Assembly: GCA_937888785.1 (NCBI GenBank) | Contig: CALASI010000172.1 | Span: 1-42,727, forward strand | Direction: 5' to 3' | Origin: an uncultured Sphingobacteriales bacterium | GTDB lineage: Bacteria > Bacteroidota > Bacteroidia > Chitinophagales > Chitinophagaceae | DNA: 42,727 nucleotides | Shown: piece after piece, positions 1-42,727 of the stretch | Numbering within the stretch: the stretch's first letter is position 1 | How the letters are laid out: the number at the start of each line of letters is the position of its first letter | Made by a program: the position numbers and the translations under genes | Notes under the pieces: model-generated | What the model saw: only the letters and a program-made list of their open reading frames with translations | What the model was told of the DNA's origin: nothing | The model's database searches: none

Positions 1-416
1 GTTTTTCCATCTGCTTTTCCTGCCAGTTGTTTTGATGCCACGCCCATCACTTTGCCCATATCGGCAGGTGAAGAAGCTCCCGTATCAGCGACGATTTTAG
101 CAATGATCTCCTTTAGTTCTTCTGCTGATAACTGTGCAGGTAAATATTTTTCAATTACGTCAATTTCTTCTTTTTCTTTAGCAGCAAGTTCCGGGCGGTT
201 CTGTTGTTCAAATATCTCCAGCGAATCTTTTCTTTGCTTTACCAGTTTTTGTAAAAGCTTAATCTCATCGTCATCGCTTAAAGTGTCTTTGGCGCCTTGC
301 GCTGTTTTAGCCAGTAAAATAGCGGCTTTCACGGCACGCAACGCCTGAAGAGCCATCGCATTCTTTGCAAGCATTGCTGTTTTAATATCGTTGTTAATCG
401 TTTGTTCGAGTGACAT
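1..416 (-). CDS. yqeY: GatB/YqeY domain protein (runs off the window edge)
   Basis: Hand translation from ATG at 416: MSLEQTINNDIKTAMLAKNA...LLQKLVKQRKDSLEIFEQQNRPELAAKEKEEIDVIEKYLPAQLS...DMGKVMG, typical of YqeY. Absent from the ORF track because it has no stop inside the window. Confidence 0.9.
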   Translation of the reverse strand, partial: MSLEQTINNDIKTAMLAKNAMALQALRAVKAAILLAKTAQGAKDTLSDDDEIKLLQKLVKQRKDSLEIFEQQNRPELAAKEKEEIDVIEKYLPAQLSAEELKEIIAKIVADTGASSPADMGKVMGVASKQLAGKADGK

Positions 417-514
417 AGTTTAGTTATTTTTTAGTGAGTTAATTGTTGTTGTAGTTGAGGTAGAAGTCTTACAGCAAGTCCGAAAAAACAAATATCGTCA
501 TCTGCTGCCTTTGC

Positions 515-865
515 CTAATCCGCCTTGTTTTGCTCCAGTTGTTTCTGCTGAAATTTTTTGTAAAAATCTTTCGCAAAGTTTTTCATTTCTTCTACCTGGT
601 CGGTATAACGGGTGGCGCGGCCGTATGTATCCGCCATTGTCATTAATGTCTGATAAAAGAAATCAGCCATTTCATCCACCATCATTTTTTGTGTCCAAAG
701 ATCAATACGCAGCGCCTCCTTGTCCTCGCCATTCCAAAAGGAAAGGATCATCGCTTTTGCTTTCTGTACATTTTGAATCGTACTATCGCTCGCGTTCCAT
801 TCAATAGTTTCAGGAAAACGGTTTTCGTCCATCTGTACCTCAATAGATATTGTTGATTTCTTCAT
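515..865 (-). CDS. gldC: Gliding motility protein GldC
   Basis: MKKSTISIEVQMDENRFPETIEWNASD...LRIDLWTQKMMVDEMADFFYQTL matches GldC. Start moved to ATG 865, downstream of a TACCTTTG promoter box at 887-894. Confidence 0.88.
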   Translation of the reverse strand: MKKSTISIEVQMDENRFPETIEWNASDSTIQNVQKAKAMILSFWNGEDKEALRIDLWTQKMMVDEMADFFYQTLMTMADTYGRATRYTDQVEEMKNFAKDFYKKFQQKQLEQNKAD

Positions 866-973
866 TTGAGAATTTTTATTGGAGGGCAAAGGTACGCAAT
901 AGTTTTTCACGGATTTGCATCAGCCCTTGAACCGGATAGTTCAATAATTATCCTTTTACAAAAGCGGCATAGT

Positions 974-2032
974 TCATTTCAGCAATGTTGCAATTAACCC
1001 GTTTAGGTTCGCCTTTTTATCAAAATCAATCTTCAGATCCTCTGCATTTTGCGAAAGGAGGCTTCTTAGTGCTTCGTTTTTGTACAGGTTCATCATTTGG
1101 TCGGCTAAAGTCTCAGGTGTATTGTTCGTAATCTCTAAAATCCCTCCGGCATATTTAGAGGTAACCTCGGAACGCGGTGCCAACGACGGAATTCCGGTAA
1201 GCAGCGCTTCCAGAACCTGTATATTAAACGTTGCTCTCTCTGCTGTGCTGATATGGGCGTAGGCGCCGGAAAGACATTCGGCAAGTGTGCTTTCGTCCTG
1301 ATTGTTCACAATATTTACATCATTCCGGTATTTAAAATTTGAAAGCGGCTGAATTATTTCTTCCAACTCTTTAGTTGCAAATCGCGATCGCAAATAAACA
1401 ACCAGTTTCCAGTTGGTTTGCTGCATTTTCTTAAACGCGGAAAAAGCTTTTAACAGGTTTAAAAACCCAGCTTCATCAATTTCAAAATCGGTATAAACAA
1501 AATAGGGCTTTTCTTGAGCAAATTGTTCCCTTGCCGCAAGCTTTTCATTATAACTGAAAGTTTGGATGCCATCGGCAATCGGCACCGCAGAAACGATTGT
1601 ATTCGCCACCAGTTCTGGCTTAAGATGCGATATTTTTTGTTGAAGGGTTTCGGAAAAAGTTATTACCTGATTAACCATTGTCAGTTTTTGCAAAGTGTCG
1701 GCATCTGTAGCCACATCATCATTCAGCACAAGCACCTGAGGAATTTCGGTTTTTACAATGCCGCCGGTTTCAAATACCATTAACTTATCAATGGCGTATT
1801 GCTTTAACAGGTTCTTTATTGTTCTTTGTTCAAACAGGTTTGCCGAAAACATTTTACTCAAAGCGCCTTCAACCTTAATTGTTTTAGCACCGGTTATGTT
1901 GATGGAAAAATTTGTTTTGTTGAAAACAAAAACCTCGTGTTGCTTTTCTATCAATTTTTCTACGATAAGCCGGGCAATGTATTGTGACGATGTTTTAAAA
2001 AAATTCTCGCCGGCTATGATTCCAAATCTCAT
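974..2032 (-). CDS. Glycosyltransferase, GT-B fold (GT4-like), divergent
   Basis: C-terminal segment LLKAFSAFKK...ERATFNIQVLEALLTGIPSL...LADQMMNLYKNEALR resembles the GT4 nucleotide-sugar-binding half. Confidence 0.7.
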   Translation of the reverse strand: MRFGIIAGENFFKTSSQYIARLIVEKLIEKQHEVFVFNKTNFSINITGAKTIKVEGALSKMFSANLFEQRTIKNLLKQYAIDKLMVFETGGIVKTEIPQVLVLNDDVATDADTLQKLTMVNQVITFSETLQQKISHLKPELVANTIVSAVPIADGIQTFSYNEKLAAREQFAQEKPYFVYTDFEIDEAGFLNLLKAFSAFKKMQQTNWKLVVYLRSRFATKELEEIIQPLSNFKYRNDVNIVNNQDESTLAECLSGAYAHISTAERATFNIQVLEALLTGIPSLAPRSEVTSKYAGGILEITNNTPETLADQMMNLYKNEALRSLLSQNAEDLKIDFDKKANLNGLIATLLK

Positions 2033-2044
2033 AAATGCTAAAAA

Positions 2045-2464
2045 CTATGCTTTGTTTCCTTTTAAATATTCGCGCATATCGCCGCTTTCTACAATGCGCT
2101 TTTCGCTTACATCCCGGTTATACCAGTACACCCAGGCCGTAAGCGTTTCGTTATTAAAACTCACATCCACGGCTTCACGTTCGTAATAAACCGCCTCGCC
2201 CTCTTCGGGGTAAAGGCCTTCGTAATCATCAAGCTGCGCCATTGCAAAAGAAAACTCATTTTCGTTTATAATTTGGTACAACTCGCCCCTGACCACGCGG
2301 CCGGTTTTTTGAGGTACCACAACAGGGAACTCGCCCATATCGTACATGGTACCGTTTACGGTTGCCTCGCCCAGCAACCTGAAGTATTTTCTGATGTATT
2401 CGTAAGCCTGGCTTTGAAACCCGCTTAACAATGAGCCGTAAACAAATAGATGACTAGTTTGCAT
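2045..2464 (-). CDS. Gamma-glutamylcyclotransferase (GGCT/AIG2-like)
   Basis: Motifs LFVYGSL, GELY, LDDYEG and AWVYWY. Likely start at ATG 2464. Confidence 0.85.
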   Translation of the reverse strand: MQTSHLFVYGSLLSGFQSQAYEYIRKYFRLLGEATVNGTMYDMGEFPVVVPQKTGRVVRGELYQIINENEFSFAMAQLDDYEGLYPEEGEAVYYEREAVDVSFNNETLTAWVYWYNRDVSEKRIVESGDMREYLKGNKA

Positions 2465-2497
2465 AGCCTTAAAGTTACGAAGAAGATTCTTCACTTT

Positions 2498-2819
2498 TTA
2501 CAAAGCCTTATTTTGATTTGCGTCTTTTATCAACTTCTTTGTTTTTTGCATTTTATAGTCGATGCCTTTTTTTATGGCATCAATTGTTGGGCCTGCAAAT
2601 TCGTCCGGTAGCACGCCCCAGCCTTTTTTAGGCAGCTTTTTATTGATCACTAACCTGAACAAAGGCAATCTAAACCTGATCTTTGTATTAGGCAATACAA
2701 CTTCATTAATAAACCAGGCACTGTTGCCGTAGGCCGCGCCGCCACTGGGTTCGCCAACAATTGTTACGTTTTGCTGACCTTTTAAAACACTCATTACTAA
2801 AACAGATGCAGAAAATGTA
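2498..2819 (-). pseudogene. Orphan C-terminal fragment of an S41-family peptidase
   Basis: In-frame TFSASVLVMSVLKGQQNVTIVGEPSGG...LPNTKIRFRLP...GVLPD is the S41 catalytic-Ser region and C-terminus. The N-terminal part is missing and IS630 sequence begins immediately upstream. Confidence 0.8.
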
Positions 2820-3794
2820 AATCACTGATCTCATTCAGGTTTTTAAACAACTTGTTGGTAAAGCTCCGTTTGATATGCTGCCATATCTTTTCTGCCGGAT
2901 TTAGTTCCGGGCTATATGGCGGAAGAAATAGCAGGGCAATGTTTGGAGGAATTTTTAATCTTTTGGCTTTATGAAAAGCACCATTATCCAATACTACGAT
3001 TTTATATTCCTGAGGATTGGTTTGTGAAAACTCATTAAGAAATACCTGAAAAGTATCTGTATTACAACAAGGCATTTCTAATTGAAACTGCTCTCCTGTT
3101 AGCGGGGAAAAAGCTCCAAAAATATAGGTGTACTCAAAAACCTGCTGGAACGTGCATACTGGCTGAACTCCTTTGGCTGTCAAGCCTCTTCCATACTTAG
3201 TATGTAGCCCAACCCTGCTTTCATCGTGAAAAAACAAATTGACAGCGCTATATTCAACAGGTATGCCAAGAGCTATATCTGCTACCCTTTTCGTGAAGTT
3301 TTTTTAAAAGCCTCCACCGCCTGGGCATCTTTGTTGACATGGCTTTTTCTTGCTGCTTTTACGCTGGTTCCAAAGTGCCTGATTGCATATTTAAGCACTG
3401 TATTGTATTTCACCTCCTTGTTAAACTCGTCTTTTATCCACTGCCGGAGTTCTGCGTAACCTGCCAAACCATTTTTGGCATCATGGAGCTTTTCGGCCAT
3501 TTTGTTGTGTTCTTCTTTGGTAAAAACAGATGGTTTACCCGCATGATCCTTTCTGCCATTTGCCATTAATAGTTCTATTCCGCCCACCTTATAGGCCGTA
3601 CGCCAATTATGAATGCTTTGGCTACAGGCTCCTACGCTTTCCATCAGCTCCCTTTTGCTTATGCCATCGCTGCCGGCTTTTTTCATGGCTAAAAGCATTT
3701 TAATACGGGGCTCCATCATCGCAGAAGACTTCTTTAATCTAACCCTAAGTTCTTTGACCGTTTCTTTAACTGGTATAAATAGTGCAAACGACAT
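2797..3794 (-). CDS. IS630 transposase, two ORFs joined by a -1 frameshift
   Basis: TTTAAAAAAAC at 3298-3308 (minus). The -1 frame reads NFTKRVADIALGIPVEYSAVNLFFHDES without a stop into ORF2. Confidence 0.8.
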
Positions 3795-3877
3795 AATGAT
3801 TTATTTTTTAGACCAAAGGTAAAACAAAAAAACCAATACGTAAAATATCGGTCTTAAATAATTTTCACTTTCGTATA
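2820..3877 (-). mobile_element. IS630-family insertion sequence, 3'-truncated
   Basis: ORF 3282-3794 (HTH) and ORF 2797-3237 with DDE motifs FHDES, VLDNG and YSPELNPAE. The left end reads TA-TACGAAAGTGAAAATTATTTAAGACC on the minus strand from 3877. No matching right end is seen. Confidence 0.88.
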
Positions 3878-4016
3878 ATTTGCGCTTGCGCCAATTTGAA
3901 CTTGAGTTTGGTGTTTTACTGAATTTTGTAAAAGTTTCTTTGGTATTAAATCCAACGGCACAAGTAATTCAAAAATGAACGCAACTTCATTGCTTATCAA
4001 AAAGCCCGTTAACGTT

Positions 4017-5285
4017 TTACTTATCAAACTGCTTTAAATTAAGTGCCGGATTTATCCTCGCGTCCTGCGCCAGCAGGTCTTTCCAGTAAACTGTTTTATT
4101 CTTTTCGGCTGCTTCACGGCCAAGTATCGCGCTCAGTGAGGAGTTGGCGCCATCTTCAAGCAAATTCAGCCGGTTGCCGCTGGTGATGGCATTAATAAAC
4201 GATTTGCCTTTATTGATGTCAGCGTCATCAAGAGAAGAGTTAGAAGTTCCTTTTGCTATTTGCTCAGGCGTTAACGCCGTACCGGAGCGGTTAATACCGC
4301 AGTCCCACCCATTTTCACCGTTTATAAAAACGCCTCCGCTGTAATGTGCTTCTGCTATGCCTTTGGTGCCAATAAAGCGGGCACAAACATCCCCAAATGT
4401 GTTCCCAAGTTTCGAAGATTGTACGGTTACGTTAATATCATTTGGGTATTTGTAAATCACCTGGTAATTCGTCCAAGCGTTGCCGATGTCACTTTTCCCT
4501 TTATCGCCGCCAAGCCCCATAGCATATAAAGGAGTCGTACCTAATGCCCAATTGCACACATCAATCATGTGGATGGCCTGGTCAAGGTAAATGCCGCCCG
4601 AGAGTTCATTAAAATAAAAATGATTGCGTATTCTCATTTCATCGCGCGACCATTTTTCGTTTCGGAAAACAGGGTTAACCGAAGAAAAATAATAAAGTTG
4701 AACGCTTATGATTTCACCAATATCGCCATTGTGAATTCGCTCCATCATTTGCACATAAGGCGTGGCATACCGTATCTGAAACCCAACAACGGCAGTCTGT
4801 TTAGTGCCCAGCGTTTTACCTGTAGCTATAAATTTTTTGCATCCGTTCGTATCAATCGCTGTGGGCTTTTCCGAGTACACATGTTTGCCCGCTTTTGCCG
4901 CAGCTTCTAAAATAAAGGGGTGGGCATAGCCCGGCGTCGAAATCAGCACCGCGTCCACCTCTTTATTATTGATCAACGACTGATAGGCTTTTGATCCCTG
5001 ATAAATATTTTTTTTAGCTACGGCGCCAAAGCCTTTTTTGGCATTGAGGCCATTTACTCTTCGTTCTGCGACAGGCAGCTTATCATTAAAAAGATCAGCC
5101 AGCGCAATGATATTAATATTGTTATGCGCCGACATGGTGCTAATAACCGAGCTTCCCCGGTTGCCGCAGCCCACCATCCCAATAGTAACCGCCGAATTAT
5201 TATTGGTGGCAAAAACAATTGATGGTTTTAGGATGAGCACACCTGAAGCGGCTCCTGCAGCTTTTAAAAAATTTCTTCGTTTCAT
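4017..5285 (-). CDS. Tat-exported Gfo/Idh/MocA oxidoreductase
   Basis: MKRRNFLK twin-arginine signal, GMVGCGNRG Rossmann motif, GKHVYSEKP, DQAIHMID. Confidence 0.9.
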   Translation of the reverse strand: MKRRNFLKAAGAASGVLILKPSIVFATNNNSAVTIGMVGCGNRGSSVISTMSAHNNINIIALADLFNDKLPVAERRVNGLNAKKGFGAVAKKNIYQGSKAYQSLINNKEVDAVLISTPGYAHPFILEAAAKAGKHVYSEKPTAIDTNGCKKFIATGKTLGTKQTAVVGFQIRYATPYVQMMERIHNGDIGEIISVQLYYFSSVNPVFRNEKWSRDEMRIRNHFYFNELSGGIYLDQAIHMIDVCNWALGTTPLYAMGLGGDKGKSDIGNAWTNYQVIYKYPNDINVTVQSSKLGNTFGDVCARFIGTKGIAEAHYSGGVFINGENGWDCGINRSGTALTPEQIAKGTSNSSLDDADINKGKSFINAITSGNRLNLLEDGANSSLSAILGREAAEKNKTVYWKDLLAQDARINPALNLKQFDK

Positions 5286-5518
5286 TATGATCAGTTTTGC
5301 GTTAGATAAAATGTATGCTACTAAGTTATTGATAAAGTTTCCGCTAAAAGAAATTTTTCGAAATTATGTGCAACAATTACGATTTATAAGAAAGAAACCG
5401 GAATAGGGATTTAATAAATAGTTTTCCGAAATGTTGCGTTTTCCCTCTCATGCTCGTCTTTTCTATTATGTTGAAATTAATTTACTATGCTTTTAAGTAC
5501 ACCTCACCTCAAACTACC

Positions 5519-5917
5519 ATGATGAAAAGTTTATTTTTTATTCTGATCGTTAGCATAGCCTTCACAGCTTGTAAACAAGAAGGCATCGGCCTTGAAAACG
5601 GGAACAATCAAATGCTACAAAAAACCTGGGTCAACTCGGTTGAAGAACAAGCCACCAGCGAAGAATTGATTTATCGCCCTGAAAACTACCGCGATTTCCC
5701 GGTTTTGATGTACCGTCACCAATATGTTTTTAATTCGGGCGGAAAGGGTAAAATTTTTGTACTTGCTCAAAACGACGGCCATTATTTTGCGCCCTGCACA
5801 TGGGCTTATAATGCCGGCACACATATTTTGGAAATTAAGCAAGACGGAGAAGAAAGGCCAACCCAATTTTTGGTGACGGCTTTAGAAAATGATTTGCTGA
5901 AGTTAAAAAGATTATAG
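5519..5917 (+). CDS. Hypothetical lipoprotein (possibly lipocalin-like beta barrel)
   Basis: MMKSLFFILIVSIAFTA-C lipobox and a beta-rich mature part. Start moved to ATG 5519. Confidence 0.65.
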   Translation: MMKSLFFILIVSIAFTACKQEGIGLENGNNQMLQKTWVNSVEEQATSEELIYRPENYRDFPVLMYRHQYVFNSGGKGKIFVLAQNDGHYFAPCTWAYNAGTHILEIKQDGEERPTQFLVTALENDLLKLKRL

Positions 5918-5975
5918 TTGATGGCTGTAAACTGAATGTAATTTTTAAGAGTTCTTGTACTAATTTTACATTCAA

Positions 5976-7889
5976 ATGCAACAGCATCTTCATCAAATTC
6001 TTAAACGGTATTTTGGTTTTGACGAATTCCGTCCATTGCAACTGGATATTATTTCCACAGCAATGAACGGCGATGATGTGTTGGCACTGATGCCCACGGG
6101 TGGCGGAAAATCTTTATGTTATCAGGTTCCCGCGCTTGCTAAAGAAGGCTTGTGCCTTGTTATTTCCCCGCTAATTGCTTTGATGAACGACCAGGTACAA
6201 AACCTGCGCAAAAGAAATATCACAGCGTTTGCTATTCACACAGGCATGCCGCGAAAAGAAGTGATCAATGTGTTGGAAACGGCCTCGCACAGCAATTGCA
6301 AATTTTTATATGTGTCTCCCGAACGTTTGGAGACATCTTTGTTTAAAGAGTACCTGCCGGGGCTTGGCGTAAATTTTATTGCTGTTGATGAAGCGCATTG
6401 CATCTCGCAATGGGGTTATGATTTTCGTCCGCCGTATTTAAGGATTGTTCAATTGAGGGAAGAATTGCCCGATGTTCCTGTGATTGCGCTGACCGCTTCT
6501 GCAACGCCGCTCGTGCAAAAAGATATTTGCGAAAAATTGAGTGTTGACGGCGCAGGCAATTTCAAAATCTTCAGGCAGTCTTTCGAAAGGCCGAATTTAT
6601 CTTACAGCGTTTTTCGGGTGCACAGCCGGATTAATAAAATTGCTGAGGTTTTATCAAATGTGCAGGGTACAGCAATCGTGTATTGTAAAACCCGAAAGCG
6701 CACCAAAGAAATTGCTGAACTCCTGAATATGCAGGGCATCGCCGCCGACTTTTATAATGCAGGACTTAGTTCTGAAGAACGCACAAAAAGGCAACACAAC
6801 TGGGTGCAGAACAAAACTCGTGTGATTGTGTGCACAAACGCGTTTGGTATGGGCATCGACAAGCCTGATGTGCGGGTGGTGATTCATGCGGATGTGCCGG
6901 ATTGCCTTGAAAATTATTATCAGGAAGCAGGCCGCGCGGGCCGTGATGGCAGGCGTTCGTTTGCGGTGCTTTTGTATGACGATACGGAAATTGATGTGTT
7001 AAAACAAATGCCTGATATACGTTATCCCGATATGGAAACAATCAGGCAGGTATATAAAAGTACGGTGAATTATTTGCAACTTCCCGAAGGCGAAGAGCCG
7101 GGCGATTATTATGATTTTGACCTGAAGGACTTCATTAAAAAATTCAATCTCGACATCAATACTACGATTTACGGTTTAAAAGCGCTGGAGCAGGATGGTT
7201 GGCTGAGTTTTAATGAAACAGTTTTTATGGCGGCTACCGTCAGGTTCACAATTTCTAAAAACGAGTTGTACGAATATGAAGCCACACACGCCCACCTGGA
7301 GCCGATGATAAAAACTTTGCTCCGCACTTACGAGGGAATTTATGATTACCCGGTTGCTGTTTCTGAAACCTACGTTGCTTATCTGACAAAGTTTGAAATT
7401 GCAGTTGTAAAAGATCAGTTGAACAGGCTGCATTTTGACCGTGTGATAGATTATCAACCGCAAAAGGATTCGCCGCAGGTGTACCTTAACCGCAGCCGTA
7501 TCAAATCGTCGTTGCTGCAAATTGATATTGAATTATTGTCTGAACGTAAAAGAATCTTTGCCGAACGGATTGACCAGATGATCAAATATATTTTGGATAA
7601 AAAAGAATGCCGCAGCAAGATCATCGGGAACTATTTTGGAGACGCCGAAATGAAAGATTGCGGTATTTGCGACAACTGCCTCCGCAGAAAAAAAACTGAG
7701 ATATCAAAAGAAAACTTTAATAAAATTTCGGCCTTCCTTAAAAATAATTTACAAACGCCACAAAGCACCATTCATGTTTTTAAGCAACTACCGGGCTTTA
7801 ATAAGGAACAGGTTTGGACGGTTATTAATTTCCTGGTGGATGAAGGGCATATCCATATTCAAATAGACGGCAAATTGAAGTGGAAATAA
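5976..7889 (+). CDS. recQ: RecQ-family ATP-dependent DNA helicase (Bacteroidetes second RecQ type, no HRDC seen)
   Basis: MPTGGGKS, VDEAHCISQWGYDFRP, ALTASAT, YYQEAGRAGRDG, Zn motif CR...CGICDNC. Confidence 0.93.
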   Translation: MQQHLHQILKRYFGFDEFRPLQLDIISTAMNGDDVLALMPTGGGKSLCYQVPALAKEGLCLVISPLIALMNDQVQNLRKRNITAFAIHTGMPRKEVINVLETASHSNCKFLYVSPERLETSLFKEYLPGLGVNFIAVDEAHCISQWGYDFRPPYLRIVQLREELPDVPVIALTASATPLVQKDICEKLSVDGAGNFKIFRQSFERPNLSYSVFRVHSRINKIAEVLSNVQGTAIVYCKTRKRTKEIAELLNMQGIAADFYNAGLSSEERTKRQHNWVQNKTRVIVCTNAFGMGIDKPDVRVVIHADVPDCLENYYQEAGRAGRDGRRSFAVLLYDDTEIDVLKQMPDIRYPDMETIRQVYKSTVNYLQLPEGEEPGDYYDFDLKDFIKKFNLDINTTIYGLKALEQDGWLSFNETVFMAATVRFTISKNELYEYEATHAHLEPMIKTLLRTYEGIYDYPVAVSETYVAYLTKFEIAVVKDQLNRLHFDRVIDYQPQKDSPQVYLNRSRIKSSLLQIDIELLSERKRIFAERIDQMIKYILDKKECRSKIIGNYFGDAEMKDCGICDNCLRRKKTEISKENFNKISAFLKNNLQTPQSTIHVFKQLPGFNKEQVWTVINFLVDEGHIHIQIDGKLKWK

Positions 7890-8038
7890 AACCGCCCCGC
7901 AAAGAGCGACATTTTTCTGTTAACAGCTATCCTGGTAAACGCCACCGCCTTTGAAAACGGCGACAACTATAATTTTAATATTTGATAAGTTGTCCTGAAA
8001 ATTGAAACCTTTCTTATCAAAGCATTTTATATTTGACC

Positions 8039-8608
8039 ATGCTCAATTTTGAAAACGATATAAAAAAATGTGTTGAAGTGTTAAACAACAAAGGTGTAAT
8101 CCTTTATCCCACCGATACTGTTTGGGGTTTGGGTTGTGATGCAACCAACGAAGAAGCTGTGTCGAAGATCTACCATATAAAAAAAAGAAGCGATAGCAAA
8201 GCCCTGATTGTATTAGCAGCGACAGAACGGGACGTAATGCAATACACTGCTGCCGTGGATTTGAGCCTTTTTGAATTTTTGAATGAAGCCGAAAAACCAA
8301 CAACCGTCATTTACGATAACGGTATCGGGTTTGCTGACAATCTTTTGGCCGAAGATGGCAGCATTGCCATCAGAATTGCAAATGATGAGTTCTGCCGTGC
8401 CCTGATAAAAAGGTTTGGAAAGCCGATCGTTTCAACTTCTGCAAATATTTCAGGAGCATCAACGCCAGCTAACTTTTTACAGATCAGTGATGAAATAAAA
8501 TCATCGGTTGATTTTGTTGTGACTCACAAACAGAATGATGAAACGCCCGCCACGCCCAGCTCAATCATAAAATGGGAAAACGGCGAAGCGATTTTTATCA
8601 GGAAGTAA
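8039..8608 (+). CDS. tsaC: L-threonylcarbamoyladenylate synthase (Sua5/YrdC)
   Basis: ILYPTDTVWGLGCDA, KKR, PIVSTSANISG. Confidence 0.92.
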   Translation: MLNFENDIKKCVEVLNNKGVILYPTDTVWGLGCDATNEEAVSKIYHIKKRSDSKALIVLAATERDVMQYTAAVDLSLFEFLNEAEKPTTVIYDNGIGFADNLLAEDGSIAIRIANDEFCRALIKRFGKPIVSTSANISGASTPANFLQISDEIKSSVDFVVTHKQNDETPATPSSIIKWENGEAIFIRK

Positions 8609-8705
8609 TTTTTGAATTACAGTACCTGCCAGGGATTTGCATTGCAAGGATTGTAAGTTTTACATGGTTGCGGAAAACCCCCGGCTCGTTATCTTTGCCC
8701 ACCCG

Positions 8706-10118
8706 ATGGATATTCAATTAAACGATAAAGAAAAAGAGATTATTGACAAAGTAGCGCAGGCCGCACAGGAGCTGGGGCTTGAAAGCTATTTAGTGGGCGG
8801 GTTTGTGCGCGATAAAATTTTGGGCCGCCGTACTAAGGATGCCGATATTGTTTGTGTGGGCGATGGTATTAAATTAGCCAAAGCAGTCGCACAAAAGTTC
8901 AGGCCTATACCTGAGGTTAATTATTTTAAAAATTTTGGCACAGCACATATTCACAGTTCAGATTTTGATATTGAATTTGTTGGCGCCCGTAAAGAAAGCT
9001 ATCAACGCCACAGCCGCAAGCCCGAGGTGGAACCGGGTACTTTAGAAGACGATCAAAACCGAAGAGATTTTACCATCAATGCGCTTGCCATTAGTTTGAA
9101 CAAAAATGATTTTGGTAAATTACTCGATCCGTTTAACGGCGTTCAACATCTTGAAGAAAAGATTATTATCACGCCGCTGGAGCCTGACCGGACTTTCAGT
9201 GATGACCCTTTGCGTATGATGCGTGCCATCCGCTTTGCAACGCAATTGAATTTTAAAATTGCTGATGAAGTTTTTGAGTCTGTTAAACGAAACGCTGAGC
9301 GTATTAAAATTATTTCGCAGGAAAGAATTACTGATGAGTTGAACAAAATAATTTTAGCGAACAAGCCATCAATTGGTTTTGACCTGTTGTACAAAAGCGG
9401 CTTGCTGAAAATCATCTTTCCAAAAATGGTGGATTTGGCAGGCGCCGAATTTATTGAAGGGAAAGGCCATAAGGATAATTTTTATCATACACTACAGGTA
9501 CTCGATAATATTTCGGAAAACACTGATGATCTTTGGCTTCGCTGGGCGGCTATCCTGCACGATATTGCAAAACCCGCAACGAAAAAATTTGAGGAAGGCC
9601 ATGGCTGGACTTTTCACGGGCATGAAGTGGTGGGAGGCAGGATGGTTCCTAAGATTTTCGCGCAGCTAAAACTTCCGCTAAACGAAAAAATGAAGCAGGT
9701 AAAAAAGCTCGTGGAGTTACACCTTCGCCCGATCAGCCTGACCAAAGAAAACATTACTGACTCGGCAATCCGCAGACTGTTATTTGATGCTGGTGAAGAT
9801 TTTGAAGCACTGATGATGCTTTGCGAAGCTGATATTACGAGTAAGAATAAATATAAAGTGCGGCGCTACCTTGAAAATTTTCAGTTGGTGCGCGAGCATT
9901 GCAGAGAGGTTGAAGAAAAAGACCAGATACGCAACTGGCAGCCGCCGATTGATGGTACCCGGATTATGGAACTCTTTAACCTAAAGCCGTCGCGTGAAGT
10001 GGGTTTATTAAAAGGTGCCTTGAAAGATGCTATTTTAGATGGCGAAGTTGCTAACAATTATGATGCTGCTTATGAATTTCTACTGAGCAAAGCAAAGGAA
10101 ATAGGTGTGGTGAAATAG
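8706..10118 (+). CDS. cca: CCA-adding tRNA nucleotidyltransferase with HD domain
   Basis: LVGGFVRD, DADI, RRDFTINA, DDPLRMMRAIRF, LHDIAK. Start moved to ATG 8706, after a TATCTTTG box at 8690-8697. Confidence 0.9.
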   Translation: MDIQLNDKEKEIIDKVAQAAQELGLESYLVGGFVRDKILGRRTKDADIVCVGDGIKLAKAVAQKFRPIPEVNYFKNFGTAHIHSSDFDIEFVGARKESYQRHSRKPEVEPGTLEDDQNRRDFTINALAISLNKNDFGKLLDPFNGVQHLEEKIIITPLEPDRTFSDDPLRMMRAIRFATQLNFKIADEVFESVKRNAERIKIISQERITDELNKIILANKPSIGFDLLYKSGLLKIIFPKMVDLAGAEFIEGKGHKDNFYHTLQVLDNISENTDDLWLRWAAILHDIAKPATKKFEEGHGWTFHGHEVVGGRMVPKIFAQLKLPLNEKMKQVKKLVELHLRPISLTKENITDSAIRRLLFDAGEDFEALMMLCEADITSKNKYKVRRYLENFQLVREHCREVEEKDQIRNWQPPIDGTRIMELFNLKPSREVGLLKGALKDAILDGEVANNYDAAYEFLLSKAKEIGVVK

Positions 10119-10120
10119 TT

Positions 10121-10585
10121 TTAAGGTTTTACTTTCTCGATTTGTTTGTGAAAGGGTAAATAAGTTTCAAGTGCTGCAGAGCCATACCAGGGATAGATTT
10201 CAGCGGCGAGCAAACCTGCTTTTATTGCAGGATCAGATTGTAACAAAATTTCAGTTTCACTTTTGTCTTTGGTTTTAAAAATATAAAGTCCGCGGTATTG
10301 TTTCTCGTTTTTCCCGAAAGGCCCCGCAATAACTAATTTTCCTTCATCAGCAAGCCTGCCAATATTTGCGAGATGCCCCCGAAACAAGGAGTTGATAGAA
10401 TCTTTGTTTTCGATCTTTGCAGATCCAGTTTTCAGAATCACAAACTGATACATGCGCATACCGTATTCGTCTGCGCCAAGCTTTTCGGCGAGTTGTTTAT
10501 TGTAGCCATCTTCAACAGCATTCTTTGAGTTGCTACACGCTGAAAGAATGATTGCGAAAAAGAGAATCAAATGTAAATTTCTCAT
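10121..10585 (-). CDS. YciI-like protein with lipoprotein signal
   Basis: MRNLHLILFFAIILSA-C lipobox; GHLANI, GKLVIAGPF, RGLYIF, DPAIKAG. Confidence 0.8.
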   Translation of the reverse strand: MRNLHLILFFAIILSACSNSKNAVEDGYNKQLAEKLGADEYGMRMYQFVILKTGSAKIENKDSINSLFRGHLANIGRLADEGKLVIAGPFGKNEKQYRGLYIFKTKDKSETEILLQSDPAIKAGLLAAEIYPWYGSAALETYLPFHKQIEKVKP

Positions 10586-10623
10586 AACTGGAATAGATGC
10601 TACTCGTCCTGTGTTTGGGAAAA

Positions 10624-11079
10624 TTAAACCCCGAATTGCGTAAGATGATGATCGAGGTGCTTGGCAAACATGTTGTTCCATTCTGTTTTATTAAGCACCC
10701 CAAAAGAATGAGATTCTTTTCCATCAAAATGCTCGGCGCCGAGTTCCTGCGTTTGTTTGATATGGTTAATGAGCCTTTCTTTTTCCAGTTCAAAATCTTT
10801 TTCAGCCGTCACTAAGAAATGAGGCGCTGTGCGCATATTTTTTTTGTAAGGCTCTTCATTTACAACGGTCTTTTTTACGAAAGATTTTAACACCCATTTC
10901 ATAAAAGGGCTTTTAGGTTTAGGATGCTTGTCAGTATATACCAGCTCATAAGTAACATTACAGTGCGCCAGCATTTGCGCTACGTTCATCTGGCCCCACT
11001 GTGGCTGCGAAACTGTTGTGAGTTTGTTGATTCTGTCTATAACCTGCTGTGCGCCTTCAGGCGTGAAAACTTGTGTCAT
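10624..11079 (-). CDS. DUF1569 / DinB-like protein
   Basis: PQWGQMNVAQMLAHC, HSFG, KHLDHHLTQFGV. Confidence 0.85.
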   Translation of the reverse strand: MTQVFTPEGAQQVIDRINKLTTVSQPQWGQMNVAQMLAHCNVTYELVYTDKHPKPKSPFMKWVLKSFVKKTVVNEEPYKKNMRTAPHFLVTAEKDFELEKERLINHIKQTQELGAEHFDGKESHSFGVLNKTEWNNMFAKHLDHHLTQFGV

Positions 11080-11171
11080 GTAGCGTTGTTTTGTTTAAGG
11101 CAGTAAAAATAAGGATAGATATCTAAATCATTGACGAACGTTGCGGTTCCAAATAATTCTTATAGTAATTA

Positions 11172-11375
11172 TCACTTGTACGCCAGTACCGTATTTCTTT
11201 TCAGAAGTACGGCTTTCAATTTGCTATAACTTACATCCTGCACCGAAACCTTATCATCAATGGCGATATTGGCAGCGGCTGTGGCAGACTGGCCCGATAC
11301 CATAAAAACCGGTTCCATTCTGATGGAACCAAATGCCATATGGGTGGAAGAAAAGCAAACGGGCACCAACAGGTT
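11172..11375 (-). pseudogene. Orphan C-terminal fragment of an FAD-dependent oxidoreductase
   Basis: [31 protein letters not shown]...VQDVSY is the conserved C-terminus of this Bacteroidetes FAD-oxidoreductase family. It is fused in frame to the IS1595 remnant. Confidence 0.8.
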
Positions 11376-12271
11376 GTGGAAACAGGTTTTGCCAAAGGCT
11401 CTTCTATTAAATCGGTAGAAAAATTCATTCAGATATGCCTGCATATGTTTTTCACTACACTTGTGATATATTCCCCTTAACCATGATTTCAAATTCTTTA
11501 TCAGGGTATGCATTTCAGAGAAGTTTTTTCCTTTATCTGATTTTATTCTTTGTAGTGTATACTCAGACCCCAAAGGCGTATATCCTGCCCATTCATCTGT
11601 TCGCACCAGTGCCTTCTACTTAGATATATGCGTATCAAAAACCCTTCGTAATTCAGCGCTACTACAATCCTCCATATCTGTACCATAGGCTCTTCCTGTC
11701 TTTTCATCTTCTCTTATTTCTACCGCCAGGCAAACCAGCTTTTTATCGCCTTTGCTCATCCTGCCCGCCTGTGACGATTTCATCAATACCTATACAATCC
11801 GTTAGCTGATGGCTGCTACCGGATTTCATCGCCTCCTGTATCTTTCTTTTAAATGACCAACAGGTTTTCTGACGCAACAACAACTCACCGGACAACCACA
11901 ACTTGCATCCCTTTTTGCTTACGCAAACACGATAGCAAATATGAAATGCCTTCAACAATGGAAATTTAATTTTGTGAAACAGTGTTCCCGCTGTGGCTGA
12001 TTCTTCATAGCCACAATTCTGGCAATGTAAATTGATCCATCGCTTGTTTTCCTAATATCTTGAAGAACCAAACTCGCAGCATTTAAATCCGTCATGCATT
12101 TAACATCCATCAGATATTGCAAACAAGCGGCATTGGCCTGAAACCTTTTGCCAAACTCTATGATGTTCACCCCCTGAAACACAACAAATAGTTTTATCCA
12201 TAAGGATACTAATAAAATTAGTTAGCAACTAACCCCGTTTTGACCTCCGACTTATTCGACTAATCTATCAC
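11370..12271 (-). mobile_element. Degenerate IS1595-family element (transposase pseudogene)
   Basis: Fragments in several frames: FQGVNIIEFGKRFQANAACLQYL, QKTCWSFKRKIQEAM...[11 protein letters not shown]...[37 protein letters not shown]. Probable left end GTGATAGATTAGTCGAATAAGTCG (minus, 12271-12248). Confidence 0.82.
12209..12221. promoter_or_regulatory. Candidate SOS box CTAA-TAAAA-TTAG upstream of the IS1595 transposase
   Basis: Perfect CTAA-N5-TTAG with the same TA 5' flank as the imuA and recA boxes. The context is AT-rich, so it could be chance. Confidence 0.4.
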
Positions 12272-12275
12272 TATT

Positions 12276-12314
12276 AAAATAAGCGGCCTCAAATTGAGGC
12301 CGCTTATTTTTTTT
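12276..12314. terminator. Intrinsic terminator, probably bidirectional
   Basis: AAAATAAGCGGCCTCA-AAT-TGAGGCCGCTTATTTT hairpin with A and T tails, just after the stop of 12331-13002. Confidence 0.85.
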
Positions 12315-12330
12315 AACAATTTAATGATTT

Positions 12331-13002
12331 TTATTTCCCCGCTACAAGTTCATCCTGTAGTTTCTTTAAATCATCCCAGCTGCCCGCTGCAGCTAATTTT
12401 GCCTGCTTAGGCCAGCTTGCCGGATTGTGCATTTGAAATTTAGAGCCCGCAGCTTCTAAAATTCCTTTTAATTTTTTACCCGTTGCTTTTGAAAGGTCCT
12501 GAAAACTAACAATACTTTCGGCTTCTAACAATTTTGCAATTTTAGGCCCGATACCTTCAATTTTAGTAAGGTCATCTTTAACAGGGGCTTCTTTTTTCAC
12601 AGCTTTTTTCGCGGGAGTTTTTGTAGCTACAACTTTTGGCTTTGAAGTTTTTGCAGGCGTTTTCTTTGCCGCTTTTTTAACATCTGCCACTAATACCTGA
12701 GTTTCTGCAATTACCAAAACTTCTTCTTCAACAGTAATGACTGAATTTTCCACGTTCAACTCAGAACGATATACGTAAGACTGAGCGGCAAAGTCGTTCA
12801 CCCATCTTCCGTCATTTAATAAAAATCTGTATTCATAGGTCTTTCCGGGTTCCAATAAAATCTCAGCTTTCAAAGTACCGTCGGGCTGAACGGATAAAAT
12901 CGGGGCATTTTCGGGGTTCCAGTTGTTAAAGTCGCCTAATAAAAGAGCTTCGGTGGCATCGCCCAGGGCTTCCAGAGGTAAGGAAAACGTAACTTGTTTC
13001 AT
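12331..13002 (-). CDS. CBM48/isoamylase early-set domain, Lys/Ala-rich linker and helix-hairpin-helix domain
   Basis: LLGDFNNWNP...GKTYEYRFL...WVND at the N-terminus; DDLTKIEGIGPKIAKLL...SWPKQAKLAAAGSWDDL at the C-terminus. Confidence 0.8.
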   Translation of the reverse strand: MKQVTFSLPLEALGDATEALLLGDFNNWNPENAPILSVQPDGTLKAEILLEPGKTYEYRFLLNDGRWVNDFAAQSYVYRSELNVENSVITVEEEVLVIAETQVLVADVKKAAKKTPAKTSKPKVVATKTPAKKAVKKEAPVKDDLTKIEGIGPKIAKLLEAESIVSFQDLSKATGKKLKGILEAAGSKFQMHNPASWPKQAKLAAAGSWDDLKKLQDELVAGK

Positions 13003-13268
13003 TTGTAGTTTTTTTGTTTTTAATTTCTAAAATATTCTGCAAGAATAAAAATTGCTGCAGACGGACTAAGTGGTTAGTAGCGGCTTAATATCAATTGATT
13101 TATGTTGCAAAATTAGCCATTTTTTGTATATGATTGAGCCAGAAAGGGCTGTAAGTTGAAAAACTGTGTACAAAATGGCTATTATTTACGCAAATGTTTG
13201 CGGAAAATTAGAGCCGTAAAGCCATCGACTAAATCGGTAACTTGTGGCGAAATCTCAACCTCAAAAAT

Positions 13269-13997
13269 ATGAACACTAAGCTTACGATTTTAAGTGTACT
13301 CTTTCTTGCCTTTTCTATTTCAGTTTTTGCGGCAAAAAAGCCGAAAGTTTTGGTATTTATAAAAACGGCGGGGTTCTATCATAAATCAATTCCCGCAGGC
13401 GCCGCTGCTATTCAACAATTAGGATTACAAAACGGTTTTGGTGTTGATACTACCAGAGATTCCGCTGCCCTCACGCCGTCCAACCTGAAAAAATACGCAG
13501 CAGTTATTTTCTTAAATACTACCGGCACTGTTTTAAATGATTCGCAAAAAACTGCTTTTAAGCAGTATATTCAAAAAGGTGGCGGCTTTGTGAGTGTTCA
13601 CGCCGCAACGGATACCGAGTACGGCTGGCCCTGGTACAACGGGCTGGTGGGCGCTTATTTTTTAAGCCATCCCAAACAACAAAAAGCAACAATAATTGTA
13701 AAAGACAATTCACATATTTCAACCAAACACTTACCGGCAAAATGGGAGCGGTTTGATGAATGGTATAATTTTAAAAACATCAGCGATAACATAAAAGTAC
13801 TATTACTGCTTGACGAAAAAAGTTACGAAGGCGGCAAAAACGGCAATTATCACCCCATTGCATGGTATCAAAATTATGATGGCGGCAGGGCTTTTTACAC
13901 CGGCCTGGGGCATACTGATGAAAGCTATGAAGAGCCTTTGTTTTTACAGCATTTGCTTGGCGGAATTGAATACGCTATGAACGGGAGGAATAAATAA
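13269..13997 (+). CDS. Secreted ThuA-like (class I GATase fold) protein
   Basis: Signal peptide; KVLVFIKTAGFYHKSIPAG, GGGFVSVHAATDTEY, DEWYNF, GRAFYTGLGH. Confidence 0.88.
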   Translation: MNTKLTILSVLFLAFSISVFAAKKPKVLVFIKTAGFYHKSIPAGAAAIQQLGLQNGFGVDTTRDSAALTPSNLKKYAAVIFLNTTGTVLNDSQKTAFKQYIQKGGGFVSVHAATDTEYGWPWYNGLVGAYFLSHPKQQKATIIVKDNSHISTKHLPAKWERFDEWYNFKNISDNIKVLLLLDEKSYEGGKNGNYHPIAWYQNYDGGRAFYTGLGHTDESYEEPLFLQHLLGGIEYAMNGRNK

Positions 13998-14043
13998 AGC
14001 CCCTACCTCGGCTCTCTGTAGGGATTGCGAAGTTTACGAAGTA

Positions 14044-14079
14044 CTAATTTTTTTACTATTAAATTACTAAATTTATTAG
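14044..14079. promoter_or_regulatory. Tandem SOS boxes before imuA
   Basis: CTAA-TTTTT-TTAC at 14044-14056 and perfect CTAA-ATTTA-TTAG at 14067-14079. Promoter-like TACCTTAG at 14091-14098. Confidence 0.8.
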
Positions 14080-14115
14080 CTTTTTTTTATTACCTTAGCA
14101 TCAGAAATAATTTAT

Positions 14116-14862
14116 ATGCCTGTTGAGGTTGTATATAAAACTGATGTTCTTCGTTCGTTAAGAAAAGAGCTGCTGGTATTACAGGGCTTTAAAAAACCTG
14201 TATGCGAAAGACATATTTCAGTGGGGCTGGGATTTATGGAAAAGTCGTTTCCGCATGATGTTTTTCCAACGGGGGCCGTTCATGATTTTGTCAGCGATAA
14301 TTTTTCAAACGCCGCTGCAACCAACGGTTTTATTTCGGGCGTGATGGGTAATCTTTTTAAGAATGCCCAAAAAATAAATGCTGTGTGGGTGAATGCTTCC
14401 AACAAAATTTTTCCAACAGCTTTAAAACTTTTTGGGATTGATCCCCACCATATCATTTTCGTTAATGCACGCAACCCCAAAGATGTGTTGTGGGTAATTG
14501 AAGAAGCATTAAAATGTTCCTGTCTCACGGCAATAGTTGGGGAGTTGCAGGACATTGATTTTACAGCCTCCCGCAGGTTACAACTGGCTGTGGAAAAAAG
14601 CGGGGTTACAGCCTTCATTCACCGGCAAAACCCTAAAAGCAAAAACCCCGTGGCTTGTGTGGCGTCCTGGAAAATAAATTCTGTAAAATCAATTCCGCAG
14701 AATATGCCGGGCTTAGGTTTTGCCCGCTGGAATGTGGAATTAACAAAAGTTCGCAACGGCACTCCCGGCAATTGGTTGGTGGAATGGCAGGCGGGTCATT
14801 TTAAAGAAATCAAAAACCAATTGAAAGCTATTTCTTCACATCGTGAATTAAAAGTAAGCTGA
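14116..14862 (+). CDS. imuA: ImuA, RecA-like mutasome accessory protein
   Basis: FPTGAVHDF, LWVIEEALKC, TASRRLQLAVEKSG, WNVELTKVRNG; first gene of the imuAB-dnaE2 cassette. Confidence 0.9.
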   Translation: MPVEVVYKTDVLRSLRKELLVLQGFKKPVCERHISVGLGFMEKSFPHDVFPTGAVHDFVSDNFSNAAATNGFISGVMGNLFKNAQKINAVWVNASNKIFPTALKLFGIDPHHIIFVNARNPKDVLWVIEEALKCSCLTAIVGELQDIDFTASRRLQLAVEKSGVTAFIHRQNPKSKNPVACVASWKINSVKSIPQNMPGLGFARWNVELTKVRNGTPGNWLVEWQAGHFKEIKNQLKAISSHRELKVS

Positions 14863-16358
14863 TGGAACAACGTTTTGCCTCTATATTTTTTCCTTTTCTG
14901 TTGGCGGATTACACGGTGAGGCAGTATGCGCATTTAAAAAATAAAGCGTTTGTTTTAGCTGAGCCCGAACGTGGCCGCAGCGTGGTAAAAGCGGTCAATT
15001 CAGGTGCTGCTGCACAAGGTATTAGCGCCGGTATGGTGGTGGCAGATTGTAAAGCGATTCTTCCTGATTTACAGGTGTTGCATTACAAAAAAGGGCTTGC
15101 TGAAAAACTATTACACAACCTCGGTATGTGGTGCATCAGGTTTTCACCGGTGGTTGCTGTTGATTTGCCGGACGGTTTGATTATTGAAACCACGGGCTGC
15201 TCACATTTGTGGGGCGGCGAAGAAAATTATCTTAAAACTATTATTCAGCGGTTGAAAGATTTTGGGTACGAGGTAAAAGGTGCCATTGCCCCTTCAATCG
15301 GCGGCGCCTTTGCGGTTGCACGTTTTGGAGAACCCTCCATCATCAAAAAAGAAAATATTGTAGCGGCACTTTCCGATCTTCCACCGGCTGCTTTAAGATT
15401 ACAGCCTGAGGAATTGGAACGACTGGATCAATTAGGCATTCATCATATACAGTCACTGTTAAAGATTCCGCGCAGCGCATTACAACGGCGCTTTGGCGCA
15501 ACTTTACTAAAAAGAACAGACCAGGCCCTGGGCAACGAAACTGAATTTATCAACCCCTTGATCCCTCCGGAACCTTATACAGCAAGGCTTCCGGCGTTGG
15601 AACCCATCTGCACCGCAGCAGGAATTGAGATTGCTTTACAAGAATTGTTGAAACAACTTTGCAACAGGCTTCAGAAAGAAGGGCTTGGCTTACGGCGATG
15701 CAGGTTCATCACGTACAGGATAGACGCCCGAGAGCAACAACTCATGATCGGAACCACGCAGGCATCCTGCAATCAAAAACATCTTTTTAAATTATTCGAA
15801 GAAAAAATCTCCACGCTGGAGCCCGGCCTGGGCATTGAGCTTTTTGTGTTGGAAGCACCGGAAGTTGAAAAAACATCCACAATTCAGGAAACTTTGTGGA
15901 ACCATGGCGAGAATAAAACCAACACCGAAATAGCAGAGTTGGTTGACCGCATCGCCGGGCGCGTGAGCATTCAAAACATTCATCGCTTTTTACCGGCAGA
16001 ACATTACTGGCCGGAATTTTCTTTCGTTGATACATCGGATTTAAAACAAAAGCCGCAAACTGAGTGGCGCACAAATTTTCCAAGGCCGTTGCACCTGTTA
16101 CCTAAGCCTGAATTGATTCAGGTTACAGCACCCGTTCCTGATTATCCACCCATGCTCTTTCGCTACAAAAGCAGGCTACACAAAATTATAAATGCGGAAG
16201 GCCCTGAGCGAATTGAGCAGGAATGGTGGCTGCAACAGGGCTTGTACCGCGATTATTATTGCGTGGAAGATGAAGAAGGAAAACGCTTTTGGTTGTTCCG
16301 ATCGGGGGATTATGGAGATAAGAAAACACAGTGGTTCGTTCACGGCTTTTTTGCCTAA
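14862..16358 (+). CDS. imuB: ImuB, inactive Y-family polymerase
   Basis: FSPVVAVDLPDGL, LPPAALRL, GPERIEQEWW, RDYYCVEDEEGKRFWLFR, WFVHGFFA. Its ATG overlaps the imuA stop. Confidence 0.92.
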   Translation: MEQRFASIFFPFLLADYTVRQYAHLKNKAFVLAEPERGRSVVKAVNSGAAAQGISAGMVVADCKAILPDLQVLHYKKGLAEKLLHNLGMWCIRFSPVVAVDLPDGLIIETTGCSHLWGGEENYLKTIIQRLKDFGYEVKGAIAPSIGGAFAVARFGEPSIIKKENIVAALSDLPPAALRLQPEELERLDQLGIHHIQSLLKIPRSALQRRFGATLLKRTDQALGNETEFINPLIPPEPYTARLPALEPICTAAGIEIALQELLKQLCNRLQKEGLGLRRCRFITYRIDAREQQLMIGTTQASCNQKHLFKLFEEKISTLEPGLGIELFVLEAPEVEKTSTIQETLWNHGENKTNTEIAELVDRIAGRVSIQNIHRFLPAEHYWPEFSFVDTSDLKQKPQTEWRTNFPRPLHLLPKPELIQVTAPVPDYPPMLFRYKSRLHKIINAEGPERIEQEWWLQQGLYRDYYCVEDEEGKRFWLFRSGDYGDKKTQWFVHGFFA

Positions 16359-16446
16359 CCTCACACAAATCAGTTAGCAATTTTGAGTGATATAAAATTT
16401 TTAAAGTTCTTGGGGGTGGCACCTGCTTTCTGATAAACGCTTCCTT

Positions 16447-19400
16447 ATGAAATACACAGAACTACAAGTAACATCTAATTTTAGTTTTCTCCGCGGTGCT
16501 TCCCATCCCGAAGAGCTGGTGGAGCAGGCTGTACAATTTGGATATGATACGATTGCTATTACTGACCACAATACATTCGCAGGTATTGTGCGCGCGCATG
16601 TTGAAGCAAAAAAAGCCGGTATTCGATTGATTGTTGGTTGTTGCTTAAATTTACTGGATGGCCCGTCGTTGCTCGCTTTTCCAAAAAACAAAAATGGTTA
16701 TTCCCGGCTTACAGCCCTCCTTTCCGAAGGCAACCTTCGCGCAGAAAAAGGTGATTGCCATTTGTACAAAACTGATGTTTTTACCAGGGCGGGAGATATA
16801 ATATTTATTGTTGTGCCGCCTGCCGAATTAGATTGCCATTTCAAATTTGATGAAACATTTATCACATCTGTAAAAAAATACAAAGAAAAAATCGGTAACG
16901 ATCTTTACCTCGCTGCAAGCCGCTCCTATCAGGCTAATGATGCAAAGCGCCTACACAGGCTGATTGAAATTTCCGAACAATTCGGCATTCCTCTCGTTGC
17001 TACAAACAACGTGTACTATCACAACCGCGAACGGCGTGAGCTGCAGGATGTGCTGACCTGTGTTCGTGAAAAATGTACAATTTATAATGCAGGTTTTCAC
17101 CTATATCAAAATGCAGAACGCCATTTGAAAACCGAAAAGGAAATGGTACGCCTGTTCCGTCAACACCCTGAAATGATTGAACGCACACAGGAAATCGTTT
17201 CTGCCTGCAGTTTTTCACTGGATGAATTAAAATACGTTTATCCGAAAGAAATTACTTCAGGTGGGCGTACGCCGCAGGAAGAACTTGAGAGGCTTACCTG
17301 GGAAGGCGCTATTGAAAAATTTGGCGAAGACGTTTCTGAAAAACTGATGAACGATATTAAACATGAACTTGACTTTATCGAAAGAAAAAATTACGCCTCT
17401 TATTTTCTTACGGTTTATGATTATGTAAAATTTGCAAGAGATCAAAATATTCTTTGCCAGGGGCGCGGTTCTGCGGCTAACTCGATCGTTTGTTATTGCC
17501 TCGGCATCACATCAGTAAATCCTTCAAAATTCAAATTGTTGTTTGCAAGATTTATGTCTGATGCACGCGATGAACCGCCTGATATTGATGTGGATTTTGA
17601 ACACGAGCGCCGCGAAGAAGTCATTCAATACATTTACAAGAAATATGGGAGAAACCGCGCTGCAATTGTGGCAACCGTTACACAATTACATGAAAAGGGC
17701 GCCGTGCGCGATGTTGGTAAAGCAATGGGGCTTTCAGTTGATGCTGTTGACAAGCTGTCAAAATCTTTGTGGGAATTTACTGAAGAGTGGTACGATGGGA
17801 AAAAAAATTCATCTGAAGGGTTCAATCCTAATGACAAACATTTGCAAAAAGTATTACATCTCACACGGCAATTCATGGGCTTTCCAAGGCAATTGGGTCA
17901 ACACACGGGCGGCTTTGTGATCACGGAGAAAAACGTTACCGAACTTTGCCCCATCATCAATGCAAGAATGGAAGGCCGCACCAATATTGAGTGGAATAAA
18001 GATGATATTGAAGCGCTGGGGTTTTTAAAAGTTGATGTGCTCGCGCTGGGCATGCTTACCTGTATTCGCAAGGCTTTTGATCTTTTAAAGCAGCATCATA
18101 AAAAAGAATATGAACTGCACACGATTCCCGAAGACGATAAAAATGTGTATGACATGATTTGCCGGGCAGATACGATCGGCGTATTTCAGATTGAAAGCCG
18201 TGCTCAAATGACAATGTTGCCAAGGTTAAAACCAAGGGAGTTTTACGATCTCGTGATCGAGGTGGCAATTGTTCGCCCCGGCCCAATACAGGGCGACATG
18301 GTACACCCTTATTTACGCAGGCGAAATAAAGAAGAACCCGTTGAATACCCATCAGAAGAAATAAAACATATTTTAAAAAGGACATTAGGCGTTCCTTTAT
18401 TTCAGGAGCAGGCAATGGAAATTGCAATGGTTGCGGCAAGGTTCAGCGCTGCGGACGCTGATGGCTTACGGCGCAGCATGGCTACTTTTAAAGCAAAAGG
18501 AAAAGTGAGTGAGTTTGAACAAAAGCTTATTACCGGCATGATGAATAATGGGTATACAGAAGCATTTGCCCGTCGCGTATTTCGTCAGTTGGAAGGCTTT
18601 GGCAGTTATGGTTTTCCTGAAAGCCACGCTGCCAGTTTTGCATTGCTGGTGTATGTTTCGGCATGGATCAAATATCATTATCCTGATGTGTTTTGTACAG
18701 CATTGCTGAACAGTTTGCCTATGGGATTTTATCAGCCGGCACAAATTGTAATTGATGCGCGCAAACATGGTGTGGATGTAAAACCTGTTGATATAAACTA
18801 TTCCCGCTGGGACAACACACTCGAAACATTTGACGGCAAATATTTTACAGTACGGCTGGGCTTCAGGCAGGTAAAGGGTTTGAAGGAAGAAGAAATGAAA
18901 CTATTGATTCAGCAAAGACAATCACCATATTCCCACATTCATCAACTAAGAGATGCAGGCATTTCCGAAACGGCTATTTTAAAACTGACTAAAGCTGATG
19001 CGTTTCGATCAATAAATATGGACAGACGGCAGGCGCTCTGGCAGGCATCTGCCTTAAATGACAGGCTGGAAGGCCTGTTCAAAGGCTGGGTTGATAAAAA
19101 ACATATTGCGGAAGATGCCAACACTGCATTACCTCAAATGAACCTTCCGGAGCATGTGGTGCATGATTATGCTTCCGTATCATTATCGTTAAAAGCACAT
19201 CCAGTAAGCTTTTTTAGAGAAAAATTAACTGAACAAAAAGTTATTGCCACAAGTGAGCTGGCACTAAAACCTGACGGGGCTTTTGTGCGCGTAGCAGGCC
19301 TGGTATTAATTCGCCAGCGGCCCGGCACCGCAAAAGGCATTTGCTTTGTAACAATCGAAGATGAAACCGGATGCGCCAATCTGGTTGTATTTCAAAATGT

Positions 19401-19686
19401 TTTTGACACGTATCGAAAGGAAGTGCTGCGTTCGCAATTGCTGATGGCCGAAGGCATTGTTCAGCGCGAAGGAGATGTGATACACGTAATAGCAGGCAAA
19501 TGTTACGATCTAAAAAATCTCATTAATAACCTTGCCACGTCATCAACGAAAAAAATTGACCTGTCAACAACTTCACCTGCTGATGAAAAGGATGGCAAAT
19601 TAATTCCGCGCGAATTAACAGGGAACAGTAAACACAAAAAAGTGGTTCAGGCAGAAATATTTCCGAAAAGCAGGGATTTTAAATAA
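16447..19686 (+). CDS. dnaE2: Error-prone DNA polymerase DnaE2 (ImuC)
   Basis: SNFSFLRGASHPEEL, QGRGSAANS, EPPDIDVDFEH, RQRPGTAKG and the C-terminal SRDF motif diagnostic of DnaE2. Confidence 0.96.
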   Translation: MKYTELQVTSNFSFLRGASHPEELVEQAVQFGYDTIAITDHNTFAGIVRAHVEAKKAGIRLIVGCCLNLLDGPSLLAFPKNKNGYSRLTALLSEGNLRAEKGDCHLYKTDVFTRAGDIIFIVVPPAELDCHFKFDETFITSVKKYKEKIGNDLYLAASRSYQANDAKRLHRLIEISEQFGIPLVATNNVYYHNRERRELQDVLTCVREKCTIYNAGFHLYQNAERHLKTEKEMVRLFRQHPEMIERTQEIVSACSFSLDELKYVYPKEITSGGRTPQEELERLTWEGAIEKFGEDVSEKLMNDIKHELDFIERKNYASYFLTVYDYVKFARDQNILCQGRGSAANSIVCYCLGITSVNPSKFKLLFARFMSDARDEPPDIDVDFEHERREEVIQYIYKKYGRNRAAIVATVTQLHEKGAVRDVGKAMGLSVDAVDKLSKSLWEFTEEWYDGKKNSSEGFNPNDKHLQKVLHLTRQFMGFPRQLGQHTGGFVITEKNVTELCPIINARMEGRTNIEWNKDDIEALGFLKVDVLALGMLTCIRKAFDLLKQHHKKEYELHTIPEDDKNVYDMICRADTIGVFQIESRAQMTMLPRLKPREFYDLVIEVAIVRPGPIQGDMVHPYLRRRNKEEPVEYPSEEIKHILKRTLGVPLFQEQAMEIAMVAARFSAADADGLRRSMATFKAKGKVSEFEQKLITGMMNNGYTEAFARRVFRQLEGFGSYGFPESHAASFALLVYVSAWIKYHYPDVFCTALLNSLPMGFYQPAQIVIDARKHGVDVKPVDINYSRWDNTLETFDGKYFTVRLGFRQVKGLKEEEMKLLIQQRQSPYSHIHQLRDAGISETAILKLTKADAFRSINMDRRQALWQASALNDRLEGLFKGWVDKKHIAEDANTALPQMNLPEHVVHDYASVSLSLKAHPVSFFREKLTEQKVIATSELALKPDGAFVRVAGLVLIRQRPGTAKGICFVTIEDETGCANLVVFQNVFDTYRKEVLRSQLLMAEGIVQREGDVIHVIAGKCYDLKNLINNLATSSTKKIDLSTTSPADEKDGKLIPRELTGNSKHKKVVQAEIFPKSRDFK

Positions 19687-19758
19687 TCTTCTCATCACAT
19701 ATTTTAGCGATGGGCCTGCGCATTTTAAATTGGTAGTTTAGCGGCTAAAATCAAAGCC

Positions 19759-21102
19759 ATGAACCGCCGACTATTTATCAGAAACACTTCACTTGCTACC
19801 GCCACTTTATTTTCACCAGCTCTTACCAAAGCTCTTTCATTAAATTCTACCGGTAGAGTCATAATTATCGGCGCAGGCTTCGCGGGGCTTTCAGCCGCTT
19901 ACAAATTAAAAAAGAAAGGAACTGATTTTGTGGTTCTCGAGAGCCGGAAACGCGTTGGCGGCAGAGTATTTTCTCACAATATTTCTGACAATCTTGTTAT
20001 TGAACTCGGCGGTGAATGGGTAGGTAACTCACATACACGTATGCGCGAACTTTGTGATGAATTGAAACTAACCTTACAAAACAATCAGTTTGATACACAT
20101 TTAATTTATAAAGGCCAATACTCGCCGGCTAACCAATGGAATTACAGCGACGGCTGGCAAAAGAAATTTAAAAAGATCATTGAAAACTACGGGCAAATGT
20201 CAGAGGCTGATAAAATAAAACTCGACAAATACGACTGGTGGCGGTTTTTAGTGAATAATGGTTGCGAAGGCCGCGATCTTGAAATCAGGGAATTGCTTGA
20301 TAGTACTGACTTCGGCGAAAGCATTCGCCACATCTCTGCTTTTGCGGCTTTAGCAGAGTATGCGGAAAGCAGTGAAAAAAATGAAATGGATTTGAAGATA
20401 AAGGGAGGCAATTCAATGTTTGCAAATGCGCTCCTCGAAAAAGTAGGCCGACAAAATGTTTTCACCGATCATACTGTCACAAATATTATTCAAAAAGATA
20501 AAGTAGCGGTTCACTGCGCTAACGGAAAAGTTTTTACAGGCAGTAAAATCATTTGCACGGTTCCAACGTTTTCATTGAAAAAAATACAGTGGGATCCGGC
20601 TCTTCCGCAAACCCACATCAACGCTATCAATCAATTGCAGTACGCGCGCATCAGCAAGCACGCCATGCATTTCAGCAAACGGTTTTGGAAAGATGAGTCT
20701 TTTGATCTCGTTTCTGACCAATCGCCACATTATTTTTATCATGCTACAAAAAATCAACCGGGAGACGACGGTGTTTTGATTAGTTACACCATCGGCGATA
20801 AAGCCGCATCAAATAATAACCAATCCGATGAATACCTGGCGCAGGATGTGTTTCGTTGCCTGGAACCCCATTTTGGAAACATTAAAGATTTATTAAAAAA
20901 GCAAACGCGCTATTATTGGGGCAACGATCAATATTCCTACGGCGCTTATGCAATGTACGGTATTGGCCAATGGTTTGGCCTGATGCCGGTGCTTAAAAAG
21001 AAATTCCTTCATACACGTTTTGCCGGGGAACATCTTGCAGACTGGCAGGGTTTTATGGAAGGTGCTGTAAATACGGGCGAGGCCGCTGTTGACGAATTAT
21101 AA
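19759..21102 (+). CDS. Tat-exported flavin monoamine oxidase family protein
   Basis: MNRRLFIRN signal, IIGAGFAGLSAA, RVGGRV, ELGGEW, FAGEHL...GFMEGA. Confidence 0.88.
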   Translation: MNRRLFIRNTSLATATLFSPALTKALSLNSTGRVIIIGAGFAGLSAAYKLKKKGTDFVVLESRKRVGGRVFSHNISDNLVIELGGEWVGNSHTRMRELCDELKLTLQNNQFDTHLIYKGQYSPANQWNYSDGWQKKFKKIIENYGQMSEADKIKLDKYDWWRFLVNNGCEGRDLEIRELLDSTDFGESIRHISAFAALAEYAESSEKNEMDLKIKGGNSMFANALLEKVGRQNVFTDHTVTNIIQKDKVAVHCANGKVFTGSKIICTVPTFSLKKIQWDPALPQTHINAINQLQYARISKHAMHFSKRFWKDESFDLVSDQSPHYFYHATKNQPGDDGVLISYTIGDKAASNNNQSDEYLAQDVFRCLEPHFGNIKDLLKKQTRYYWGNDQYSYGAYAMYGIGQWFGLMPVLKKKFLHTRFAGEHLADWQGFMEGAVNTGEAAVDEL

Positions 21103-21200
21103 AGATCATCACAAAGCAACTTTTTTCAATTTCCACGCACTACTAACTTCCGTCAAAAACAAGGCAATATAAAAGCGTTAGCTCTCATCCATTTCCCGCA

Positions 21201-23372
21201 CTATTCACCTAACTTCTTTTTCAGGTCATCTATTTCTTTCTGCTTTTGTTCCAGTACTTTTTTAATGTCTTCCTTTGATGGGTCTGCCGCGGGCTTTACC
21301 GGTTGCGCGTCATAACGATAAACGCCACCCGGTTGCGGCACTGCAGGAGCCACGGGCGGTACAGGAACAGCCGGAACTTTTGTAGTATCATCATTAGCTT
21401 TCCAACTGTAATTTTCTCCATCCGTATTTGTAGAAACTGTTTTCTTATCGGGGTTTACAAGTTTACCGGTGCTGTCCATCACATAGTCCACACCTGCTTC
21501 ATATCCTGTAATCCGCCTTTTGAAAGAGACCAGGCCGCCCCTGCGTGAATCGCTATAATCACGTGCCATGATTTGCCCGTCGCTTAATTTTTGAAAAACA
21601 GAAGGATCGATTTTTATCTTCTTCCCAACAGGCACCTGAATTTTTACGTTTACATTTTGAAAGCGGTACTTGCTGTTTTTATCAATGGCAAACCCGTTTG
21701 ATAAATCTAAACTGCTATCTTTTGAAACAACGCTGTATTGAATTTTGTTGGCACGGCTACGTGCCTCCTCATCGGTTTTGCCCAGGGCTTCTTTTGCAAC
21801 AATTACACGATATAACGAGTCCTCACTTTTTTCAAAATCAAACGAAATCATTGACAGCTTTAAAGTATCCGGAGTAAAGTTAAAACCACCCAGGTCGTTG
21901 CCTCCGTTCAGCCATCGGTAATCCCGGTTCTGATAAGCAAGCTCCGGCTGGTTTACAGTTAAAATCATCTTGCCATTTGATGGTTGTGTAATATTGATCG
22001 GAGTTTCAACATTTTCAATTCTTTTTAAATCCTTTGAAACGCTGGCAATAAACATCACCAGGCAAATCCACCCAACGGTCCACAATCCGCCAAATAACCA
22101 GTTCAAATAATTTCCCGGAGTACGAATGTTTAAAATCATTCGGGTTAAACTCACCAGCATACCTATAATTGGGGCGCCAACAAAGAAAAGCAATGTACCC
22201 CATGCCCACATTTGCTGGTTATCACTTGTCCATAAAAAATTATTAATAGGCGCCCATGCGAAACCGCTGAACAGGAAGGCCAGAAAGGCGATGAATAAAG
22301 ACACCACAATTGTTCCGGCGATGAAAATGAAAAACGCCCTAAAGATCATCGCGATCGCATAACCAATTCCTTTTCCGCCGCGTGCTGCCGCCCTGCCGAA
22401 TTCCTTACCAAACTCCGGCCCGCGTTTTTGTGCGAATGTATTTACCTGTGTGCCGATTCGATCGCCGGCCTGTTTTACCTCTTCGCTCCAGCTTTGCATC
22501 CGGTCTTTAAAATCACCCATCGAATTTTGCACGTTTTCTTTAATCGTGTTCACGTCAATCGTTTTTCCGTGCATTTCCATTTTTTGATATGGAGTGTTTG
22601 CTTCGGGCAATATGATCCATAAAACAATGTAAGCGAAAATAAAAGTACCGGAAAGACTGCCGAAAAATATGTTGGGGAAAATAGCAAAATCACTATCCCA
22701 GTTGAAAAAATGAACGCCTTTTAATGCGCTTATAATAAGCGGTATTGCAAGAACCCAACGGATGGTTGTAGGGTTGATATTGAAATAAGCGCCAATGCCT
22801 CCCGCAACGCCACCAATCACTTTATCATCAGGGTTTCTGTACATTTTTTTGCCGTTATAAACACTCATGTTTTTTGCAGGCAGAAAAATCCATAGTAAAA
22901 TATAAACGAGAATACCGCTTCCAAAACCACCAAATGAAATGATAGCAAATAACACTCGCACCACAGTGGGATCAATATTTAACCAGTTGGCAATTCCACT
23001 ACAAACGCCGCCAATCACTTTATTGCTTTCATCGCGGTACAGCCTGCGTTTTTCTCCGGTTGTGAAATTGGGCCCGCTGTAATTTTGAGATGAACTTTCG
23101 TCTTTCGCATCCTTATCAAAATCTTCCGGGCGGCCCATTGTGGCAATCATCTCGTCCACGTCAGCATCAGTGATATGTGCGGCGCCTTTGCGTATCTTAT
23201 CCTGCATCAGTTCAGAAAAACGGCTTTCAATATCTGTAATGATTTCATCGCGCCCTTCTTCATTACGATAATACTGGCGCAGGCTTTCAGTATATGCTTT
23301 GATTTTTTCGAATGCAGAATCTTCAATGGCAATATTTCTGCCGCCGAGTGTGATGTTGATGATCGTTTTCAT
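21201..23372 (-). CDS. PspC-domain membrane protein (two PspC repeats)
   Basis: RLYRDESNKVIGGVCSGIA and KMYRNPDDKVIGGVAGGIG, several TM helices; follows a PadR gene. Confidence 0.88.
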   Translation of the reverse strand: MKTIINITLGGRNIAIEDSAFEKIKAYTESLRQYYRNEEGRDEIITDIESRFSELMQDKIRKGAAHITDADVDEMIATMGRPEDFDKDAKDESSSQNYSGPNFTTGEKRRLYRDESNKVIGGVCSGIANWLNIDPTVVRVLFAIISFGGFGSGILVYILLWIFLPAKNMSVYNGKKMYRNPDDKVIGGVAGGIGAYFNINPTTIRWVLAIPLIISALKGVHFFNWDSDFAIFPNIFFGSLSGTFIFAYIVLWIILPEANTPYQKMEMHGKTIDVNTIKENVQNSMGDFKDRMQSWSEEVKQAGDRIGTQVNTFAQKRGPEFGKEFGRAAARGGKGIGYAIAMIFRAFFIFIAGTIVVSLFIAFLAFLFSGFAWAPINNFLWTSDNQQMWAWGTLLFFVGAPIIGMLVSLTRMILNIRTPGNYLNWLFGGLWTVGWICLVMFIASVSKDLKRIENVETPINITQPSNGKMILTVNQPELAYQNRDYRWLNGGNDLGGFNFTPDTLKLSMISFDFEKSEDSLYRVIVAKEALGKTDEEARSRANKIQYSVVSKDSSLDLSNGFAIDKNSKYRFQNVNVKIQVPVGKKIKIDPSVFQKLSDGQIMARDYSDSRRGGLVSFKRRITGYEAGVDYVMDSTGKLVNPDKKTVSTNTDGENYSWKANDDTTKVPAVPVPPVAPAVPQPGGVYRYDAQPVKPAADPSKEDIKKVLEQKQKEIDDLKKKLGE

Positions 23373-23387
23373 TTTATGTATTTTGAA

Positions 23388-23720
23388 CTATTTTGTAATT
23401 TGAGTAAGAGCATTTACAGCGTTTGATAATTCTTCCCAGGTTTGCTGTAATTCCTTGTAGAATAGCTCGCCCTGTTTAGTGAGTGAAAAATACTTTCGTG
23501 GCGGGCCGGCAGAACTTTCCTCCCAACGGTAAGTAAGCATACCTGAATTTTTAAGCCTCGTTAAAAGTGGGTAAAGCGTCCCTTCCAGAATATCCATTTC
23601 AGCATTTTTCATTTCTTCAATAATATCGCTGGGGTAAGCTTCTCCTCTTTTTATTATGGAAAGAATACAAAACTCCAGTATTCCTTTGCGCATTTGGCTT
23701 TGTGTATTCTCTATATTCAT
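23388..23720 (-). CDS. PadR-family transcriptional regulator
   Basis: QMRKGILEFCIL, EGTLYPLLTRL, GPPRKYF. Start at ATG 23720, TATCTTTG box at 23738-23745. Confidence 0.92.
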   Translation of the reverse strand: MNIENTQSQMRKGILEFCILSIIKRGEAYPSDIIEEMKNAEMDILEGTLYPLLTRLKNSGMLTYRWEESSAGPPRKYFSLTKQGELFYKELQQTWEELSNAVNALTQITK

Positions 23721-23912
23721 TTGTTTGATTTGTAGGTCAAAGATATTGGTGACATTTAGTATTAGGCAATACAAAGTACTGTTTAATGCAATTTTTGTCG
23801 GTAAGCGGAGTTTTTCATCGGTGAACGGGCAGAACTGTTGTTCTCCCATTTATTCAAAAAGTTATTGCTACCTTACAACGATTACAAAATCATATAAACC
23901 ATAGTTCAGACG

Positions 23913-24890
23913 ATGAAAGTTTTTATCACGAACCAAATACCCGAAACAGGAATTCAAATGATCAAAGACGCCGGGCATGAGGTTACTGTTTTTCCATCAG
24001 AACAAACGCCCATTCCACGCGACGTTTTAATTGAGAACTGTAAAAAACATGATGCATTATTGGTAGCGGGCTTTGCAAAAATTGATGAAGATTTTTTTCT
24101 GCAATGCCCCAATATTAAAATGGTGTCGTTGTTTTCTGTTGGGTATGATAGTGTTGACCTTGCAGCCGCCACAAAACATAAAGTTCCTGTCGGGAACACT
24201 CCGGATGTACTGAGCAAAGCCACGGCAGACACGGCTTTTCTGCTGATGCTTGCCGTTTCCAGAAAAGCTTTTTACAATTATAAAAAGATCCTTGACGGAA
24301 GGTGGAAGCAGTTTGAACCGGTTGCCGATTTGGGCATTGACCTTCACGGCAAAACCGTTGGTATATTTGGGTTGGGGAAGATTGGTTTTGAAATGGCACG
24401 AAAATGTAAAGCGGCGTTTGATATGAAAGTGATCTATCACAACAGGAGCCAAAACGAAAATGCCGAAAGAGAGCTGAGTGCAAAATATGTGTCGTTTGAT
24501 GAACTTTTGTCGCAAAGCGATGTAATTTCAATGCACGCCAACCTCACACCCGAAACAAAAGGTATTTTCAATAAAGATGCATTTGCAAAAATGAAGCCTA
24601 CTGCCCTTTTTGTAAATACCGGCCGCGGCAACATGCACAACGAAAACGATCTTAAAGAAGCGCTGGATAATGCCACGATTTGGGGTGCGGGACTGGATGT
24701 GACAAATCCCGAACCCATGAACAAAGACAATCCACTCCTGCTTTATCCTAATGTTTGCGTTCTTCCGCATATTGGCTCAGCAACGCAGGAAACCCGCAAT
24801 GCAATGGCAGTATTAGCTGCGCAAAATGTAATTGCCGGGTTGAAAGGAGAAAAATTACCGACTATCGTCAATAAAGAAGTGTACGGCTAA
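23913..24890 (+). CDS. D-isomer-specific 2-hydroxyacid dehydrogenase (glyoxylate reductase-like)
   Basis: GIFGLGKIG, VNTGRG, GLDVTNPEP, LPHIGSAT. Confidence 0.9.
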   Translation: MKVFITNQIPETGIQMIKDAGHEVTVFPSEQTPIPRDVLIENCKKHDALLVAGFAKIDEDFFLQCPNIKMVSLFSVGYDSVDLAAATKHKVPVGNTPDVLSKATADTAFLLMLAVSRKAFYNYKKILDGRWKQFEPVADLGIDLHGKTVGIFGLGKIGFEMARKCKAAFDMKVIYHNRSQNENAERELSAKYVSFDELLSQSDVISMHANLTPETKGIFNKDAFAKMKPTALFVNTGRGNMHNENDLKEALDNATIWGAGLDVTNPEPMNKDNPLLLYPNVCVLPHIGSATQETRNAMAVLAAQNVIAGLKGEKLPTIVNKEVYG

Positions 24891-24973
24891 AAATACCTGT
24901 TTAGGGCTATCAAAATCATTATTTATGGTGACAGCAGTAAAGACAATTTGAGATAGCTTTGAAAAAAAGTTTT

Positions 24974-25420
24974 ATGAAGAATTATTACTTATTGTTGTTG
25001 GCAACCATAATGGTAACAGTGGTAAATGCCCAGGAAACATCAGGTTTTGCCCTGCATCGCATTGACCTTAAAACACCTTTGGCTCAGAATAATAAAACAG
25101 CTCTTTTCGGGCAAGTGTCCGATAAAAAACTCAGATCAGAACAACATTATAAAAATCTCAGAACCATCGGAATCGTTACAACCGCAGCGGGAGTGGCTTT
25201 TGAGGTGATAGGGATCAATATGACTGTTAATCATATGACACTTTTGGGTGGTGAGTCTAACGCTACAAGTAATTGGGGCGCCGGCGGTATGTTGGGCGGA
25301 GCCTTGGCAACAGCTGGCGGCATCACCATGTGGGTGATGGGCAACAGGAGGTTAAAAAAAGTGCGAAAACTTAATTTGGAGCAGTCGGGTAATAACCTGA
25401 GCCTGGTGTATAAATTCTAA
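24974..25420 (+). CDS. Hypothetical exported protein with Gly-rich hydrophobic helices
   Basis: Signal peptide ending VNA-Q, two hydrophobic segments, C-terminal LSLVYKF. Confidence 0.65.
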   Translation: MKNYYLLLLATIMVTVVNAQETSGFALHRIDLKTPLAQNNKTALFGQVSDKKLRSEQHYKNLRTIGIVTTAAGVAFEVIGINMTVNHMTLLGGESNATSNWGAGGMLGGALATAGGITMWVMGNRRLKKVRKLNLEQSGNNLSLVYKF

Positions 25421-25605
25421 GTTTCTGTTTAGAAATTTATATTGACACCGATTTTTCAAATAAGGAAAAGTTATGCCGCAATTGCTCCTGAAATGAAACC
25501 TTCAACAGGGTAACAAATATTTTTAGGTACGCGCTGGTGTTGATGCTATAAGACACAAGCCGTCCTACTGGCGACATGCCCGCCCCGAAAGTTTTGAATT
25601 AAAAA

Positions 25606-26835
25606 TCACTTCCATGCCGGTCTTTTTGGCAACCAGGGCATTTCAGGTACTTCTGCACGAACACGGTAATAATTGTTTCTCAGCGAATCGTTCCAGCCGT
25701 TAGGGTTTCGGTCAAAACTCTTGCTGCTGAAATAAATACTGCCCTGGATGCCGGGAGTGTGCCTTAAAATCTTTATTTGATTCGGCAGTTCATTTGGGTT
25801 TCGGTAAGCAGCGCTGGCTGAGCTGGTTTCCCATGCCCGGTAAATACCGTGGCCAATGTACACATGCCGCCCGAAACTGTTGGCAGCCCACCAGTCTGTA
25901 AGTTTTTGGTAATCAATCAAAGCATCACCAATGGGGCGGTACAATTGTGGTGTTACATAATCGATCCACCCTTTGCGCATCCACAATAAAATATCAGCGT
26001 ACAGTTGATCAAAATTGCTCAGGCCGGCTTTTGAATCGCTGCCTAAAGCATCGTCTTTTCCGTTACGCCAAACGCTGAAAGGGCTGATACCAAACTTCAC
26101 ATAAGGCTTTGTTTGTTTGATAACGATATTAATGTTCTTTATCATTGAATCAACATTAGCCCTGCGCCAATCGGCTTTACTGAGTGAGGTTCCGGACCTG
26201 CGGTACGCATTTTCATCTGGGAATTCTTTGCCTCCGATTGGATAGGGGTAAAAGTAATCATCCATGTGAATGGCGTCAACATCATAACGCCTCACAATAT
26301 CATGAATTACATTTATCACAAATTGCTGCACCTCTTTATTTGAAGGATCAAAATAACGAGAGGTGCCGTAAGTCAAAAACCAGTCAGGCCTTTTTTTAAG
26401 CATGTTGTCGGATGAAATTGAAGACCTCCCGATCGAATGTTCTGCACGGTACGGATTGAGCCATGCGTGAAACTCCATGCCACGTTTATGTGTTTCTGCA
26501 ATCATAAAAGCAAGCGGGTCATAAAACGGCAATGGCGCTTTGCCCTGCACACCCGTTAACCACTGGCTCCATGGCTCGTAGGGTGAAGGATAAAATGCAT
26601 CCCCTGCCGGTCTTATCTGCATAATGATGGCGTTCATGCCGTTTCGTTTGTGTAAATCAAGCTGGCTTATAAAATCTGCTTTTTGCGCTTCGCTTGAAGC
26701 ACGTGTGGGCGGCCAGTCAATATTGGCAACCGTTGCGATCCAAACACCACGAAATTCACTTGCGGGTTGTGCACTAACGATACTACCAATAAAAAAAATT
26801 GCTAAGAATAAGGAGGGGATTTTTATGTTGACCAT
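25606..26835 (-). CDS. Glycosyl hydrolase-like 10 (YddW/DUF187) protein
   Basis: EFRGVWIATVANIDWP, GMEFHAWLNPYR, YDVDAIHMDDYFYP, GWIDYVTPQLY. Confidence 0.9.
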   Translation of the reverse strand: MVNIKIPSLFLAIFFIGSIVSAQPASEFRGVWIATVANIDWPPTRASSEAQKADFISQLDLHKRNGMNAIIMQIRPAGDAFYPSPYEPWSQWLTGVQGKAPLPFYDPLAFMIAETHKRGMEFHAWLNPYRAEHSIGRSSISSDNMLKKRPDWFLTYGTSRYFDPSNKEVQQFVINVIHDIVRRYDVDAIHMDDYFYPYPIGGKEFPDENAYRRSGTSLSKADWRRANVDSMIKNINIVIKQTKPYVKFGISPFSVWRNGKDDALGSDSKAGLSNFDQLYADILLWMRKGWIDYVTPQLYRPIGDALIDYQKLTDWWAANSFGRHVYIGHGIYRAWETSSASAAYRNPNELPNQIKILRHTPGIQGSIYFSSKSFDRNPNGWNDSLRNNYYRVRAEVPEMPWLPKRPAWK

Positions 26836-26899
26836 ACTTACAAAAATAGGGATTGAAGGGAAAGGGCAAAATTAAAAGCACAATTATGCCAACGCAATC

Positions 26900-28462
26900 C
26901 TATTCGTCTTCAATTCTCTTTCTCTTGCTTGCCAGGTATTTAGTATGAATAATTTCCTGCATTGGCTTGCCTTCCACTTTGCTTTCAAGCCAGGAAATAA
27001 TATCAAGATAAGCAAAGGAGCGGGTTTCAAAACGGTTACCTTCAAGGTGTTTCACTTTGTCTAAAAACTTTTCAAACTCCGGCTTTAGTTGCTTTCTTGT
27101 GAATTTAAAAGAGTTGCGGAAGAAGCGGAACATTTCCTGCTCGATCACTGTGAGATTTTTCATTCGGCTCATATAACGGAACACCGATCGTGTGAGATAA
27201 TCCATCAGTTCAAGATTGCCCAGTTCGTAATGCGCGAGTAAATGCACCAGGCGGGCATAACATTGCAAATCTGTTCGTAAACCTGATGAATCGTTAATGA
27301 TTTTTTGCAGGTAATCAATACTGCTGCTATAATCCCCTGAAAGAAAATAGAGCATCGCAATTTTGTAATTAATCACCATTACGCGGTGCCTGTCAAGAAA
27401 AATTGAATATTCCCCAAGCTTTTCCTCAATGTAAGGCACTTCGTTAAGCCCTTCTTTTGTAAGGCCGGTAATAATGTAGAAGTTGATCTTGGCGCCTGCA
27501 ATGTAAACAAAGGACTGAACGGTGAAGTTTTCATTATTCTGCACCCGCGGGCTTAAAGAAAATTCGTCAAACCTTTTTAAATCTTTACTTAGCTTTTCAT
27601 AGTTGCGTAAATCAAAATGGGCATTCAGCAAATTGTGAAAGCCGCGGATGTAGTGGCCTGTCTCCACGCGGATCATGTTGGGTTTGTGATCAAAAAGGTC
27701 AACCCATTTTTGCGCGTAGCGGTAGTATAATAAAAAATCCTGCCTGATAAATGCATACCACGTGTAGGCCTGGTAAAAATATAATCTCTCATAGAAACCT
27801 TCCTGCTGTGCAGAACCCGAGGGTAATGTTTGTCTGAAGAATTTTTTTACCTTTTCTTCCTCGTCTTCGTTACGGGCGTGGCCGTTAGCTATAAAAAATC
27901 CGTACATCTGCAAAGAAAGGTTAGACAGCCTGGTAACCATATCCAGCTTTGTATTAGCTTCATTCGCTTCTTCCGAAAGTTCATCAATACGAGCGGGAAA
28001 GGTATCAGTTACATTCAATGCTTCAATTCTTTTTTCAAGCGATAAAAGCAACGGTAAAAAGAAGTACTTCTGGTTCAGCTTTGCCATTTCCTTTGCGCGG
28101 TCAATGATGCGAAGGCTTTGATAAAACAACCCTTTTTTATATAAAATATGTGCTGAATCAAACAATTCATTCAATTGCAGGTCGAGGCTGTCGCCGCTTT
28201 TTAAAAGACGAAGGCTTGCCAATAACTCCTTATACAAATGTGATTTTAGATTGGAAAGCTGCGGTTTGGTAACATCTTTTAATTTTCTGAGAAGGACGGC
28301 TTCGTCATAGGGCTCCATCTTATCAATTGTGTCAAATAATTTAATGATTTTAAGGTCTTCGTTGCCGGAGCTTCTTTTTATATAAAGTTTAAAATTTCTT
28401 TTCTCAGACTTTTCAAGAGAATGAATTAACTGGTATAATATATCCGTAGGGCGATTTGACAT
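26900..28462 (-). CDS. Uncharacterised 520-aa helical-repeat (TPR-like) cytoplasmic protein
   Basis: Long ORF with no signal peptide and an amphipathic helical pattern; N-terminus LYQLIHSLEKSEKRNFKLY. TACATTTG promoter box at 28471-28478. Confidence 0.75.
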   Translation of the reverse strand: MSNRPTDILYQLIHSLEKSEKRNFKLYIKRSSGNEDLKIIKLFDTIDKMEPYDEAVLLRKLKDVTKPQLSNLKSHLYKELLASLRLLKSGDSLDLQLNELFDSAHILYKKGLFYQSLRIIDRAKEMAKLNQKYFFLPLLLSLEKRIEALNVTDTFPARIDELSEEANEANTKLDMVTRLSNLSLQMYGFFIANGHARNEDEEEKVKKFFRQTLPSGSAQQEGFYERLYFYQAYTWYAFIRQDFLLYYRYAQKWVDLFDHKPNMIRVETGHYIRGFHNLLNAHFDLRNYEKLSKDLKRFDEFSLSPRVQNNENFTVQSFVYIAGAKINFYIITGLTKEGLNEVPYIEEKLGEYSIFLDRHRVMVINYKIAMLYFLSGDYSSSIDYLQKIINDSSGLRTDLQCYARLVHLLAHYELGNLELMDYLTRSVFRYMSRMKNLTVIEQEMFRFFRNSFKFTRKQLKPEFEKFLDKVKHLEGNRFETRSFAYLDIISWLESKVEGKPMQEIIHTKYLASKRKRIEDE

Positions 28463-28621
28463 TTGAGGCGCAAATGTATACCCTAAAACTCACTTTCTGA
28501 AAATAAATATCAGCAAAAATAACGGTGGGCATCTTTCAGATAATTTCCTGAAACCCTTAACAACACTGCATTCTTACATTTTCTTAACAGTTTGGATGTT
28601 CATAAAACAAGCAATAATTGG

Positions 28622-28654
28622 TTTGGAATAGCCTGCTTTTAAAGGCTATCTTTG
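28622..28654 (+). promoter_or_regulatory. Bacteroidetes sigma-A promoter for sRNA copy 1
   Basis: TTTG (28622-28625), 21-nt spacer, TATCTTTG (28647-28654): the full -33/-7 consensus with no ORF downstream. Confidence 0.75.
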
Positions 28655-28659
28655 TGTTA

Positions 28660-28785
28660 TCAAATTCAGAAGTGATAGGAAAGTGAGAGAAAAGCTGTAG
28701 GCAGCACAAATAGTATCAAGTTTTTTTCATATGGCAAGCAATCGTTAGAGGTCAGTCCGTTTCTACGGAAGGACCTTTTTTGTTT
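28660..28785 (+). ncRNA. Putative sRNA, copy 1 (~125 nt)
   Basis: Promoter, purine-rich 5' part, conserved core, terminator AGGTC-ag-TCCGT-ttct-ACGGA-ag-GACCT-TTTTT. Ends are approximate. Confidence 0.7.
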
Positions 28786-28802
28786 TCAGGATGTTTGTAT
28801 CC
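28718..28802 (+). repeat. Direct repeat copy 1 (partner 29487-29571)
   Basis: 28718-28781 is identical to 29487-29550 (64 nt); 82 of 85 nt match over the extended repeat. Confidence 0.97.
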
Positions 28803-28855
28803 GGAATTTTTCCCAACGTATAATATTTTAAGGCCATGGCCTAAATAGCTCAAGC

Positions 28856-28887
28856 CGTTATATTGGTTATACGTTATATTGGTTATA
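28856..28887. repeat. Tandem duplication (CGTTATATTGGTTATA)x2
   Basis: Read directly from the sequence. Confidence 0.9.
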
Positions 28888-28902
28888 ATAAATGCGTTGC
28901 AT

Positions 28903-28927
28903 AAAAAAAAATCCCCTTGAGAGGGGA
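28903..28927 (-). terminator. Minus-strand intrinsic terminator
   Basis: Minus strand reads UCCCCU-CUCA-AGGGGA-U9. The U tail exists only on the minus strand. Confidence 0.8.
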
Positions 28928-29148
28928 ATAATTTGGTGAAAATTTGTAGTTATTTTTTAGAAATCGCACTTTTAATCTGGTTCGGCATTCATATAAGCAA
29001 GCAATCGTCAGAGGCAATCAAATTAGAGGTCTGTTAACGAGACGAATAACCTAACGCACTAACAATTCTTTTTAATTCGTCAATTTTTCAACTCAGCAAT
29101 CAAATCAGAGGTCTTGAACTTTGCAAACGCCCAAAAACTGCGATTGCG
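28903..29148 (-). ncRNA. Putative ~245-nt antisense/sponge RNA with three sites complementary to the flanking sRNAs
   Basis: Near-consensus -7 box TATTTTAG (29160-29153), minus-strand terminator, complementary sites at 28988-29014, 29014-29031 and 29095-29113. Confidence 0.55.
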
Positions 29149-29418
29149 GGGACTAAAATAGAGCTATTTTTTTATTTTCTTTAAATTTTGTTGATGTTTT
29201 TTTAACAAAGCGATAAAAACTATTTAAAAACGCGCTTTTTGTTAATATTTATGCAGAACCATGCGTTTTTATGCGTTTTTTAATGCAAAAACAACGTTTG
29301 GAAATAATCGCTTTTTTCACATTAAACTCAACTACAACAAGTATTTGAGGAAGCATGGAGTTCCTTAGCGGTCATTATTTTAACAATTTATTGTTATTAA
29401 AGCTGTTAGAAAACGATG

Positions 29419-29426
29419 TATATTTG
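29419..29426 (+). promoter_or_regulatory. -7 promoter box for sRNA copy 2
   Basis: TATATTTG, at nearly the same distance from the repeat core as in copy 1. Confidence 0.7.
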
Positions 29427-29431
29427 TATCA

Positions 29432-29555
29432 GATTACAAAGAAAGCGAAGGAAAAAGTGAAAAAGGTAGTCTAACTAAATAGAAATAAGTTTTTTTCATA
29501 TGGCAAGCAATCGTTAGAGGTCAGTCCGTTTCTACGGAAGGACCTTTTTTCTTTT
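29432..29555 (+). ncRNA. Putative sRNA, copy 2 (~125 nt)
   Basis: Same layout as copy 1, with a diverged 5' half and an identical core and terminator. Ends are approximate. Confidence 0.7.
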
Positions 29556-29571
29556 CAGCCTGTTTGTATCC
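29487..29571 (+). repeat. Direct repeat copy 2
   Basis: See copy 1; offset 769 bp. Confidence 0.97.
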
Positions 29572-29576
29572 AACTT

Positions 29577-29974
29577 TTACTTTTTAATCCTAAAACTATA
29601 TTTGCCTGATCCAAGTTGCAGTATTGTGTAATTCTCTTCATTACTTAAAGGCGCTTCTAAGGCGGTTAACGGTTTACCGGATTCGGTAATTTTACTTGCA
29701 TTGGCAGAAGGTAAGAATACCGTGGCTTTTGTATTGGCGGGTATCTTTACATCCAAAATAATGTTATTGCCTTCAACTTTCCAGTCACTGCTAACCGTTC
29801 CATAATAGGTTTTAAGTGATGCGGACGCATAGGTAAAACCCTCGCCAATTTGCGGTTTTATTTTAATGTGCTTATATCCCGGGCCATCTTCGTAAGTATC
29901 AATTCCTACCATTTGTCGGTACATCCAATTGCCGATGGCGCCGTAGGCATAATGATTAAGTGAGTTCATACCGG
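29577..29974 (-). pseudogene. Orphan C-terminal fragment of a GH78 alpha-L-rhamnosidase
   Basis: GMNSLNHYAYGAIGNWMY...PGYKHIKIKP...LDVKIPANTKATVFLP...LGSGKYSF is the GH78 C-terminus. The rest of the gene is absent. Confidence 0.85.
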
Positions 29975-30065
29975 AAAAATCGTAAACATCAAGGCTGAAC
30001 CTAAAACCAAAGTACTTGAACTTGCCAAAAAATTAAAAATTCCGCACTAAATGGGACAAGTTGGG
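29973..30065 (+). mobile_element. Probable IS right-end remnant (IS1634/IS4-like)
   Basis: Short frame GKIVNIKAEPKTKVLELAKKLKIPH* followed directly by TGGGACAAGTTGGG, which resembles an IS1634-type terminus. Family call is from recollection. Confidence 0.4.
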
Positions 30066-30357
30066 AGAACAGTGTTACTGAACGCTTATTTATTTTACAG
30101 TCTCAATGAAGTGCGCCAGAGGTGCCAGGACTACAATTATGAATGGTCGCGTAAATCGTTAGGCTACTTATCACCCGTCAACTACTTACAAAAATGGGCG
30201 AAAGAAAATTTTGATACCAGTAGTAACACAGGGTTATCCACACCCGCAAGCGAAACATTAAAACAAATTGAAGCGAAGCGGGTCGTGGATAACCCGCTTA
30301 ACAAAAACAACACAAATCCTCTAATTTTGAACTGACCGAGTTATAAGTACGCTTACA
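30066..30357 (+). mobile_element. IS3-family 3' remnant
   Basis: LLNAYLFYSLNEVRQ...DYNYEWSRKSLGYLSP is a degenerate integrase-core C-terminus (YN..RPH.SLG..SP). It ends ...GTACGCTTACA at 30357, consistent with the IS3 terminal CA. Confidence 0.75.
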
Positions 30358-30360
30358 CTT

Positions 30361-31713
30361 GTGGCCAAAATTACTAAACCGGTAAACGTGATAAATATTC
30401 GAATACTAAAAAACACACTGTTAACGACCTTCTTTTCATTAATAATTTTTAATAGCGGTGCCCAGCGCCTGCTTTCAGATGTGATGGATACAACCGTGTT
30501 TGCAGACAAGCAAATTAAGATCATGTCTGATACATACGGTATGCTCGCCTTCACCGGTTATCTTCAGCCACAGTTTCAAGTGGCGCAGGAGAAAGGTGCC
30601 GATGCTGAGTATCAGGGAGGCGCGTTTGCAACCAACGCATCTAACCGGTTTCGCCTGAGAAGGGGGCGCTTGCGGGCTGATTATCTTTCTTTTCATAAAG
30701 ACGGCACACCTTCCACATTTTTTGTATTTCAGTTTGATGGTACGGAACAGGGCGTAAACATCAGGGATTTTTGGGGCAGGTATTATGAAAATAAATGGCA
30801 AATGTTCTCGGTAACTGCCGGTATGATGGCAAGGCCGTTCGGCTTTGAAGTACAACTTTCCTCGTCATCACGCGAAACGCCCGAGCGTGGCCGCATGTCA
30901 CAAATACTCATGAAAACAGAACGCGACCTTGGTGCAGAATTAACCTTCAACCCCAGAGCAAAAGATGCGGCATTAAAAAACCTGCAGCTCGAAATAGGCG
31001 TATTCAATGGCCAGGGTTTGGCAGGCCCGCGCGAATATGATAACCGGAAAGATGTTATCGCACATGCAAAACTAAAACAGGTAAAATTGGGAGCCGTGAA
31101 AATTGCCGGAGGTGTAAGCGGCTTATTTGGAGGCATTGCGAGTGAAACTACAAACCTTTATCGTACACAACAGGTAAGCGGTAGTTGGCTAATGATGAAG
31201 GATTCTGCTGCAGGGAATATCGGCAAAATCACACCCCGTCAATATTTGGGCGCTGATTTGCAGATTGAAACCACTTCAAAAGACTGGCAAACCGAACTGC
31301 GTGCAGAATATATTTTTGGAAAGCAAACAGCCACTGCCAATTCAAGCGCTACGCCAGGCTCTTACCCCGTTGAAGAAAATGTGAAACAACCGCTTTACAC
31401 AAGGCCTTTTAATGGCGCCTACTTTTACTTTTTACAAAATCTTTTTAACGAAAACAACCAGTTCATTGTAAAATATGACTGGTATGACCCTAACACAAAA
31501 GTAAAAGGAACCGGAGTGGCCAACGCAAATGGGTTTACTGAGGCTGATATACGATATAATACCTTAGGCTTAGGTTTTTTACGGCATATCAATAGTAACC
31601 TGAAATTGTTTTTTTGGTATGACCATATAAAGAACGAAGCCACGTCAATTACTGATTTTACTAAAGACGTAAATGATGATGTGTTTACTTTAAGGGCGCA
31701 GTTTATGTTTTAA
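30361..31713 (+). CDS. Outer-membrane porin, OprO/OprP-like (start uncertain)
   Basis: FTGYLQPQFQ, FRLRRGRL, PFGFE...SSSSRETPER, GVFNGQG, C-terminal TLRAQFMF beta signal. Confidence 0.75.
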   Translation: MAKITKPVNVINIRILKNTLLTTFFSLIIFNSGAQRLLSDVMDTTVFADKQIKIMSDTYGMLAFTGYLQPQFQVAQEKGADAEYQGGAFATNASNRFRLRRGRLRADYLSFHKDGTPSTFFVFQFDGTEQGVNIRDFWGRYYENKWQMFSVTAGMMARPFGFEVQLSSSSRETPERGRMSQILMKTERDLGAELTFNPRAKDAALKNLQLEIGVFNGQGLAGPREYDNRKDVIAHAKLKQVKLGAVKIAGGVSGLFGGIASETTNLYRTQQVSGSWLMMKDSAAGNIGKITPRQYLGADLQIETTSKDWQTELRAEYIFGKQTATANSSATPGSYPVEENVKQPLYTRPFNGAYFYFLQNLFNENNQFIVKYDWYDPNTKVKGTGVANANGFTEADIRYNTLGLGFLRHINSNLKLFFWYDHIKNEATSITDFTKDVNDDVFTLRAQFMF

Positions 31714-31820
31714 GAAAGGCGGTCATTTCTATTCGAGGGTTTGAAGAGCTTTCTATAAACCCCGCTAACCCGAAACTTATTGTTAAATCCTGCCTATCTT
31801 TAAACACAAAGTTTGTAAGC

Positions 31821-33188
31821 ATGAAGGGATTATTTTCAATTTTACTTTTTACCGCCATCAATTGTTTTGCGCAAAATGCCGATGAGGTTTTTATCAAAAA
31901 AATCTCCGACGAAATATTTACACATAGCAAAGCCTATGATAATTTAAGAGTGCTTACAAAAACCATCGGGCCGAGGCTGGCCGGATCGCCCAATATGTAC
32001 AAAGCCGAAGCCTGGGGTTACAATTTGCTGAAAGCTACCGGTAGTGAAAATACCTATAAGCAGGCGTGTATGGTGCCGCATTGGGTTCGGGGTGGAAAAG
32101 ATGAGGCCGTTGCCCTGCTACCCGGCAATAAAAGAAAAGTGCTGGATATTGTGGCTTTGGGAAATAGTGTAGGCACCGGAGGGAAACCGTTAACTGCACC
32201 CGTAATCGTTATCAATTCCTTTGAAGAGTTGGAAGCAAAAAAAGATGATGTAAAAGGAAAAATTGTTTTTTACAACTATAAATTCAATCCGCGTTTTGTT
32301 GAAACCTTTCAATCTTATGGTGATGCGGTAAAATACCGTGGGAGGCTTGGAACCTCTTCTGCTGCAAAGTACGGTGCCGTTGCAACGATTGTTAGAAGCA
32401 TGAGCCATGAAGCCGGCAACAATCCGCACACGGGTTCAACCTGGTATGACAGCGCTTATAAAAAAAATCCTGCTGTGGCAATTGGCTTGCGCGATGCAGA
32501 CTGGCTGGCAGATGAAATTGGAAAAAACAGATCACTGAAAATTCAACTTAAAACAAACGGTTATTTTTTGCCTGATGCCGAGGGTCATAATATTATTGGT
32601 GAATTAAAAGGAAGTGAATTTCCGAACGAATACATTACTGTTGGCGGCCATCTTGATAGTTGGGATAATTGTGAGGGCGCTCACGATGACGGCGCGGGCA
32701 TTACGCAAACCATTGAAATTTTAAGAACCTTTAAGGCACTGGGTTATAAACCCAAAAGAACCATTCGTTTTGTACTTTTTGCTAACGAAGAAAATGGCAC
32801 ACGCGGTGCAAAAAAATATGCTGATGAGGCCGAAGCAAAAAAGGAGAAACACATTTTTGCATTGGAAAGCGATGCCGGAGGATTCACACCGCGCGGTTTT
32901 CATTTTGATGTGGTACCCGAAGCTTTTTCTAAATTGAAAAACTGGGCGCCGATGTTTGAACCTTACGGTGGCGCAGGCTTTGTGAATGATGGTGAAGGCG
33001 GTGTAGACATTAGTTATTTAAAAAAACTGGGCACGCCTTTAAGCGGTTTGTCCCCCGACTCACAACGGTATTTCGATATTCATCATTCCCGTGCCGATGT
33101 TTTTGAAAGCGTGAACAAACGCGAACTGGAATTGGGCGCTATTAATATGGCTGCGCTGATTTATTTGGTTGATAAATATGGATTGTAG
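31821..33188 (+). CDS. M28 metallopeptidase (carboxypeptidase Q-like)
   Basis: GPRLAGS, GGHLDSWD, GAHDDGAG, FANEENG, ESDAG, YFDIHHS. Confidence 0.9.
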   Translation: MKGLFSILLFTAINCFAQNADEVFIKKISDEIFTHSKAYDNLRVLTKTIGPRLAGSPNMYKAEAWGYNLLKATGSENTYKQACMVPHWVRGGKDEAVALLPGNKRKVLDIVALGNSVGTGGKPLTAPVIVINSFEELEAKKDDVKGKIVFYNYKFNPRFVETFQSYGDAVKYRGRLGTSSAAKYGAVATIVRSMSHEAGNNPHTGSTWYDSAYKKNPAVAIGLRDADWLADEIGKNRSLKIQLKTNGYFLPDAEGHNIIGELKGSEFPNEYITVGGHLDSWDNCEGAHDDGAGITQTIEILRTFKALGYKPKRTIRFVLFANEENGTRGAKKYADEAEAKKEKHIFALESDAGGFTPRGFHFDVVPEAFSKLKNWAPMFEPYGGAGFVNDGEGGVDISYLKKLGTPLSGLSPDSQRYFDIHHSRADVFESVNKRELELGAINMAALIYLVDKYGL

Positions 33189-33219
33189 AGCCTTACTTTT
33201 GCAGGCGTAAACTAAATTA

Positions 33220-33906
33220 ATGGTCACAAAATTAATAGTAGATAAATCGGAAGGGCTTCAGGAAGTAGAAGAGAAAGCCCAGCAAAATTCGGCATTGAGA
33301 GCGGTAGCAAATTTTGTGTCCTATGTTTTTCACCCTGTGTTTGTACCGGTTTATGTGATTGCTTTTCTGTTGTTTGTTCAACCCTTTTTATTTGTGGGCT
33401 TTGAAGCAAGGCAGAAAATGCTGATCATCGTGCAATCCTTCCTGATGTTCACTTTTTTCCCGTTGATTTCTGTAGGCCTGCTGAAAGCTTTAAAATTTAT
33501 CAGCTCCGTTAAATTAAAGGAACGCAAAGACCGCATCATTCCGTTTATCATTTGCAATATCTGGTATTTCTGGATCTGGTACGTGTGGCGCAACCTGCCA
33601 CAAATACCGCACGATGCTGTAGTGTTTGCCATGAGCGTTTTTCTGGCGTCTTCAATTGGTTTGCTGTTTAATATTTATATGAAGATCAGCATGCACGCCA
33701 TTGCCATCGGCACGGCCATTGCTTTTTTAGTGGGGCTTTCTTTTCAATACGATATTAGTTTCGGGCTGTACCTTTCGGTAGCCTTTTTAATCGGCGGCGC
33801 TGTATGCACTTCCCGCTTAATACTGAACGATCATCAACCGGCCGAAATTTATTGGGGCCTGGCCACGGGAGTGATAGCTGTAATGCTGGCGAATATTATA
33901 GTCTGA
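33220..33906 (+). CDS. Multi-pass membrane protein (PAP2-superfamily-like)
   Basis: About six TM helices; SYVFHP, KISMHA, TSRLILNDH...EIYWG. Confidence 0.7.
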   Translation: MVTKLIVDKSEGLQEVEEKAQQNSALRAVANFVSYVFHPVFVPVYVIAFLLFVQPFLFVGFEARQKMLIIVQSFLMFTFFPLISVGLLKALKFISSVKLKERKDRIIPFIICNIWYFWIWYVWRNLPQIPHDAVVFAMSVFLASSIGLLFNIYMKISMHAIAIGTAIAFLVGLSFQYDISFGLYLSVAFLIGGAVCTSRLILNDHQPAEIYWGLATGVIAVMLANIIV

Positions 33907-33932
33907 CCCGTGATTTTTATGATTTGTTTGAT

Positions 33933-34175
33933 TTAAGGGTTGAAAAATTCAGTTGCATCTTTTGGGAAGGGCACTATTTCTTCCTCTTTAATTTCAAGCG
34001 ATTGAATATAATGCTGCACATCAGCCATCGTAAATGATTGTTTAAATTCATCGCGCAGTTCATCGTTTTTATTGGCGAAGCACACATTGCCTTCTTCCTG
34101 CTCAATAAATATGAGGCCGAGTTTTTGCTCGAGCTGCCGAATAAAATCTTCTAAATATTTATTGTTTTGTTGCAC
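33933..34175 (-). CDS. Small protein resembling part of the type ISP restriction-modification C-terminal region
   Basis: LEQKLGLIF...GNVCFAN...LRDEFKQSFT..D...YI...VPFPKDATEF recalls that region, with the middle missing. Confidence 0.45.
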   Translation of the reverse strand: MQQNNKYLEDFIRQLEQKLGLIFIEQEEGNVCFANKNDELRDEFKQSFTMADVQHYIQSLEIKEEEIVPFPKDATEFFNP

Positions 34176-34212
34176 GTCTTTTTTATTTGAATGAAGTTAG
34201 GCAATTGCAGGT

Positions 34213-34248
34213 AATCATAGCCCTCCGGTTAAACTGTGGGCTATGATT
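34213..34248. repeat. REP-like imperfect palindrome
   Basis: AATCATAGCCC-tccggttaaactgt-GGGCTATGATT, 11-bp perfect arms, no U tail, between divergent genes. Confidence 0.65.
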
Positions 34249-34288
34249 TAAACCATCGGCTAACATTTAATGATGTCGAAAATAAGCT

Positions 34289-34329
34289 CCAAAAAATTTA
34301 GTTTTATAATACTAAATATGTTAGCTTTG
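34289..34329 (+). promoter_or_regulatory. Tandem SOS boxes overlapping the recA promoter
   Basis: CCAA-AAAAT-TTAG at 34289-34301 and perfect CTAA-ATATG-TTAG at 34312-34324. The second box overlaps the -7 box TAGCTTTG (34322-34329). Confidence 0.82.
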
Positions 34330-34379
34330 CTGTTGATAATTAATTTAGAATGGATATTGGTAAATTGTAATTTTGGAGT

Positions 34380-35405
34380 ATGGCAAAAGCAGAAACTAAA
34401 GAAATGGATATGGGCAGCGAAAAATTGAAAGCCCTTAAACTTACCATGGAAAAACTGGATAAGGACTTTGGAAAGGGCAGTGTAATGATGATGAACGAAA
34501 AAGCATCAACAGCACACGAAGTTGTTTCAACAGGTTCTATCGGGCTGGACACAGCGCTTGGCATTGGCGGGCTTCCGCGGGGGAGGGGGATTGAAATTTA
34601 CGGGCCTGAATCGAGCGGTAAAACAACTGTGGCCACGCACGTAATTGCAGAGGCGCAAAAGAAAGGTGGCATGTGCGCCATCATTGACGCGGAGCACGCG
34701 TTTGACAGTGTGTATGCTCAAAAATTAGGCGTGAACGTTGATAACCTTTTAATCTCCCAGCCTGATTATGGTGAGCAGGCGCTTGAAATTGCCGACAGGC
34801 TGATCCTTTCCGGCGCGCTGGATGTGGTGGTGATTGACTCGGTGGCGGCGCTGGTTCCCAAGAGTGAACTGGAGGGCGAAATGGGCGACAGCAAAATGGG
34901 TTTGCATGCGAGGTTGATGAGCCAGGCGCTTCGTAAACTTACCGCAACAATTTCTAAAACCAACACAATTTGTATTTTCATTAACCAGTTGCGCGAAAAA
35001 ATTGGTGTAATGTTTGGCAACCCCGAAACCACAACGGGAGGCAACGCATTAAAATTCTACGCTTCGGTGAGGCTTGATATTCGCCGTTCTTCTCAAATAA
35101 AAGATGGCGACGAAGCCATTGGTAACCGCGTGAAAGTGAAAGTGGTAAAAAATAAAGTGGCGCCTCCTTTCAGGGCCGCGGAGTTTGATATTATTTTTGG
35201 CGAGGGCATTTCTAAAACCGGCGAGATCATTGATATGGGTGTTGATTTGGGCATTGTTCAAAAAAGCGGTTCATGGTATAGTTATAACAACGACAAACTT
35301 GGCCAGGGCCGTGATGCGGTGAAGAACCTGTTGATGGACAATCCTGAACTTTCAAACGAGATTGAGGGAAAAATCAGGGAAAAAATTAAGGAGATGCAGG
35401 GATAG
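34380..35405 (+). CDS. recA: Recombinase A
   Basis: [49 protein letters not shown]. Confidence 0.98.
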
Positions 35406-35453
35406 GAAAAATGTAGAATATAAAATATTGAAAACAAATTTTGGGTTAGTAAG

Positions 35454-35477
35454 CCGCTTCTTTTGAAGCGGGTTTTT
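35454..35477 (+). terminator. Intrinsic terminator after recA
   Basis: CCGCTTC-TTTT-GAAGCGG followed by GTTTTT. Confidence 0.75.
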
Positions 35478-35542
35478 AGGGTCTTCCTGAAAATCTGTAA
35501 TGTAGATAAAGGTTTCGTTGAAAAATAGTAGTAAGAAAATTG

Positions 35543-35968
35543 TCATTCTTCCATGTGGTAATGTTCTTTCAGAAGCTCCAAAAATACAGCCGGGTGAAGA
35601 GGCTTTTTTATTAGTTTGATGATATGCGGGTTAGCATCTGCTTTAGCAATATCGCCAAGATCGTCGGTTGAAGAAAGCAAAGTAGCCTTAATTGTTTTTC
35701 TAAGAGATTCAGGCAGCTGCGCAAACCGGTTTATGAATTCAAAGCCATCCATTTCGGGCATTTGAATATCGAGTAAAATTAACTGGGGAAGCTTTGCCGG
35801 ATTATTGATGTTATCGGTTATATAATCAAGCGCATCGCTCCCACTCGAAAAAATTAGTACGCTTTTAAAGGATTTAGTAAAACCAATCGTTCTTTCAACT
35901 ATTTTACGGTCAAAGCTGCTGTCGTCAACCAGCATTACTGTATCAGGTTTTGGCAGCTTTGTATGCAT
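35543..35968 (-). CDS. Single-domain response regulator (CheY-like)
   Basis: MLVDDS, LILLDIQMPEMDGFEF, LLSS, KKPL. Confidence 0.9.
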   Translation of the reverse strand: MHTKLPKPDTVMLVDDSSFDRKIVERTIGFTKSFKSVLIFSSGSDALDYITDNINNPAKLPQLILLDIQMPEMDGFEFINRFAQLPESLRKTIKATLLSSTDDLGDIAKADANPHIIKLIKKPLHPAVFLELLKEHYHMEE

Positions 35969-35974
35969 GATTTA

Positions 35975-37087
35975 TTAGTGAGGTTGTTGATGATTAGGGT
36001 TTTTGTTAGGAATCCTTATCGTAAAGATACTTCCTTCATCGATATCTGATTTAACATTAATGGTTCCTTCTATTTTATCAAGAGCCTCTTTAACAATAAA
36101 AAGGCCAAGGCCGGCACCAGGTTCGTGCTTTCCTTTGAAAAACTGTGTATATATTTTTGGTAGGTGTTCCTTGAAAATCCCCATTCCATTGTCAGCAATA
36201 ATTATTTGCGCATCAAGCGGCGTGACTTTGACAGAAACGTTGATTTGTTTATCAACAGATGAGGGCTTTTGATATTTAATTGCGTTTGAAATCAAATTTC
36301 CGAGTATGATTTCTATTCTAAAAGAGTCTCCCCAAAAATCAATCGATTGATTTACATTTAATGAAAAAGCAATTTGATTAGTTACGTTATTAGCTTGTTT
36401 GTGTAATGCGATCAATTCGTTTATAAGAGTTTTGAAGTCAACTTTTTCATTTAGGGTTTGGTACCGGTGGTTCTTATAGTATTGCAGGGTTTTGTTGATG
36501 TTGTATTCAAGTTTGTCACAACAGCCTTCTATCAAAGCCCAATATTCTCCCAAATGCGACTGAGGGTCAATAAGGTTTTCCAGCTTCACCAGTTGTATTA
36601 CACCCAAAGCAGAAGCGAGCGGCGCGCGAAGCTCATGAGAAATACTGTAAATGAAACGGGTTAGTTCGTCATTTGTTTTTTGTAACTCGTCTACCTTTTC
36701 TTTCAGGGCTATTTTACCTGTATAACTATTATGAGCATTGATAATACAATTATTCAGCTCCAGTTCATTCCAGGGTTTGGTAAGATACCTGTAAATATGC
36801 CCTTCATTTACTGCTTCACCTAAAGCATCAATATCAGTATAGCCCGTTAGCAATACACGAATAGGATCGGGGTACGAGTTTTTGATTGACTTGAAAAATT
36901 CAACGCCTGTCATTTCAGGCATACGTTGATCCGATATGATAATGTGAATATCAGTTTGGCTTAAAATATTTTTGGCTTCGGTACCGGAATTAGCCGTATA
37001 AATTTCATACTGCCTTCTAAAAGATGCCTTAAAAGATTTGAGGTTATGTTCCTCATCATCAATGTACAGTATTTTTATTGGGTTCAT
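35975..37087 (-). CDS. Cytoplasmic hybrid kinase: REC + HisKA + HATPase
   Basis: LYIDDE, ISDQRMP, SHELRAPL, NLISNAIKY, DNGMGI, GAGLGL. Confidence 0.92.
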   Translation of the reverse strand: MNPIKILYIDDEEHNLKSFKASFRRQYEIYTANSGTEAKNILSQTDIHIIISDQRMPEMTGVEFFKSIKNSYPDPIRVLLTGYTDIDALGEAVNEGHIYRYLTKPWNELELNNCIINAHNSYTGKIALKEKVDELQKTNDELTRFIYSISHELRAPLASALGVIQLVKLENLIDPQSHLGEYWALIEGCCDKLEYNINKTLQYYKNHRYQTLNEKVDFKTLINELIALHKQANNVTNQIAFSLNVNQSIDFWGDSFRIEIILGNLISNAIKYQKPSSVDKQINVSVKVTPLDAQIIIADNGMGIFKEHLPKIYTQFFKGKHEPGAGLGLFIVKEALDKIEGTINVKSDIDEGSIFTIRIPNKNPNHQQPH

Positions 37088-37103
37088 AACTACGGTTTAT
37101 TGA

Positions 37104-39230
37104 TTAGGCGAATCGGATGGGTAAAGTTAGCACAAATTCTGTTCCCATACCCTCTGACGATTGTATTTCAAGATTTCCGTTATGACTTTCAATAATTCCT
37201 TTTACAATTGACATGCCCAGGCCGGTGCCTTCTCCTACGTCCTTGGTTGTAAAAAAAGGCTCATAAATTTTTTTAACCACCTCATCACTCATTCCAATGC
37301 CATTGTCTTTTATTGAAATATTGACACCGGTACCTTGTTGCCAGGAGTTAATGGTGAGTTTTGGCACTTCTCCCGTGGTATAGTTTTTAGCTCCTATTGC
37401 CTGTACCGCGTTGGTAATGATGTTCATAAACACCTGATTAATTTTTCCCGGGGCACATTCTACAAGGCTTAGCTCCTCAAGATTCTTTTCAACAAGCATA
37501 TTTTTTGGAAAAGTATTTCTTATCAGTACCAGTGTAGACTCGATGCCTTCATTCAGATTAACAGCCTTTAAATTGGATTGGTCGAGCCGCACAAAGTTTT
37601 TAAGATTCTTCACTATTTCTGCGGTTCTTGTGGCGCCATCTTTTATGCCCAACAGCAGGGATTTAATTTCCTGCCCAATATAGTCGATGTCAATTTCCTT
37701 TTTAAAAGCATCTATTTTTTCCAATTGAGGTTTAACTTCAATAGAAGGGTTTATATTTTCATATTTCTTTAGCACCTCAAAAATATCGTTTATGTCAAGT
37801 TCCAACGGCCTGATATTGGAAGTAACAAAATTAATCGGGTTATTTATTTCATGTGCAACACCCGCAGTTAACTGGCCGAGCGAAGCCATTTTTTCAGAAT
37901 CGACAAGTTTGGCCTGAGCTAATTTAAGCTGGCTGAGCGTTTGGCTTAAATCGTTATTTGCGTTCTCAAGTTCGCTGGTACGAGCTTTAACCTCTTTTTC
38001 AAGAACGATATTCTGTTCTCGTACCAGTTTTTCATTTTCCTGCGAAACGCGCAGGGCTTCCCGCCGAGCCTGCGCGCGCTCATTCATGTATACATTGATT
38101 TTGTCAGCCAAAGCAAATGAAAGTAACGTGATCTGTATTGCCGCCCCAATTTCCAGAATATAGGCCGTGAATCCATTATAGGGAACGATATTTGCAGTAC
38201 GTAGCACGTAAATTATTACTGCAAGCAGGAATATAGAAAATGCAACTAAAAAATACCTTGCCGGCACATAGTTTTGCCGTACAATTTTGTAAGCAGTAAA
38301 AATGATAAGCGTGCTTCCGGTTGCGGCAAATATATTTACCATATTAAAAGCCAAATATTTAAATCCCAAAAAATGCAGCACCAGGCCTAATAAATAAAGG
38401 GCTATCATTAAATTGATAAGCTTATTGAGACCGGGTGTAAAATACCTGGTTTTTAAAAAGTTTTGAGTAAAAACTCCCGTTGCAACACCCGAAAAAACAC
38501 CACTTAATATAAACCCGTTTGCCGACAACCATTGGCTGTCAGGCCAGAAAAATTTTGCGGCGTACCCGTTTAACACTAATTGTGCCATTCCCACGAAAAA
38601 GATGTAAAAGATGTAATACAGATAACCTTTGTCTTTTACGGTGAGATAGATAAAGAAGTTATAAAAAAACATTACGGCCACAATTCCGAAAAATAAACCA
38701 ACCAGGAGCACATCGCTGAAAATCTGCGCAGAAATGTCCCGGGCGCTTCCAATATAAACCGGTAAATGTATGGGGGTGTTTGAGCGAATGCGAACAAAAA
38801 TGGTAACTGATTGGTTGTTTTTTAAGAATATCGGATAAACATAGTTCGGAATTGCTGTCACCGGCCTTTGTGAATATCTGAAATTTCGGCTAATCTGAAC
38901 TTCGTTAATTATGCGCCCGTTCTCATAGCGATAAAATGTCGCTTCTTCAAGAATTGGATTTTTAATTTCGATGTACAGGGAATCGTAAGAGGATTGATTT
39001 GTGAGGAGGAGCTTTAGCCAAATGGTGTTTTGGGTGATCCCGAAATTACTTTGATGTTTTTTGAATGTTGCATTTACGACATCTCCTGGCTGCAATGAGC
39101 CGGTTTCATCAATAAGTGCATCAAAGGTTTGTATTTGCCGGGTACCTTGTTTATAAAATATTTCGCTGGCGTGGCCTTCACTCCCCCAAAAAATGGGCAA
39201 CAGCAAAATATATAATATTCGATATGGCAT
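37104..39230 (-). CDS. 7TM-DISM sensor histidine kinase
   Basis: Periplasmic DISMED2-like domain (FGITQNTIWLKL), seven TM helices (MFFYNFFIY...SFALADKI), coiled coil, GVAHEINNP, NQVFMNIITNA, FFTTKDVGEGTGLG. Confidence 0.92.
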   Translation of the reverse strand: MPYRILYILLLPIFWGSEGHASEIFYKQGTRQIQTFDALIDETGSLQPGDVVNATFKKHQSNFGITQNTIWLKLLLTNQSSYDSLYIEIKNPILEEATFYRYENGRIINEVQISRNFRYSQRPVTAIPNYVYPIFLKNNQSVTIFVRIRSNTPIHLPVYIGSARDISAQIFSDVLLVGLFFGIVAVMFFYNFFIYLTVKDKGYLYYIFYIFFVGMAQLVLNGYAAKFFWPDSQWLSANGFILSGVFSGVATGVFTQNFLKTRYFTPGLNKLINLMIALYLLGLVLHFLGFKYLAFNMVNIFAATGSTLIIFTAYKIVRQNYVPARYFLVAFSIFLLAVIIYVLRTANIVPYNGFTAYILEIGAAIQITLLSFALADKINVYMNERAQARREALRVSQENEKLVREQNIVLEKEVKARTSELENANNDLSQTLSQLKLAQAKLVDSEKMASLGQLTAGVAHEINNPINFVTSNIRPLELDINDIFEVLKKYENINPSIEVKPQLEKIDAFKKEIDIDYIGQEIKSLLLGIKDGATRTAEIVKNLKNFVRLDQSNLKAVNLNEGIESTLVLIRNTFPKNMLVEKNLEELSLVECAPGKINQVFMNIITNAVQAIGAKNYTTGEVPKLTINSWQQGTGVNISIKDNGIGMSDEVVKKIYEPFFTTKDVGEGTGLGMSIVKGIIESHNGNLEIQSSEGMGTEFVLTLPIRFA

Positions 39231-39249
39231 AAAGTCAAAAGCGTGATAT

Positions 39250-39945
39250 CTATGAGTTTATTTTTATATCATAAAGAGCGTTGAACACCCCTTTAGGGCC
39301 CCGTTCCTCACGAATACAATTTGTATTATTCTTCAAATCTGAAATTTTGGCCGCTACTCTTGCATTGGCAGAGCTTAAATCATTTATGTCATCCAACTTC
39401 ATCACTGTTGCAATGAAATTATCTTTAGGGTAGTAAAAAGTTCCGTTTTTTCCAAGTTCGGTTACCACTTTGGTACCCATAGCCGCCGAAACCCTTACTG
39501 TGGCTGGCGCACATAACACAAAAATGCTTTTTATTTTCAACTGGTATGCTACCGCCACTCCAACCATTGAAAGAATGTGGCTGCCGATGCCCATGCCTGC
39601 AATTTCCTTCGAGTTCCATAATCCGCAAACCTCAGCCGTTCCCCCATTCTCCCTTTCACGCTTAACAAATGCGACCACGCTTGGATCATATTTTTGTATG
39701 GCTTTCTCAATTGGTAAAGCATATTCTTCGCTCGACATCTGTAACCTCGCCCCACCATAAATATTTTTTGTTTCCGCATCTTCGGCAACTATTACAATAC
39801 AGTGCGGGTCATTAACCCACTCGTTGCTATCAGAGGTGATTTTAATGATACCGTAGTATATCTCTAATATTTTGCGGTGACCTGCTATGAATTTTTCACA
39901 GGCCTCAGGGTCTTGCGGCGCCCTAAACGCCCCGACGCGAATCAT
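39250..39945 (-). CDS. Putative GNAT-fold acyltransferase (FeeM/LuxI-like)
   Basis: IVIVAED...IYGGARLQ...LPIEKAI...TAEVCGLWNS...GMGIG follows the acyl-synthase GNAT pattern. Fold is inferred. Confidence 0.55.
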   Translation of the reverse strand: MIRVGAFRAPQDPEACEKFIAGHRKILEIYYGIIKITSDSNEWVNDPHCIVIVAEDAETKNIYGGARLQMSSEEYALPIEKAIQKYDPSVVAFVKRERENGGTAEVCGLWNSKEIAGMGIGSHILSMVGVAVAYQLKIKSIFVLCAPATVRVSAAMGTKVVTELGKNGTFYYPKDNFIATVMKLDDINDLSSANARVAAKISDLKNNTNCIREERGPKGVFNALYDIKINS

Positions 39946-39958
39946 TTCATTTTATTTT

Positions 39959-41071
39959 TTATTTTATCAGTTCATTAAAATGAACAAAAAACCTACCGGA
40001 GTTTGTGAACTTCCCTAATAAGATTCTTCTACAGGCATCGGATACAATGGCAGCCCCAAGTGTAACAGCAGAGGCCAATTGCGGCCAACCTGTTATCGTT
40101 TTATTTAGTTCGGAAAGGGAAACCTTCATTTCCTCTGAAGTATTCTCAAAGCCAATTATTTTAGTTAAATATCCGAATTTTTCCTGAAATGTTAAGTTTT
40201 TGAGATGCATAAAAGTTTGCGTAGGGGTTAGTTTGTTTAATTCTTCCGCTTTGCCGTGAAAAATTGGCCTTGTGGGCTCAAGATCAAATCGCTCCACATC
40301 AAGCATTCCAATATCATTTGTATCCATGATAACCGGAATACCTTTTTCCCTGGCTTTTAGCCTGGAGGCTATCTTTATGTCAAAGCCATCGCATTCTTCT
40401 ACAAGAATACTGGCATTGCCACCGCCACTCAAAAAATCTTCAAGGTTATGTTCACTGATTCCCTCCGGCCAGCATTTCACTTTAATAAAGGGGTCAATCT
40501 CTGCTATTTTTCTAGCGGCAATAACCACTTTTGGTACGCCCAAATCCTGCACACCCGCGCTTAACCGGTTTAAATTACCAAGCTCGAGTGTGTCAAAATC
40601 AGCAAGTCGAAGTTCGCCACAAATTCTTTCAGTTGCAATTGTTTGTGCAATTGACTGGCCAACCGATAACCCGATAATTGCAATTTTTTTCGAACGCAAT
40701 GTTGACTGCTCCTCAGGAGTTATCTTATACATATTGCGGCTCGTTCTTACCGAGATGAACTCCTCTTCACCCAAAAGATGTACTAATCTTTTGTTCCACG
40801 GGTAATACACCCAAACGCCGTAATCATCCGGATCAGTCCCATTGAGATGTTCTACAACCTTTTGTTGTAGCTGTTCTATCGAAAATCTTTCAGAAGGAGT
40901 TTGAGTTTTGATCAGTTCGCCAATTTGCTTTTCAATGGTGTTGAGAACTACAATGGAATCATCTTTTAACAATTCAGTTAGTTTTTCTTTGTCTATTTTT
41001 AAATCAAAAAACTCCGGGCGAAAATCTGTAATATTGATTTTTTTTGCAGCATGTTGTAAAACCTGATCCAT
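39959..41071 (-). CDS. Rv1355c/MoeY-type E1-like (ThiF) adenylyltransferase
   Basis: WVYYPW, RTSRN..KIT.EEQ, IIGLSVG, LRLADFDTLELGNLNR, ERFDLEP.RPIFHG, WPQLAS. Confidence 0.85.
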   Translation of the reverse strand: MDQVLQHAAKKINITDFRPEFFDLKIDKEKLTELLKDDSIVVLNTIEKQIGELIKTQTPSERFSIEQLQQKVVEHLNGTDPDDYGVWVYYPWNKRLVHLLGEEEFISVRTSRNMYKITPEEQSTLRSKKIAIIGLSVGQSIAQTIATERICGELRLADFDTLELGNLNRLSAGVQDLGVPKVVIAARKIAEIDPFIKVKCWPEGISEHNLEDFLSGGGNASILVEECDGFDIKIASRLKAREKGIPVIMDTNDIGMLDVERFDLEPTRPIFHGKAEELNKLTPTQTFMHLKNLTFQEKFGYLTKIIGFENTSEEMKVSLSELNKTITGWPQLASAVTLGAAIVSDACRRILLGKFTNSGRFFVHFNELIK

Positions 41072-41114
41072 TTAAATTAATTTTGGTGAAATAACCGCAA
41101 TTTAATTACTATTT

Positions 41115-41579
41115 GTGAATCAAAGCAAATCAAAAATATTGTATATAGATGATGAGGAACATAACCTCAACTCGTTTAAAGCTGTTTTCCGGCGGGACTA
41201 TGAAGTTTTTACTGCCATTTGTGCTGTGGACGGCTTCAAGATGTTAGAAGATCACGAAATACATGTAATTATAACCGACCAACGAATGCCAGATATGACG
41301 GGTATTGAGTTTTTGGAGGCAGTGATTCCTAAATACCCTGATCCTCCAAGAATACTCCTTACGGGATATGCCGACATTGACGCAGTTATCGATGCCATAA
41401 ATAAGGGAAGCGTGTATAAATACGTACAAAAGCCCTGGGACGAAAGCGAATTGAGGACAACTATAAATACCGCTTTAGAGTTGTATGCATTGAAAAAGAA
41501 GAAAGAAGAGCTGACCGAGAAGCTAATAGTAACAAACGAACAACTAGAATTTTTATTAAGGCAAAACCTTTTGTCATAA
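41115..41579 (+). CDS. Response regulator (REC + short coiled-coil tail)
   Basis: LYIDDEEHNL, ITDQRMP, LLTGY, KPW; tail LEFLLRQNLLS with no DNA-binding domain. Confidence 0.88.
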   Translation: MNQSKSKILYIDDEEHNLNSFKAVFRRDYEVFTAICAVDGFKMLEDHEIHVIITDQRMPDMTGIEFLEAVIPKYPDPPRILLTGYADIDAVIDAINKGSVYKYVQKPWDESELRTTINTALELYALKKKKEELTEKLIVTNEQLEFLLRQNLLS

Positions 41580-41665
41580 CGCAATTTATTTTAAAAACCA
41601 GTGGATAATTTGTTTATACCCCGTTAAAATACCATTTTTGCTGCGGAAATATAAACAGCCCGGCA

Positions 41666-42286
41666 ATGATTGTACAAAAAAATGTTTTCCCATTCAAGGG
41701 ATTAGTTTTCCTATTTATATTCTCGCTATTTGCGCCGTCAACCGGTGCAAATAATGAACCTTCGAAAAACAAGCCCAAGAAATCCGCATCAAAAGTGGGG
41801 TACAACGCACACTTGCGCACTTCCGCAGGTTATGGAATTTCGCCCATTGCAAATTCGAAGCACCTTAATTCTTACGTAAAAAAGAGTAAACTTACTCCGG
41901 CAAAATGTAGTAAAGGTTGTACGATAAACAAACTCACTTACAGCAAAGCGTACTTAGTTCCCAAGGCTAATAAGGTGATGAATGAAATTGCAAAATCGTT
42001 TTATGCTAAAACTAAAAGTTCTTTTACTGTTACTTCAATGACACGCACGCTGGCCGATCAGCATCGGTTAAGAAAAGTAAACGGCAATGCCAAACACGGG
42101 CTTAGCTCCCACAACTTTGGCTCTTCTTATGATATTTCCTACATCAGGTTCAACGGTAAAAAGGCGCCAAACCCCCGGCTTGAAAAGGCATTGGAAGCTA
42201 TTTTGGCTCAATATCAGCGCCAGGGGAAAATTTATTACATCAAGGAAAAATGGCAAAATTGTTTTCACGTAACTGTAAGAAGTTGA
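41666..42286 (+). CDS. DUF5715-like exported protein (M15/LAS metallopeptidase-like motifs)
   Basis: Signal peptide, TSMTRT..DQ, SSHNFGSSYDISY (H-x6-D), E...CFHVTVR. Confidence 0.7.
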   Translation: MIVQKNVFPFKGLVFLFIFSLFAPSTGANNEPSKNKPKKSASKVGYNAHLRTSAGYGISPIANSKHLNSYVKKSKLTPAKCSKGCTINKLTYSKAYLVPKANKVMNEIAKSFYAKTKSSFTVTSMTRTLADQHRLRKVNGNAKHGLSSHNFGSSYDISYIRFNGKKAPNPRLEKALEAILAQYQRQGKIYYIKEKWQNCFHVTVRS

Positions 42287-42291
42287 GCTGC

Positions 42292-42651
42292 TCAATTCTT
42301 TAAAGCGGCCATCAACGCCTCAACCGTTTTCTTTTCGTTTCCTACAAAGATTTTTTTGCCGGTTATTACAACAGGCCTTTTCAAAAAAGTATATTCTTCT
42401 AAAATGTACTTCCGATAATCTTTTTCGGTCAGGGTTTTATTCTTTAGTCCAAGTTCTTTGTATTTTAATGCCCTCCGGCTAAACAAAGATTCATAACTAC
42501 CTGAAAAGGACTTCAGTTCGTCAAGCTGTTTACCGGTAACTTTTTCGGTCTTAATATCATGCAATTCAAAACCAGTTTCAGCGCCGATGGCTGCATCTTT
42601 CATGATCTTTCTGCAGGTGTCACAAGTGCTTAAATAATATATCTTTTTCAT
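42292..42651 (-). CDS. ArsC/Spx/MgsR family protein
   Basis: IYYLSTCDTCRK, FLKRPV. Confidence 0.88.
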   Translation of the reverse strand: MKKIYYLSTCDTCRKIMKDAAIGAETGFELHDIKTEKVTGKQLDELKSFSGSYESLFSRRALKYKELGLKNKTLTEKDYRKYILEEYTFLKRPVVITGKKIFVGNEKKTVEALMAALKN

Positions 42652-42727
42652 TTTATAATTTGCACCCTCTAACTTTTAACATCTTAACATTTAAGCAATA
42701 TCTCATTGTTTATATCTTCCGCTTTTA

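Follow-up and report, generated by a model that had tools for sequence, protein, structure and literature searches.

A multicopy small-RNA-like element of the Chitinophagaceae with predicted SusC targets and a candidate minus-strand decoy in one genus

Features of the locus

The window, by which we mean the whole stretch of 42,727 nt that was analysed (contig CALASI010000172.1, assembly GCA_937888785.1), comes from an uncultured member of the Chitinophagaceae whose genus we call Niabella because the best named relatives of its gene X are Niabella. In the gap beside gene X, an earlier note had described two units on the plus strand and one on the minus strand between them, each with a promoter-like box and a terminator of matching orientation. 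We confirmed this arrangement in the sequence, and the five motif coordinates given with it matched exactly. The features are as follows.

26900..28462, minus strand: gene X, encoding a 520-aa, all-helical TPR-type protein, a distant relative of BT2802/RusR (neighbour counts, NF058569 profile, predicted structure)
28471..28478, minus strand: TACATTTG, a consensus -7 box immediately before the start codon of gene X (sequence)
28594..28607, plus strand: place of the upstream site that is conserved in the family (TTTGRCATNATNAAA-like, 39 nt ahead of the -7 box), where only the right half fits (promoter comparison)
28622..28654, plus strand: promoter-like -33 (TTTG) and -7 (TATCTTTG) boxes of sRNA copy 1 with a 21-nt spacer (sequence; same boxes before most relatives' copies)
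28660..28781, plus strand: predicted sRNA copy 1 (~122 nt), with a purine-rich 5' part, a seed at 28722-28748 (anti-start-codon U-run-CAUA followed by GGCAAGCAAUCGUUAG) and a terminator at 28749-28781 (sequence, conservation, SusC complementarity)
28903..28927, minus strand: intrinsic terminator-like hairpin with a U9 tail (sequence, relatives)
28903..29148, minus strand: predicted decoy RNA (~245 nt), its ends inferred from box and terminator
28988..29031, minus strand: sites 1 and 2, an overlapping tandem (sequence, predicted pairing, tandem pattern in relatives)
29095..29113, minus strand: site 3, bulged (sequence, predicted pairing)
29153..29160, minus strand: promoter-like box TATTTTAG, a non-consensus TAnnTTAG variant of the Bacteroidota -7 box, kept in relatives
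29419..29426, plus strand: -7 box TATATTTG of sRNA copy 2 (sequence)
29432..29550, plus strand: predicted sRNA copy 2 (~119 nt), core at 29495-29522, same seed and terminator as copy 1

Repeat comparison within the gap showed that the plus units form a 95-nt direct repeat (94% identity, spacing 769) with an invariant 28-nt core and a common terminator, each unit ending in a stem followed by U6; the 5' part and upstream region of copy 2 differ from those of copy 1. Both -7 boxes (28647-28654 and 29419-29426) agree with the Bacteroidota consensus, TAnnTTTG, which was the most enriched -7 variant before genes in this genome (339 near vs 111 far). In the middle unit, the core recurs as three bulged copies, accompanied by a terminator that faces left and by a promoter-like box on the minus strand. 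Its hairpin (28927-28912) has a U9 tail on the minus strand only, as the note had read it, and the minus box is present at 29160-29153, although as a non-consensus variant; the sites differ from the core by the G>A and T>C changes that had been listed but also by insertions of 1-2 A. The pattern GCAATC-N1-4-TYAGAGG occurred six times in the 3.66-Mb genome, with five of the occurrences inside the gap, which argues that it is not there by chance.

Two further observations concern the surroundings. A perfect 16-nt tandem duplication (window 28856-28887) lies between copy 1 and the minus terminator and was seen in none of the relatives. At 29577-30335, a 130-aa C-terminal fragment of an alpha-L-rhamnosidase adjoins a weak integrase-core remnant (rve_3, E value = 0.026); a longer rhamnosidase-like frame occupies the equivalent position in G008 (locus L005), so the gene looks as though it was cut by an insertion sequence.

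The plus element and its predicted SusC targets

The core was present in all 24 same-genus genomes compared (2-8 matches per genome) and in 85 of 120 genomes drawn across the family, and in 0 of 16 genomes of other families. An 18-mer of the core, with up to two mismatches, was found in 9/13 family genomes and in 12/137 others, with no exact match among the 12; the exact 21-mer was found in at least 123 stretches, and those listed were named as Chitinophagaceae genera. These counts lend comparative support to the paralogous sRNA family proposed in the note. Only the 3' module is common to copies across relatives, and the 5' parts vary. Of 225 copies, 135 had C-G as the inner pair of the terminator, 86 had U-A and 4 had U-G, and a second covariation count gave double changes in 9 of 27; this covariation supports an RNA on the plus strand. 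The core contains only a 5-codon frame, which we did not treat as coding because two of the 123 loci (L034, L099) have no ATG there, and a type I toxin-antitoxin system was rejected on the same grounds. Rfam 15 gave no match at gathering score in the window (best E value in the gap, 1.4), and neither Rfam nor the literature searched held an sRNA family for the Chitinophagaceae; the accessible parts of that literature, mostly non-subscription papers, gave no account of this family or sequence, and the main supplement of the FopS paper (PMC11697453) may show homologues outside the Bacteroidaceae. Within the literature and Rfam searched, the core is an undescribed multicopy small-RNA-like element.

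The first bases of the seed, a U-run followed by CAUA, are complementary to UAUGAAAA. We compared the real seed with 200 versions in which the first part was fixed and the second part shuffled, at SusC start regions picked by a fixed, heuristic rule. In genomes carrying the element, the real seed stood out from the shuffles: z = -2.1 and 4/200 in G000 (32 of 34 genes usable), z = -3.2 and 0/200 in G155 (30 of 56 listed genes) and z = -3.5 and 0/200 in G007 (30 of 56 genes). There was no SusC-start signal in five genomes without the seed pattern, namely G223 (30 genes), G067 (18), G489 (10), G485 (10) and G497 (18), with z from -0.35 to +1.3, nor in G034 and G082 (z = +0.3 and +0.4), for which the genes supplied were mostly non-SusC TonB genes. 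The seed complement was thus enriched at SusC start codons in 3/3 element-carrying and 0/7 element-free genomes, which are related and not independent, and the reverse complement of the core gave no signal at SusC starts (z = -0.16). Across all genes of the genome, the seed did no better than 22 shuffled seeds (27 genes vs 33.5 +/- 13.5), and ranking targets genome-wide by seed gave no coherent list. The word AACGATT before starts (36 vs 14.8; rank 5 of 420 permutations) was dropped, as it did not exceed AT-rich control words before ATGARA.

The agreement between SusC complementarity and element presence in these 10 genomes points to base pairing with mRNA, and the 3/3 vs 0/7 split suggests that the core probably represses SusC translation, as FopS does in Bacteroides. 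It is therefore quite likely that the plus units are sibling sRNAs predicted to repress SusC translation. Their predicted targets are SusC mRNAs elsewhere, so the circuit is not self-contained, as the note had called it. The repeated word could instead be bound by a protein, such as an RRM protein of the RbpB type, with the RNAs titrating the protein and any antisense RNA masking the site: the word has two parts joined by a linker of variable length, an RNA may contain as many as three copies of it, the genome encodes two RRM proteins, and FopS binds RbpB (PMC11697453). We regard this explanation as improbable, since complementarity that follows the element across 10 genomes argues for base pairing.

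In abundance, only three loci exceeded the SusC cut-off in G034 and G082 (element-free), and dozens did so in G000, G007 and G155 (element present); the link is loose, because G223 and G067 lack the element yet have many SusC loci.

In the predicted fold of the sRNA, the second half of the seed is 62% unpaired and the U-run is mostly paired. The purine-rich 5' part of each copy (window 28685-28730) is predicted to pair with the U-run, so that the half of the seed directed at start codons would be masked until, perhaps, processing or a chaperone frees it. Several copies of the core have unusual settings. A divergent paralogue with a changed seed and its own terminator (G000:C110:4088-4022, minus strand) lies just after a small repeat-rich gene, and similar 3'-end copies with a normal seed occur at L034, L072 and L109, which suggests 3' UTR-derived members. 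At ~600 on a 95-kb viral contig (L207), a core copy is followed by a terminator-like hairpin and may be a phage-borne sibling or host DNA. In G093, a core copy (L179) lies directly downstream of a tRNA-like sequence.

The middle unit, its strand and its origin

The middle unit was found in 24 of the 25 genus genomes read, 29 units in total; G020 had none in the stretch read. The compact tandem pattern occurred in 27/35 genus genomes and 0/297 other genomes of the family. The unit is genus-specific: the plus-minus-plus layout, whose conservation across the Chitinophagaceae the note had proposed to check, is kept within one genus and limited to it, and there the minus-oriented unit with complementary sites has comparative support. 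The first tandem is 83-93% identical between clades, vs about 50% for the flanks. One Niabella clade (L004, L006, L007, L008, L010) has two middle units, a two-site unit with no clear terminator and a short one-site unit with a terminator.

The minus box, as RCTAAnnTA, was found in 29/29 units, 27-85 nt to the right of the tandem and with five NN pairs; its chance per region is 3-7% (nine representatives). Before genes, TAnnTTAG was mildly enriched (52 near, 27 far) relative to the control TAnnTCAG (25 near, 25 far), but TAnnTTAA also had more occurrences near than far (109 near, 80 far). The box carries an A never found at that position in 51 plus promoters, and it scored -1.2 to 8.3 bits on the matrix built from them (training mean, 12.3). 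A minus terminator of -7 kcal/mol or lower lay on the left in 19/29 units, with no clear one in the other 10. With a minus box in every unit and a minus terminator in 19, a minus-strand decoy is the best reading of the middle unit, and it is a likely one, given SusC-repressing siblings.

In prediction, all three complementary sites named by the note pair with the sRNA, but only site 1 is long, with a free energy of -42.1 kcal/mol, against -24.4 and -25.1 kcal/mol for sites 2 and 3; it pairs over ~26 bp and resembles a SusC start region. An extra distant site also occurs in G008, G003, G011 and G006. Cofolding of the full-length RNAs gave a gain of -20.7, vs -9.9 +/- 3.2 in 100 shuffles, with the outer terminator stem opened, in line with the proposed invasion of the sRNA terminator; the fold of the minus RNA itself was unremarkable (z = -1.2). 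In run X1, which is RNA by guess only, one unstranded 190-nt contig (depth 3; 2 changes and 1 gap) aligned at 28955-29143, wholly within the span of the predicted minus RNA. Among the pieces listed over 20 kb, no other was both long and close, and the plus units were uncovered. This contig is a weak hint only, because the run was found using this region and its contigs carry no strand.

The note had offered a tracr-like partner beside a sponge, that is, an RNA maturing guide RNAs for a protein effector. The predicted ~26-bp duplex and the RNase III encoded in the genome would suit such a partner. The gap holds no repeat-spacer array, though, every copy has its own terminator, and the partner is absent from most genera; the recurrent neighbours, judged from clusters, are gene X and unrelated genes, with no Cas- or TnpB-like gene among them. 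This idea was rejected as very improbable. It is also improbable that the minus RNA acts mainly in cis, by interference with copy 1 or read-through to gene X, with pairing secondary. The unit converges on copy 1, the 10 units with no clear terminator would allow such a role, and in G013 and G022 the unit points at gene X; against this, the sites are conserved far above the flanks, 19/29 units terminate before copy 1, and a -7 box of its own lies close to gene X.

Outside the genus, 64 of 125 plus units hold the same split tandem in sense at their 5' end, mostly 20-33 nt after the plus -7 box. The tandem goes with linkage to gene X (53/66 X-linked vs 10/57 unlinked units, several of the unlinked having short flanks). 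This tie could mean that a transcription factor, protein X for instance, binds the sites as DNA operators and that no RNA-RNA pairing takes place. Operators are very improbable, as the sites vary by insertions of 1-4 nt, a separate, position-fixed upstream site exists, and the core is complementary to SusC leaders and directly adjoins a terminator that covaries.

The sense tandems also raise the question of whether the middle unit is itself read in sense, as the orphaned 5' domain of an ancestral sRNA that carries extra seeds and is no sponge. The tandem and its lead-in follow a plus -7 box in the other genera, and the sense tandems there pair with SusC starts (mean z = -3.15 in the first 25 tested). 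Within Niabella, G003 and G011 have TAAATTTG 14 nt before the tandem, where the window has TTTG-20nt-CACTTTTA, and a strand test by folding was mixed, the hairpin being better in plus in some lineages. Other evidence goes against the sense reading. A consensus plus box precedes the sites in 2/29 units and a relaxed one in 6 more, with none in 21/29, and a plus terminator lies on the right in 1/29, whereas the minus box is present in all; G013 and G022, which have no upstream plus promoter or sRNA, keep the left-facing terminator. Read in sense, 8 of 19 site variants lose SusC pairing (10/19 keep z below -2.4), and the lineages of those 8 keep antisense pairing of -26 to -35 kcal/mol. On balance we consider the sense reading unlikely, although it has more in its favour than the other alternatives.

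The substitutions had been taken in the note as selection for RNA pairing through G:U wobble. Niabella sites do lean this way, with 12 G>A/T>C changes, 0 A>G/C>T changes and 2 transversions (20, 7 and 19 with wider windows), but the sense tandems of other genera lean likewise (56, 13 opposite and 44 transversions), so the bias does not fix the strand. The lean differs between the two sets (Fisher test, P value = 0.011, on counts that are not independent), and we take it as modest support for the antisense reading, not as proof of strand.

Homology between the middle unit and the sense domain in the plus units of other genera is probable. We found no general minus promoter behind the sense tandems (mean best score 0.6 vs 0.0 shuffled), and a loose pattern in five other genera gave no separate multi-site unit above background. 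The consensus minus -7 box, CAAAnnTA, lies directly behind 14 of the 64 sense tandems. In a tree of protein X (FastTree, 58 fragments up to 200 aa, midpoint-rooted), Niabella and the nine placeable CAAAnnTA loci fell outside a group of 22 tandem loci that have no such box (support 0.75, rising to 0.99 for a subset of 18). Because of the shortness and midpoint rooting of this tree, we offer the following order of events tentatively, as a hypothesis: a tandem duplication of the seed may have given extra sense seeds, an opposite-strand promoter may then have arisen, and the domain may have become detached in Niabella as a multi-site decoy for the SusC-repressing sRNA family. If so, the sister lineages with CAAAnnTA behind a sense tandem would represent the intermediate stage.

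Known systems, proposed mechanism and promoter regulation

The FopS sRNAs repress SusC mRNAs in Bacteroides thetaiotaomicron, and the antagonist reported for them is a protein, RbpB, which binds FopS (PMC11697453); the main text of that paper does not use the word "sponge." FopS and, by prediction, the plus units are multicopy Bacteroidota sRNAs with a single-stranded seed before an intrinsic terminator, a U-run-CAUA word directed against start codons and SusC mRNA targets (predicted here), and the 5' end of FopS-10/GibS in the oligo table has the same 9-nt word as our seed. Beyond these nine bases the seeds differ; the seed is 5' in FopS and internal here, and the plus-unit copies, unlike FopS, cluster beside a RusR-like gene. 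Membership in FopS/GibS was rejected, as the R1 seed is not carried and only the 9-nt word is common; the GibS model scored 18.8 bits vs 115, and RF04182 matched in 0/5 genomes.

The note recognised no described family, which holds for Rfam, but sponges of sibling sRNAs are a kind already known. QrrX of Vibrio cholerae pairs with the target-binding seed of Qrr1-4 and promotes their decay (PMC9732341), and CrfA of Caulobacter inactivates the siblings SisA-D through a shared anti-initiation seed in a carbon-supply context (PMC12559287). The middle unit shares with these sponges, on the minus strand, a conserved complementarity to the siblings' target-binding seed. As far as the accessible texts describe them, QrrX depends on Hfq and RNase E, acts in quorum sensing, has its own LysR activator and lacks repeated sites, and CrfA has one described site and is Hfq dependent; the decoy predicted here would have two to three sites, each homologous to the seed, and would be encoded among the siblings themselves, in a phylum that is described as having no classical RNA chaperones. 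CJnc180/CJnc190 of Campylobacter jejuni (PMC8687705) is likewise a locally encoded sRNA antagonist, with RNase III involved. That pair is overlapping and antisense, with one sRNA, whereas here the partner is non-overlapping and has imperfect repeated sites. The accessible parts of the literature searched held neither a multi-site sponge derived from a regulator's own seed nor a sponge RNA in Bacteroidota, the word being absent from a 2026 review as well.

Our joint reading, to which we assign a probability of somewhat under 0.6, is that sibling sRNAs predicted to repress SusC are bound and inactivated by a minus-strand decoy. The conserved core, covarying terminator and promoter-like boxes would yield sibling plus RNAs, whose seed, judging by the comparative statistics, would pair with SusC mRNAs over the start codon and the bases that precede it. 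Protein X, the RusR-like product of the divergent gene, may activate the adjacent copy, and other copies may answer other inputs. From the layout, a separate, weaker promoter would produce the ~245-nt minus RNA with two to three target-mimic sites; pairing is predicted to hide the seed and open the outer terminator stem, and the site-1 duplex could be an RNase III substrate. Induction of the decoy would then quickly release SusC translation.

In soil, water and sludge, much of the degradation of polysaccharides is due to members of the Chitinophagaceae. If SusC is repressed throughout this family by an sRNA whose seed differs from that of FopS, then FopS-type control of glycan uptake extends beyond gut Bacteroides. 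The decoy, if real, would add a sponge to a phylum that lacks Hfq and would offer a traceable route for the origin of a sponge, by a duplicated seed read backwards.

Gene X was the left, divergent neighbour of the core in 71 loci (some duplicates). Its product matched NF058569, the BT2802/RusR family, over its full length (E value = 2e-39, 136 bits, below the cut-off of 550). The model is a TPR-type superhelix (pLDDT 83) with weak fold matches to LGN, Rap and MalT domain III; Pfam held no family for it, and an Atlas search returned only hypothetical/TPR clusters. RusR regulates a carbohydrate system positively, and a ribose locus is not fully activated without it (10.1101/574913); protein X resembles it distantly, with a score far under that cut-off, and its gene lies opposite an sRNA promoter instead of a ribose locus. 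We infer that protein X is a candidate activator of the divergent sRNA copy, and the sRNA promoter may serve as a read-out for the poorly understood RusR-like regulators. Of 160 promoters, 71 had the upstream site at a distance of exactly 39 nt from the -7 box; that of window copy 1 is a partial fit, below the matrix cut-off. When the genome was scanned with this matrix, no clear regulon emerged, and the copy in the window was itself missed. In a second class of promoters (15/160, e.g., L014, L018, L019, L046 and L116), a TTAACATTAA-like word precedes the -7 box by 28-29 nt, which points to another regulator. At L201 (G000:C151), a paralogue of X is divergent from a 2-isopropylmalate-synthase-like gene, and X-family proteins may regulate several metabolic promoters.
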